A stretch of 63,346 nucleotides of DNA, counting the filler, from Licmophora abbreviata (lineage: Eukaryota): assembly GCA_900291995.1 (NCBI GenBank). It is 28 parts of 28 records of this genome, joined end to end, with 100 filler letters (N's around TTAATTAATTAA, not from the genome) between each part and the next. Parts side by side here need not be neighbours in the genome. Positions count along the whole stretch, not along the records: positions 22,217 to 23,587 come from OLMU01002777.1; positions 23,688 to 25,432 come from OLMU01002778.1; 26 more parts are not named here. One strand, written 5' to 3'. How positions within the stretch are numbered: the stretch's first letter is position 1; every line of letters begins with the position of its first letter. Of this stretch, positions 1 to 63,346 are shown one piece after another. The translations under genes and the position numbers were made by a program. The notes under the pieces were generated by a model. The model did no database searches. It was not told where the DNA came from and saw nothing but the letters and a program-made list of their open reading frames with translations.

Positions 1-1146
1 CCCCTCGAAGCTGCGTGTCACCTGATAGACGCGGCCGCCCTCGTCATAGCGAAACGGAATTTCCTCGTCACCCGACCCATGCAGGAAGACCTGCTGCACA
101 TGGGCGGGCAGGTCCTTCCATCGGGCATTGCGGTCGAACTCGTAATGCTTGGCGATGGATTCGATAGTCTGCAGGAAATACGGGCTCTTTCCCTTGCGCC
201 AGGGCGCGATCGCCCCGTCGCTGATCTTGAGCGTGCCATCCGGCACCACCAACCGCTCATCGAAATACAGCTCCGCCCCCAGACCGTCGCAATCCGGGCA
301 GGCGCCGAACGGCGCATTGAACGAAAAGAGCCTCGGTTCGATCTCGGGAATCGTGAAGCCGCTCACCGGACAGGCGAAGTTTTCGCTGAACATATGGCGC
401 TCCGGCTCGCCCTCGCCTTCCTTGGGCGCGGTCTCCAGAACGGCGATCCCGTCCGCCAGGTCCAGGGCCGTCCGCAAACTGTCCGCCAGTCGCGTCTGCA
501 AGCCGTCCTTGACCACGATCCGGTCCACCACCACGTCGATATCGTGGCGGAACTTCTTGTCCAGCTTGGGCGGATCGTCCAGCTCGTGGAACGCGCCATC
601 CACCTTGACCCTCTGGAACCCCTGCTTGCGCAGCTCCAGCATCTCCTTGCGATACTCGCCCTTGCGGTCCCGCACGATGGGCGCCAGAAGATAGGCGCGC
701 GTGCCCTCCTCCATCGCCATGATCCGGTCCACCATGTCCTGCACCTGCTGGGCCTCGATGGGCTTGCCGGTGGCAGGGCTATAGGGCGTGCCGACGCGGG
801 CGAACAAAAGCCGCAGGTAATCGTAGATTTCCGTCACCGTGCCCACGGTCGAGCGCGGGTTCTTGCTGGTGGTCTTCTGCTCGATGGAAATCGCCGGGCT
901 CAGCCCGCTGATATGATCCACATCGGGCTTCTGCATCATGTCCAGAAACTGCCGCGCATAGGCACTCAGGCTTTCGACATAGCGCCGCTGCCCCTCGGCA
1001 TAGATCGTATCGAACGCAAGGCTCGACTTGCCCGAGCCCGACAACCCGGTGATCACCACCAATTCATTGCGTGGAATATCCACATCTATAGACTTGAGGT
1101 TGTGCTCGCGCGCGCCGCGCACCTCGATATTCTTCAGCTCGGCCAT
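1..1146 (-). CDS. uvrA: Excinuclease ABC subunit A, 5' part (runs off window)
   Basis: Read manually from ATG at 1146: [68 protein letters not shown], the UvrA N-terminus with Walker A. Absent from the ORF track because no stop lies in the window. Confidence 0.97.
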
Positions 1147-1211
1147 GCCTGCCCCCGTAAAAGCTGCCCTACAGATAGTGGAGCGCGCCGAGTCGTCCAA
1201 GTCAAAAAAGT

Positions 1212-1226
1212 GAACATTACGTGAAC
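1212..1226. promoter_or_regulatory. Alphaproteobacterial LexA (SOS) box GAAC-N7-GAAC upstream of uvrA
   Basis: GAAC ATTACGT GAAC about 65 nt upstream of the uvrA start; exact match to the alpha-type GTTC-N7-GTTC motif. Confidence 0.88.
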
Positions 1227-1285
1227 ATGCGCCCAAGCGCCTTCGCCGTCTCCGCATTCCGCGTGCAAATGCGCCGAAACCCGCT

Positions 1286-1586
1286 TTATTTCTGCGCCAG
1301 CGCCCAGGAACAAATCGGAAAATCCGGCTCATTGGTCAGATCGTCCCGGTCCCGGTCATAGGCCGGCGGCCAGGGCGTCTCGAAATTGCGCAGCGCCGCC
1401 GCCCGGTTGCCCCATTGCCCGGCGCGCACCTTGTCGGCGTCGAACCCCGCCTCGATCAGCAGGTTCTTCAACCCCCGCGCCGTCCAGCGCGAACAATCCA
1501 CCGGATCGCCATGCCAGGGGATGTAAAACGGCACCGCAACCCAGAAATACCCCCCCGGCCTCAACATCTCCAGCACGTTGCGGGTG
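1286..1586 (-). CDS. Class I SAM-dependent methyltransferase, C-terminal fragment
   Basis: [33 protein letters not shown] is typical of type-11 methyltransferases; 5' end lost in gap. Confidence 0.65.
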
Positions 1587-1686
1587 NNNNNNNNNNNNNN
1601 NNNNNNNNNNNNNNNNNNNNNNNNNNNNNNTTAATTAATTAANNNNNNNNNNNNNNNNNNNNNNNNNNNNNNNNNNNNNNNNNNNN
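1587..1686. other. Artificial contig spacer (44 N + TTAATTAATTAA + 44 N), first of 27 copies
   Basis: Identical 100-nt blocks start at 1587, 4296, 5864, 8008, 9396, 11427, 14461, 16113, 17383, 18791, 20815, 22117, 23588, 25433, 27854, 29469, 30633, 35348, 42247, 44362, 45571, 46732, 49139, 50567, 54372, 59277 and 61930. The insert gives stops in all six frames. Confidence 0.98.
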
Positions 1687-1759
1687 TCTTCTGGCCCCAA
1701 ATATCCCGGGGGAGTCGATCAAATCCCCCCGGGATTTGATCGGCGGGGGCCGCGCCCCC
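1687..1759. repeat. Small palindromic intergenic repeat, family A, copy 1
   Basis: TCTTCTGGCCCCAAATATCCCGGGGG, then hairpin GTCGATCAAATCCC/GGGATTTGATCGGC, then GGGGGC-CGC-GCCCCC. The same head and tail occur at 23408 and 27085. Confidence 0.75.
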
Positions 1760-1770
1760 ACCTTGCCCGC

Positions 1771-3165
1771 TCAGATATGGATCACCCGGTCATAGGCATC
1801 CAGAACCGACTCATGCATCATCTCGCTCAGCGTCGGATGCGGGAAGACCGCGTGCATCAGATCTTCCTCGGTGGTCTCCAGCTGGCGGCCCACCACATAG
1901 CCCTGGATCAGTTCGGTCACTTCCGCGCCGATCATATGCGCCCCCAGTAGCTCGCCGGTCTTGTCGTCAAAGATCGTCTTGATCATCCCCTCCGGCTCGC
2001 CAAGCGCGATGGCCTTACCGTTGCCGATGAACGGGAAGCGGCCGACCCGGATCTTGTGCCCGGCCTCCTTGGCCTGCGCCTCGGTCATGCCGACACTGGC
2101 GATCTGCGGCGTGCAATAGGTGCAGCCGGCGATGCTCTCGGGCTTGACCGGATGCACCTTGTTCCCGGCGATCATCTCGGCGACCATGACGCCCTCGTGG
2201 CTGGCCTTGTGCGCAAGCCAGGGCGCGCCCGCCAGATCGCCGATCGCATAGATCCCCTCGACGCCCGTGCGGCAATGGCTGTCGGTCACCACATGGGTCC
2301 GGTCCACCTCGACGCCAAGCGCCTCGAGCCCCAGCCCTTCGGTATTGCCCACGATCCCCACCGCCGAGATCACGCTGTCGAAGTCGCGCGTCTCCACCTT
2401 GCCGCCGATCTCGATATGCGCGGTCACCTTGCCCTTCTGACGATCGAGCTTCTTGACCATGGCCTTTTCAAGGATGGTCATGCCCTGCTTGGTGAACGCC
2501 TTCTTGGCCATCCCCGAAATCTCGGCATCCTCCACCGGCAGGATACGGTCCATCACCTCGACCACGGTCGTCTCGGCGCCAAGCGTGTTGTAGAAACTGG
2601 CAAACTCGATCCCGATCGCACCCGATCCGATGACCAACAGCTTCTTGGGCATTCTCGGCGGCATCAGCGCGTGCTTGTAGGTCCAGACCAGATCGCCATC
2701 CGCCTCGAGCCCCGGCAATTCGCGCGCCCGCGCCCCCGTGGCCAGCACGATATGCGGCGCTTCAAGCTCTTCGGTGCCGCTGTCGGTCTTGACGCTGACC
2801 TTACCCTTGGCGGGCACCGTCGCCTCGCCCATGATCGCGGTCACCTTGTTCTTCTTCAGAAGGTGGCCCACCCCGGAATTGAGCTGCTTGGCGATTGCGC
2901 GCGAGCGTTTGACCACCGCCTCCAGATCATAGCCGATGCCATCGGCCTTCAGCCCAAACTCCTTGGCCCGGTGCATCAGGTGGAACACTTCCGACGAGCG
3001 CAGCATCGCCTTTGTCGGGATGCAGCCCCAGTTGAGACAGATACCGCCCATATGTTCGCGTTCGACGACCGCCACGCTCAGGCCCAGCTGGGCGCCCCGG
3101 ATCGCGGCCACATAGCCCCCCGGTCCTGCCCCGATTACGATCATGTCAAAGGATTTCGCCGCCAT
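1771..3165 (-). CDS. lpdA: Dihydrolipoyl dehydrogenase (E3)
   Basis: GAGPGGY FAD motif, GGICLNWGCIPTK redox disulfide, GSGAIG NAD motif, C-terminal HPTLSE. Confidence 0.97.
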   Translation of the reverse strand: MAAKSFDMIVIGAGPGGYVAAIRGAQLGLSVAVVEREHMGGICLNWGCIPTKAMLRSSEVFHLMHRAKEFGLKADGIGYDLEAVVKRSRAIAKQLNSGVGHLLKKNKVTAIMGEATVPAKGKVSVKTDSGTEELEAPHIVLATGARARELPGLEADGDLVWTYKHALMPPRMPKKLLVIGSGAIGIEFASFYNTLGAETTVVEVMDRILPVEDAEISGMAKKAFTKQGMTILEKAMVKKLDRQKGKVTAHIEIGGKVETRDFDSVISAVGIVGNTEGLGLEALGVEVDRTHVVTDSHCRTGVEGIYAIGDLAGAPWLAHKASHEGVMVAEMIAGNKVHPVKPESIAGCTYCTPQIASVGMTEAQAKEAGHKIRVGRFPFIGNGKAIALGEPEGMIKTIFDDKTGELLGAHMIGAEVTELIQGYVVGRQLETTEEDLMHAVFPHPTLSEMMHESVLDAYDRVIHI

Positions 3166-3186
3166 CACCGACTCCGCTTCAGATTT

Positions 3187-3204
3187 TAGTTTGACATTAA
3201 ACTA
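3187..3204. promoter_or_regulatory. Palindromic candidate operator TAGTTT-N6-AAACTA upstream of lpdA
   Basis: AT-rich inverted repeat with perfect 6-bp arms, about 20 nt upstream of the lpdA start in a GC-rich genome. Confidence 0.45.
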
Positions 3205-3226
3205 TCTGACGCAGGATCACAACGCA

Positions 3227-3345
3227 GGACAGCACCCGACGCCCTTTCGGGCGGCATTCAAGGGGGTTAACCCCTTGACGCTGATGATGATATTTCCGGT
3301 TTTCCCCGGTTTCCACCGGTGACGCCCACCACAGCCCTCAGGCCG
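3227..3345 (-). ncRNA. Candidate structured RNA (lpdA leader or 3'-UTR-derived sRNA)
   Basis: Three helices on the minus strand: GCUG-UGGUG..CCGGU/ACCGG..CAUCA-U-CAGC, UCAAGGGG/CCCCUUGA, and GCCC-GAAA-GGGC. The G-U pairs and GNRA loop favour the minus strand. Confidence 0.4.
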
Positions 3346-3347
3346 GC

Positions 3348-3932
3348 TCAGGCCGCGGCCGCCGCCTGGAATTCACGCAAGGTCGTGCCATAGCCGCCCT
3401 TGGCGACATAGTCGCGCTCATGCCCGGTGCTCGCGCGCTCCAGCGCCTCGTTGCGATAGGGGAAGCGGCCGAACTTGCGGATCACCTCGCGATGCGCGCG
3501 GGCATGCAGCAGATTGTCGGCGCCGGTCTCGGGCATCCGCTCGCAGATCAGCCGCACGCAGCGGTCCTGATCGCACAGGTTCTCCGAATGCATCAGCGGC
3601 AGGTAATAGAACTGCCGCGCCGGCTCGTCGATGCGCATGTCCCATTTGCGGTGGATCGCCGCCTTGGCCACGGCCAGCCCGATCCGGTCGGTGGCAAAGG
3701 CACGCCCCTCGCCGCGGAACATATTGCGTGGGAACTGGTCGGTGAGGATGATATAAGCCAGCGTGCCACTCGGATAGGTCAACCAAAGAGCATGGGTGCC
3801 CTCACTGGCGCCGCGCCATGTGTCTTCGAACCGGTCCCGGATCGTCTGATCCAGCGCTTCGGTCGGGTTGTACCAGCCCTCCGGCCCAACCTCGTCCAAC
3901 CAGAAACCCAATACTTCCTCGGGCGCTACCAT
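3348..3932 (-). CDS. DUF924 family protein
   Basis: Motifs LAYIILTDQFPRNMFRG, FYYLPLMHSE and VIRKFGRFPYRN. Confidence 0.9.
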   Translation of the reverse strand: MVAPEEVLGFWLDEVGPEGWYNPTEALDQTIRDRFEDTWRGASEGTHALWLTYPSGTLAYIILTDQFPRNMFRGEGRAFATDRIGLAVAKAAIHRKWDMRIDEPARQFYYLPLMHSENLCDQDRCVRLICERMPETGADNLLHARAHREVIRKFGRFPYRNEALERASTGHERDYVAKGGYGTTLREFQAAAAA

Positions 3933-3971
3933 AGGGTCCTCCTTGTGGCCGCTGACGGCCTCAACCTCATG

Positions 3972-3987
3972 TTACAAAAACGTTAAC
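3972..3987. promoter_or_regulatory. Possible CtrA site (TTAA-N7-GTAA on minus strand)
   Basis: TTAC AAAAACG TTAAC, one mismatch from TTAA-N7-TTAA, upstream of the DUF924 gene. Confidence 0.3.
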
Positions 3988-4067
3988 TTGACTTGCGCCG
4001 CGAAAGATAGTCACGAATTACTACAATCTAAGGGGTATGCGTGACGTTAGCGCAACCGTCGGCGCAT

Positions 4068-5446
4068 TTACGCCGATCCGTGCGGCGTGTTGGCCGCCGC
4101 CTCTTCGGCCTGCTCGGCCTGTTCCAGCGCATATTCCTGCGCCGCCTCCACCGCCACGACCGATGCGCTGGCGGGCAGCGCGGCGAAGCTTTCCGTCTCG
4201 CTGACAGCCGGGGCCGCGCGCTGCGTCATCCGGTAGGCGGCATAAACCGCCATCGTCAGGGTCAGCACCGCGACGATCAGGAAAAACGCCGACGGNNNNN
4301 NNNNNNNNNNNNNNNNNNNNNNNNNNNNNNNNNNNNNNNTTAATTAATTAANNNNNNNNNNNNNNNNNNNNNNNNNNNNNNNNNNNNNNNNNNNNCCCAT
4401 CTTGCCCATCGCCCAGCCGGTGATCGGCGGTCCGGCCACAGCACCCAGACCGTTGATGAACAACAACCCCCCGAGGCCGCGGCCATGTCGTCGCGCTCGA
4501 GAAAGTCGTTGGTATGGGCGATCAACAGCGAATAGAGCGGGTTCGACATCCCCCCGATCAGCACCCCCGCCACCAACAGCATCGCAAAGATTTCCCCCAG
4601 CAGGAAGCCGATGATCGCACCGCTGGCACAGACCAGCGAGGCCGCGAAGATCAGCACCCGGCGATCCATCCGGTCCGACAGCCAGCCGATGGGATATTGC
4701 AGCACCAGCGCCCCGACGAAAAACGTCGCAACGAAGGTCGAGATCTGCGCCACGCTCAGCCCCGCCTCGGCCCCGAAGACCGGCGCCATCCCGAATTGCG
4801 CCGCAAAGACGCCCCCCAGCAGGAACATGCCCACGCAGCCAAGCGGCGAGGTGTCGAGGATCTGCCGCAAGGTCATCGGCTTTGTCGTCCCAAACGCGGG
4901 CGTCGGACTGATCGACAGCAGGATCGGCGCAAAACTCAGCGACACCAGCACCGACGGGATGATGAACAGCACGAAGCCGCCCGGATCGGCCACCAGCATC
5001 AGCGCCTGCGCGCTCACGATACCGACCATCTGCACGATCATATAGGCCGACAGCGCCTGCCCCCGCGTCTCGTTGGTGGCCGAGTTGTTCAGCCAGCTTT
5101 CCGCCGTGACATAGACGCCCGAAAAGCAGAAACCGATCAGGATGCGCCCTAGACCCCATGCAATCGGATCGGTAAGCGTCGGATAAAGGATCATCACCGC
5201 TGAAATCAACGAAGCCAGCGCCGCGAAGACCCGCACATGCCCCACCCGCCGGATCATCTCGGGCGCCATGCGCGACCCGAACAGGAAGCCCACGAAATAG
5301 CCCGTCATGACCAGCGACATCGAAAAGGTCGAAAAACCCTCGATCTCGCCGCGAATGCCCAGCAACGTGCTTTGCATGCCATTTCCGACCTGCAACAACA
5401 TCATGCCCAGCAAAAGCGCCCATGCGCCGTTCAGAACCTGCAGCAT
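4068..5446 (-). CDS. MFS transporter (YcaD-like); split by a gap and an apparent one-base frameshift near 4470
   Basis: Multiple TM helices, GWLSDRMDRR MFS motif. Adding one G to the G-run restores DMAAASGGLLFINGLG. Confidence 0.85.
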
Positions 5447-5509
5447 CCGTCAAACTCCGCACAGAAGGGGTGCCGGACCCGTCCGCCACCCTTCCGGCCT
5501 GCCAGCAAA

Positions 5510-5863
5510 TCAGCCCGGGATCAACAGTGAAGCGTCCCCGTAGGAAAAGAACCTGTAGCGGTTTTCGACCGCGTGATCGTAGATATCCTTGATCCGCTCC
5601 TGCCCCATCAGCGCCGAAACCAGCATCATCAGGGTGGATTTCGGCAGATGGAAATTCGTCATCAGCGCATCGGTCACCCGAAACGCGAAGCCGGGATAGA
5701 TGAAGATATCGGTCTCGCCCTCCCAGGGCGCGATCGCACCACCGCTGGCCTGTGCGGCGCTTTCGATCAGCCGCAGCGCGGTGGCCCCCACCGGGATCAC
5801 CCGCCCGCCCGCCGCCTTGGTGGCGGCGATCTCGGCGGCGGCAGTCTCGCTCACCCGGCCCCA
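5510..5863 (-). CDS. queA: S-adenosylmethionine:tRNA ribosyltransferase-isomerase, 3' fragment
   Basis: [39 protein letters not shown]. Confidence 0.95.
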
Positions 5864-5963
5864 NNNNNNNNNNNNNNNNNNNNNNNNNNNNNNNNNNNNN
5901 NNNNNNNTTAATTAATTAANNNNNNNNNNNNNNNNNNNNNNNNNNNNNNNNNNNNNNNNNNNN

Positions 5964-8792
5964 CTCCCTGTCGGTCGAGAACGTGCGGCTGCCCGGCGCC
6001 GCCGCCGGCACAAGAGTCAGGGACATCTCTCCTTGCCTCGCCTGCCGCAAAAGCCCCGCCGAGGCCAGCACCGCACCAGCATCCCCAGCCATGATCTGGA
6101 ACGCGCTGCGCCCGTCTTTCGGCACGATGCTGCCCGTGATCGCAGCCCCCTCGTTCACCCTTGCGGTAAAGCGCCCCGTCGCACCGCCCGCCATGTCCAA
6201 ATCGGCCCGGAAATCCGTCAGCGTGATCCCCTCGGACACCACCAGCCGATCCAGCGCCAGCGACACCGGCCCGCCGCGCCGCGGCCCGCCGCCATCTGGG
6301 CCGCGCCCATCCCCGGCAAGCGAGGTGCGGCGCAGATCGACCATGCCGCCGGACACCAGAATCTGCGGCGCGCGATCCGCCCCCGCCCCACCAGATCGAC
6401 CGGCGCACTCAGCCAATCGCCGAGCCGCACCCTCGAAAACCGCGCCCGCTCCAACGTGCCATCCGCTTGCAGGCTCACGCTACCCTGCGCCTGCAGCCCC
6501 CCTGCATCCAGCGCCACCAGATCGATCTGCGGCGGCGCGCCAAGCGTGCCCGACACTTCCAGACTGCCCCGTGCCTCCGCCGCAAGCGCCCAGTCCAGCT
6601 CGGGCAGCCTGAGCGCCACACCCGCCAGATCCGAACGCAGCGTGAACTGCCCCGGCGTCCCGCGCGGCAACACGATCTCCACATCGGCGCGCCCCTGCCC
6701 GGCAAGGCTCCCGGGCGGCAAACCGACGCGGAACTCATCCACGAACCGCTCCGAAAGCTCGATCCAGCCGCTCACCCGGCTGGTGCCATCGGCCTCCGGG
6801 CCAAGCGCGCTCTGCCAACGGCCCTCGACCGGCACCTGCCCGATCCGTCCCGCGCCGCTCACGCTCACACCGGTATTGCCGGCCTTGAGATCCAGCACCG
6901 GTGCTGCGATCACCCGGCCCTCCACAAGGCTCTCGCTGCGCACTTCACTCAAGGTGCCCACCACGTCGAACGCCACCTCGTCGGGCTGCAGACCGGGCTT
7001 GAGCAGGAAATCCAGCCGCCCCGCAAGCCGCGCCTGACCATCCGCCAGCGTCACCGGAAGATTGGCCTTGGTCATGAAGCCGAAGGGCTTCTCGTTCAGC
7101 AGCGACAGCGCCGCCGTGACCGTGCTTTGTGTGCTCAGCCGCGCGCGAGCCGGGCCGCGATTGACCCGAACATCGGGGATGATGAAACTGGTGCCTGAAA
7201 TGTCGATCCGCCCGCCCTGCGCCGCCGTCACATGGCCGCTATCGGCGGTGATCACAAAGCGATTGTCACTCAACGAGGCATGGCCTGTTGCGGCCTCGAT
7301 CACCGGCACATCCTTGACGAACCGCGTCTCCAGCCCGGTGAAGTCGAAGCCCAGGAACACATCCGCCGGGCGCCCCGGATCGGCGCGCAACGCCAGCTGC
7401 AGGTTGCTCAGATCGGCGGCGCGCACATTCTGCTCGATCCACTCGCGGGTCACCGGTGTGACGCTGCGCGGCCACAACGCCTGCAGGCGGTCGCTATCAA
7501 GCGCATCCATCCGCCCATCAAGCGCCAGCCGCCAGCCCTGCGCCCCGGCGATCAGATCGCCGTTCAGAACCATCCGCGACCCCTGATCGCTCAGGCTCAA
7601 TTGCCCAAGCGTCAGCCGGAACGGATCAAGCTGCAGCCGCATGTCCATCACCGCCTGCTCGATCTCGACCGGTTCGGGATAAAGCCCCTCGGGATTGGCC
7701 CGGATATCCGTCAGGCGGAACTGACCCAGCAACTCGCTCGGCCAGCCCTGCTCCATCCCCACAAGATACGCCTGCCCCTCGGCGCGCGCCGTGACCCAAT
7801 TGCTGGTCAGCGTCACATCGCTGAAGCGCATCGCCTGATCGGCGGGATCATAGGTGAAATAGACCCGCGCCTCCGAGAACGGGATCGGCTTGGTCGCCTC
7901 GTTGGGCCGCAACTCGCCTTCGGTGATATGCAGCGTGGCATTGAGCGGTCCCAACCGCCCCTCGTCGTCGACCGACGCCCTCAGCGCCCCCCGAGATCGG
8001 CGCATCCNNNNNNNNNNNNNNNNNNNNNNNNNNNNNNNNNNNNNNNNNNNNTTAATTAATTAANNNNNNNNNNNNNNNNNNNNNNNNNNNNNNNNNNNNN
8101 NNNNNNNCGTAGTCCCTTGCGCCCAAAAGGGCCACATCGCCCCGGATCGTCAGATCGTCGCCGCTGCGCGTCATCTCAAGCCGTCCGCCATCGGCCGACC
8201 AGGCGCGCTCGGCCCGCGCATCCTCATAGCGCAGCGTGAGATTGTCGGCGCTCAACTGGCGCAGCGCCGCAAATTGCGGCCGCTCCAGCAACGCATCAAG
8301 CCGCGCGGCAAGTTCGGCCACGCTCATCGCCTCGCCGGGCTGCGACGCGGCCTCCCCGACACTCAGCCCGATCCGCCCATCGGCAGACCGGCGCAAGATC
8401 ACCCGCGCGCCCGACACGCCGATGTGCGCCGGATGCAGATCGCCGCGCATCAGAGGCCTCAGCGCCACCGTCCCGCGCACATCCAGCAGGCTGGCCAGCA
8501 TTGCCCCATCCGCGCCGCGCAGCGTCACATCGGTCAGGTGCAATTGCGGCGTCCAGTCTTCCTCGATGCGCAGCCCGATACCGCCGAACCCGATCGAAAC
8601 CCCGTCGATATCGGCATTGATCGCGGTCGTGATCCGCTCCTGCAGCCATGCCGGGGCCGCGTAATCGCGCCCCGTCGCCATCGACAGCGCCACGGCCACA
8701 GCCACGGCCAGCACCGCAAGCGTCAGGATCGACCACAACGCCGCCTGTCTGGCACGGCTTCCGCCTGCTCTGCTCTGCTGGGGTTCGTTCAT
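5964..8792 (-). CDS. Large AsmA-like/YhdP-type (DUF3971) envelope protein; split by a gap and a frameshift near 6385, 3' end missing
   Basis: N-terminal TM anchor, long beta-rich sequence, ALWPxxVTPVTREWI segment; lies between queA and bcp as usual in this family. Confidence 0.7.
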
Positions 8793-8901
8793 TCGTCTCG
8801 CTCGATCGGTCCGGTCGCCCGGACCAAATGCCTGATGCCTTTAATCCGGCGTGTCCTGCCCTAATATGACCCCGAGTCGCAGCCATAACAAGGAAGACAC
8901 C

Positions 8902-9390
8902 ATGCCAGATACCGGCGCATCCGCTCCCGATTTCACCCTGCCCCGCGATGGCGGCGGCGAGATAACCCTCTCCGCCCTGCGCCCCGCGCCGGTCGTGCTG
9001 TTCTTCTATCCGCGCGACGACACGTCCGGCTGCACCAAGGAGGCCATCGCCTTCACCACGCTCAAGGCCGATTTCGAAGCCGCAGGCGCGCAGGTCTTCG
9101 GCATCTCCAAGGACGACATCGCCGCCCATGACAAGTTCCGCGACAAGCACGCGCTCGAGGTGCCGCTCCTGTCCGATGCCGACTCGGATGTCTGCGAAAC
9201 CTACGGCGTCTGGAAGGAAAAAAGCATGTATGGCAAGAAGTTCCTTGGCATCGAACGCTCCACCTTCCTGATCGACGGCGACGGGCAGATCGTCCGCGTC
9301 TGGCGCAAGGTCAAGGTGCCCGGCCATGCCGAAGAGGTGCTCGACGCGGTGCGCGCCCGCCCTTCTGAAAACGTTGAAACAGCGAGGTGA
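8902..9390 (+). CDS. bcp: Thioredoxin-dependent peroxiredoxin BCP
   Basis: APDFTLP, VVLFFYPRDDTSGCTKEA, GIERSTFLID; AGGA RBS before ATG 8902. Confidence 0.93.
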   Translation: MPDTGASAPDFTLPRDGGGEITLSALRPAPVVLFFYPRDDTSGCTKEAIAFTTLKADFEAAGAQVFGISKDDIAAHDKFRDKHALEVPLLSDADSDVCETYGVWKEKSMYGKKFLGIERSTFLIDGDGQIVRVWRKVKVPGHAEEVLDAVRARPSENVETAR

Positions 9391-9495
9391 GCGAANNNNN
9401 NNNNNNNNNNNNNNNNNNNNNNNNNNNNNNNNNNNNNNNTTAATTAATTAANNNNNNNNNNNNNNNNNNNNNNNNNNNNNNNNNNNNNNNNNNNN

Positions 9496-10288
9496 GGTGC
9501 TCTCCACCGCCGATGGCCGCGAAAGGACCGCCCTCTCGCGCCGCCATGCCGCCGCGTGGTTCGCCGCCCGCGACGCAGGCACCCCCCTTCCCATCGGCAC
9601 AGCACAGCCCCCCCTGCGCCCCGCGCGCCCTGACCGCCCCGAGCTTCTGGATCCGCGCGACGTGCCGCGCCGCCGCCCCGGCAGCGCGCAGGGCCGGCTC
9701 GCGATCCTGCATGCCGTCGCCCATATCGAGCTTAACGCCGTGGACCTGCACTGGGACATCATCGCGCGCTTCGGCCATGTCCCCATGCCGATTGGCTTCT
9801 ATGACGACTGGGTCAAATCCGCCGACGAAGAATCCAAGCATTTCAACCTGATATGCGACTGTCTTGACGCACATGGCAGCCATTACGGCGCCCTTCCCGC
9901 CCATGCCGGCATGTGGCGCGCCGCCGAAGACACGGCCCTGGACCTGATGGGCCGCCTTGCGGTCGTGCCCATGGTACTCGAAGCCCGTGGCCTCGATGTC
10001 ACCCCCGGCATGATCGAGATCTTCCGCAAGGCCGGCGACACCGCCGCAATCGAGGCGATGCAAGTGATCTACGCCGAAGAGGTGCCCCATGTCGCCTACG
10101 GCTCGAAATGGTTCCACTTCCTCTGCGGCCGTGAAAACACGGACCCCACACAGGCGTTTCACAAGCTTGTCCGCACCTATTTCCACGGCGCCCTCAAGCC
10201 ACCCTTCAACGAGGAAAAGCGCGCCGAGGCCGGAATTCCCCCGGATTTCTACTGGCCTCTGGCCGATCAGCCCCCTGCTAAAGCATAG
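9496..10288 (+). CDS. Ferritin-like DUF455 protein, 5' end in gap
   Basis: LHAVAHIELNAVDL, DEESKHF, VLEARGLD, EEVPHVAYG diiron-type motifs. Confidence 0.88.
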
Positions 10289-10478
10289 GCAAGCCCTTGG
10301 GGATCGGCGATTTTTCGCCGCTCCGGCAACAATACGCCCATTTTCCGGACATCATTGCCCAAAAACCTTGCCCTGAGCGGTTCCACTCGGTAAGCCATTT
10401 TTTGCAGGCGTCCGGTCACAAAAGATGACCAGTTGCAACAAACGCCGCGATTGAGAAGGGTTACAAGGGACCGTCGTC

Positions 10479-11878
10479 TTGCGGACAAGAATTGCAATCA
10501 GGCTTCACACCCTGCTCGAGCGGTTTTTCCCCGAGCGTCGGGTTTTCCTCAAATCTGATACAGATACCCGCTTCATCCGGCTCCGACCTCATTCACAACT
10601 TCTGGCCTTTCTCGGCGCCTCCGCCATCGTCGCCTGGGCCATCATCGCCACCGCGATCCTGCTGATGGACAGCATCGGCTCCGGTAATTTCCGCGAGCAG
10701 GCCAAGCGCGATCAGCGCACCTACGAATACCGCCTCAACGACCTCGCCCAGGAACGCGACATGCGCGCCGAAGAGGCTCTGGCCGCTCAGGAACGGTTCA
10801 ACTCCGCGCTCGAACAGATTTCCATCATGCAATCCGAATTGCTGGCCTCCGAAACCCGGCGCCGCGAAATGGAAACCGGCATCGAGGTCATTCAGACCAC
10901 TCTGCGCCGCGTGATGAGCGAGCGGGAAAACGCCCGCGATGAACTGACCGCCCTCGCCGAGGCCATGCAGGATTCCGGCGCAGCCCCCGGCGCCTCGGCC
11001 GAGGATGGCAACGGCACGGTCGATTTCCTCGCCGCCGCCCTCCAGGAAACCGCAGAAGAGCGTGACCAGATCGAGCGTGACGCGCGCGACGCGCTGCTGC
11101 AGGCCGATGAAATGGCCCTGCAGATCGCCCTGATGCGCGACCAGAACGATCAGATCTTCAGCCAGCTCGAAGACGCCATGACCATCTCGGTCGAACCGCT
11201 CGACAAGATGTTCCGCGCCGCGGGCATGGACACCGAAAAGCTGCTCGACACCGTGCGCCGCGGCTATTCCGGTCAGGGCGGACCGCTGACCCCACTCAGC
11301 CTCTCAACGCGCGGCGAAGCTCCCTCGGGTGACGAGGCGCGCGCCAATGAGATCCTCAATCAGATGGATCGGCTCAACATCTACCGGATCGCCGCCCAGA
11401 AAGCCCCCTTCGCCACGCCGCTGCGCNNNNNNNNNNNNNNNNNNNNNNNNNNNNNNNNNNNNNNNNNNNNTTAATTAATTAANNNNNNNNNNNNNNNNNN
11501 NNNNNNNNNNNNNNNNNNNNNNNNNNCACCTCCGGTTTCGGGAAACGCTGGGGCCGGATGCATGAGGGCACGGATTTCGCCGCTCCGCATGGCACGCCGA
11601 TCTATTCCACAGCCGATGGCGTCGTCATTCACGCGGGCTGGCTTTCGGGCTATGGCCGTCTGGTCAAGATCAAGCACGAGTTCGGAATCGAGACCCGCTA
11701 CGCCCATCTATCCAAAATCCACGTGACCGAAGGCCAAAGGGTCTCGCGCGGAGAGCGGATCGGTGATATGGGCAATACTGGACGTTCCACGGGCACACAT
11801 CTACACTACGAAGTCCGTGTCGGCGGCAAGGCCGTCAACCCCATGATCTATATCAAGGCTGCTAACGATGTTTTCTAA
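10479..11878 (+). CDS. M23 family metallopeptidase with N-terminal TM and coiled coil (gap inside)
   Basis: HEGTDFAA, TRYAHLS and STGTHLHYEV LytM motifs after the gap; coiled-coil N-terminal part. Confidence 0.9.
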
Positions 11879-12413
11879 AAGCAAAATCAACGATCCCGCC
11901 CCCAAGGCAGAAGATCCCAGACAGACCTCCACGCCTGACCGGTCAGCCGACACTTCCTATTCCGGCTCCGAATTCAAGGCATCGGCGCCCAAGGCCAAGC
12001 CGCCCGCGTCGGTCCTTTCGGCAGATCTGCACATCACCGGCAACCTCAAGACAACCGGCGATATTCAGGTCGAAGGCACCGTCGAAGGCGACATCCGTGC
12101 GCATCTTCTGACGGTCGGCGAAGGTGCCACCATCAAGGGTGAGATCGTCGCTGATGACGTGGTCATCAATGGCCGCATCGTCGGTCGCGTGCGCGGTCTC
12201 AAGGTCCGTCTGACCTCGACCGCCCGCGTCGAAGGCGACATCATCCACAAGACCATCGCTATCGAATCCGGCGCCCATTTCGAAGGCTCGGTGCAACGTC
12301 AGGACGATCCCCTGAACGCCAAGTCGAACGCGCCCAAAACGCCCGGCGCCTCGGCACCTGCTTCTGCCGCATCCACCAGCGCGCAGCAACCCGCCGCCAA
12401 GGCCGGCTCCTGA
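11868..12413 (+). CDS. Bactofilin (polymer-forming cytoskeletal protein)
   Basis: Repeated I/V-x-G beta-helix pattern, IESGAHFEG; overlaps the M23 gene as in the known M23-bactofilin pairing. Confidence 0.92.
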   Translation: MFSKSKINDPAPKAEDPRQTSTPDRSADTSYSGSEFKASAPKAKPPASVLSADLHITGNLKTTGDIQVEGTVEGDIRAHLLTVGEGATIKGEIVADDVVINGRIVGRVRGLKVRLTSTARVEGDIIHKTIAIESGAHFEGSVQRQDDPLNAKSNAPKTPGASAPASAASTSAQQPAAKAGS

Positions 12414-12445
12414 CGCGCCACGCGCGACAGGGACACCACACACGC

Positions 12446-12478
12446 AAAAGGCGCCCTGCTCCGCAGCGGCGCCTTTTT
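12446..12478. terminator. Probably bidirectional intrinsic terminator
   Basis: AAAAGGCGCCCTGC-TCC-GCAGCGGCGCCTTTTT hairpin between convergent genes. Confidence 0.75.
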
Positions 12479-12517
12479 CTTGTCTGGCACAAAGTCAACG
12501 CGCCGCGAATCGTCGGC

Positions 12518-13117
12518 TCAAGCCCCGCGCCGCTCGACCATCGCCGCGATCGCCATCGCGCCCACTGCCCCCACCGCGTTGAACACCAGATCGAGCGCCG
12601 TGTTGTAATACCCGCCCACATTCGTCTCGGGCACCATCAACACCGCGGTGAACTCGATCATCTCGTTGAGCGATCCAAGACCCATCGCACCGATCACCGG
12701 ATAGACAAGCGCCGTTGCACTTCCCGCCGTCCTCGGGAAATGCCGCAACAACAGATGCCGCAACAGCCACGCCGTCACCGCGAACCCATAGGCATGCACC
12801 AGTTGATCGTATTTCAGGATGACATAGTTTTCCGTCTCGACCAGCGTGACCAGCACCAGATTATAAAGCACCGACCCATCGACCGGCACCCCGCCGCCCG
12901 CCATATGCGCCAGCCCCCAGACCGACAGCGCCCAAAGCATCGCCGCCGGATAGGCCGCCTTGCGCAGCGACAGCCCGATCATCGCCACAAGGCAGATCAT
13001 CGTGACGACATAGACGATGAATTCGCTATTGCCGATCGACAGGAACCACAGGGTGAACGCTACGACATAGCTTGCCGTGAAGGCGGCGACGGCGGTTTCG
13101 GATCGGGTCAGTGGCAT
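12518..13117 (-). CDS. Integral membrane protein (DUF2238/YjdF-like)
   Basis: TM helices with HMAGG, YDQLVHAYG, NEMIEF and YYNTALDL motifs. Confidence 0.6.
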   Translation of the reverse strand: MPLTRSETAVAAFTASYVVAFTLWFLSIGNSEFIVYVVTMICLVAMIGLSLRKAAYPAAMLWALSVWGLAHMAGGGVPVDGSVLYNLVLVTLVETENYVILKYDQLVHAYGFAVTAWLLRHLLLRHFPRTAGSATALVYPVIGAMGLGSLNEMIEFTAVLMVPETNVGGYYNTALDLVFNAVGAVGAMAIAAMVERRGA

Positions 13118-13251
13118 CGGTGAACCTCACCCTTCGACTGCGCTGCGGCGGGCGTTTGTGTACGGAAGGGACACAAATGCGGTCGGTCAGCCGTTGTTCG
13201 GTCCCAAACCCGTGTAGGTTTTGTACGAACCCTACACTTTTTCGGGCTGCC

Positions 13252-13836
13252 TCACGCCTCCAGTTCGGCATCCCAATAGAGGAAATCCAGCCAGCTTTCA
13301 TGCAGGTGATTGGGCGGAAACTTGCGGCCCATATTACGCAACTGCTCCGCTCCGGGCTGGCGCGGCGGCTTTTGCAGGCTCATCCCCGCTTGCCGTAAGC
13401 TCTTGGAACCCTTGCGCAAATTGCATTTGCTACAGGCCGCAACCACGTTCTCCCAACTGGTGATTCCCCCGCTCGCGCGCGGCACCACATGGTCGAAGGT
13501 CAAATCCCCCTTCGCCCCGCAATACTGACAACAGAACTCATCGCGCAGAAAAAGATTGAACCTCGTAAACGCAACTCGTTTCTGCGGCTTCACAAAATCC
13601 TTCAAAACGATCACGCTCGGGATGCGAATCTCGGTGCTTGGACTGCGCACCGTGTGCTCATATTCTGCAACGATATCAACACGATCAAGGTAGACCGCCT
13701 TGACGGCATCCTGCCAGGACCAGAGCGACAAAGGGTAATAGGACAAGGGCCGAAAATCAGCATTCAGAACCAGCGCAGGATTCTGTCTCAGTGCCGCCGG
13801 TTCCCGGACGAACTCGGTTCTGAATTCACCGTCCAT
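13252..13836 (-). CDS. HNH endonuclease (McrA-like, conserved alphaproteobacterial type)
   Basis: LVLNADFRPL, RFNLFLRDEFCCQYCG, LTFDHVVPRASGG, WENVVAACSKCNLRKG. Confidence 0.93.
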   Translation of the reverse strand: MDGEFRTEFVREPAALRQNPALVLNADFRPLSYYPLSLWSWQDAVKAVYLDRVDIVAEYEHTVRSPSTEIRIPSVIVLKDFVKPQKRVAFTRFNLFLRDEFCCQYCGAKGDLTFDHVVPRASGGITSWENVVAACSKCNLRKGSKSLRQAGMSLQKPPRQPGAEQLRNMGRKFPPNHLHESWLDFLYWDAELEA

Positions 13837-13903
13837 CTTTCATACAGCCCCCGCTCGATCCATGCCCTAAGCCGACCTTGGGACGGGACTCGCCGCCCCT
13901 TTC

Positions 13904-14010
13904 TGTGGATAACTATATATCGTGTTCGTCACCTGACAAGCCCCACATATTCGGCAGATATAGGGGATGCGTAATCCGCCCTCGTAACGCCAATATGACA
14001 CTTATCCACA
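13904..14010. promoter_or_regulatory. Two perfect DnaA boxes plus NrdR-like boxes upstream of the HNH gene
   Basis: TGTGGATAA at 13904-13912 and TTATCCACA at 14002-14010; TAACTATATATCGTGT at 13910-13925 resembles the NrdR consensus. Confidence 0.55.
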
Positions 14011-14091
14011 GGTTTTCCCGGCCCTGCCCGGGCTTGACCCGGTGCCACCCTGTGCGCCAAGCTGGCTCCGCACCCACGTCGAGGCCATGCC

Positions 14092-14594
14092 ATGACCGAC
14101 AGAAGTTTGCCCCCAGCCCCCGCTCCCGACGCGATTCTCGAGGCATCTCTTTATGCGCAAGACCTTGACTCTGCTCGGATTTTCTATGGCAGCGTGTTGG
14201 GATTGCCCGAAATTGTGTATGCCGAGGGGCGGCATGTGTTCTACCGTGTCGGGCCAACGATCCTGTTGATCTTCAACCCGGACGCCACCGCCCAAGGCAG
14301 CACCGATCCCGCCATGCCCGTCCCCGGCCACGGCGCCCACGGCCCCGGCCACCTGTGTCTTTCCGCCACGCCCGACCAGATCGACACATGGCGCACACGC
14401 CTCATCGCCACCGGCCACCAGATCGACGCCGATTTTCAATGGCCCAACGGCGCACGGTCCNNNNNNNNNNNNNNNNNNNNNNNNNNNNNNNNNNNNNNNN
14501 NNNNTTAATTAATTAANNNNNNNNNNNNNNNNNNNNNNNNNNNNNNNNNNNNNNNNNNNNACTGGAATTTGCCGAACCCCGTCTCTGGGGTTGA
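14092..14594 (+). CDS. VOC/glyoxalase family protein (gap inside)
   Basis: ILEASLYAQDLDSARIFYGSVLGL, HGAHGPGHLCL; C-terminus LEFAEPRLWG* read after the gap. Confidence 0.85.
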
Positions 14595-14598
14595 CCCC

Positions 14599-15264
14599 TC
14601 AGAAATTCATTTTGTCGCGCATGAAGGCCAGCGCCACCTGCAGCCCATCCGGCGCGATGCCATGCGCGGTGCCCTTCATGACATGCGCATAGACATCCTT
14701 CCACCCCGCCGCCTGCAACGCCTCGGCGGCCTGCGGCAAGGATTGCGGCGGCACCACGTCATCGGCATCGCCGTGAATCAGAATCACAGGCGGTCTCGAA
14801 ACCGCCTCATCCTCCAACAATTCAGGCCGCAAAAGCCGGCCCGAGAAGGCAACGATGCCCGCCACCGGATCCTCCCGGCGCGGCGCGACATGCAGGGCCA
14901 TCATCGTTCCCTGACTGAACCCGAACAGAACAACCTGCTCGGGCATCACATCCTCATCCACCATCAGCGCATCGAGAAACGCGTTCAGATCATCCGCCGC
15001 CGCCAACAGCCCGCGCTCGGATTCCTCTTCGGACGAGCCGTCGATCCAGGGGATCGGAAACCACTGATATCCCGTCGGCATCATCGGGATCGTCTCGGGC
15101 GCGTCCGGCGCCACGAAGAGCGTGTCCGGCAGATGCTCGGCCAGCACATCGGCAATCCCCAAAAGATCCGCCCCGTTCGCGCCATACCCATGCAGGAACA
15201 CCACGACCGAGCGGGTTGTTCCTGAATGTGGCTCCTTGCGGCCCGCCTGCAATACGCGTGTCAT
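14599..15264 (-). CDS. Phospholipase/carboxylesterase (alpha/beta hydrolase)
   Basis: LHGYGANG, GFSQG nucleophile elbow, HGDADDVVP, HGI. Confidence 0.9.
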   Translation of the reverse strand: MTRVLQAGRKEPHSGTTRSVVVFLHGYGANGADLLGIADVLAEHLPDTLFVAPDAPETIPMMPTGYQWFPIPWIDGSSEEESERGLLAAADDLNAFLDALMVDEDVMPEQVVLFGFSQGTMMALHVAPRREDPVAGIVAFSGRLLRPELLEDEAVSRPPVILIHGDADDVVPPQSLPQAAEALQAAGWKDVYAHVMKGTAHGIAPDGLQVALAFMRDKMNF

Positions 15265-15356
15265 CTGGTTAATATCCCCTCTGTTTCACAAGCGCATCGC
15301 ACAGCGCAGGTCATCGCGCAATATCGCGCGGTTCATTTCGGCACGCGCCCGAGCAC

Positions 15357-15986
15357 CTAACGTATCCCCTCACGCCTGATGCGCTGCGCGTAATAGGCCC
15401 ACAAGATCCGCGCCGCCACCGATCTCCAGGGGCTCCACGCCTCGGACATACTGCGCAGCGCGCGTTCATTCGGCCGTTCCGGCAAGTCGTAAAGAAGCCT
15501 CGCGCCCTCCTGCAAAGCCAGATCACCTGGCGCGAACACGTCCGCCCGCCCGAGACTGAACATCGCATAGATCTCGGCGGTCCAGACCCCGATGCCCGGC
15601 ACTTCGGTCAGAGTCTCGATGACCTGCTCTGTCGGCGCATCGCGCAAGGCGCGGTAATCGATCCGCGCCGCGGCCAGTGCGCGGGCATAGCGGATCTTCT
15701 GCCGGCTCAGCCCGGCGGCGCGCAGGTCATCATCGCTGGCCCACAGGATCTTGCGCGGCCCGGTCAGCTTTGCGCCCTTCATCCGCGACCAGATCGCATC
15801 GGCTGCCGCGACACTGACCTGCTGAGTGACGATTGCATTGAGAAGCTGTTCGAACCCGTCCTGTCGCCGCCGCAGCGGCAGCGGCGCGGTCAGATCATGG
15901 GCATGGGCCATGCGGGGACAGGCCGCGCGCAGATGGGCTGCACCTTCTTCGACATCGTCGAGCGTTTCGATGATGCGCCCGGTCAC
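15357..15986 (-). CDS. DNA-3-methyladenine glycosylase II family (HhH-GPD)
   Basis: IVTQQVS, GLSRQK, VPGIGVWTAE HhH motif, DVFAPGDL, WSPWRSVAA. Confidence 0.9.
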   Translation of the reverse strand: MTGRIIETLDDVEEGAAHLRAACPRMAHAHDLTAPLPLRRRQDGFEQLLNAIVTQQVSVAAADAIWSRMKGAKLTGPRKILWASDDDLRAAGLSRQKIRYARALAAARIDYRALRDAPTEQVIETLTEVPGIGVWTAEIYAMFSLGRADVFAPGDLALQEGARLLYDLPERPNERALRSMSEAWSPWRSVAARILWAYYAQRIRREGIR

Positions 15987-16735
15987 AGCCTTGCCACCCA
16001 GTCCAGCGCCTGACGGGCGGTTTCGACCCTGAACGCATCAGGTTGTCGCGGTCGGTTGAGCATGACCACAGGAATAGCAAGCTGACGCGCGGCATGCAAT
16101 TTCGTGCGCGGCNNNNNNNNNNNNNNNNNNNNNNNNNNNNNNNNNNNNNNNNNNNNTTAATTAATTAANNNNNNNNNNNNNNNNNNNNNNNNNNNNNNNN
16201 NNNNNNNNNNNNCAAAGGGCGGCCGCCCGATCAGGAATTCGCCATTGGGAAAGGGAAAAGGCGCTTCGGGCGGGTCGATCTGGCGGCAGATCAAGCGACA
16301 GGACGAAAGATTGGCGAAGCAGGCAAGGGTTTGCCGTCCGGTGGCAAGAAACACCGTAGAGCCCGGCGCGACATGATCGGCGGCCTGTTCCTCGTGATCC
16401 AGCATGGTCCAGTCATCGCCTGTCTCAGGCTCCCAGGCGGGGCGCAGCACCTGACAATAGGGCAGCCCCAGCTCGTGACATATCCGGGCGCTTCGCGCGC
16501 TGATCCGATGCGCGAAAGGATGCGTGGCGTCCAGCACCGCGCTGATTCCTGCATCGGTCAGATAGGCCCGAAAGCCCTCGGTGCCGCCAAATCCGCCGAT
16601 CCGCGTGGGCAATCCGGTGGGTTTGGGTGCCCGTGTCGCCCCCGCCAGAGACGCGATGGCGGCACTGCCCTCGGCGGCCAGTTCGCGCGCGATCATCTGC
16701 GCCTCGCCGGTGCCGGCCAGCAAGAGCAGCGTCAT
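15983..16735 (-). CDS. cobK: Precorrin-6A/cobalt-precorrin-6A reductase (gap inside)
   Basis: MTLLLLAGTGEA, RIGGFGG, DATHPFA; C-terminus KLHAARQLAIPVVMLNRP...ALDWVARL* read at 15983-16112. Confidence 0.92.
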
Positions 16736-17870
16736 GCGCCGGCCCTCGCGATGATCCGGCCCTCGCGATCGATCACGACGGTATCCGCGACCACCTCTGC
16801 GGGAAGCATTGCGCGCACATTGCCCAACGCCGCGCGGGCGACCCAATCAGCCATCGGCGCGCCGACACTGTCATAGGCTTGCAATGCGGTGTTCATGAAG
16901 GCCAGATCAGGCATCGCAAGCACTTTGGCCAATTGGTCGAAATCCACCTGACTGCGGCCTGAATGCAGATCGCGCGCCCCTTGGGCGAGCTTCGTCATCT
17001 TGCCGATGCCGCCCCCGATCGTGACGCGCGGCACGGGATGTTTGGCCAGATATTTGAGCAACCCGCCGACAAAATCCCCCATATCCAGCATCGCGGTATC
17101 GGGCAGACCATAGAGCGCCTGCACGGTCTTTTCGCTGGTCGCCCCGGTGCAGCCCGCCACATGGCTGTGGCCCGCAGCACAGGCCACGTCTATCCCGCGA
17201 TGGATCGAGGCAATCCACGCAGCACAAGAGAACGGCCGCACGATGCCCGTGGTCCCGAGGATCGAAATACCCCCCTTGATGCCAAGCCGCGGATTCCATG
17301 TCTTCTGCGCAAGCGCCTGCCCGCCGGGCACCGAAATCGTGATCTCGATATCGGGAGATTCAGACAGGCGTTCGGCCATGTCNNNNNNNNNNNNNNNNNN
17401 NNNNNNNNNNNNNNNNNNNNNNNNNNTTAATTAATTAANNNNNNNNNNNNNNNNNNNNNNNNNNNNNNNNNNNNNNNNNNNNTTTGGGTCATCATCTGTC
17501 GCGGCACGGGATTGATTGCAGGCTCGCCCGGCGCGATGGGAAGGCCGGGCATGGTCACGGTGCCCACACCATCGCCCGCGCGGAACACCACGCCACCGCT
17601 CGATACTGCCACTCGGGCCTTGATGAGCGCGCCATGGGTCACGTCCGGATCGTCGCCCGCATCCTTGATGACCCCCGCCTCGGCCCAGCCATCGCCCTGC
17701 CGAGCCTCGACGATCTCGAACTCGGGCGTCTCGCCCCGTGGCAGGGTGATACGGACCCTAGAGGGCCGCCCCTCGCCCCATAGCATCATCAGCGCCGCGC
17801 GCAGGGCGGCGGTGGCACAGGCGCCCGTGGTCCAGCCACGGCGCAGCTCCTTGGCGGGTTTGCGGCTCAT
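16732..17870 (-). CDS. cbiD: Cobalt-precorrin-5B C1-methyltransferase (gap inside)
   Basis: LRRGWTTGACATAA, KDAGDDPDVTHG, NPRLGIKGGISILGTTGIV. Confidence 0.95.
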
Positions 17871-18012
17871 GTCAGGCGGACTATAGGCCCGCCTCCGGGC
17901 AAGGCCAATTGGCAAATTTCCCGTCTTGGCATATGCCGGATGTCGCAGCGCACAGGGCTCCATGTCGTTTGCAACCTTTCGCGCGCGCCCAAGTCAGGGC
18001 ATACAGAAATCC

Positions 18013-18790
18013 ATGAGCGATTCACTTTCCCTTCCCCAGGCCGACTGGCCCGTCCTGCAGCCCGGCTGGGTCTGGCTTTGCGGTGCCGGCCCCGGCGATC
18101 CCGGCTTACTGACCCTGCATGCCGTCAACGCGCTGCGTCAGGCCGACGTCGTGATCTATGACGCGCTGGTGCAAGAGGCGATCCTAGATTGGGCACCGCA
18201 GGCCGAGCGAATCTATGCCGGTAAACGCGGCGGCAAACCCTCGGCCAAGCAGCGCGACATCTCGCTGCGGCTGGTGGATATGGCGCGCGCAGGCAAGCGG
18301 GTGCTGCGGCTCAAGGGGGGCGATCCCTTTGTTTTCGGGCGCGGCGGAGAAGAGGCGCAGACGCTGGTCCAACACGGCGTGCCGATCCGCATCATTCCCG
18401 GCATCAGCGCCGGAATCGGCGGGCTGGCCTATGCCGGCATCCCGGTCACGCATCGCGATGTGAACCAGTCGGTCACCTTCGTCACCGGTCATGATCAGTC
18501 CGGGCAAACGCCTTCATCGCTGGACTGGGAGGCGATCGCCCGCGGCAGCCAGGTGATCGTGATCTACATGGGCATGAAACACGTGGAGCGCATCGCCGGT
18601 GCACTGATGGAGGCGGGCCGCCCGGGCAATGAGCCCTGCGCGGTCGTCTGTGCCGCCACCACCGGCGATCAGGATGTGCTGGAGACCACTCTGGAGCGCA
18701 TGGCCACCGATATCGCGGCAAGCCAGCTCGAGCCGCCGGCGATCCTCTGCGTCGGACGGTCGGTCCTGATGCGCCAAGTGCTGGACTGGC
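18013..18790 (+). CDS. cobA: Uroporphyrinogen-III C-methyltransferase, 3' end in gap
   Basis: GAGPGDPGLLT, RLKGGDPFVFGRGGEE, GIPVTHR. Confidence 0.95.
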
Positions 18791-18890
18791 NNNNNNNNNN
18801 NNNNNNNNNNNNNNNNNNNNNNNNNNNNNNNNNNTTAATTAATTAANNNNNNNNNNNNNNNNNNNNNNNNNNNNNNNNNNNNNNNNNNNN

Positions 18891-19983
18891 CGTCAATCTC
18901 GATGCCTGGGCGATGACGCCCGAGCGGATCCGCGCGCTGGCCGCAGGCGACGGGCTGCTGCTCATCGAAGGCGCCATGGGGCTTTTCGACGGCGCGCCCC
19001 CGGATGGGCGCGGTGCCGTGGCCGATCTTGCCCGGCACTTGGCCCTGCCGGTGGTGCTGGTGGTCGATGCAGGCCGTATGGCGCAGTCTGTCGCAGCCCT
19101 AGTGGCGGGGTTTGCGGGGCATGATCCGGATGTGCATGTAGCGGGCGTGATCCTGAACAATGTAGGCTCGGAGCGGCATGAGCGGATGCTGCGCACGGCC
19201 CTCGGGAGCATGCCGGTTCTGGGAGCCGTGCGGCGCGATCCGGATCTCGCGCTGCCGTCGCGGCATCTGGGACTGGTGCAGGCCGCGGAGCGCGCCGATC
19301 TCGAGACGTTTCTGGAGCGCGCGGCGGATATCGTGGCGGACCGGATCGACATCGACGCGCTTGTCGCTCTCGCAGCCCCGATCGGTCCTGCGCCACAGGC
19401 AGGGCGCATCGATCCCCCCGCGCAGGTGATCGCGGTAGCCAAGGACGAGGCCTTTGCCTTTTGCTATCCGCACATGCTGGAGGATTGGCACAGCCAGGGC
19501 GCCGAGGTGAAGGTCTTTTCGCCGCTGGCCGACAACCCCGTGCCGGAGGCCGGTTTCGTCTTTCTGCCCGGCGGCTATCCCGAACTGCATGCAGGCCGGA
19601 TCGCAGGCGCGCAAAGGTTCATTCAAAGCCTGAGAAACGCATCCCAAAAATCTGATATATATGGAGAATGTGGAGGATACATGGTCCTGGGAGAAGGGCT
19701 AATCGATGCCGAGGGTACACGGCATGCCATGGCCGGGCTCTTGCGGCTGGAGACCAGTTTCCAACAGCGCCGCCTGCATCTGGGATATCGCCGCCTGACA
19801 CCGCATGCAGGCCCCTTCCAGTGCCCGCTCATGGCGCATGAGTTCCACTATGCCACCACGCTCAGCGCCAAGGGCGCACCGCTCTTCACCAGCACGGATG
19901 CCGAAGGTCAGGTGCTTGGAGAGACCGGGCTTGTCGAGGGCCGGGTGACCGGATCATTCGCCCATGTGATCGACCGGGGCTGA
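18891..19983 (+). CDS. cobB: Cobyrinate/hydrogenobyrinate a,c-diamide synthase, 5' end in gap
   Basis: EGAMGLFDG, PSRHLGLV, GGYPEL, YGECGGYMVLG, HEFHY. Confidence 0.95.
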
Positions 19984-20036
19984 GAGCCGCACCGCGATGC
20001 TTGCGCGGCTGAACGAATAGGTCTAGCAGAGCGATT

Positions 20037-20814
20037 ATGACCGACGCAGCCCTTCCTCATGACGACAGCCGCGCCAAGCGCAATGTCGCCGTTCTGACTG
20101 CCGCTCAGGCCTTTCTGGGTGCGCAAATGGCCATGATCTTCGTGGTTGGTGGATTGGCCGGGCAATCTCTGGCCAGCAATGTCTGTTTTGCCACGCTGCC
20201 CATATCGCTGATCGTGCTCGGCTCGATGCTGGCGGCCAATCCGCTGTCATGGTTCATGCAGCGCGCAGGCCGCAAGGCGGGGTTCCTCGTCGGGGCGGGC
20301 GCAGGCGCGCTTGGCGCGGCGATCGGGGCTTATGGCCTGTATCTTGCGTCTTTCCCCATATTCCTTTTGGGAAGCCTTATCACCGGCGTCTACATGTCCG
20401 CGCAGGGCTTCTACCGCTTCGCCGCCGCAGACACGGCAAGCGAGGCATTTCGCCCCAAGGCCATTTCCTATGTCATGGCCGGTGGTCTGGCGAGTGCGAT
20501 CATCGGCCCGCAACTGGTCAAGGTCACCAGTCAGGCCATGGTCATCCCTTTCATGGGCACCTATTTCGCGGTGGTCGTGTTGAACCTCGTGGGCGCGCTT
20601 TTGTTCCTGATGCTCGACATTCCGAAGCCGCCCGTGCCCTCCGAGGATGCCCCGCATGGACGCACCCGGTGGGAGTTGATCACCACGCCGCGCATCGCCG
20701 TGGCGGTGATCTGCGCGATGGTGTCCTACGCGCTGATGAACCTCGTGATGACATCCACGCCGCTCGCGGTCGTGGGGTGCGGCTTCACCGAAGGCAATGC
20801 GGCCGACATCGTCA
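20037..20814 (+). CDS. MFS transporter, 3' end in gap
   Basis: TM helices, GRKAGF loop, YRFAAAD, KAISYVMAGG. Confidence 0.85.
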
Positions 20815-20914
20815 NNNNNNNNNNNNNNNNNNNNNNNNNNNNNNNNNNNNNNNNNNNNTTAATTAATTAANNNNNNNNNNNNNNNNNNNNNNNNNNNNNN
20901 NNNNNNNNNNNNNN

Positions 20915-21643
20915 CATCGGCGCTACGTCAAGTCGCCCTTCGGCCACGCGCCCCGGATCCCGCGCCGCCCGCGACAGAACCGGACCCGCAAGCCAGAGCG
21001 GCAGCAGCGCCGGACGCACTGCCCTTGGCACGGCGTTGCGCTGCGCGCGGGCCTCCGCCAGCGCCTGCAAGCCCTCATTAGCCAGTGCGCGCACGGCCTG
21101 AGGCGTGCCCTCGACCAGGGGAATGCGCCCCGCCTTCTCCAGTGCCGGGACCGCCCGCAACCAGTTCGCGATCCCAAGCGCGCGCCCGGCCTGAAGGACA
21201 GGCTCCCGGGGAACCGGCCCAAGCGCGCGCGCCGCCGCCAGCATCAGATGGCCCGACGTCGCATCGATATAATCTCGGAAATGGCTCATATCCTCGAACG
21301 GATCGCGGTAGATATCCCACCGCCGCATCTCGACCAACCGATCAAGCAGGGTCGCCCCCTCGGCGTCCAGCACATGCGCCAGCGGGGTGACGACCTCATG
21401 CCGGCGCACCACGCCGCGATCCCGGATCTCGGCCAGCGCGTCGCGCCACCATTGCAGACGCATTTCCGCGATCATGCTTTCCTGTGTCACCCATGGTGCG
21501 CGGCTGACCTCGATATTGAAGGCGTAGATCGCAAAGAGCGCCGGCCGCGCCGGTACCGGGGCGGCCATCGTCGCGGCAAATCGCTCAGGGTCGCCCCGTT
21601 CCACGGCCTGTGCACAGGCGACAAGATCATCGTCGAACGTCAT
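20915..21643 (-). CDS. Squalene/phytoene synthase family protein (NDUFAF6-like), 3' end in gap
   Basis: ALFAIYAFNIEVSRAP, IAEMRLQWWRD. Confidence 0.85.
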
Positions 21644-21701
21644 GGCATCCCAATCGGACAGGCGCAGGTGGTGGCCGGGATTGGTCGCGCGCAGCTCATG
21701 C

Positions 21702-23391
21702 TCACGTTGCGAACCCGTCGCGCAGCAGCTTCCAGGTGATCGCATCCAGCAGCGCCTCGAAACTGGCATCCACGATATTCGCACTGACCCCCACCGTGGA
21801 CCAGCGACGCCCCTGCCCGTCCTGACTGTCGATGATGACGCGGGTCACGGCCTCGGTCCCGCCTTGGGTGATGCGCACCTTGAAATCCACCAGCCGCATG
21901 TCGTCAATGGCCTCCTGATAGCGCCCCAGATCTTTGGCAAGCGCCTTGGCCAGAGCATTGACAGGGCCGCGATCATTGCCCTGCGCATCCATCGACTCGC
22001 TGACCGACAGCTTCTTTTCGCCATCCACCTTGACCACGACCACGGCCTCGGACAGCGACACCATCTGATCGTACTTGTTCTTGCGCCGTTCCACCGTCAC
22101 CTTGTAGCGCTTGACCNNNNNNNNNNNNNNNNNNNNNNNNNNNNNNNNNNNNNNNNNNNNTTAATTAATTAANNNNNNNNNNNNNNNNNNNNNNNNNNNN
22201 NNNNNNNNNNNNNNNNCACCGGGCCAGCAATTCGAAACTGGCCTGCGCACTGTCATAGGTATAGCCGCGCTCCTCCTGCAGCTTGATCTGCTCGAGGATA
22301 CGCGCCAGCGCCGGATCGCCCTTGTTGACGACAAGCCCCGCCTCCGACAGCCGCCGCCGCAGGTTCGATTGCCCCGCCTGGTTCGACATCGGAATGACCC
22401 GGGCATTGCCCACATCACCGGGATCGACATGCTCATAGGTGGTCGGATCCTTGAGGATGGCGCTCGCATGCAGCCCCGCCTTATGCGCAAAGGCCGAGGC
22501 GCCCACATAGGCGGCCTGCTTCATCGGCACCCGGTTGAGGATCTCGTCCAGCATCCGGCTGGCCTGCGTGATGCCGGTCAGCGCCTCGCGGCTGATCCCT
22601 GTCTCATAGCGGCTGGCATAGGGCTCCTTCAGCAAAAGCGTCGGAATCAGCGCCGTCAGATTGGCATTGCCGCAGCGCTCGCCCAAACCATTCAACGTCC
22701 CCTGCACCTGCCGCGCCCCCGCCTCGATCGCCGCAAGGCTGCCCGCCACGGCGTTTTCCGTATCGTTATGGGTATGGATGCCAAGCCGGTCGCCGGGAAT
22801 GCCCGCCGCGATCACCTCGGCGGTGATGCGGCCGATCTCGGCAGGCAGCGTGCCACCATTCGTGTCGCACAGCACGATCCATCGCGCCCCCGCCTCATGC
22901 GCCGCCTTCAGCGCCTCAAGCGCATAATCCCGGTTGGCTGTCCAGCCGTCGAAGAAATGCTCCGCATCGAACAGTGCCTCGCGCCCCTCGGCCACCACAT
23001 GCGCAATCGAGGCACCGATATTGTCGGTATTTTCGCTGAGCGAAATACCAAGCGCGGTCGTCACGTGAAAATCATGCGTCTTGCCCACCAGACAGACAGC
23101 ACCGGTCCCGGCATTGAGCACCGCCGCCAGCACCTCGTCATTCCCAGCCGAGCGCCCGGCCCGCTTGGTCATCCCGAACGCCGTCATCATGGCGCGGGTC
23201 TGCGGCGCCTCGTCGAAAAAGGCGCTGTCGGTGGGATTGGCCCCCGGCCAGCCGCCCTCGATGTAATCCACGCCAAGCGCATCCAGCCGCCGTGCGATCT
23301 GCACCTTTTCATGCATCGAGAAGGATACGCCCTGCGTCTGCTGCCCGTCGCGCAGCGTGGTGTCATAAATATAAAGACGCTCCCGGCTCAT
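21702..23391 (-). CDS. cimA: Citramalate synthase (gap inside)
   Basis: DTTLRDGQQ, EGGWPGANP, FDAEHFFDG, HTHND, GERCGNANL, FAHKAGLH; C-terminal regulatory domain GPVNAL...WSTVGVSANI. Confidence 0.9.
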
Positions 23392-23407
23392 GCCACGGCT
23401 CCCGTTT

Positions 23408-23458
23408 TCTTCTGGCCGAAAATATCCCGGGGAGTGTGAGGGGCTAGCCCCTCACTCC
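23408..23458. repeat. Small palindromic intergenic repeat, family A, copy 2 (between cysS and cimA)
   Basis: TCTTCTGGCCGAAAATATCCCGGGG then GTGAGGGGC-TA-GCCCCTCAC. Confidence 0.75.
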
Positions 23459-23491
23459 GCCTTTCGCCCCGGGTGCGCGCCTTGGCCCACA

Positions 23492-24948
23492 TCAGTCCAG
23501 CCCCTCGAGCCGGGCCGCATCGAACCCGGCACCGGGCACCAGCTCCACACCGTCCTTGCTCATCCGCACCTCGACCCCCGCCGCGACNNNNNNNNNNNNN
23601 NNNNNNNNNNNNNNNNNNNNNNNNNNNNNNNTTAATTAATTAANNNNNNNNNNNNNNNNNNNNNNNNNNNNNNNNNNNNNNNNNNNNAATCCTTGCTCTG
23701 CATGGCCGCTACCCGGGCTTGCACCAGTCGGGTTTCCAGCGCCGACAGATCCGCTACCGGGCGCGCCGCCCAGTCCGGAACACCGTCGGCCATCAAGCCC
23801 AGAAACCGCAGCGTTGCGCGCAAGGTGGACCGATCATCCGCCTGTGACAACCGATGCAGTTCGGTGATGGCCTTGGGCGTATTCAGATCATCGCTGACCG
23901 CCTCGACCACAGCCTCACACGGTGCTGCGCCGCCGTCGCCCTGCTCGGCCTGCCGGTACCATTTGCGCAACGTGGCTTGCGCCTCGCGGGCCTTTTCGGC
24001 GGTCCAGTCCATCGGCTTGCGGTAATGCGTGCTCAGAAAGACGAAGCGGATCACCTCGCCCGGCACGCCCTCCTCCAGCAGGTCATGCACGGTGAAGAAA
24101 TTGCCGAGGCTCTTGGACATCTTCTTGCCCTCGACCTGCAGCATCTCGTTATGCATCCAGATCCGTGCAAAGCCGCTTCCCGGATGGGCACAGCAGCTTT
24201 GCGCGATTTCATTCTCGTGATGCGGAAACATCAGATCATTGCCGCCACCATGGATGTCAAAGCTTTCGCCAAGCAACTCGTGGCTCATCGCCGAACACTC
24301 GATATGCCAACCCGGACGCCCCCGCCCCCAGGGACTGTCCCAACCGGGCAGATCCGCACTCGACGGCTTCCACAATACGAAATCCATCGGGTTGCGCTTA
24401 TACGGCGCCACCTCCACGCGGGACCCTGCGATCATGTCGTCCACGGACCGGCCGGACAAGCGGCCATAGTCGGAATAGCTGTCGACGGCGAAAAGCACAT
24501 GCCCTTCGGCCTCATAAGCATGGCCCTTGGCGATCAGATCCTCGATCATCGCGATCATCTGCGGGATATATTGCGTGGCCCGCGGCATCGCATCCGGCTC
24601 GAGCGCGCCAAGCGCGCCCATGTCGTCCAGAAACCACTGAGTGGTCTGCGCGGTGATCCGGGCGATCTCGGCATTCACATCACCGCCCTTGCCCACGGTC
24701 TCGATGGCGCGCGCGTTGATCTTGTCATCCACATCGGTGAAGTTGCGCACATAAGTCACGTGATCCGGGCCATACACATGGCGCAGCAACCGGTAGAGCA
24801 CGTCGAACACGATCACGGGCCGCGCATTGCCCAGATGGGCGCGGTCATAGACCGTGGGACCGCAGACATACATCCGCACGTTGTCGGGGTTCAAAGGCTC
24901 CAGCACCTGCTTGGCGCGGGCCTTGGTGTTATAGAGTCTGATCGTCAT
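23492..24948 (-). CDS. cysS: Cysteine--tRNA ligase (gap near C-terminus)
   Basis: [13 protein letters not shown] (HIGH), [18 protein letters not shown]-terminus [10 protein letters not shown]...LEGLD* at 23492-23587. Confidence 0.97.
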
Positions 24949-25032
24949 CGTGAATTCCTCGCGCGCGCTCCCGCGGCGGGCTTATCAACTTAACGTCCTG
25001 TAGGGAATAGATGACGGCCCGCCCGAGATATC

Positions 25033-25074
25033 TCAGGTGGTAATGCAGCAGATGATGGTGCAACGGATCGTCAT
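25033..25074 (-). CDS. Putative leader peptide MTIRCTIICCITT of the cysS-cimA operon
   Basis: 13 codons, of which 4 Thr, 4 Ile and 3 Cys; ends 84 nt upstream of the cysS ATG and is followed by an anti-SD/anti-AUG sequence. Confidence 0.7.
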   Translation of the reverse strand: MTIRCTIICCITT

Positions 25075-25082
25075 GGGGCTGG

Positions 25083-25111
25083 AAGCTACGCGCCCTCGCG
25101 CGGATTGGCAA
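25083..25111 (-). promoter_or_regulatory. Sigma70-type promoter for the cysS leader
   Basis: TTGCCA-N17-TAGCTT on the minus strand; the -10 element ends 8 nt before the leader ATG, suggesting a leaderless start. Confidence 0.55.
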
Positions 25112-25211
25112 GAGGCCGTAGGCGGGGGGGTGATCTGCTTGACAGCCCGGTCTCCCATGGGCCAACTGCGCGGGCAATCACCTCAGTTCCAAAATCTCGG
25201 GAGGGCGCCGC

Positions 25212-25432
25212 ATGAAGCTCGCGCGCAGGATCACCGGTTTGACCGGCGGCGGATCGGACGGATGGGATGTCTATTACCGCGCCAAGGACATGCTGGCGGC
25301 AGGTCATGACATCACCCAACTGACCATCGGCGAGCATGATATCGGCACCGACCGCGCGATCCTTGATGCGATGCACGACGCCACGCTGGCGGGCCATACC
25401 GGCTATTCGATGTTCAACGGCAATCTCAACCT
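25212..25432 (+). CDS. PLP-dependent aminotransferase class I/II, 5' fragment
   Basis: MKLARRI...DGWDVYYRA...ITQLTIGEHD...GHTGY, a typical class I N-terminus. Confidence 0.75.
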
Positions 25433-25532
25433 NNNNNNNNNNNNNNNNNNNNNNNNNNNNNNNNNNNNNNNNNNNNTTAATTAATTAANNNNNNNNNNNN
25501 NNNNNNNNNNNNNNNNNNNNNNNNNNNNNNNN

Positions 25533-27027
25533 CCGCGCCAGCCGCTCCGCCCCGCTTGGCGACCATCTCCGCCCGATCCGCCCCGGTCTCGAAGGTGGGC
25601 TTTACAAACCCCTCAGCCCCGAGGCGATGGACCGCATCCATCACGCAGCGCTCGATGCGCTCGAACAGATCGGCCTTGCCGACGCGCCCCCCAGTGGCAT
25701 CGCCTGGATGACCGGCGCCGGCGCCGTACTGGGCGAGGATGGCAGGCTGCGCTTTCCCCGTGCCTTGGTCGAGGATACGCTGGCCCGCGCCAATCGCGAC
25801 ATCACCCTTTACGGCCGTGAGCCCCGCCATGACATGCAGCTTTCGGGCAACCGCGTGCATTACGGCACCGCAGGCGCCGCCGTGCATCTTGTCGATCCCG
25901 AAGCGCGCCATTACCGCGACAGCACCGTGCAGGATCTGCACGACGCCGCCCGGATCGCCGACCAGATGGTCAATATCCATTTCGTCCAGCGCCCGATGGT
26001 GGCCCGCGATGTCATCGACAATCGCGAAATGGACCTCAACACGATCTATGCCTGCTGCGCGGGCACCACGAAACACGTGGGAACCTCCTTCACCGACCCG
26101 GCTTTCGTGGCCGATGCCTTCGAGATGCTGCATCTCATCGCAGGCGGCGAAAAGGCGTGGCGCGAGCGGCCGTTCGTGAGCAATTCCAATTGCTTCGTTG
26201 TCCCGCCCATGAAATTCGCCACGGAATCCTGTCAGGTGATGGAAGCCTGCATCGCAGGCGGCATGCCGATCCTGCTGCTTTCGGCGGGGCAAGCCGGCGC
26301 CACGGCGCCCGCCTCCATCGCCGGCGCCATAGTGCAGGCTGTGGCGGAATGCCTGGCGGGCCTCGTCTATGTGAACGCCGTCAAGCCGGGACATCCCGCG
26401 ATCTTCGGCACATGGCCTTTCGTGTCTGACCTGCGCACCGGTGCGATGTCCGGCGGATCGGGCGAACAGGCGCTGCTCAGCGCAGGCTGTGCGCAGATGC
26501 ATGGCTATTACGGGCTGCCGGGGGGCGCGGCAGCAGGCATCGCCGATGCCAAACTGCCCGACATGCAGGCCGGCTGGGAGCAGATGTGCTCGAACGTGAT
26601 GGCCGGATTGTCCGGCCTCAACATGGTCTACGAGGCGGCAGGCATGCACGCCTCGCTTCTGGGGTTCTGCCACGAGTCGCTGATCCTCGGGAATGACATG
26701 ATCGGACAGGCCCTGCGCTGCGTGCGCGGCATCGAGGTGGACGAGGACAGCCTCAGCCTCGAGGTGATCCGCGCCACCTGCATCGGCGGCCCGGGGCATT
26801 ACCTCGGCAGCGACCAGACGCTGATGCTGATGCAGCGCGACTATGTCTATCCGGACCTGGCGGATCGCAGCTCTCCCAAGGAATGGGTCGAGATGGGCCA
26901 GCCGGACCTTCTGGAAAAGGCGACGGCGCGCAAGAATGCGATTCTCGCGGACAGGGCCGCCGCCCGCTTCGATCCGATCCGCGATGCCGAAATCCGCAAA
27001 CGGTTTGCCATCCACCTGCCGGTCTGA
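25533..27027 (+). CDS. Trimethylamine methyltransferase (MttB) family protein, non-pyrrolysine type, 5' end in gap
   Basis: AGATAPASIAGAIVQAVAECLAG, DLRTGAMSGGSGE, DAKLPDMQAGWE, GPGHYLG; no in-frame amber codon. Confidence 0.9.
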
Positions 27028-27084
27028 CCAAGGCAGGCCCGGTCACGACAGGCAGCCCCTGAAAACAGGACGACGCCTTGCGTT

Positions 27085-27144
27085 TCTTCTGGCATCAAGT
27101 ATCCCGGGGTGAATTGGCCGCAGGCCAAGAGGGGCAGAGCCCCT
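27085..27144. repeat. Small palindromic intergenic repeat, family A, copy 3
   Basis: TCTTCTGGCATCAAGTATCCCGGGG, TTGGCC-GCA-GGCCAA, AGGGGC-AGA-GCCCCT. Confidence 0.72.
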
Positions 27145-27163
27145 GACCGGCAACGGAGGCCGC

Positions 27164-27763
27164 ATGTGCAAGGTCGTGATCCTGATCCCAGCCGCCGGCG
27201 CCTCGTCGCGGATGCGCGGGCTGGACAAGCTCCTGGAACCGGTCGACGGTCTGCCGCTGCTGGCACGGCAAGCCGCCATGGCCCTGCAGACCGATTGCAC
27301 AGTTCTGGTGACCGTCCCCGCCGATGGCTCCCAAAGGCAGGCCGTGCTCAAGCCCGCACCCGGCCTCGACATGGCCCTTCTGGAGGATCCGAGCGAAGGC
27401 CTCGCGGCCTCGATCCGCGCAGGTGCCGAATGGGCCAAAACTCAGCATGCCGACGGGCTTATGGTCGTCCTCGCCGATATGCCCGATCTTCAGAGCCCTG
27501 ATCTGACCCTCATGATCCGCACCTTCCAGGATGCTCCCGAAAAGGTTCTTCGCGCTACCGACATCACGGGACGTGCGGGCCATCCGGTGATCTTTCCGGC
27601 CCGGTTGTTCTCCGCCTTGACCGAAATCCAAGGCGATACCGGCGCGCGCGACATTCTGCGGCACGAGGACGTGAGCACCCTGCCCTTGCCCGGATATCGC
27701 GCCACGACCGATCTCGACACGCCCGAGGACTGGGCCGCATGGCGCCAGCGCCGGATGCCCTGA
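27164..27763 (+). CDS. MocA/MobA-like nucleotidyltransferase
   Basis: ILIPAAGASSRMRGLDKLL, LADMP, GHPVIF, GDTGAR, DLDTPED. Confidence 0.88.
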   Translation: MCKVVILIPAAGASSRMRGLDKLLEPVDGLPLLARQAAMALQTDCTVLVTVPADGSQRQAVLKPAPGLDMALLEDPSEGLAASIRAGAEWAKTQHADGLMVVLADMPDLQSPDLTLMIRTFQDAPEKVLRATDITGRAGHPVIFPARLFSALTEIQGDTGARDILRHEDVSTLPLPGYRATTDLDTPEDWAAWRQRRMP

Positions 27764-27784
27764 CGCTCAACGCAAGGCCACCCC

Positions 27785-29222
27785 TCAGCGGCCGATCACG
27801 ATATCCGCGCGCAGCCCACCCAAGCGCTGGCTTTCTCCAAGCCTGACCGTACCNNNNNNNNNNNNNNNNNNNNNNNNNNNNNNNNNNNNNNNNNNNNTTA
27901 ATTAATTAANNNNNNNNNNNNNNNNNNNNNNNNNNNNNNNNNNNNNNNNNNNNCTGGCTTTCTCCAAGCCTGACCGTACCGCCATGCGCCCGCGCGATAT
28001 CCATCGCGATCGACAGGCCAAGCCCCACACCGGTCCCGAGATTCTGGTTCCGGGCAGGCTCGAGCCGGGCAAAGGGCTTCATCGCCTCCGCACGGCTTTC
28101 AGGCGGGATGCCGGGGCCATCATCCTCAATCCGGATGCGCAGAGACCGATCGGTCAGCAGCACCGACAGTTCGGCCTTGCTGCCATAGCGCACCGCGTTG
28201 TTGATGAGGTTTTCGATCGCACGCCGTATTGCGCCCGCCCTGAGCGCCACCTCGCCGGTGCCATCGCCCTTCACCTCGACCAGCGTGGCTGGAATATTGG
28301 CGCGCGCGCAATCCTCGACGATCCGGCGCACCAGCGCCACCGGATCGACCGGTTCGGGCTGCCCCTCCTGCGCACCCCGGGCAAAGGCCAGGAACTCGTC
28401 CAGCAGACGTTCCATGTCGGCCACATCCTGCTGCATGGGGATCCGGTCTTCATCCTCCAGCATGGACAGCCCCAGCTTGAGCCGCGTCAGCGGCGTGCGC
28501 ATGTCGTGGCTGACCCCCGACAGCATCAGCGTGCGTTGTTCGATCTGCCGCTCGATCCGGGCGCGCATGTCCAGAAAGGCGTGCCCCGCCGCGCGCACCT
28601 CGACAGCACCTGCCGGGCGGTAAGGCTCGTGGCGGCCCCGCCCGAAGGCCTCGGCGGCGCGAGCCAGCCGGGTGATCGGGCGCAATTGATTGCGCAGGTA
28701 AAGATAGGCGATCACCGTCATCAGAACGCCAAAGAACACCATGTTGACAAACAGCTGATGCGCATTCGAGGCCGAGACCCGGCGCCGGTCGAATTGCAAC
28801 CGCCAGATGCCGTCATGTTGCTCCATGTAAAGGATCACGGTGTGATCGTCGGGCAGTTCGATCACCCGCAACGCCGGCAAAAGCGCTTCCAGCTCGCGGA
28901 TCACGATGATGCCGGTGAAATCGAACCAGCGGCGCAGGTTGGCGCGGGGCAGCTCATCCGTGGGCACGGGCTGAACCGCGATCTGCAGCGACCGGGCCAG
29001 TCGGGACGCCCCCGCCTCGCGCGCACTTTCGCCACTGTCGAGCAGCGCCCGCACCTCGCGGCTGGCGGTGCGGGTCATCTGCTCGGTCACCCCCTCGAAA
29101 TGGCGCTGGATGAACACGACGGCCACCACCAGAAACAGGCTGACGACCGGCAAAAGCAGGATCAGGGCAGCCCTGCCATAAAGACTGCGTGGCGTATATG
29201 ATTTGAGCCAGTCGAAGGTCAT
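27785..29222 (-). CDS. EnvZ-like HAMP sensor histidine kinase (contigs overlap across the spacer)
   Basis: Two TM helices, HAMP, SHDMRTPL H-box, NLINNAVRYG, DDGPGI, GVGLGLSI; ends GGLRADIVIGR* at 27785. Confidence 0.93.
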
Positions 29223-29261
29223 GCGCTAAACTAGACCCAGCCCGCCGCAGAAGGAAGACCC

Positions 29262-30251
29262 ATGACGCCCCAGACCGAGTTCAATCCGCCCGTGGGCCAG
29301 CCCGAGGATCTGGGCCGCGGCATCCGGCGCATTCTGGCGCCCAATCCCTCGGCGATGACGTTTCGCGGGACGAACACCTATCTGCTGGGCAAAACCGATT
29401 TGGCGGTCATCGATCCCGGCCCCGACGATGCGGCGCATCTGGAGGCCATTCTCCGGGCGGTCGGCCCCNNNNNNNNNNNNNNNNNNNNNNNNNNNNNNNN
29501 NNNNNNNNNNNNTTAATTAATTAANNNNNNNNNNNNNNNNNNNNNNNNNNNNNNNNNNNNNNNNNNNNTCGTGACCCATGCGCATCTGGATCACGCACCG
29601 CTGGCGCGGGCGTTGGCGCATCGGACAGGCGCACCGGTGCTGGCCTATGGCACTGCCCGCGCCGGGCGCAGCGCGGCGATGCAGCAGCTCGCGGCGGCAG
29701 GTCTCGGAGATCATGGCGAGGGCGTCGACCTGGCCTTCCAGCCCGATCACCGCCTGCAGGACGGAGAGACCGTGCATGCCCAAGGCTGGAGCCTGACCGC
29801 CCACTGGACGCCGGGACATCTGGGCAATCACATGTGCTTTGCCGCGCGCGGCGCGATCTTCACCGGTGATCTGGTGATGGGCTGGGCCAGTTCCCTGGTT
29901 TCACCCCCGGACGGTGACCTGAGCGATTTCATGGCCTCCTGCGCCAAGCTGCGCGCGCTGCCTGCCGACGTGTATCATTCCGGACATGGCGCCCCGATCA
30001 AGGCACCTCTGGCGCGGCTCGACTGGCTGATCGCACACCGCCGCTCGCGCGAGGCGGCGATCCTCGAGAATCTGGCGCGCGGCCCCGCCGATGCCGAAAC
30101 GCTGGCGCGGCAGATCTACACCGACACACCGCCTGCTCTCCTGCCCGCCGCAACACGTAACGTTCTGGCACATCTCATTGATCTGCACGGAAAAAGCATG
30201 GCTTTGCCGCTTGATGACCTCTCCCCTCAGGCGCGCTTCCGGCTGCTCTGA
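29262..30251 (+). CDS. MBL-fold metallo-hydrolase (LACTB2-like), gap inside
   Basis: APNPSAMTFRGTNTY, IDPGP, THAHLDH, TPGH, GHG, C-terminal winged-helix segment. Confidence 0.9.
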
Positions 30252-30293
30252 CGGGCCGCAGCACAATGTCGGAATTTTTTGTGACAATCCTAC

Positions 30294-30322
30294 TGGACGT
30301 CCCCAAAGGCTGTTGCTATACC
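30294..30322 (+). promoter_or_regulatory. Sigma70-type promoter of tRNA-Asn
   Basis: TGGACG-N17-TATACC followed by a GC-rich discriminator, 11 nt before the tRNA. Confidence 0.55.
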
Positions 30323-30333
30323 GCGCCTCGTGT

Positions 30334-30408
30334 TCCGGCGTAGCTCAGCGGTAGAGCAGTTGACTGTTAATCAATTGGTCGTAGGTTCGATCCCTACCGC
30401 CGGAGCCA
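30334..30408 (+). tRNA. tRNA-Asn(GTT)
   Basis: TCCGGCG acceptor stem, TAGCTCAGCGGTAGAGC D arm, TTGAC-TGTTAA-TCAA anticodon arm, GGTTCGATCC T loop, encoded CCA; 75 nt. Confidence 0.97.
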
Positions 30409-30614
30409 AAATCTCTACTTCAGTCTGCATATCCACCGGGAATTCCCGATGGGCGGAGGTTGATTGTGCCCGCTCGCCTTGCCAGCGTGGATCCGTGCTC
30501 GAATTGGTACATGGTTGAACACCCTGATCGCTGCGCCCCTGCCCGCCCAACGGCGACCGTTGACCTGTCTTGAACAGGCCGACACCACGGCGCCTCGTTC
30601 AGGGATTGCGGGGC

Positions 30615-31504
30615 TCAACGCAAGCTGCGCATNNNNNNNNNNNNNNNNNNNNNNNNNNNNNNNNNNNNNNNNNNNNTTAATTAATTAANNNNNNNNNNNN
30701 NNNNNNNNNNNNNNNNNNNNNNNNNNNNNNNNAGCTGCGCATCGGAGTGTATTGCCGAAACGTGATCCCCAAAAAGATCCCGCCGGTCGCAAGGATCCAG
30801 GCCAGTGCGGGCCAATTGACATGTCCGGCAAAGGCGAAGCGGATCAGTTCCACGGCATGCGTGAAAGGGTTCAGTTCACACAGGGCAAGCAGCAGCGCCG
30901 AACTTTCCCCCATTTGCGCCAGAGGATACAACGCCGACGACAGGAAGAATGTCGGGAAAATCACGAAATTCATCACACCGGCGAAATTCTCAAGTTGGTG
31001 GATGCTGGACGACATGGCCAGTCCGAATGCACCCAGCATCAGGCCCGCCAGAAACACCGCCGGTAGAGCGCTGACATATCCAGCCAACGGAATGTGGATC
31101 CCGAAAACCATGGCAACAAGCAGGAAGGCATAGACCTGCAACAGCGAAATTGCAGTGCTGGACAGCAGCCTACACACCAGCAGCCACCACCGCGGCAATG
31201 GGCTGGTGAGCAATATCCGCATCGATCCCATTTCGCGATCATAGACAAGGCTCAGGGCGCTCTGCATCCCATTGAACAGCAGGATCATCCCGCACAGGCC
31301 GGGCAGAATATATATCTCGTAGCTGATCGGCGTAACATGCGGCGGCGGCGTCAAAGGCCCGAACGCTCCGCGAAACCCGGCGGCAAAAACGACAAGCCAG
31401 ATCAGGGGGCGCACCAAGGCCGCCACAAACCGGCTTCGCTGGTGAACAAAGCGCAGAACATCGCGTATCACGATGGCACGCAAGGCCAGCAACGACGCCG
31501 TCAT
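30615..31504 (-). CDS. ABC-2 type permease, PedC-like (PQQ-dependent dehydrogenase-associated)
   Basis: RFVAALVRPLIWL, SLVYDREMGSMRILLTSPL, QLENFAGVMNFVIFP; contigs share AGCTGCGCAT across the spacer, giving the end YTPMRSLR*. Confidence 0.85.
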
Positions 31505-32220
31505 GTGCCATGCTCCGTAAGGTCGAGAAAGGCCTCCTGCAGGGGCTTGTCCCGGGTCAGTTCATGACACGGGCAGTTCCTGAGAACCTGCCCCTTGTGC
31601 AGGATCACCACCTGATCGTCGGCCGATATTTCATCGGTCAGATGGGTCGCCCAGAGAACGGTCATGCCATGGGTTTTACACAGATCATGAGCATGTTCCG
31701 TGATCGCCCGACGCGCGGCAGCATCAAGGCCGACAGAGGGTTCGTCCAGCAGCAGCACCTTCGGGGAATGCACCAAAGCTCGCGCGATCTCCAACCGCCG
31801 GCGATGACCGCCATTGAGGTTGCGTACCTGCTCATGGATGCGCTCTGCCATATCAAGTCTTTCCAGGGCCGATTTGATCGATGCGTCAGCGGCCTGACCT
31901 GAAAGACCATGCAACCCGGCAAAATAGCTGAGGTTGCGCCAAACCGTCAGGTCGAGATCGAGACTTGGTTGTTGAAAGACTATTCCTATTTTGCCAAGCG
32001 CTTTTTCGGGATGAGACCCAAGATCATGTCCAGCAATCTCGATCGTGCCGGTCCGACTTGTCATCAGGCGCGTGAGCAGAGCGAACAATGTGGACTTGCC
32101 CGCACCATTGGGGCCGATAAGCGCGCAGAAAACCCCCTGCTCGACATTGAAGCTGATGTCGTTCAGAGCACGCTTCGCGCCATATGCATAACTTAGATTT
32201 CGGACGGAAAGCCCTGTCAC
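31501..32220 (-). CDS. ABC transporter ATP-binding protein, PedB-like
   Basis: GPNGAGKST, LNGGHRRRLEIARAL, LLLDEP, VLWATHL. Confidence 0.9.
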   Translation of the reverse strand: MTGLSVRNLSYAYGAKRALNDISFNVEQGVFCALIGPNGAGKSTLFALLTRLMTSRTGTIEIAGHDLGSHPEKALGKIGIVFQQPSLDLDLTVWRNLSYFAGLHGLSGQAADASIKSALERLDMAERIHEQVRNLNGGHRRRLEIARALVHSPKVLLLDEPSVGLDAAARRAITEHAHDLCKTHGMTVLWATHLTDEISADDQVVILHKGQVLRNCPCHELTRDKPLQEAFLDLTEHGT

Positions 32221-32590
32221 GGAATACCAATCTCGATCTGATGCAGCCGGCGAATGCCGATCTGCCCGCGACGATATTGATCCGATGCAAAACTGGCAAA
32301 CATATTCAACTTGCCCCCCCGTTCACAGAGAGTGGGGCCTGTCCTCTTACCAATGCGGGAGGTTTTGCGGCGAGGGTCGCGCATCGCATCTTGGCACGCC
32401 AAGGCTCGACACCTGCCGTAACGGAGGCGACCCGGTCATTCACGGTTGCCTGAACGGATGCAGTGTCTGTTGACACAAGCCAAAATAATCCGCCACACTC
32501 TGACATGAGGGGTCTAATCGAAGCGAGACTATCTTGCGACGGCCAAAAGCTACCTCGGAAAACAAAGGACCTTATGGGAGGACACACCGA

Positions 32591-32698
32591 ATGACTTGGA
32601 ATGCACCCAAGCTCAAAGAGATCAACTGCGGCATGGAAATCAACATGTACGCTCCAGCCGAAGATGAACGTCGCGGACACGAGCCCGACCTGTTCTGA
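32591..32698 (+). CDS. pqqA: PQQ precursor peptide
   Basis: MTWNAPKLKEINCGMEINMYAPAEDERRGHEPDLF*, with W-x-x-P and E-x3-Y; GGAGG RBS; directly before pqqB. Below the ORF track cutoff. Confidence 0.95.
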   Translation: MTWNAPKLKEINCGMEINMYAPAEDERRGHEPDLF

Positions 32699-32723
32699 AA
32701 TCTGACGACTCGGGGTGCCCGGG

Positions 32724-33611
32724 ATGAGGTTTCTAATCTTGGGCGCATCCGCTGGAGGCGGCTTGCCTCAATGGAATTGCGGGTGCCCGAACTGCGTCGA
32801 TGCCCGGAACGGGAAAATTCCATGTTCCGGGCAATCCTCTTTGGCTGTTTCGCTGGATGGGGACACGTGGAGCATTCTCAACGCATCGCCTGACATTCGT
32901 CAGCAGATGTTGGACAATCCACAGATGCACCCGCGGTCCTTGCGCGACACGCCGGTGACATCCGTTCTTTTGACCAATGGTGACATCGACCATATCGCCG
33001 GCCTTCTCAGCTTGCGTGAGCAGACACCATTCTCGCTTTTCGCCACCAGCGAAATATTGGACGTGCTGTCCGAAAACCGGATATTCGACGCTGTAAACCG
33101 CGAAAAGGTCACCCGTCACCCGGTGGCGTTGACACAGGACTTCGACTTGCAACCCGGGCTTTCGGCGCGGTTGTTCGCGGTTCCCGGAAAAGTCCCGCTT
33201 TTCATGGAAGGCAATGATGTTCGGACGGACTTGATCGGAGAACAGACAGTGGGCGTGCGCCTCACCGGCAACGGCAAAGTCGCCTATTACGTCCCCGGCT
33301 GCGCCGATGTGACCGATGCCGTCCTCGAACAACTTTCCGACGCCGACCGGATATTCTTCGACGGCACCTTGTGGGACGATGACGAGATGATCCGGTCGGG
33401 CACCGGGATCAAGACGGGCCGTCGCATGGGGCATATTCCGATCAGCGGACCAGATGGATCGATTGTCCGGCTCCAAGGCCTGCGCGCCGCAAAGACCTTC
33501 ATTCATATCAACAATACGAACCCGATTCTTCAGCCCACTAGTCCAGAACGCGCTTTCGTCGAACAGTCCGGGTGGGACATCGCCCATGACGGACAGGAGA
33601 TATCAGCATGA
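32724..33611 (+). CDS. pqqB: PQQ biosynthesis protein B
   Basis: LGASAGGGLPQWNCGCPNC, NASPDIRQQ, DHIAGLLSLRE, IHINNTNP. Confidence 0.97.
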   Translation: MRFLILGASAGGGLPQWNCGCPNCVDARNGKIPCSGQSSLAVSLDGDTWSILNASPDIRQQMLDNPQMHPRSLRDTPVTSVLLTNGDIDHIAGLLSLREQTPFSLFATSEILDVLSENRIFDAVNREKVTRHPVALTQDFDLQPGLSARLFAVPGKVPLFMEGNDVRTDLIGEQTVGVRLTGNGKVAYYVPGCADVTDAVLEQLSDADRIFFDGTLWDDDEMIRSGTGIKTGRRMGHIPISGPDGSIVRLQGLRAAKTFIHINNTNPILQPTSPERAFVEQSGWDIAHDGQEISA

Positions 33612-34336
33612 CCCGTGAGACACTCGAGGCGCGCCTTCGAAAGATCGGCGAGGAGCGATATCACGACAAGCACCCTTTTCACGACCGGCTGCACGGCGGG
33701 CACTGCAGCCCTGATGAAGTGCGCGCCTGGGTGATCAACCGCTGGGCCTATCAGGCGGCGATCCCGATGAAGGATGCCGCGTTCATATCGCGCTGCACGG
33801 ATCCCGACATGCGCCGTGCGTGGCGGTCTCGAATCGAAGATCATGACGGAGGAATTGACGAAGGCGGAGGCATACGCCGCTGGTTGAAACTGGCCGAGGC
33901 CGTGGGTCTCGACGCCGATTATGTGGCGTCGGGAAAAGGCGTCTTGCCGGCAACGCGTTTTGCGGTGGAGGCGTATGTCCGATACGTGCAGACCATGCCG
34001 CTCCTGCAGGCCGTTGCCTCGTCCTTGACCGAGCTTTTCGCGCCCAAGATTCACGAGCGCAGGATCGAAGGCCTGCTTGAACACTACGCCTTCGCCAATA
34101 CGGAAAGCCTGTCCTATTTCAAAAACCGCTTGGACCAGGCCCCGCGCGATGTCGCCTTCGGGCTTCAATGGGTCCTTGATCATGCCGATACCGCCGAGAA
34201 AGAAGACATGGCCTGTGAGGCCCTGATATTCAAAACCGAAGTTTTGTGGGCCCAGCTCGATGCGATCTGGTCGGCCTATGTGGAGCCGGGCCGCATTCCT
34301 CCCGGCGCATGGCAGCCTGGCGAGGGTTTGCAATGA
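33608..34336 (+). CDS. pqqC: PQQ synthase
   Basis: [40 protein letters not shown]. Confidence 0.97.
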
Positions 34337-34620
34337 CTTTGGCATTAGGTCGCCATGACATACCCTATTTGCCGCGCGGCGTCCGAATACATCACGATCG
34401 CGTACGCGGTCAAAACGTTCTTCTGGCACCTGAAAAAGCGATCGAATTGGACGAGATCGGCTTGGCAATTCTGTCTCGGGTCGATGGTGACACCACCTTC
34501 GGTCAGATCATCGCGTCGCTTGCCGCAGCCTATGACGCACCTGCAGATCGCATAGAAGAGGACGTGCAGCAGTTCCTGACAGGATTGCGCTCGCGGGTGT
34601 ACGTGATGGTCCGGACATGA
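34333..34620 (+). CDS. pqqD: PQQ peptide chaperone
   Basis: [26 protein letters not shown] overlaps with pqqC and pqqE. Confidence 0.93.
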
Positions 34621-35686
34621 CCATTCCCGCCCCGATCGCTCTGCTGGCCGAGCTGACACATCGCTGTCCGCTAAGTTGCCCCTACTGCTCGAACCCACTG
34701 GAAATGGTGCGCAAGAGCACCGAACTGGACACGGGAACGTGGATCGATGTGTTCTTGCAGGCCGCGGACATGGGCGTCTTGCAACTGCATCTCTCAGGAG
34801 GAGAGCCAGCATCACGGCGCGATCTGGAAGACCTGACGCGCGCGGCGTCCGAGGCCGGGCTTTATACCAACCTCATCACATCCGGGATCGGGCTCACGCC
34901 ACGTCGGCTCGATGCGCTGGAAGCGGCGGGGCTCGACCACGTTCAGCTATCGCTTCAGGGGACGAATGCCGAGCTGGCCGACAGGATCGGCGGATATAAA
35001 GGCGGCTTTGAACGCAAGCTGTCGATCGCAAGAGACATCAAGGAACGTGGCCTTCCCCTGACATTGAACGCGGTGATGCATCGCCAGAACCTCGATGATC
35101 TGGACCGCACGATCGAGATGGCCGTCGAGCTGGGAGCACGGCGACTTGAAGTCGCCTGTGTTCAGTTCCACGGCTGGGCCACGAAAAATCGCGCAGCCCT
35201 GATGCCCACGCGCGAGCAGACCGAAGCGGTCAAGCACACAGTCGCCACCGCCGCCCGGCGCCTGAGCGGCATTCTGGCGTTCGATTTCGTTCCGCCCGAT
35301 TACCATGCCGATTACCCAAAGGCCTGCATGGGAGGCTGGGGATCAGCNNNNNNNNNNNNNNNNNNNNNNNNNNNNNNNNNNNNNNNNNNNNTTAATTAAT
35401 TAANNNNNNNNNNNNNNNNNNNNNNNNNNNNNNNNNNNNNNNNNNNNACAAGAGCCCGGCATTCAACGCCTATCGTGGTACGGATTGGATGCCCGAACCC
35501 TGCCGCAGCTGCGAGCGAAAGACCATCGATTTTGGAGGGTGCCGCTGTCAGGCCTTGGCAATTGCCGGTGACGCGGCTGCGACAGATCCGGTTTGCGTGA
35601 AATCCAAAGACCACGACAAGGTGCGCCAACTTCTCGATGATGCAACCGGACACGAAGAGCCCCTGTCCTACCGGGTGAACCCCTGA
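34617..35686 (+). CDS. pqqE: PqqA peptide cyclase, radical SAM/SPASM (gap inside)
   Basis: [34 protein letters not shown]...DFGGCRCQA. Confidence 0.96.
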
Positions 35687-35777
35687 TCCGATTGCGACCG
35701 GCAGCAAGACCGCCGATGACCATCAAGACGCAAAACGTGACTGGCCGACAGTATCGGCCAGTCCTGCCGATTCCCGG

Positions 35778-36353
35778 TTATTCCACCAGCTCGATTTCGA
35801 GACCGATATCAGCATACCAATCCGCAATTTCGCGGATTTCGCTATCGGACAACGACTGCGCCATGGGCGTCATGATGTCGTGCTGGCGTTTGCCGTTACG
35901 AAACGCCTTGAGTTGCGTGTCGATATAGATGTTTGCCTCGCCTGCAAGGTTTGGCACATCTTCTGCGACATGCAGCCCGTCGGCACCGTGACAGGCCACG
36001 CATTGTTCGGGCGCTGCCGAGGGATCCTGCGTCAGGGTGACCTGAACCCGGTGTCCCGAATACCATGCCGCCAAGTCCGCGATTTGCTCATCACTGAGCA
36101 TTTTGGCCACGATCGACATCATCTCATGCTCACGCGTGCCATCCCGAAAAGCGGTCAGCTGGGCGCGAATATAACTGGCAGGCTCGCCCCCGATATGGGG
36201 CGCGATCGGGATCTGGGCATACCCGTCAAGACCATGACAGGTCCGGCATTGACTTGCCAGTTTACGTCCTTCATCCCGGTCACCCAAGTCTTCTGCATGG
36301 GCACCCCCGGCGAGCAAAAGCCCGCCGAGGATTGTCATCACCGCAGCCTTCAT
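35778..36353 (-). CDS. Periplasmic dihaem c-type cytochrome (c4/c553-like)
   Basis: Signal peptide; two CxxCH motifs (CRTCH, CVACH), each followed by a distal Met region. Confidence 0.9.
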   Translation of the reverse strand: MKAAVMTILGGLLLAGGAHAEDLGDRDEGRKLASQCRTCHGLDGYAQIPIAPHIGGEPASYIRAQLTAFRDGTREHEMMSIVAKMLSDEQIADLAAWYSGHRVQVTLTQDPSAAPEQCVACHGADGLHVAEDVPNLAGEANIYIDTQLKAFRNGKRQHDIMTPMAQSLSDSEIREIADWYADIGLEIELVE

Positions 36354-37615
36354 TCCGCAGGCTTGGGGTTGTAGGCGATCCGCCAGATCGCACCGGCAAA
36401 ATCGTCAGAGACCAGCATCGATCCATCCGGCAGGAACTCGATGTCCATGGGACGGCCGCGATATTCGCCCGTGCTTTCGTCAAGCCATCCGTCTGCGAAC
36501 ACCTGCGCGCCCATCGCATCGCCCGTTTCCGGGTCAAGTGCGGTGAACATCACGCGCGCGCCAACCGGAGTTGTGCGGTTCCACGACCCGTGCTGCGCCC
36601 AGAAGATGCCGCCATGATACTCCTCGGGGAAGCTCTTATCGTGATAGAACCGCATGCCAAGATCGGCCGCGTGCGCGGTCAATTCAAGCTGAGGCTCGAC
36701 GAACTCCACCCCCTCAGGGCGCGGTGCATCGGCCTCCGAGACGATCTCGACCCGTGCATTCGTCCAGGGGAACCCGAAATGCTGCCCGGCAGCGGTTTGA
36801 CGGTTCAACTCGCCGGGGGGGATATCGTCTCCCATGCCGTCGACTTGGTTGTCGGTCCACCAAAGCTCGCCCGTTGCGGGGTTGAAGTCTTGCCCAACCG
36901 AGTTCCGCACGCCTCGGGTATAGACCTCGCGGCCCGTACCATCGGTATTGATGCGGATGATGCCACCGATGCCGATTTCATCATACATCTCGATCTTCTC
37001 GATGGGCTGCACATTGTAGGGCTGGCCGAGCGAGATATAGAGCTTCCCATCTGGTCCGATATCACAGACACGCGCCGTGTGGTTGAAGCTTTCTTCCGCT
37101 TCCGGAACCAATTCACCCTGCGCTACGACGACACCGACTGCCGGGTCCGGCCCTTCGAAAAAGAACTCGGCCGCAGGGAACACGAGCACTCGGTTGCGCT
37201 CGGCGATGTAGAGAAAGCCGTCAGGCGAAAAACAGGGGCCGTTCGGGATATCGAACGTGATCGATGGTGCGAAATCCTTCACCTGATCTGCCACCCGGTC
37301 ACGGTCGCGATCGACAATCGACCACACCTTGTCCTTGCGCGTCCCTGCAAAAAGAACTGTTCCCTGCGGTGCCATGGCCATCGAGCGCGCATCCGGCACA
37401 ACGGCATAGAGACTTGCTTCGAATCCGTCAGGCAGGTTGATTTGCTCGGCGATTTTCTTGAGCGACTCGGCCCGGTCTCCCTCCTGATCGACGAACGTGA
37501 ACGTCGCGTCCGTCTTTTGCATATTTGTAAGTTTATCCATATTGTCTTGGGCCATTGCCGGTCCAACCAGCATCGTTCCAAGCAGAAGGCTCGTAAGCAT
37601 CTTCTGGTGCATCAT
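36350..37615 (-). CDS. PQQ-dependent sugar/sorbosone dehydrogenase family (six-bladed propeller)
   Basis: Signal peptide, LPDGF, GPDGKLYISLG, GVRNSVG, PPGELN, AQHGSWNR, GRPMDI, SDDFAGAIWRI; RBS AAGGGAGG before 37615. Confidence 0.88.
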   Translation of the reverse strand: MMHQKMLTSLLLGTMLVGPAMAQDNMDKLTNMQKTDATFTFVDQEGDRAESLKKIAEQINLPDGFEASLYAVVPDARSMAMAPQGTVLFAGTRKDKVWSIVDRDRDRVADQVKDFAPSITFDIPNGPCFSPDGFLYIAERNRVLVFPAAEFFFEGPDPAVGVVVAQGELVPEAEESFNHTARVCDIGPDGKLYISLGQPYNVQPIEKIEMYDEIGIGGIIRINTDGTGREVYTRGVRNSVGQDFNPATGELWWTDNQVDGMGDDIPPGELNRQTAAGQHFGFPWTNARVEIVSEADAPRPEGVEFVEPQLELTAHAADLGMRFYHDKSFPEEYHGGIFWAQHGSWNRTTPVGARVMFTALDPETGDAMGAQVFADGWLDESTGEYRGRPMDIEFLPDGSMLVSDDFAGAIWRIAYNPKPAE

Positions 37616-37692
37616 ATTTCCTCCCTTGATCTTCACGGGAGCGTTTAACGATCTTGCGCCGTCCCCCCCGTGATCAGCAATCATCACTTGAG

Positions 37693-37721
37693 TTTTGACC
37701 ACCTGTCAACTTTTTTGACCA
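37693..37721. promoter_or_regulatory. Candidate operator upstream of the PQQ dehydrogenase
   Basis: TTTTGACCA direct repeat with a 20-bp period (37693, 37713) overlapping the palindrome TTGAC-N5-GTCAA. Confidence 0.4.
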
Positions 37722-37839
37722 ATTTGCAGATATGCGCCACTTTTGGGCCTGGCCGCATCCCGGCACAGCTTCGGTATCTGCGCGTTGGCCGGTTGAGTGA
37801 TATCGACGCCGCACCAGCACCGCGCGCAATCTGGTTCTG

Positions 37840-38832
37840 TCAATCGGGCGATCCCACGACTCCGGGGCTTGGATTGCGATCTGCACGACGCCAGCGATCC
37901 TCACCTCGCGCAGTCCAACCGTAATCGACATAATCCCAGTCGATCCGGTCCCCCCTCAGGGTGATCGAGTTGAACCCTTCCGCCGTTTCGAAATACGCGC
38001 CCCTCCACCAATTTCCGCACACGGCCCCACCGGTCAGGAAGGTCGTGCCGCGCCAATGCAAGGCCTCGGTGACATGAAGATGTCCCTGAAGCACGAGGAT
38101 CAGATTATGATCCGCGAAAAGCTTCAGAACCTCGATGTTGTTGATCACGACGCGGTTGGGCGGCGCCTCAAAGGTGGCGCCCCGGGTTGCGCTGAAGAAC
38201 GTCGTCAGAAGCGGCATATGGAGGACCAGTACGATCGGGTTGGCCGCGGGTATGGACGACAGCAACTCCCGGAGCCATGCGATTTGTTCGGATGACACCC
38301 AGCCGTGGTATCGGTGCGCGTCGTCGGACACCCGCAGGGAATCAAGCAAGATGAAGCGATAGCCAAGCGCTTCGAACGTGCCATGGCTTTGCCGCAGGCC
38401 GAGGCGCTGTTTGAAGTCCCGGCGCGGGTCGGACAGCGCGTCAGAACCGTCCGATGGCCGCACGCCCACGAGATCGTGGTTGCCGATCACCGCGTGATGC
38501 TCGGCCTCGATGGCGCGCACCATATCCATATAGGCGTCCCATCGCGGTGCCGCCTGATCCGGACGCAGGCTGGCACCGCCTGCGATCAGATCCCCACCGC
38601 ACAGGACCAAATCCGCCCTTTGGGCGTTGATCGCCATGGCAGCCATGGCCAGGGCCTGGGATGTCTCGGCCGTGCCGTCGGCATGAATGTCCGTGTAGAA
38701 CACCAGCCGAAGGTCCCCCCTGTCAGAGCCCCGGATGCGCCATGACGTGCCCGCAAGGCCTGGCGACCCGATCAGACTGCCACCTGCAGCCATCGCCTTC
38801 ATAAAACCGCGTCGCGACATTCCCGACATCAT
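37840..38832 (-). CDS. Tat-exported calcineurin-like metallophosphoesterase
   Basis: SRRGFMK twin-arginine signal; TDIH, GGDL, GNHD, HMP and GHLH motifs; start overlaps the upstream stop. Confidence 0.88.
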   Translation of the reverse strand: MMSGMSRRGFMKAMAAGGSLIGSPGLAGTSWRIRGSDRGDLRLVFYTDIHADGTAETSQALAMAAMAINAQRADLVLCGGDLIAGGASLRPDQAAPRWDAYMDMVRAIEAEHHAVIGNHDLVGVRPSDGSDALSDPRRDFKQRLGLRQSHGTFEALGYRFILLDSLRVSDDAHRYHGWVSSEQIAWLRELLSSIPAANPIVLVLHMPLLTTFFSATRGATFEAPPNRVVINNIEVLKLFADHNLILVLQGHLHVTEALHWRGTTFLTGGAVCGNWWRGAYFETAEGFNSITLRGDRIDWDYVDYGWTARGEDRWRRADRNPSPGVVGSPD

Positions 38833-40079
38833 CCGACCCCGCGCTGGCACAATGCCCGTGTGCAGGCGTATCCCCCCAAAAGGAAGGCACCCACAACTCC
38901 TGTGAACAGCAACGCCATCTGCATTGGGCTGAACCGGACCATCAGGTGTTTGCTGACCGCGCTGTGGTAAGGCTTCGAGAGGTCGGCGGCCGCCTTCACA
39001 TCGGCTTCGTTCTGGGCGGACCATTCATAACTGGAGCCGCGGATCACCCCGCCAAAATAGTCCTGAAGAATGCGGTTTTCCCAGTATGCCGTCGCGAAAT
39101 AACGCGCTTGCCTGTCGCGTTGCTCGGCATTCGCGGCCCGCCTCATATGGCTGTCTCGCCTGACCAGATGAACCCTAGCTTCATGCAGAAAAGGATCCGC
39201 CAGAGGCGAATAGAGCACCAGAAATTCCTGATACCTTTCCCGCTCGCGATACTGGTCGAGTATGCGCCTGCCCTCGTCTGCGCGCTCCATCGACGCGCGG
39301 CGCAGATCCTCGACTTTCAGCCTCGAGCGAAAAAAACCATTGGCCGCATCGCCATGCAGATACCCGTACTCGACCATGATGCTGCGATCCGGATCGATCC
39401 CCCCCAGCCCCGGCACATTGGACGCGTACCAAGCGATCCGATCCGGGGTGTTTTGCAGGCAAAGGCCCAGATACCCCAGCATGACCGCGCTGAGATAGCA
39501 AAGGCGTCTCACACTCACCAAACCGGGCCAGCCTGAAATCATCCTTGGCCGAACGCCCGCCGCGATGCCGATCTGCACCAGAACCACGGCCTTCATGTTC
39601 AGCAAGATATCTCTCAGGTCGAAGTAACGCCCTGGCACCAGCCACTGCAGGGTTTCGTCCATCATCCCCACCAGCGTCCCCACGACAGCGGCGGCCAGAT
39701 AGATGCTGTAATCACGGACCCGATGACTGAAGGCCCGGAAAAGCAGAAGCGACAGAACACCGTATTGAACATAGTGTATCGCTTCTTCCGGGCTTCCATC
39801 CGCAAGGCCGAACGTGAGGTAGATCACCAGACCCGCGATCCCGAGAAGCCAGACAAATGACGATAGGGACCACCGCTTGCGCCTGGCGTAAAGCGCCGAA
39901 ACCGTCGCCAGAAGGACGCAGGCCGCAACGACATAGGTAAAGACCTCGCTTCCCCATCGCTCCCTCACGAACGATACCCCGTAACGCACGAAGGGAATGG
40001 TCACGAATGTCAGCGCGGACCAGAGCACCACATAGCCCCAAGACAGGGCGGCGCGTTCTTTGGGGGGATGGTCTAACAT
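38829..40079 (-). CDS. VanZ-domain membrane protein with a large C-terminal soluble domain
   Basis: EEAIHYVQYGVL...DETLQWLVPGRYFDLRDILLN VanZ-like motif, about 7 N-terminal TM segments, soluble domain and terminal TM. Confidence 0.65.
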   Translation of the reverse strand: MLDHPPKERAALSWGYVVLWSALTFVTIPFVRYGVSFVRERWGSEVFTYVVAACVLLATVSALYARRKRWSLSSFVWLLGIAGLVIYLTFGLADGSPEEAIHYVQYGVLSLLLFRAFSHRVRDYSIYLAAAVVGTLVGMMDETLQWLVPGRYFDLRDILLNMKAVVLVQIGIAAGVRPRMISGWPGLVSVRRLCYLSAVMLGYLGLCLQNTPDRIAWYASNVPGLGGIDPDRSIMVEYGYLHGDAANGFFRSRLKVEDLRRASMERADEGRRILDQYRERERYQEFLVLYSPLADPFLHEARVHLVRRDSHMRRAANAEQRDRQARYFATAYWENRILQDYFGGVIRGSSYEWSAQNEADVKAAADLSKPYHSAVSKHLMVRFSPMQMALLFTGVVGAFLLGGYACTRALCQRGVG

Positions 40080-40343
40080 AATGAACTGAAGGTCGAACTC
40101 ACATCGGGAAAAGGTCAGTCAAAAAAGATGCTGGAGCATGGTCCAGCCTGAAACTGTCTCAGGTCGGGAAAGGCGTGTGGTCGAATGCCGCCGTTTCCGG
40201 TTTTCGAAGGTCGTCTTTGATATGACAAAAGCGTACCCAGCCAAACCAGGTGTGGCAAGGGAAACCGGTCTCGCGGCAGCCCGGCTCAGCCCTTGTTCGC
40301 TATGCGCCAACTTATGCCGCAGCGCACCGGAGCGCGGTATACC

Positions 40344-41705
40344 TCACCGATAGCGCGCCACGATCCGAGTCAGGTTGACCCGCGCACGCAACCGCGCCGC
40401 CAGAAGATAGGTGCCCGCGACCTTGCGCTGCACCAAAAGCGTGTCCGTGGCCGGGACATGCCAGAACTCCCGCTCGGTGCCGATCTCAAGCCCCATGTCG
40501 CGCAGCCGGATCGCCAGATCGCTGGTGCCGAAATCAAAAGGCGCGTCGTGGCGCAGCGCCTCCATGCCGGTATCCATAATCGCGAAGATCACATCCCGAT
40601 GATGCGCCGGCGTGCCGGCATCGAAGAGACGCAGCTCCAACGCAGCAGCCTCGGCCCGCGCGCGGCCGCGTTCCAGCCCTGCAGTCATCAACCGATGAAA
40701 CGCCCCGCGCAACTCCGGCGAGAACCAGCGCGCCGCGCCAAAATCCAGCAACACCACCTGCCCCGTGCGCGCATCATAGCGGTAATTGGCGAAATTCGGA
40801 TCGGTCTGCATCGCGCCGAACTCGAACAGCTCGCGCAGCACCAGATCGATCAGCAGACCCGCCACACGGTCCCGCAACTCTTGCGGCGCCTCGGTCAATC
40901 CGGCGATGGGGCGGCTGTCCATATAGTCCATCGCCAGCACATTGGGCGTGCACAGCGCCTCATGCCGGCGCGGCACCAGAAAATCGGCGGAACCAGACAA
41001 AAAACCGCCGAAAGCCTCCAGCGCATCGGCCTCGCGCAGATAATCCGCCTCTTCATGCAACTGGCGCTTGGCATCCTCCATCAGCGGACGCAGATCCAGC
41101 CCGCGCGGCACGGCGCCGGAATAGCGCATCAGCGCACTGACATTGTCCACGTCGCTGTCGATCGCCGCACGGATGCCGGGATACTGCACCTTGATCGCCA
41201 GATCCTGCCCCTCGCGGGTGCGCGCCCGGTGCACCTGCCCGATCGACGCCGCCGCGATCGGGCGCACCTCGAACCGCTCGAACCGTCGCAGCCAATCGCG
41301 GCCCCATTCCGCATCCAGCACGCGGCGCAATTGCTTGGGCGGCATCGGATCGGCGTCTTCGCGCAGCCGGTCAAGGATCGCGGCGATCTCGGGCGGCAGC
41401 ACATCGCCTGCATCCATCGACAAAAGCTGGCCCACCTTCATCGCCGCCCCGCGCATCCGCGACAGCTCTTGCGCAACGCGCCTTGCATTGGCCGGGGTCA
41501 TCAAGAGATCGACGGCGCGCGGGCGGCGCCCGGCGGCCATATGCTGCACACCACTGGCCAGCATCCCACCCGCTATACCCCCAGCCATGCCCCCCATCCG
41601 CAACAGTCGCGCCACACGGCCCGATGGCACGGGCAAACCGCGCCCGGCGTCGGAACCGACGGGATCGGCAGACTGTGTCGCAGGCGGGTCGGGACGTTCG
41701 TTCAC
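40344..41705 (-). CDS. AarF/ABC1/UbiB (COQ8-like) atypical kinase
   Basis: MRGAAMKVGQ, AAASIGQVH, AIKVQYPG, MQTDPNFANY, LLDFGA. Confidence 0.93.
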   Translation of the reverse strand: MNERPDPPATQSADPVGSDAGRGLPVPSGRVARLLRMGGMAGGIAGGMLASGVQHMAAGRRPRAVDLLMTPANARRVAQELSRMRGAAMKVGQLLSMDAGDVLPPEIAAILDRLREDADPMPPKQLRRVLDAEWGRDWLRRFERFEVRPIAAASIGQVHRARTREGQDLAIKVQYPGIRAAIDSDVDNVSALMRYSGAVPRGLDLRPLMEDAKRQLHEEADYLREADALEAFGGFLSGSADFLVPRRHEALCTPNVLAMDYMDSRPIAGLTEAPQELRDRVAGLLIDLVLRELFEFGAMQTDPNFANYRYDARTGQVVLLDFGAARWFSPELRGAFHRLMTAGLERGRARAEAAALELRLFDAGTPAHHRDVIFAIMDTGMEALRHDAPFDFGTSDLAIRLRDMGLEIGTEREFWHVPATDTLLVQRKVAGTYLLAARLRARVNLTRIVARYR

Positions 41706-41949
41706 AGGATCATCCTTGGGCAGACAGCCATAAGGCAATTTGGGCCGCGCGGTTTTCTCATGACCCGGAAGATAGGCGCGTCCGGTCTTTTGCCCAGCGG
41801 CAATTTCTTTGACGCTTCAATGGGATGCGCTCGGCCAGACTGGCAATTTCACAAAAAGCTCGTTTTCTGCGATGATTTTTCCCCATAACCGGGCTATGTT
41901 GTCGAATGCACAGCGAGTGTACCACCGTATGCTGGCGAGGGAGGAAGAC

Positions 41950-42879
41950 ATGGATGATCACGGGAACGTCATCCTTGATTTGGACCTTTTCGCGCAAACA
42001 GCTGAACTCTTCGAGCGCAAGAAGAGCAGTTTCGCGGCAGAGGTTCTGCAAGGGCTCGCACATAGCGTCATCAGCAAAGCTGTTAGCCTGACCGCATCCA
42101 CACCGGTCGGCGGCAAATACATCGCTCCGGCCGACCGCCTCGAGATGTTCTGCACCCATCTGCTCAACGACGATCCTGACGCAGCACTTTCCCTGATCCA
42201 GAAAGAGCGCCGTGACGGGCTGAGCGCGCGCGACATCTATTTCGGGNNNNNNNNNNNNNNNNNNNNNNNNNNNNNNNNNNNNNNNNNNNNTTAATTAATT
42301 AANNNNNNNNNNNNNNNNNNNNNNNNNNNNNNNNNNNNNNNNNNNNATATCTCGGGCTCTGCGCAACGGCTGGGCAGGATGTGGGAAGAGGACGAAGCGT
42401 CTTTTTCCCAAGTCACCAGCGCCTCGGGCTATCTCTATGCGCTGATGCGTGCGCTGCGCCCCGTGGATCGGGATGCCACACCCGGCGCACCCGGTCGCAA
42501 ACATGCGTTGTTCTGCACCGTTCCCGGCGAGAATCACAGCCTTGGCGTCAGCATGGCGGCCGATCTCTTCCGGCGGCAGGGCTGGGATATCGATCTGAAA
42601 CTCGGCCTCAGCCATAACGAGTTGCTGGATCGAATCGCTGTCGGCAAACCTGAAATCGTGGGCCTGTCCTTCAGCAACCCCGAACGGCTCAGCGATCTGA
42701 CGCAGCTTTGTGTCTCGATCCGGCTGTCGCTGCCCCATACGCTGATCGTGGTCGCGGGGCCAGCGGTGGTCGATGCGGACCAACTGCAGCAGGTGACCGA
42801 TGTGGATATGGTGTTCACCGATGTGGACGAGGCTGAACAGCAACTTGCACGGCTGATGCATATGCGCGGACGCGATTGA
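41950..42879 (+). CDS. Cobalamin-binding domain protein, AerR/PpaA-like (gap inside)
   Basis: AQRLGRMWEEDEASFSQVT and PGENHSLG (ExHxxG) motifs; GAGGA RBS before 41950. Confidence 0.78.
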
Positions 42880-42910
42880 CAGCCCCGGCACGGCGCCGGG
42901 TCGATGAACC

Positions 42911-43708
42911 CTAGCCCAGGCAGCGGTCCAGAAAATCCAGAACCGGCGGCGTGAAACGCCCCGGTTGCTCAAGCAGCCCCAGATGGCGCAGCCCCGGCAC
43001 AATCACCGCCTCGGCGCCTTCGATCTCCGAGGCGATGGCATGGCTCATGGCCGGGGTCGATCCGCTGTCGTGCTCGCAGGTCATCACAAGCGTGGGATGG
43101 GTGATGTGCGGTTGCGGGCGGATCAACTCCGTCACGCCTTCCGCCAGAACCCGGCGATGCGCGGCATAACTGGCAGGATCACTCGCCAGAACCGTTGCGC
43201 GAACTTCATCCACCAAGTCACTGTAATCAATCTTGAATTCTGCTGTAAACCAACGCTCTATCGCGGCCTCTATCGTTGCTGCCGGCCCGCCTGCGCTGCT
43301 GTCGCGGGCGCTGGCCTCGACCATTTTCTGCGCTTGGCTGTCGCGCTCATGCGGAGAGTTGAGTATCGCCAGCCCCGCCACCCGCTCGGGATGATCCATC
43401 GCACAGCGCCGGTTGATCATCCCGCCAAGCGAAAAGCCCACCAGTGCTGCGCGCGCGATCCCAAGCGCGTCCATCAGCCCAATCGCCTGCGCACTCAGCG
43501 CGCGCAAAGTCACCGGCCCCTCAGCCGGGGCCGTCTCGCCATGTCCCGGCAGATCATAGCTCAGCACCCGGTAGCGCTTGGCCAGCACCGGCGCGATCTC
43601 CCGCCACGTCACCCCCCGCGCAAGGCCAAGCCCATGGATCAGCACCACCACCGGCACCCCCTCGGGACCACTCAGGTCATAGGCCGTGCCCTGCCCCGTC
43701 ACCGCCAT
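42911..43708 (-). CDS. Alpha/beta hydrolase (TgnD-like)
   Basis: IHGLG, YDLPGHG, GFSLGG, EHDSGSTP, LRH. Confidence 0.85.
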   Translation of the reverse strand: MAVTGQGTAYDLSGPEGVPVVVLIHGLGLARGVTWREIAPVLAKRYRVLSYDLPGHGETAPAEGPVTLRALSAQAIGLMDALGIARAALVGFSLGGMINRRCAMDHPERVAGLAILNSPHERDSQAQKMVEASARDSSAGGPAATIEAAIERWFTAEFKIDYSDLVDEVRATVLASDPASYAAHRRVLAEGVTELIRPQPHITHPTLVMTCEHDSGSTPAMSHAIASEIEGAEAVIVPGLRHLGLLEQPGRFTPPVLDFLDRCLG

Positions 43709-44305
43709 TCAGACCCCCGCCGGATTGTCGACATCATGCCCCATCTCGCGCAGATCGGCATAGCGGTCGCCGATCCGGTGGTCTGGATGCCCGCCGACCG
43801 ACCCGCCAAGCGCCACGATGATCTCGTCATCGGCGGGCGCGTCGGGCACACAGGTATGGATCGTCTGGTAATGCGAACGCCGCCCGCCATCATCCTTGTC
43901 CATCAGCGGGATCATCAGCGCGCACCCCGCCGCCCCCCGCGTGTTTGAAAACGCCAGATAGCTTTTCGCCTTGATCGCCTCACGCAGCTGATTGCCGAAC
44001 CACAGCGTATGGGTCAGCGCCTGCGCATGCTCGATCTCGCCGCCCATGCCGACGACGCTGGCCTTGCCGCAGCCTTCCAGCGCCTCGCCTGTCTCCTTCA
44101 GCAGCATATCGGTCAGCAATCGGCCCAGTTCCGGGCCATGCTCGCGCACCTCGGGGCCAAGATCCTCGACATGGCCGCGCCCGAACCACGGATTGCGGAT
44201 GATCGCCATCGCCGTCACCAGCCGTGTCGGCTCGGCCACTTTCTTCCACCCCTCAAGATAGGTCGTCTGCGTCAGCGTCAGGGTGCGTCTGATTTCAACC
44301 GGCAT
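43709..44305 (-). CDS. Amino acid synthesis family protein DUF1185 (TgnF-like)
   Basis: IIRNPWFGRG, GKASVVGMGGEIEH, IPLMDKDD..RRSHY, PDAPADDEI, HRIGDRY. Confidence 0.85.
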   Translation of the reverse strand: MPVEIRRTLTLTQTTYLEGWKKVAEPTRLVTAMAIIRNPWFGRGHVEDLGPEVREHGPELGRLLTDMLLKETGEALEGCGKASVVGMGGEIEHAQALTHTLWFGNQLREAIKAKSYLAFSNTRGAAGCALMIPLMDKDDGGRRSHYQTIHTCVPDAPADDEIIVALGGSVGGHPDHRIGDRYADLREMGHDVDNPAGV

Positions 44306-45383
44306 CCACCAGCTCCTTTTGTGCGAATTCGGGCATCACCCGGTCAATGAACAGCGCGAGCNNNNNNNNNNNNNNNNNNNNNNNNNNNNNNNNNNNNNNN
44401 NNNNNTTAATTAATTAANNNNNNNNNNNNNNNNNNNNNNNNNNNNNNNNNNNNNNNNNNNNCATACATGCGCAGCTTTCGAGCCACCTCTTCGGGGCGTC
44501 CGAACATCAGATTCTCCTCCAGCATCTCGGGATCGACCCGCACATTGCCGTCCAACTCCTCCAGCGGCACAGGCTCGGGGAAGCCGTTGATGACCTCGCC
44601 TTTCTGCATCATCAGGTTCCCGAACTGACCCAGCACACCCCGCACCGATGCGATGGCGCCCTCCCGGTCTTCCTCGGTCTCGTAGACCGCCGCGTGGCGC
44701 ATCATCGCCCATGACCCGTCATAACGCCCGCCATTGCGCTCGATCGACGCATCCAGCCGTGCGCGATAGGCCTCGGCCTCGGAAAACGGCATGGTCAGCG
44801 GCCAGCTCAGGATGTTGCAGCCATGCTCGACCGCGTAATCGAAGGTGATCGGCGCGCGTGCCGCCACCCAGACCGGCACCTGCGCCTGCAACGGCTTGGG
44901 ACAGGACGTGGCCGTCGGAAACTGCCAGAACTCGCCGTCATGGGCATAATCGCCCGCCCACAGCTTCTGCACCACCGGCAGCATTTCCTGCATGTAGCGC
45001 CAGCTGTCGCGCTGATCGAGCCCCGGCTTCATCCGGTCGAACTCACGCTGATACGCGCCCGATCCGATGCCGAATTCCAGCCGCCCGTTGCTGGTCAGAT
45101 CCAGAAACGCCGCCTCACCCGCAAGGTTGATCGGATGCCAATAGGCCGCGTTTACCACGCCCACACCCAGCCGGATATTGGGCGCGTGTTCGCCCCACCA
45201 TGTCAGGATCTGGAACGGGTTCGGCGCGATGGTCATCTCCAGCGCGTGATGCTCCGCCGCCCAGACGATCTCGAAGCCGGCGGCGTCGGCCATGCGGACC
45301 ATACCGAGCGTGTGATCGCGCACCGCGATCATGTCGGTCTCGGGCGTCATCCGCTCGAGATTGATGGCAAGATGAAACTTCAT
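44295..45383 (-). CDS. LLM-class flavin-dependent monooxygenase (TgnB-like), gap inside
   Basis: WAAEHHALEMTIAPNPF, WHPINLAGEAA, GRLEFGIGSGAY, GEFWQFP; C-terminus FIDRVMPEF...DAG* read at 44295-44361. Confidence 0.88.
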
Positions 45384-45396
45384 GTCGATTTGCTCC

Positions 45397-47059
45397 TCAT
45401 CGCATCTGGAACGGGTTGGCCACAGGATCGTCCGAGCTGTTCATCCAGACGGTCTTGGGCCGCGTGTAATCATAAACCGCCTGAAAGCCGCTTTCGCGAC
45501 CATAGCCCGAGGCTTTCATCCCCCCGAACTCGGCCACCGGCGAGATGGCGCGATAGGTATTGACCCAGACNNNNNNNNNNNNNNNNNNNNNNNNNNNNNN
45601 NNNNNNNNNNNNNNTTAATTAATTAANNNNNNNNNNNNNNNNNNNNNNNNNNNNNNNNNNNNNNNNNNNNTGCCCGCGCGCACGGCACGGCTCATGCGCA
45701 GGGCGCGGGCGCCATCACGGGTGAAGATGCCCGCCGCCAGCCCGTGTTCGGTGTCATTGGCCAGCGCCAGCGCCTCCGCTTCGGTGCGAAACCGCAGCAC
45801 GCACAATACCGGGCCAAACAGCTCGGTATCCACGATCTCCATATCGGGGCGCGGGCAATCGATGATGGTGGGCTGAAAGAACTGCGCGCTTGCGCCCTCG
45901 GCCCGCGTTCCGCCGCAGAGCACCCTGCCGCCCTCTTCGACCGCGCGGGCGATCTGCGCCTCGATCGTCTCGATCTGGCCCCTGGTGCAAAGCGGACCCA
46001 TTTCGGTCTCTTCCGACATCGGATCCCCGATGCGGATCCCCGTCGCAAGCCGGATCATCCGCTCGAGAAAGGCATCCGCCACATCCTCATGCACGATCAA
46101 CCTCGATCCCGCGACGCAGCTTTGCCCCGAGGCTCCGAAAATCCCCGCGACCGCGCCGTTGACCGCGCTGTCCAGATCGGCATCCTCGAACACGATGACT
46201 GGCGACTTGCCGCCAAGTTCCAAACTGACCTCCGCGAAATTGCGGGTCGAATTCATCAGCACATGCCGCGCCGCCACCGGCCCTCCGGTGAACGAGATCC
46301 GCGCCACCAGCGGATGCTCCGTCAGCGCCTTGCCGCAAGGATCGCCATGGCCGGTCACGATATTGACCACCCCATCGGGAATGCCCGCCTCGGCGATCAG
46401 CGCGCCGAACTCGAGGATCACCGCCGGCGCATGTTCCGAGGTTTTCAGCACCACCGTATTGCCCGCCGCCAGCGCCGGCCCGATCTTGACCGCCGTCAGA
46501 AACAGCTGGCTGTTCCACGGCACCACCGCCGCCACCACACCCAAAGGTTCGCGCTGCGTGAAAACGAACATATCCGGCTTGTCGATAGGCAGCGTCTCGC
46601 CGCTGATCTTGTCGGCGGCGCCTGCATAGAAATGCAGGAACTCGCTGATATATTTCGCCTGCCACCGGGTCTCGCGGAACATCTTGCCGCTGTCGCGCGT
46701 CTCGGTCTCGCCCAGGGCCTCGGACCGCTCGNNNNNNNNNNNNNNNNNNNNNNNNNNNNNNNNNNNNNNNNNNNNTTAATTAATTAANNNNNNNNNNNNN
46801 NNNNNNNNNNNNNNNNNNNNNNNNNNNNNNNGGCCAGACGGCGCAGGCAATGCCCCCTCTGGCTTGGCGTCATGCTGGACCATGGCCCCTCATAGCAGGC
46901 CCGGTATGCCGCGCGCACGGCGCGGTCCACATCTTCCGCCGTGGCCTCGGGTACCCTCGCCCAGACCTCGCCCGTGGCCGGGTTGCGGGTCTCGAACGTC
47001 GCCCCGTCCGACGCTGGAACCCAGGCGCCATCAATCAGCATCTCATAGGTCTTGGTCAT
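45397..47059 (-). CDS. Aldehyde dehydrogenase (TgnC-like), two gaps inside
   Basis: VPWNSQL, FTGG, LELGGKSP, GQSCVAG, ELFGPV, WVNTYR, FGGMKASGYGRE. Confidence 0.92.
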
Positions 47060-47073
47060 CCTGCCTGCCCCCT

Positions 47074-47607
47074 CTATCGCGCCGCCTGGCATGCGGCCTC
47101 GGCCCCCTGCGCCACCACCCGGTGATAGCTGCCCTCGCGCCATGTCAGCGGCTTGGCGCCGCCCTCGATCACGTCACCGACATGGCCGATCACAATCAGA
47201 TGCGTGCCCGATAGGACGGATTGCTGCACAATGCAGGAAAATCCCGTCGCCCCGTCGATCAGTGGCGAAAACCCCGGCTTGCCGTGACACTCGATTCCCG
47301 AAAACCGGTCCCCGATCCAGGCATCATGCCGACCCGCGAAACGATCCGCGATCTCGGCGCTCGTCTCGGGCAGCACATTGACGCAGAACCGCCCATTCGT
47401 GGTGACGGCCCGCGCGATCCGGCTGTCGGCATGTAAACAGACCAGCACCGTGGGCGGATCGGCTGAAACCGATGAAAAGGCACTCACCGTAGCCCCATGG
47501 CGCCCCGCCAGCCCATCCGTCGTCACCACCGTGACCGAGGCCGCAACCCCGCGCATCGCCTCGATGAACCGCCCGCGCGGCACCAGATCGTTTTTCATGT
47601 CCTGCAT
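47074..47607 (-). CDS. Flavin reductase (TgnA/HpaC-like)
   Basis: SVTVVTT, GATVSAFSSVSADPPTVLVC, GTHLIVIG. Confidence 0.9.
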   Translation of the reverse strand: MQDMKNDLVPRGRFIEAMRGVAASVTVVTTDGLAGRHGATVSAFSSVSADPPTVLVCLHADSRIARAVTTNGRFCVNVLPETSAEIADRFAGRHDAWIGDRFSGIECHGKPGFSPLIDGATGFSCIVQQSVLSGTHLIVIGHVGDVIEGGAKPLTWREGSYHRVVAQGAEAACQAAR

Positions 47608-47728
47608 TCCTCACCCCTTCCGCGTTTCCAAATCCTTGGAAGGCATGCGCGAAGCTGACACAAAAGTTCACTTGTTCAAAACGAATTGTTTTGCTCTACA
47701 AATGCAAAATACTCGAATTGAGACTGGC

Positions 47729-48571
47729 ATGAACATCACCTCCCTGCGCACCTTTCTGGCCATCGTCGATACCGGCAGTCTTGTCCGGGCCTCGCAACAG
47801 CTCAACGTCACGCAATCCACTGTCACCGCGCGCTTGCGCACGCTGGAAGAAGAGCTGGGCCAGCAATTGCTGAACCGGCAGAAATCCGGCGCCACGCTCA
47901 CCCCCGCGGGCACCAAACTGCTGCGCTATGCGCGCATCATCACCGGGCTGTGGCGTCAGGCGCGCTATGAAACCGGCCTGCCCGCCGGGCTCAGTTCGGT
48001 CTGCACCTTCGGCTGCGACCGCGAGCTGTGGCACGGGCCGGGCCGGGCGTTTTTCGACGGTGTCGTGTCGGGCCATCCCGAAATGGCCGTCTCGGTGCAA
48101 CAGGGATCGGCCCGCGATCTTGAGGAATGGCTGGCCTCGGGGCTGGTCGATGTGATCCTGACCTACGATTCGGTCGCGCGCGGCCCTCAGACCGTGCATG
48201 CCCTGCCGCCCGAAGAACTCGTGCTCTACTCCGACCGGCCCGGCAGCTCGATCAAGGCTGATCCTCAGTATGTCTTTGTCGATCACGGCGAAGACTATCG
48301 CCGCAGCCATGGTGAAAGCTATCACGACGCCGGCATCGCGCGGATCAGCTTCGACAGCTCCTGGTGGGCGCTGCAATTTCTGCTGGACCGGGGCGGCTCG
48401 GCCTATCTGCCGCGCGCCCTTGCGTCGCCGCATGTGGCCGAGGGACGGCTTCATGAACTCACCGAGGCGCCGGTCTACACCCGCAAGAAATACCTGATCG
48501 TCAACGACACCGCCGCTCTGAGCTGGGACTGGTTCGCGCCGCTGGTCGCACAGCTGTCCCAACCCGCCTGA
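47729..48571 (+). CDS. LysR family transcriptional regulator
   Basis: LRTFLAIVDTGSLVRASQQLNVTQSTVTARLRTLEEELG HTH; divergent from the tgn-like operon. Confidence 0.93.
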   Translation: MNITSLRTFLAIVDTGSLVRASQQLNVTQSTVTARLRTLEEELGQQLLNRQKSGATLTPAGTKLLRYARIITGLWRQARYETGLPAGLSSVCTFGCDRELWHGPGRAFFDGVVSGHPEMAVSVQQGSARDLEEWLASGLVDVILTYDSVARGPQTVHALPPEELVLYSDRPGSSIKADPQYVFVDHGEDYRRSHGESYHDAGIARISFDSSWWALQFLLDRGGSAYLPRALASPHVAEGRLHELTEAPVYTRKKYLIVNDTAALSWDWFAPLVAQLSQPA

Positions 48572-48631
48572 CCGCACCGGCCAGCGGTCCGCAACCGGAT
48601 GACTTTTCCGGTTGCATCGGTCGTTTTTCTT

Positions 48632-48749
48632 CTAAAGCGGTCCGCCTTTAACCTGAGGCATCAGCGACAGGCGGACCGCGTGCAACGATTGAACGGAGCA
48701 CTGCATGTCGCGAAAATCTGTGATTCAAGTTTTGCGCGAAACGCTTTAG
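48632..48749. repeat. About 118-bp CIR/RIME/Bru-RS-like intergenic element, family B, copy 1
   Basis: Terminal inverted repeats CTAAAGCG/CGCTTTAG, two internal hairpins, colinear with 62256-62374. Confidence 0.85.
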
Positions 48750-48819
48750 AGGTGCGGCATTGGTTTGTAACACTATTGTAAAACCCTACGTGCAACCCGG
48801 TCGCATCAGGCAGGTGATC

Positions 48820-49574
48820 TTGGCGGAATACGATTACATCATCATCGGCGCAGGCTCGGCCGGGTGCGTTCTGGCCGACCGGCTCAGCGCCTCGGGTCGC
48901 CACAAGGTCCTGCTGCTCGAAGCCGGGGGGCGCGGGCGCAGCCCATGGATCGCCCTGCCTTTGGGCTATGGCAAAAGCTTCTATGACCCACGGGTGAACT
49001 GGAAATATCAGACCCAGCCGGATGACGCACTCGACGGGCGCGCAGGCTACTGGCCGCGCGGCAAATGCGTCGGCGGATCGGGGGCGATCAACGCGATGGT
49101 CTATGCGCGCGGCCTGCCCCATGATTTCGACGATTGGGNNNNNNNNNNNNNNNNNNNNNNNNNNNNNNNNNNNNNNNNNNNNTTAATTAATTAANNNNNN
49201 NNNNNNNNNNNNNNNNNNNNNNNNNNNNNNNNNNNNNNAGGCTCTGTCAGTCGTTCCTTGCCACCTCTGCGCTGCGTGGGCTGGTCGCCTCGGCGATGGG
49301 AGCTGACCTGCGCGAGATGGATAATGCCGCGATCCTTGCCGATTTCCGCGCGCGATGCGGCACGGTCTTTCACCCGGTGGGCACCTGCCGGATGGGCCGG
49401 GATGCCGCGCAATCGGTGGTGGACCCGCGCCTGCGGGTGCATGGGATCGCAGGGCTACGGGTGGTGGATGCCTCGGTCTTTCCCAACCTGACCTCCGCCA
49501 ACACCAACGCGCCCACCATGATGCTGGCGCATCGGGCCGCCGACCTGATCCTGGAAGAGGCCCGCGCGCCCTGA
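48820..49574 (+). CDS. GMC family oxidoreductase (choline dehydrogenase-like); middle lost in gap
   Basis: [59 protein letters not shown]. Confidence 0.9.
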
Positions 49575-49595
49575 CCGGGCGCGCACCTTAACCGA

Positions 49596-49979
49596 TCACT
49601 CGGGCGTGTCGCTGCGCACCGGCGGGTCGTCATAGATCGACCAGCCATAGTCCCCGCCCGTCTCGGGCAGGTCCGTGGGGCGCGTATTGGCCTGCATATA
49701 GGTCTTGGCGATGAAATGCGCACTGATCGGCGCCGTCAGGAACAGGAACAGCGTAATCATCAGCTCGTGAAACGAGAAATCCCCCTTCACGAGAAAGAAA
49801 TACAGCATCGACGCGATCAACACGCCCCCCACCCCAAGCGTGGTCGCCTTGGTCGGCGCGTGCAACCGCTGCATGGTTTCCGTCAGCTTAATCATGCCGA
49901 AGGATCCGACGATCCCGAAAAGCCCCGCGATCACGAGGAAAAAGGCGATCACACCCTCGATGATGATGCTCGTTTCCAT
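49596..49979 (-). CDS. phaG: Mrp/Pha cation:H+ antiporter subunit G
   Basis: RLHAPTKATTLG, FLFLTAPISAH. Confidence 0.92.
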   Translation of the reverse strand: METSIIIEGVIAFFLVIAGLFGIVGSFGMIKLTETMQRLHAPTKATTLGVGGVLIASMLYFFLVKGDFSFHELMITLFLFLTAPISAHFIAKTYMQANTRPTDLPETGGDYGWSIYDDPPVRSDTPE

Positions 49980-49992
49980 GGTCCTGCCCTCC

Positions 49993-50262
49993 TCACTCGA
50001 TGATGTCGCCGCGCAGCACGAAGCGGCAATAGGCGACCGTCGACACGAACCCCACCATCGCCACCAGCATCGACGCCTCGTAATAGACCGCCGTGCCCTG
50101 CCAGATGCCATAAAGGATCAACAGCGCGATGATATTGATGACCATCGTATCCAGCGCCAGGATCCGATCCGCCGAATCCGGCCCCGTCGCGATGCGCCAC
50201 AGGTTCAACACAAGGCCAAGGCCGAAACAGGCGAAGGCAAAGGTAAGCGCCATGGTAATCAT
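49993..50262 (-). CDS. phaF: Mrp/Pha antiporter subunit F
   Basis: GPDSADRILALD, GFVSTVAYCRF. Confidence 0.92.
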   Translation of the reverse strand: MITMALTFAFACFGLGLVLNLWRIATGPDSADRILALDTMVINIIALLILYGIWQGTAVYYEASMLVAMVGFVSTVAYCRFVLRGDIIE

Positions 50263-50848
50263 TGGAAAATCTCCATCAGACGGCGTTCATAGCGGCTCTT
50301 GATCTGGTCGCGCACGCCATCGGGGTCATCGGTATGCAGGCAATGCACCAGCAGGCTGCCGCTATCGGCCGACAGCATCGCCGACACGGTCCCCGGCGTC
50401 ATGGTGATCGTACCCGCCAGAACCGTGATCGCCTCGGGCGACGTCAGCTCGAGCGGCACCATGATCCATTGCGACCGCAGATCGCGGTTGCGCTTGAACA
50501 GGATGATCAGCGCCACCTCGACATTGGCCACGACAATGTCCCACAGCACGATCAGCACATATTCGANNNNNNNNNNNNNNNNNNNNNNNNNNNNNNNNNN
50601 NNNNNNNNNNTTAATTAATTAANNNNNNNNNNNNNNNNNNNNNNNNNNNNNNNNNNNNNNNNNNNNATCTTCAGGGGGTTCTTCACCTTGGCACGGTGCG
50701 GCCAGTAAGGCGCGGTCAGAATCGGGACGACCACACCAAGGATCGCACCAAGCAGGACATTGCCCGGCGTCACCTTGTTGACCAGCGCCAGCCAGATCAG
50801 GGTCAGCGCCACGCTCAGCAGAGGATGCGGAAAGATGAACCGGATCAT
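50259..50848 (-). CDS. phaE: Mrp/Pha antiporter subunit E (gap inside)
   Basis: PHPLLS, LAGTITMTPGT, YERRLMEIF. Confidence 0.92.
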
Positions 50849-52440
50849 TGCCCTGCCTCCCCTTGGCCGCCAAGCACAGCCGAAACATAGCCCGCCGGAT
50901 CGAACAATTGCCCCGATGCCGCCTCGAGATACTGCGCCACAGGCCCAGCCCCCGCCGCCAGAACCACCAGCATCGCCAGCGCCAGCAACGTCGGCGCCAC
51001 TTCCATCGCCCCAGCGGGGCGACTCGCGGAATCCTCCCCAGCGGGGCGTCTCGCGGTATCCGCTTCGGCGTCCGGCTCGGCGGCGGCGTCAGCCTCTTCA
51101 CTGGCGTCCGGCGCCATGGCCGTGGCCTTCCAGAACAGGATGCTGCCCGCCCGCGCAAAGCCCACGATCGTCACGAGCGAGCCCACAAGGATCGCGACCC
51201 ATGCGGTCACCATCTCGGGAGTCGGTTTCATCGCATCGAGGATCATCAGCTTACCCAGAAACCCGCTCAGCGGCGGCATCCCGGCCATGGCGATCGCGCC
51301 GGCAAAGAACAGCGCAGCGAAAAGCCCGTTCTGCACCGTGGGCGGCTCGGCCCTCAGCAGATCGCCACCCTGTCGCCGCGACACCACCAGATCCGCCAGC
51401 AGGAACAGCGCCGCCGCCGAAAAGGTGGAATGCACCAGGTAATAGAGCGCCGAGGTCATCGCATAGGGCGTGAACGCCGCCACCGCGATCATCATCGTGC
51501 CCATCGACCCCACGACCGCAAAGGACAAGAGCGGCATCAGGCGCCGCGCGCCCAGAACCCCTACGGCCCCCACCGCCAGCGTGATCACGGCAGCAGGCAT
51601 GAGCCATGTCGCCGTAAGCCCGTCGGTCACCGCCACATCGGGACCGAAGACGATCGTGTGCACCCGGATGATCGCATAAGCGCCCACCTTGGTCATGATC
51701 GCAAACAGCGCCGCCACCGGCGCGGGCGCGTTGGAATAGGTCGCAGGCAGCCAGAACTGCACCGGGAAAAGTGCCGCCTTGATCGCGAAGACCATCATCA
51801 GCAGCACGGCGGCAACCCGCACCAATGCGGCATCCTCCACCGGCAGCGCGCGGACCTTCTCCGCCAGATCGGCGATGTTCAGCGTGCCGGTGGCCGCATA
51901 GACCGTGCCAAGCGCGAACAGGAAAAGGGTCGAGCCAGCAAGGTTCATCACGACATATTGCAGCCCTGCCTTCATCCTCACCCGGCCACCGCTATGGATC
52001 ATCAGGCCATACGAGGCGATCAGCAGAACCTCGAAGAACACGAAGAGGTTGAACGCATCCCCCGTCAGGAACGCGCCCATCACGCCCATCAGCTGGAACT
52101 GGAAGAGCGCATGGAAATGCCGCCCCCGCGCGTCCCACCCTGTTGCGGTGGCATGCAGCAGCACCACGATCGCCAGAAGCGCCGTGAGCAGCAGCATCAC
52201 CGCCGCCAGACGGTCCAGCACCAGCACGATCCCGAAGGGCGCAGGCCAGTTGCCAAGCTCATAGACAAAGGTCTCGCCGCCCGCGGCCATCACCGTCAGA
52301 CCGACCGAGATCGCCAAAAGCGCGATGGTCCCCGCGAACGAGGCCGCCCGCGCCAGACCGATGTCGTGGCGCATGACAAAACCGATGATCGGGGCAAGCA
52401 GCGCCGGCAGGATGACCGGCGCGATGATCCAATGCGTCAT
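50845..52440 (-). CDS. phaD: Mrp/Pha antiporter subunit D
   Basis: GNWPAPFGIVLVLDRL, FNLFVFFEVLLIASY, TKVG, GMPPLSGFLGK. Confidence 0.95.
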   Translation of the reverse strand: MTHWIIAPVILPALLAPIIGFVMRHDIGLARAASFAGTIALLAISVGLTVMAAGGETFVYELGNWPAPFGIVLVLDRLAAVMLLLTALLAIVVLLHATATGWDARGRHFHALFQFQLMGVMGAFLTGDAFNLFVFFEVLLIASYGLMIHSGGRVRMKAGLQYVVMNLAGSTLFLFALGTVYAATGTLNIADLAEKVRALPVEDAALVRVAAVLLMMVFAIKAALFPVQFWLPATYSNAPAPVAALFAIMTKVGAYAIIRVHTIVFGPDVAVTDGLTATWLMPAAVITLAVGAVGVLGARRLMPLLSFAVVGSMGTMMIAVAAFTPYAMTSALYYLVHSTFSAAALFLLADLVVSRRQGGDLLRAEPPTVQNGLFAALFFAGAIAMAGMPPLSGFLGKLMILDAMKPTPEMVTAWVAILVGSLVTIVGFARAGSILFWKATAMAPDASEEADAAAEPDAEADTARRPAGEDSASRPAGAMEVAPTLLALAMLVVLAAGAGPVAQYLEAASGQLFDPAGYVSAVLGGQGEAGQ

Positions 52441-52811
52441 GCTCCGGTTTCCTTCTTCGCTGTCGTCTCCGCCTGCGCCTCTTCGTCGGGCTCAAGGTCG
52501 ATCCGGTCGTCATCGGCCTCGAGATACGCGCCAAGCGCCACCATCACCAGAACGGCGGTCATCCCGAACGAGATCACGATCGCCGTCAGCACCAGAGCCT
52601 GCGGCAGCGGATCGGTATAGCTCGCCTCGCCATAAAGCTGCAGGACGGGCGGCGCGTTGATCGCAAGCCGCCCCGTCGCGAACAAGAACACGTTCACCGC
52701 ATAAGACAGCAGCGCCAGCCCAAGGATCACCGGAAAGGCGCGCAGCCGCAGGATCAGATAGACCCCGCCCGCCGTCAGCACGCCCACCGAACTCGCCACG
52801 ACAAGTTCCAT
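52437..52811 (-). CDS. phaC: Mrp/Pha antiporter subunit C
   Basis: DPLPQALVLTAIVISFG. Confidence 0.95.
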   Translation of the reverse strand: MELVVASSVGVLTAGGVYLILRLRAFPVILGLALLSYAVNVFLFATGRLAINAPPVLQLYGEASYTDPLPQALVLTAIVISFGMTAVLVMVALGAYLEADDDRIDLEPDEEAQAETTAKKETGA

Positions 52812-52812
52812 C

Positions 52813-55798
52813 TTATTCCGCCTCCGGCTTTTTGTCCTGGACCCGCAAGGACGGATCGTAATCCATGGGCTCGACATTCACCGTCTCGCCCGCATGGCGC
52901 GCGATGCGCGACAGGCTGTAGAGCATCAGCATCACCGACCCGAGCACCGTCAGGAACACGCCCAGATCGAAGGCAAAGGCCGATCCAAGCCCGAACTTCT
53001 CGATCAGCGGCAGCTGGATATAGCCATAGATGCTGGTCAGGAAGGGCGCGCCACCCAGCCATGCGCCCACACCCGTCAGACCCGCGATCAACGCGCCCCA
53101 GCCGATCATCGAATGATACTCGATCCGCTGGCGGCCCTGGGTCCAGGCAAAGCCCGACGCCATGTACTGCATCAAAAGCGCGATCGAGATCACCAGCCCC
53201 GCCACGAAGCCGCCGCCCGGCTGGTTATGGCCACGCAGGAAGATATAGACGCCCACCATGACCGCAATCGGCAGCATGGCGCGGGTCGCCACCACCATCA
53301 TCAGCGGGTGCCGGTCGCGCGAACGGTCCGGCGGCACGGGTGCGGCCTTCAGCTTGCGCCCCGCAGGCCCGTTCAGCAGCGCCTCCATCAGCGCATAAAT
53401 CGTCAGGCCCGCGATCCCCAGCACGATGATCTCGCCATAGGTGTCATAGCCCCGGAAATCCACAAGGATCACGTTGACCACATTGGTGCCGCCACCGCCG
53501 GTATAGGAATTGTCCAGATGGAACTGCGAGATCGACGAGAAATCGCGCATCAGGAAGACCATCGCCAGCGCCGCGACCCCGCCGCCCGCCGCCACCGCGA
53601 TCACACCGTCGCGCAGCCGGTGCCGCACGGTGCTTTCCTTGGGCGTGGTCTTGGGCAGGAAATACAGCGCCAGCAACAGCAGCATGATCGTGACCGTCTC
53701 GACCGAGATCTGCGTCAGCGCCAGATCGGGGGCCGAAAGGTACACGAACCCGCTCGCCACCATCAGCCCGATCACCCCGATCAAAACCAGCGCCCGGAAC
53801 CGGTTGCGATGATTGATGACCACCAGCGCCGTCGCCACGATCAGCAACAGCCACCCCGCAGCCGCCACCGGCGGAATGGGCAGCAACTCGCGCGTCGGCG
53901 GGCTCATGTCCCCCCCGAGAAGGCCGCATAGCCAAGCGCCAGCGTCGCCGCCACGAAGATCGCCAGATAGCGGTTCATCGACCCGTTATGCAGCCCCTCG
54001 GTGACCCGAAGCGACAAAGCCACAAGACTGTCCACCAGCCCATCGAAAATCGCCTTGGCCTCGGGGCGCGGTGTCGCCAGCCATGCCCGGTCCAGCGGAC
54101 GATGCAGCGCCAGCAGGATCAGGCCGCCCACGACCGCGATCACCGACATGATCAACGCCATGTTCACGCCATGCCAGATCTTGAGCGAATAATACGGCAA
54201 CTCGCCCCCCGTCACCGCGGCACCCGCCATCGCCACGACCGGCCCCACCAGCTTGGGATAGATGCCGATCAGCACGACCATCACCACCAGCAGCGCGGGC
54301 GCGGCCCACATGCCGAAGGGCGGATCATGGGGCTTGGCGGGATAATCGTCGCGCTTCGGCCCGAAAAAGACNNNNNNNNNNNNNNNNNNNNNNNNNNNNN
54401 NNNNNNNNNNNNNNNTTAATTAATTAANNNNNNNNNNNNNNNNNNNNNNNNNNNNNNNNNNNNNNNNNNNNGCTTCGGCCCGAAAAAGACATGCACGATG
54501 AACCGCAAGGAATAGGCCACCGACAAGAGCGCCCCAAGCGTCGCCAGCGCCGGCACCGCCCACTCGCTCCCCGCCCATGCCGTGTCCGAGGCCGCGTCGA
54601 GCATCATTTCCTTCGACAGGAACCCGTTGAAGAACGGAATACCCGCCATCGACAGCGCCGCCGCCGTGCCGATCAGCGCGGTAATCGGCATCAGATGCCG
54701 CAACCCGCCAAGCCGCTTGATATCGCGGGTATGCGTCTCGTGATCGACGATCCCGGCGGTCATGAACAACGCCGCCTTGAAGGTCAGGTGATTGATGATG
54801 TGGAACACCGCCACCACCGCGGCGAATTTCGTCCCGAACCCCAGAAGCATGGTCAGAAGACCCAGATGACTGACCGTCGAAAACGCCAGCAGCGCCTTCA
54901 GATCATCCTTGAACAGCGCAATGAGCGCGCCCATCACCATCGTGATGAGCCCCGTGGTGGTCACGATATAAAACCACGCATCGGTCCCCGACAGCACCGG
55001 CCACATGCGCGCCATCAGGAACACGCCCGCCTTCACCATCGTGGCCGAGTGCAGATAGGCCGAGACCGGCGTCGGCGCGGCCATTGCATGCGGCAACCAG
55101 AAATGGAACGGGAACTGCGCCGATTTGGTGAACGCGCCCAAGAGGATCAGGATCAGCGCCGGCAGATACCAGTCCGACGCCCGGATCGCATCGCCCTGCT
55201 GCAAAATATCCGTCAGGTTATAGCTGCCCGCGATATTGCCAAGGATCAGCATCCCCCCGATCATCGCCAAGCCGCCCGCACCGGTCACCGCCAGCGCCAT
55301 CCGCGCGCCTTGCCGGCCTTCGGGCAGATGCTTCCAATAGCCGATCAGCAGGAAGGACGAGAGGCTCGTCAACTCCCAGAAGATCAGCAAAAGCAGGATG
55401 TTATCGGACAGAACGATGCCCAGCATCGCGCCCTGGAACAGCAAGAGGTACGTATAGAACTGACCCATCGGGTCTTCGCTGGCCAAATAAAAGCGCGCAT
55501 AAAGCGTGATCAGCAGGCCCACGCCAAGGATCATCATCGCAAACAGCAGGCCCAGACCGTCCAGAAAGAAACTCGCCGTCAGGCCCAGTTGCGGCAGCCA
55601 CGCGATCTCGGCGGTCAGCACCTCACCGCGCAGCACCGCAGGCGTCAGCGTGCCCAGCACGACGATCGCCGCGATGGTCGGCACGGCGGTGAAACTGGCG
55701 CAGGCCGTGCGCCCCGCACGGATCATCAGCCCCGGAACAAGCGCCCCCAGAAAGGGCAAAAGCGCAATGATAGGTAAAAGACTGCCGCCGTTGCTCAT
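52813..55798 (-). CDS. phaA: Fused Mrp/Pha antiporter subunit A/B; spacer at 54372 and apparent one-base frameshift near 53912
   Basis: WELTSLSSF, KSAQFPFHFWLP, APTPVSAYLHSATMVKAG, APDLALTQ, NVVNVILVDFRGYDT, GHNQPGGGF. Confidence 0.92.
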
Positions 55799-56077
55799 GT
55801 CTGCCCCGTTCTAAACGTTCGTCGCGCGTTCTGAAAGCAAGGTCGCCACATGATCTGAGCCATGTCTCATACCTGCCCCTGTTGGTCCGGTCGTTCTGGG
55901 CCATCGAAACGACCCGTACGCCGGCGTTTCTTATAGATTTTGTCAGATTGGCGTCAAGTCAAGTCGGCGGCCGAAGTTTATGCTGCGTCAAAAGATACAC
56001 CTGCTCCCACAGGGACGGCAAAAACTGGCGATCTTTTCGATCCGCAACGGGCCACGCCCGCACCGCATGGCGTGCCG

Positions 56078-56752
56078 TCAATAATTGCCAGCCACGTATT
56101 TCGCGATGGCGGCGCCGCGCGAATTCACGTCCAGCTTCTGATAGATCGCCTTGAGGTAATACTTGACCGTATTCTCGCTCAGCCCCAGCCGGGCGGAGAT
56201 CTGGAAATTGGTCAGCCCGTCCACCAAAAGCGCCAGAATCTCATGCTCGCGCCGCGACAGCGAATCCGTATTGTCCGAAGTCAGCCGCTTGAGGATATCC
56301 GACGGCACGATCGAATGCCCCTCTACCAGCTTGCCAAGGATCTTCGGAAGGCTGGTCAGGATCTGGCTCATCATGCAGACCGAATTGGCGCCCTGCTTGA
56401 TCGCGGTGCGGATAAAGGCGAACTCGGTCTCGTCGGCCACCACCACGACCATCACATCGGGGTAATCCTTGCGCACCTGCTCCAGAATTTGCGTCAGATC
56501 GCCATCCGCCAGCCGCACGCCAAGGATCAGGATGGTCTTGCCCTGCGCCACCGACAGAAGCTTCTTCAGACTGGCCTTGTCGGTCGCGAAGGCGCCCAGC
56601 CTCACCTCGGGGATCTGCGCCACGAGCGAGCCGATACCCTGACAGACGATCACCTGCCTGTCGGCCACGATGACGTTGGGCGCAGCGTCGGCGCCAAGGG
56701 CGTCGGCGACCTCCTCCAAGGGCGCCTCGGCAATGGGCTGTGTCTCCTCCAT
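56078..56752 (-). CDS. NarL/LuxR-type regulator with a degenerate (pseudo) receiver domain
   Basis: C-terminal LSRREHEIL...[19 protein letters not shown]; receiver-like N-terminus lacks the phospho-Asp and the conserved Lys. Confidence 0.85.
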
Positions 56753-57016
56753 CTGACGATCTTACACCAGGTTCGATAAAATCCTATGCATTGAATTGCG
56801 ACATTTGACCGTCGGAAACCGATGATTTTAAACGAAATTTCGGCATACCGAGGCATACCCCCGCAAATCGTTCTCTAGCGTCACCCAATCGGGTGGCCGC
56901 CCCCTACCCGTTCGGTGGCGCGGCTCCGCCTTCGGTCTGCTTGACCATTCCTTCGGGCATATCGCGGCAAGGGTCCTGCGCCGATACATGGGTCAATCAT
57001 CATTCGGAGAGACCCC

Positions 57017-58222
57017 ATGAACGGCTATCAGCACCTTTTCATCCCCGGGCCTACCAATGTGCCCGAACCCGTCCGCCAGTCGATGAACATCCCCATGGAA
57101 GACATGCGCGCGCCCGATTTCGGCGATTTCGTGAGCGGGCTTCTGAGCGACCTCAAGAAAGTCTACCGCCTGCAGAATGGCCGCGTCTTCGTGTTCCCCG
57201 CCTCAGGCACCGGCGCTTGGGAATCGGCCATCTCCAACACGCTCAACACCGGCGACAAGGTTCTGATGTCGCGTTTCGGGCAGTTCTCACTTCTCTGGGT
57301 CGACATGGCCGAACGTCTGGGCCTCGATGTCGATGTCTGCGACGTGGACTGGGGCAAGGGCGTCCCGGTCGAAGACTATGCCGCCAAGCTGCGCGCCGAC
57401 AAAACCCACCAGATCAAGGCCGTCTTCGCCACCCAGAACGAAACCGCGACCGGCGTGACCTCGGATATCGCCGCCATCCGCCGCGCCCTCGATGACGCGG
57501 GCCATCCCGCCATGCTCTTCGTCGACGGGGTCAGCTCCATCGCCTCGGTCGAATTCGAAATGGAAGCATGGGGTGTCGATCTCGCCGTCTCCGGCTCGCA
57601 AAAAGGCTTCATGCTGCCCGCGGGCCTCGGCATCCTCGGCGTCTCCGACAAGGCTCTGGCCGCCCATGCAAAGGCCACCATGCCGCGCTGCTATTTCAGC
57701 TTCGAGGACATGATCAAGCTCAACGACACCGGCTATTTCCCCTATACCCCCGCAACCCAGCTTCTGCGCGGGTTGCGCTGTTCTCTGGATCTTCTGCTCG
57801 AGGCGGGCATGGAAACCGTCTGGGCGCGCCACAAGCGTCTGGCCCAGGGCGTGCGCGCCGCCGTCGCCGCCTGGGACGGATGCGAGCTGGTCGCGCGTGG
57901 CCACGAATGGCACTCCGATACCGTCTCGGCGATCTATGCCCCGCCCGGCATCGACGCACGCGACGTGATCTCGACCGCCTATTACAAATACCAGACCTCG
58001 CTCGGCTCGGGTCTCAACAAGCTGGCGGGCCGCGCCTTCCGCATCGGGCATCTGGGCTCGCTCAATCCGGTGATGCTCTGCTCTGCGATCTCGGCCGCCG
58101 AAATGTCGCTGCGCGACGCCGGCGCCCAGATCGTGCCCGGCTCGGGCGTGGCCGCCGCTCAAGAACATTTCCGCGTCACCACGCCGGACATGATGCAGCA
58201 GATCACCTCCAAGGCCGCCTGA
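57017..58222 (+). CDS. sgaA: Serine--glyoxylate aminotransferase (class V PLP)
   Basis: HLFIPGPTNVP, SGTGAWE, NETATG, VDGVSS, GSQKGFMLPAG, FRIGHLG; serine-cycle context. Confidence 0.85.
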   Translation: MNGYQHLFIPGPTNVPEPVRQSMNIPMEDMRAPDFGDFVSGLLSDLKKVYRLQNGRVFVFPASGTGAWESAISNTLNTGDKVLMSRFGQFSLLWVDMAERLGLDVDVCDVDWGKGVPVEDYAAKLRADKTHQIKAVFATQNETATGVTSDIAAIRRALDDAGHPAMLFVDGVSSIASVEFEMEAWGVDLAVSGSQKGFMLPAGLGILGVSDKALAAHAKATMPRCYFSFEDMIKLNDTGYFPYTPATQLLRGLRCSLDLLLEAGMETVWARHKRLAQGVRAAVAAWDGCELVARGHEWHSDTVSAIYAPPGIDARDVISTAYYKYQTSLGSGLNKLAGRAFRIGHLGSLNPVMLCSAISAAEMSLRDAGAQIVPGSGVAAAQEHFRVTTPDMMQQITSKAA

Positions 58223-58226
58223 GCGC

Positions 58227-59201
58227 ATGACCAGACCCAAGGTTCTCGTCACCCGCGCCTGGCCCGCCGATACCGAAGCCCGTCTCGGCCAACTGGCCGA
58301 GACGACATTCCGCCACCCCGACACGCCGATGACCGCCGACGAGTTCATGGCGGCGGCCACCACCTATGACGCGATCCTGCCCACCGTCTCGGATACCATC
58401 CCCGCAGCCTTCTACCCCGCCGCCGCAGGCCGGGTGAAACTGCTGGCCAACTATGGCGTGGGCTACAATCACATCGACATCGCCGCCGCCCGCGCCGCGG
58501 GCATCGCGGTCACCAACACCCCCGGTGTGCTCACCGATTGCACCGCCGATCTGGCCATGGGGCTTCTGCTGGCCGCAGCCCGCCGCATCGGCGAGGGCGA
58601 ACGCGAACTACGCGCCGGTCACTGGTCCGGCTGGCGGCCCACCCACATGATCGGCAAGAAAGTTTCGGGCGCCACCTTGGGCATCGTCGGCTTCGGCCGC
58701 ATCGGTCAGGCCATGGCCCGCCGCGCCTATCACGGCTTCGGCATGAAGATCGTCGTCTACAACCGCTCGCCCGTCGATCAGGACACGCTGCGCGCCTATC
58801 ACGCCATCCAGCCCGACACCTTGCACGAGGTCGCGGCCCGGTCCGACATCCTGTCGCTGCATTGCCCCGGCGGCCCCGAGACACGCCACCTGATCGACGC
58901 GGGCGTGTTCGCGGCGATGAAGCCCGGCGCGCTTCTGGTGAATACCGCGCGCGGCGACGTGGTCGACGAAGAGGCACTGTTTGCCGCGCTCGACAGCGGC
59001 CATCTGGGCGGCGCAGGACTGGACGTGTTCCAGAACGAACCCGCGCTCGATCCGCGTTTTCTCGCCCATGACACCTGCGTGCTCGCCCCGCATCTGGGCA
59101 GCGCCACCGACGCCACCCGCGCCGCCATGGGCCACAAGGCCATCGACAATCTCGTGGCTTTCCTGCGCGGCGACACCCCGCCCGATCTTGTCACCGCCTG
59201 A
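58227..59201 (+). CDS. D-2-hydroxyacid dehydrogenase (hydroxypyruvate/glyoxylate reductase-like)
   Basis: NYGVGYNHID, VTNTPGVLT, GFGRIG, NTARG, GLDVFQNEP, PHLGSAT. Confidence 0.88.
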   Translation: MTRPKVLVTRAWPADTEARLGQLAETTFRHPDTPMTADEFMAAATTYDAILPTVSDTIPAAFYPAAAGRVKLLANYGVGYNHIDIAAARAAGIAVTNTPGVLTDCTADLAMGLLLAAARRIGEGERELRAGHWSGWRPTHMIGKKVSGATLGIVGFGRIGQAMARRAYHGFGMKIVVYNRSPVDQDTLRAYHAIQPDTLHEVAARSDILSLHCPGGPETRHLIDAGVFAAMKPGALLVNTARGDVVDEEALFAALDSGHLGGAGLDVFQNEPALDPRFLAHDTCVLAPHLGSATDATRAAMGHKAIDNLVAFLRGDTPPDLVTA

Positions 59202-59434
59202 GCCGCCCTCATGCCTCCATGCAACCCCAAGACGATCTCCATCAAGCCGAGCCCCGGTTCACCACGGCATCCCGCCNNNNNNNNNNNNNNNNNNNNNNNN
59301 NNNNNNNNNNNNNNNNNNNNTTAATTAATTAANNNNNNNNNNNNNNNNNNNNNNNNNNNNNNNNNNNNNNNNNNNNAGGCTGAACCCAAGCAGCGCCGTC
59401 ACCCCGACCGCCCCTGCCCGGAAGGAAGACCACC

Positions 59435-60379
59435 ATGAGCTACACTCTGCACCCCCTGAAGAAACAACGCCTCCAGCGCTCGGAACTCGCCGTGCCCGGC
59501 TCCAACCCCTCGATGATCGACAAGGCCGCCGACAGCGCCGCCGATTACATCTTCTTCGATCTCGAAGACGCCGTGGCGCCCCCCGACAAGATCAAGGCCC
59601 GCGCCAATATCATCCAAGCGCTCAACGACATCGACTGGAAGGCCAAGGGCAAGACCATCTCGATCCGGATCAACGGTCTGGACACGCATTACATGTATCG
59701 CGATGTGGTCGAGGTGCTGGAACAGGCAGGATCCCATGTCGACACGATCCTCGTGCCCAAGGTCGGCGTGCCCGCCGATCTCTACACGGTCGAGACGATG
59801 ATCTCCCAGATCGAAGAGGCTTGCGCGCTGCCCCATCGCATCGGGCTCGAGGCGCTGATCGAAACCGCCCTCGGCATGGCCAATGTCGAAGCCATCGCCG
59901 CCGCCCCCGGCCGGCTCGAGGCGCTGCATTTCGGCGTGGCCGATTACGCCGCCTCCAACCGCGCCCGCACCGTGGTGATCGGCGGGCTGAACCCCGACTA
60001 TCCCGGCGACCAGTGGCATTTCGCGCTTTCCCGCATGACCGTCGCCTGCCGCGCCTATGGGCTTCGGGCGATCGACGGCCCGTTCGGCGATTTCTCCGAT
60101 CCCGACGGATATATCCTGTCGGCCAAGCGCGCCGCCGCCCTCGGGATCGAAGGCAAATGGGCGATCCATCCCAGCCAGATCGCACTGGCCAATGATGTGT
60201 TCTCGCCCCCCGAAGCCGAAGTGACCCGCGCCCGCCGCATTCTCGAGGAACTCAAGAAGGCCGAAGCGCAGGGCAAGGGCGCCGCCAGCCTCGACGGCAA
60301 GATGATAGACGCGGCCAGCGAACGCATGGCCAACAACGTGATCACCGTGGCCGACGCCATCGCGGCGCAGCACGGTTAA
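59435..60379 (+). CDS. mcl: Malyl-CoA/beta-methylmalyl-CoA lyase
   Basis: [51 protein letters not shown]. Confidence 0.9.
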
Positions 60380-60399
60380 CCGGCAAGGGAGGACCCACC

Positions 60400-61584
60400 A
60401 TGGATATCCACGAATACCAGGCCAAGGAGCTGCTCAAGCGGTTCGGCGTGCAGGTGCCGCGCGGCGGCATCGCCTACAGCCCCGAACAGGCGGTCTACCG
60501 CGCCAGCGAACTGTCGGGCGAACGCTGGGTCGTCAAGGCCCAGATCCATTCCGGCGCGCGCGGCAAGGCAGGCGGCGTGCGCATCTGCTCCTCCGAAGAG
60601 GAAATCGCCGACGCCGCGCAATGGATGCTGGGCCGCAAGCTGGTCACCCATCAGACCGGCCCTCAGGGCAAGCTGGTCAGCCGTCTCTATGTCGAGGAAG
60701 CCACCAATATCGCTCAGGAAATCTATCTTGGCCTCGTGATGGACCGCAAGCTCGAGCGCGTGGTCGTCGTGGCCTCGGCCCAGGGCGGCATGGAAATCGA
60801 GGAAATCTCGGCCGATGAACCCGACTCGATCATCCGCTCCGTCGTCGATCCGGCGGTGGGCATGCAGGCATTCCAGGCCCGCGAAATCGCGTTTTCGCTG
60901 GGGCTCGAGCCGCCGATGATCGCCCAAGCCGTCAAGACCATCCTCGGCTGCTACGCCCTGATGAGCGAGATGGACGCCAACATGGTCGAGGTAAACCCGA
61001 TGGTCGTCACCCACTCGGGCGAGATCGTGGCGCTCGACGCCAAGATCAGCTTCGACGACAACGCCCTCTTCCGCCGCCCCGAGATCTCCGAACTGCGCGA
61101 CAAGAGCCAGGAAGACACCCGCGAAACCTTCGCCGAGGATCGCGGCCTGTCCTATATCGGGCTCGATGGCGAGATCGGCTGCATCGTCAACGGCGCGGGC
61201 CTCGCGATGGCGACGCTCGACATGATCAAGATGGCGGGCGGCGAGCCTGCCAATTTCCTCGACGTGGGCGGCGGCGCCAGCCCCGACCGGGTGCTGATGT
61301 CCTTCAAGGCGGTGCTCAACGACCCCAATGTCGAGGCGATCCTCGTGAACATCTTCGCGGGCATCAACCGCTGCGACTGGATCGCCGAAGGCGTGGTGCG
61401 CGCCATGCGCGAACTCGAGTTGCAGATGCCCGTGGTCGTGCGCCTGTCGGGCACCAATGTCGAGGAAGGCCGCAAGATCCTCGCCGAAAGCGGCCTTGCC
61501 GTGATCCCCGCCGAAACGCTGGCCGATGCCGCCGACAAGGTGGTGGGCGCCTGGAAAGACGCCAAATTCAAGGAGGCTTCGTAA
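60400..61584 (+). CDS. mtkA: Malate--CoA ligase (malate thiokinase) beta subunit, SucC paralogue
   Basis: [34 protein letters not shown]; adjacent to mcl. Confidence 0.85.
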
Positions 61585-61929
61585 TGGCCATTCTCATCGA
61601 TAGCGACGCCAAAGTACTTGTGACCGGCTTCACCGGGCGGATCGGCACGTTTCATACCCAGGACATGATCAACCACGGGACCAACGTGGTGGGCGGCGTG
61701 ACGCCGGGCAAGGGCGGCAGCACCCATCTGGGCCTGCCGGTCTTCAACACCGTCAAGGGGGCGGTGGCCGAAACCGGCGCCGAGCTGGCCATCAGCTTCG
61801 TGCCCCCGCCCTTCGCCGCCGATTCGATCATGGAAGCGGCCGATGCGGGCATCCAGACCTGCGTCTGCATCGCCGACGGAATACCGGCGGCCGACATGAT
61901 CCGCGTCAAACGCTACATGCGCCGCTACA
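61584..61929 (+). CDS. mtkB: Malate--CoA ligase alpha subunit, 5' part
   Basis: [47 protein letters not shown]. Confidence 0.85.
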
Positions 61930-62029
61930 NNNNNNNNNNNNNNNNNNNNNNNNNNNNNNNNNNNNNNNNNNNNTTAATTAATTAANNNNNNNNNNNNNNN
62001 NNNNNNNNNNNNNNNNNNNNNNNNNNNNN

Positions 62030-62183
62030 CAATCAGCGCCGCAAGATGCTGCGCTCCGCCCTCAAGGGACTCGCCCCCGATCTCGAAGACCGGCTGCTCG
62101 CCGCCGGCATCCAGCCCACCGACCGCGCCGAAACCGTCGGGCTCGAGCAATTCTGCGCGCTAGCCCGCAGCCTCAAATCCTAA
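62030..62183 (+). CDS. rsmA: 16S rRNA dimethyltransferase KsgA, C-terminal fragment
   Basis: [13 protein letters not shown]...[15 protein letters not shown], read manually. Confidence 0.85.
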
Positions 62184-62200
62184 GGGCAAACAGAAAAACA

Positions 62201-62238
62201 GGGGCCGAAGCCCCCGTTTCATCGTTCCATAAATACTC
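62201..62238. repeat. Degenerate family A-like element abutting family B copy 2
   Basis: GGGGC-CGAA-GCCCC hairpin followed by GTTTCATCGTTCCATAAATACTC, resembling the family A head. Confidence 0.4.
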
Positions 62239-62255
62239 GATATCCCGCCGCGATC

Positions 62256-62374
62256 CTAAAGCGTTTCACCTTTAACCTGAGGCATCAGCCAAAGGCGAAA
62301 CGCGCGCAAAGATTGAACAGAGCCCGGCATTTCGCGAAACTCTGTGCATCAGGTTTTTTCGCGAAACGCTTTAT
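62256..62374. repeat. About 119-bp CIR/RIME/Bru-RS-like intergenic element, family B, copy 2
   Basis: CTAAAGCG...CCTTTAACCTGAGGCATCAGC...GATTGAAC...GCGAAACGCTTTA shared with 48632-48749. Confidence 0.85.
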
Positions 62375-62982
62375 TCAGCGGCCTCGGTCGCATCCGATCC
62401 ACCTTCGGCCCCGGCACTCGCTTTCTGGCCATCGTCACCGGCCTCGGGCTGGACTTTCTTGGCCCGGGGTTTGCGGGGCCGTTTCGGCTTTTCGGCCTTC
62501 TGGCTTTCGGGGGTCTCCACAAGACTGCTTTCGTCGCTGTCCTGTGCCGGCTCCAGATCGGGCTGCGGCGCGTTGGCCATGTCGACCGCCTCGGCCGGCT
62601 CGTGTTCCGGGCGCTTTGGCCGGTCGGGACGCTCTACGCGGTCAGGACGCTCTGCCCGGTCGGGACGCTCCGCCCGGTCGCGCTCGGCCTGACGGTCGCG
62701 GTTTTCGCGCTCCTGCTGCTCGCGGCGGGCATCCTGATCCTTCTGGGCCGCGCCCAGCATCCTCAGGTAATGTTCCGCATGCTGCTGGAAATTCTCGGCC
62801 GCGACGCGGTCATTTCCCAGTTGCGCATCGCGTGCCAGCTGGTTGTACTTGTCGATGATCTGTTGCGGGGTGCCGCGCACCTTGCCCTCGGGCCCCGAAC
62901 TTTCGAAGACCCGATTGACGATGTTCCCCATCGAGCGGTTGCGGCCGGTTTTGTTCCGCGAACGTGACTTGGATGATCTCAT
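62371..62982 (-). CDS. DUF4167 domain protein
   Basis: FESSGPEGKVRGTPQQIIDKY...AENFQQHAEHYLR plus a disordered tail; follows prmC. Confidence 0.9.
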   Translation of the reverse strand: MRSSKSRSRNKTGRNRSMGNIVNRVFESSGPEGKVRGTPQQIIDKYNQLARDAQLGNDRVAAENFQQHAEHYLRMLGAAQKDQDARREQQERENRDRQAERDRAERPDRAERPDRVERPDRPKRPEHEPAEAVDMANAPQPDLEPAQDSDESSLVETPESQKAEKPKRPRKPRAKKVQPEAGDDGQKASAGAEGGSDATEAAE

Positions 62983-63211
62983 TGGTTTAGCTGTTCAGCC
63001 CTGTGCTCAAAGTGTCGCTCGATCCGATTGGCGCCCTGTGCGCCATATTATTCGCCCGGATCCGACATGTATTGGCTTAGGTCAAGCGCAACGCCATTCG
63101 TAGCGTGTGATACATCTTGACTGCTATCCACTAAACACGCTGCGGCGCACGTTACAAGTGCTATCGGGAAAATTATCTGCAATTGAGCGGATTTTCCCGT
63201 GTTTTCAGGGC

Positions 63212-63346
63212 TCAACCGGGCCAGACAGCCTCCACGACCCGGTCGCGCCCATCCAGATCGGGCCGAACGCAGACCTCGGCGAATCCCCCCGCCCGCATCA
63301 GATCGGCCACATCCGCTCCCTGCCGCCAGCCGATTTCCACCATCAG
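63212..63346 (-). CDS. prmC: Release factor glutamine methyltransferase, C-terminal fragment
   Basis: LMVEIGWRQGADV...DLDGRDRVV, read manually. Confidence 0.85.
   Translation of the reverse strand: MMVEIGWRQGADVADLMRAGGFAEVCVRPDLDGRDRVVEAVWPG

Follow-up and report, generated by a model that had tools for sequence, protein, structure and literature searches.

How might one leader serve an operon that encodes both an aminoacyl-tRNA synthetase and an unrelated biosynthetic enzyme? The question is raised by a cysS-cimA locus in a 63,346-nt stretch of DNA (the window, filler included) joined from 28 parts of assembly GCA_900291995.1, which is filed under Licmophora abbreviata. From the window and the cysS loci of its bacterial family we favor, with somewhat better than even confidence, a leaderless ribosome-mediated translational attenuator that opens on shortage of Cys or Ile and reaches cimA by polarity or coupling.

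The cysS-cimA operon

The operon lies on the minus strand of the window and contains the following features:

23492..24948 (-), cysS, cysteine--tRNA ligase (TIGR00435, 419.6 bits against a cut-off of 340), with an assembly gap inside at 23588-23687
21702..23391 (-), cimA, citramalate synthase, 100 nt past the cysS stop codon, with an assembly gap inside at 22117-22216
24957..24960 (-), cysS Shine-Dalgarno (SD) sequence GAGG(A), identified from the sequence

Both genes are split by an N/linker gap in the window. The N-terminal part of cimA matches TIGR00977 with 458.7 bits (cut-off 450) and the C-terminal part with 98.5 bits, and the nearest genome has the same cysS-cimA order and the same 100-nt spacer. 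Among 231 loci the gap between the two genes is ≤10 nt in 68, 11-40 nt in 5, 41-150 nt in 90, and >150 nt in 68. Since it exceeds 40 nt at most loci (158/231), the window included, translational control of cysS would reach cimA there only via polarity. The window spacer contains a hairpin-like element (23400-23480, minus strand; CCCCTCACACTCCCCGGGATATTTT...AGAAGAA), and similar text is found 5′ of cimA in L346 and L348. This element resembles a small mobile repeat of this bacterial family, which may account for the variable gap.

Several other arrangements were observed around cysS. At one locus (L255, genome G038) the cysS match lies inside a 1031-aa open frame, consistent with a CysS-CimA fusion, and is preceded by the candidate leader MCPRIRICVIR. 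In the window, a divergent MttB gene (trimethylamine methyltransferase, PF06253; 25212-27027, plus strand) is split by an assembly gap, and its apparent start lies ~100 nt from P1, the promoter-like site described below. Three genomes that are 95-100% complete (G092, G441, G503) have neither a CysS match (E≤1e-30) nor a CimA match (E≤1e-80), reflecting either an assembly gap at the operon or a replaced synthetase. At 60 loci of other alphaproteobacterial families (L166-L225), cimA is downstream of cysS in 34, and a C-terminus identified by a crude motif, presumably gltX-like, lies directly 5′ of cysS in 32, which suggests an older gltX-cysS-cimA operon.

A leader uORF with a predicted leaderless start

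Between the divergent genes are a promoter-like site and a short upstream ORF (uORF):

25083..25111 (-), P1, a sigma70-type promoter-like site, TTGCCA-17-TAGCTT, identified from the sequence, with a predicted +1 at the uORF AUG or 1-2 nt before it
25033..25074 (-), leader uORF MTIRCTIICCITT of 13 codons, with putative sensing codons, counted from the stop, Cys(-5), Cys(-4), and Ile(-3, AUU)

P1 is made up of TTGCCA (25111-25106), 17 nt, and TAGCTT (25088-25083), with 8 nt to the ORF. The uORF contains 7 Ile and Cys codons, including the tandem Cys codons UGC UGC, versus 4 in the runner-up among the 267 closed ATG ORFs of 10-18 codons in the window. In the family the -10 to ATG gap is 6-7 nt in 117/132 leaders and the TTG of the -35 is present in 114/132, while an SD-like motif is seen 5′ of the uORF at 10/136 loci versus 120/136 for cysS. 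The P1 geometry together with the absence of a uORF SD fits a leaderless mRNA, as the initial annotation had proposed, and from the promoter geometry we infer that this mRNA starts at the uORF AUG.

A generic promoter scan returned 0 sites; in most family promoters the -10 ends in a base other than T (T in 20/132). According to the available part of PMC8407463, a -10 without the final T is usual in Alphaproteobacteria. The R. sphaeroides TSS tables of that paper, in the part available, contain one cysS TSS of P1 type (TTGCCC-17-TACCTC). The RNA evidence comprises contigs from 19 runs; the four examined were from relatives and say nothing on transcription starts, since in two of them a single contig also runs into the divergent gene, and the supplements of the R. 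pomeroyi sRNA paper have no cysS entry.

The leader region has no Rfam match at E≤5, in keeping with the earlier description of the element as unannotated, but it is in print all the same: the window element very probably corresponds to uORFC-8-2, a candidate published by Brewer et al. (2021, RNA Biol 18:2417, PMC8632094). The accessible text describes 145 examples upstream of Rhodobacterales cysS, in which Cys codons occur in tandem, the first of two stems contains these codons, and a U run is modelled as an intrinsic terminator. Shared features are the position upstream of Rhodobacterales cysS, an AUG uORF, tandem UGC/UGU codons, a stem over the uORF end, a U-rich tract, and a possible three-way junction; both the UGC-dominant tandem Cys codons and the adjacent cysS were found here. 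The CC pair is placed at positions 14-15 in the publication versus 9-11 here, a difference that may stem from alignment-column numbering. Neither 'isoleucine' nor 'cimA' occurs in the main text of that paper, in the form available.

Ile and Cys codons in the family leaders

For the family comparison we collected the cysS loci of family genomes and dropped three without a usable start, duplicates, and those with <250 nt upstream, leaving 276 distinct loci. With leaders called without regard to composition, from TTG-16/18-TA, an ATG 5-8 nt on, and a length of 6-26 codons, we found one upstream of cysS in 209/276. A looser first pass gave 136/160 loci, with one removed and six rescued by Ile/Cys content. 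Roseovarius, Ruegeria, and Sulfitobacter are the named relatives with cysS loci.

Ile, Cys, and Thr make up 29.3%, 22.3%, and 14.5% of the residues in the 209 leaders, compared with 4.2%, 1.0%, and 4.9% in CysS. Counted from the stop, codon -3 is Ile in 194 leaders, codon -4 is Cys in 150 and Ile in 48, codon -5 is Cys in 141 and Ile in 40, and codon -7 is Ile in 141; codon -2 is Thr (87), Ile (48), or Pro (38), and codon -1 is Cys (93) or Arg (63). The CC pair is present in 137/209 leaders, with the first Cys at position 9 in 69, 10 in 39, and 14 in 1, and TGC is used for 324 of the leader Cys codons versus TGT for 33.

NCC/AUC predominates at codon -2 and NGC at codon -1; the two codons make up the 5′ arm of a hairpin described below, so that Thr at these positions is best taken as structural. 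Thr is absent from 21/188 cimA-linked leaders, Thr at -2 is encoded by ACC in 84/87 cases, and Thr content shows no difference with cimA linkage (p 0.17). The initial annotation had proposed that Thr, Ile, and Cys are all sensed; from the codon content, the residues sensed are most likely Ile and Cys, and Thr is unsupported.

One could suppose that there is no codon-level tRNA sensing and that selection acts on the peptide (Cys redox or metal sensing, or nascent-chain arrest) or on RNA structure alone. Codon -3 (window 25044-25042) is AUU in 119/131 leaders, though cysS uses AUC four times as often, a near-invariance at the nucleotide level. Additionally, control-codon mutations in similar Streptomyces leaders had little effect (cited in PMC1262725, of which part was available). 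However, Ile and Cys interchange at -4 to -6 across leaders, which fits hungry codons rather than an arrest motif, and Ile is lost where cimA is lost, so we regard selection on peptide or structure alone as highly improbable.

Ile codons and cimA linkage

Where cimA is downstream, 186/188 leaders have at least 2 Ile and all 188 have Cys; with no cimA, at least 2 Ile are found in 1/8 leaders (6 lineages), whereas Cys is kept in 8/8. The six leaders with ≥2.3 kb downstream and no cimA contain 1, 1, 0, 1, 0, and 3 Ile and 2, 3, 3, 3, 1, and 1 Cys, respectively, and cimA was not found in the genomes of these six (completeness 78-99% where given). In a second draw, 16/401 genomes had no cimA match (E≤1e-80). 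Nine of these 16 were additional to the genomes already covered, and six of the nine had a cysS match, comprising two leaders with 1 and 0 Ile, three leader-less loci, and one Ile-rich leader (L354). Along with L303 and L334, which also have Ile-rich leaders and no cimA match, L354 was left out as of unknown linkage because these contigs end in or at cysS; should the absence of cimA prove genuine, all three would make the association weaker.

Low Ile is thus seen in 5/6 cimA-less lineages, the exception (L253) keeping 3 Ile, and an underpowered sign test on 5 supported pairs gave a median p of 0.125. With few lineages, the Ile-cimA association is strong in effect and thin in independent events. 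Where cimA lies apart from cysS (L346-L348), it has no Ile-rich leader of its own. In other families, inspection by eye found Ile+Cys uORFs together with cimA at L171, L182, L184, and L197, and a Cys-only uORF at L167, whose genome has no cimA match. Shortened or altered Cys-type leaders were observed in the cimA-less lineages L084, L157, L129/L349, and L353. L084, L129, and L157 have no recognizable pair of the segments A and A′ introduced below, which suggests a different or decaying switch in their leaders.

Three covarying helices in the leader RNA

The RNA between the uORF and cysS contains the following segments on the minus strand:

25064..25074 (-), the leader start, where AUGACG (and UCCG) pairs with B and part of A as the 5′ side of helix P0 (free-leader MFE; partner swap)
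25032..25040 (-), segment 1, made up of the final codons and stop (CCACCUGAG), which is the 5′ side of the stop-codon hairpin (folding, covariation)
25017..25027 (-), segment 2, containing A (GGCGGGC, 25023-25017), which pairs with segment 1 or A′ (covariation)
25004..25016 (-), segment B, a pyrimidine-rich tract whose 5′ half pairs with the leader start and whose 3′ end overlaps the P2 -35 box (partner swap, profile)
24979..25007 (-), P2, an internal promoter-like motif, TTCCCT-17-TAAGCC, with TG before the -10 (column profile); its +1 would fall near 24972, immediately past A′
24972..24981 (-), segment 3, containing A′ (GCCCGCC, 24981-24975) (mutual information (MI), tree changes, pair probabilities)

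The initial annotation had described the uORF, the P1-like site, A, B, A′, and B′ (the cysS SD/start region, 24958-24943), and a sequence check found each of them in place. It did not include the stop-codon hairpin or the internal promoter-like motif, gave A′ no SD-sequestering role, and did not cite the 2021 paper. A′ is predicted to pair with A when the ribosome is stalled and otherwise with the SD region (24967-24957). Helix 1:2, the stop-codon hairpin, and helix 2:3, which is A:A′, share A and are therefore mutually exclusive; they overlap the ORF end, and both covary.

The outer A:A′ pair, which is GC in 53 and CG in 32 of 130 leaders, ranks at the top of 6788 inter-block pairs by corrected MI, outside the anchoring motifs. 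It switches 24 times on the CysS tree, with independent pairs of 5.8 vs 0.2 of 8 (median p 0.03). In 41 hand-picked sequences, 91.6% of A:A′ cells and 83.4% of stop-hairpin cells are paired, and 0/500 shuffles were as high. We also compared each leader's own partner with the partner of its tree neighbours for 191 of the 209 leaders. The own partner was better for 1:2 (149 vs 42), A:A′ (131 vs 60), and B with the leader start (142 vs 49), weakly so for A′:SD (112 vs 79; 77/130 in a smaller set), with controls at 91 vs 100 and 79 vs 112. The A:A′ pairing proposed earlier is thus upheld, as is the side remark that B may pair with the leader start.

Fixed-column tree tests were not significant for the stop hairpin (median p 0.125) or P0 (median p 1), and the register of P0 differs between leaders. 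The whole-leader MFE is not more stable than that of shuffles (z -0.56). In the window, the MFE contains a Cys-codon stem and the stop hairpin in a three-way junction; of these two, covariation was checked for the stop hairpin alone. Own-partner advantage was absent for segment 1:A′, and for segment 1:SD the own partner was better in just 49/130. Four leaders (L065, L105, L139, L142) have an extra 15-25 nt between the stop codon and A, which should alter the ribosome geometry.

These results bear on the view that Thr, Ile, and Cys are all sensed and that B pairs with the cysS SD and start as a pseudoknot or alternative helix. Window B is indeed complementary to the cysS start region (-13.8 kcal/mol), and Thr is more frequent among leader residues (14.5%) than in CysS (4.9%). 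But the own partner is no better for B:SD (95 vs 94) or B:cysS start (96 vs 94), blanking B has no effect in the folding described below, and the distribution of Thr argues against sensing, as noted above. The match of B to B′ in the window arises because leader and cysS both begin AUGACG. The A-B-A′-B′ pseudoknot therefore falls while the helix over the leader's own AUG stands, and we give almost no credence to joint Thr sensing with B:B′ pairing.

Modelled opening of the cysS SD

For each stall position we removed the ribosome-covered part and folded the rest; the values are equilibrium predictions, not kinetics. Averaged over 130 leaders, the model assigns SD opening a cost of 7.9 kcal/mol for the free RNA, ~7.0 for stalls at codons -8 to -6, 5.8-5.9 at -4 to -2, and 9.3 with A absent. 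The corresponding window values are 7.6, 7.8, 2.8-3.2, and 10.5 kcal/mol. The cost is minimal when the best-conserved codons, -3 and -4, are in the A site. The shift is as predicted by >0.5 in 97/130 leaders and opposite in 14/130, with a mean effect of ~2 kcal/mol.

Blanking A closes the SD again (5.5 to 8.5 in 71 leaders; 2.8 to 8.9 in the window). With A′ blanked instead, the cost in the window drops from 7.6 to 3.6, and opening does not change when B is blanked (71 leaders). On stalling, in 71 of 191 leaders sampled, the A:A′ probability rises from 0.18 to 0.63 and A′:SD-side pairing falls from 0.52 to 0.16. With a ribosome at the stop codon of the window leader, the SD is closed with a 12-nt footprint (8.2) but not with 6 or 9 nt (3.7, 3.3). 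A′ is thus predicted to cover the SD unless the ribosome stalls at codons -5 to -2.

Terminator search, Rho, and a second promoter-like motif

Brewer 2021 modelled the element as a Cys-only classical attenuator in which the second stem and U run form an intrinsic terminator, with the motif ending at that U run (PMC8632094, as far as available). In favor of this model, the stop hairpin does exist and a U/C-rich tract comes after it, and 63/191 leaders reach at least 5 U in 8 nt if counting may start 0-2 nt past the stem. However, 6/191 have such a run directly past the stem, the window tail after the stem reads CCGUCAUC, and no terminator-like site was called on the minus strand of the window. 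Since A′ follows ~35-45 nt downstream of the tract, an antiterminator role for the covarying A:A′ helix is excluded. Against a Cys-only input, Ile is more conserved than Cys and tracks cimA. We therefore consider the published terminator model quite improbable. The initial annotation's ribosome-stalling switch with no U-tailed terminator is, by contrast, supported by the sequences and the folding.

Alternatively, the same Cys/Ile sensing could have Rho-dependent termination in or just past the leader as its output, with the pyrimidine tract as the Rho loading site, exposed once the ribosome leaves and enclosed in the A:A′ loop on stalling. The loop is richer in C than G (1799 vs 1291), and a post-stop helix around a pyrimidine-rich loop recurs by eye with different sequence in L182, L167, and L171. 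Rho would also allow direct control of cimA despite the wide cysS-cimA gaps, and it has been put forward for mycobacterial cys leaders (in the available part of PMC1262725). However, the tract is short (A to A′ ~42-46 nt), its 5′ half covaries with the leader start, its 3′ half is accounted for by the P2 -35 box, and SD opening follows the stall position without Rho. We therefore view a Rho-based output as unlikely, and return to translational control of the SD.

The family column profile of P2 is TTTCC-17-TGnTAAGCC. Using a matrix built from leader-bearing loci, which favoured 17 nt, we found the motif to be significant in 18/24 leader-less family loci vs 2/60 loci of other families. The message from the predicted P2 start is less structured (4.9 kcal/mol). 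The R. sphaeroides tables (PMC8407463, in the part available) have no second cysS TSS ~90 nt downstream of the P1-type one, which counts against an active P2.

Proposed mechanism

In the attenuator that we favor, P1 would start the mRNA at the uORF AUG, as its geometry indicates. With charged tRNA-Cys and tRNA-Ile plentiful, the ribosome would complete the uORF and depart, upon which segment 1 would capture A in the stop hairpin, the leader start would pair with B in P0, probably hindering re-initiation, and A′ would fold over the cysS SD to keep cysS translation low. When either tRNA is short, a stall at codons -5 to -3 would cover segment 1, allowing A:A′ to form and the SD to open. cimA would presumably be reached via polarity or, at loci with overlapping genes, via translational coupling. 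From its start beyond A′, a P2 transcript could supply a constant floor of the essential synthetase. The complete scheme is an OR gate that couples Cys to CysS and Ile to CimA, with codons re-tuned on cimA loss, a three-helix relay, a self-locking start helix, and a nested promoter floor; taken as a whole, we judge it an even call.

Relation to known leaders

That this motif may sense Cys has been proposed before, in print, and the class of mechanism is known. As in other leader-peptide attenuators, a short ORF is enriched in amino acids tied to the downstream genes and overlaps exclusive helices; the terminator, U tract, and upstream antiterminator of the classical ones were not found here. 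thrL (Thr and Ile) and ilvL (Ile, Leu, and Val) are multivalent classical attenuators with 1:2 / 2:3 / 3:4 helix logic. Like them, this leader would read at least two control amino acids; unlike them, with products of one pathway and an intrinsic terminator, it combines unrelated amino acids and genes and places the last helix over the SD. To our knowledge, multivalent attenuators all read amino acids of one pathway. A direct link between the two inputs, in which cysteine would starve cells of Ile by inhibiting threonine deaminase, is speculation; our literature search found no paper on it.

The best mechanistic precedent is Ms5788A, a mycobacterial polycysteine leaderless sORF attenuator for which polarity was proposed on the basis of reporter data (Canestrari et al., bioRxiv 10.1101/834739, part available). 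The mechanism favored here would share with it a leaderless short ORF, a stall that relieves SD sequestration, and downstream polarity, in a comparison of mechanism rather than homology. In Ms5788A a single amino acid is read and the sequestering structure is blocked by the stalled ribosome itself; for the present leader, an additional relay (1:2 to 2:3 to SD) is predicted in between. The leaderless cysS leader peptide of Deinococcus deserti, in the available text of PMC4007540, belongs to another phylum, is described with Cys residues only, and is proposed to act by transcription attenuation. The LEU element of actinobacterial leuA (Seliverstov et al. 2005, PMC1262725, part available) also combines a leader peptide with alternative structures on the SD, a gene of the LeuA/CimA superfamily, and no terminator. 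In that element the SD is paired by the Leu codons themselves and a conserved pseudoknot is predicted, whereas in the present leader the SD pairs with neither segment 1 nor B.

Besides Brewer 2021, the literature covered, mostly without subscription papers, contained no cimA or cysS-cimA attenuator. The leader may also appear in the comparative surveys of Vitreschak 2004 and Lopatovskaya 2010. In the available text on uORFC-8-2 (PMC8632094), A:A′, A′:SD, the leaderless start, and P2 do not appear, and a third helix is termed rare and without covariation. Relative to the print found, the new elements are the proposed Ile input with its cimA co-variation, the predicted relay from 1:2 to 2:3 to 3:SD, the helix over the leader start codon, and the putative promoter nested in the leader.

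If true, this reading would revise the published terminator model and show that a uORF can be tuned to the mixed content of an operon, here one that joins a synthetase to a biosynthetic enzyme unrelated to it. Lineages that have repeatedly lost Ile codons along with cimA would offer a natural experiment on such tuning. In Roseobacter denitrificans grown on pyruvate, 80% of Ile flux runs via the citramalate route (PMC2749216, from the part available). The leader would therefore provide a regulatory mechanism for this route, the main Ile source measured in one Roseobacter.
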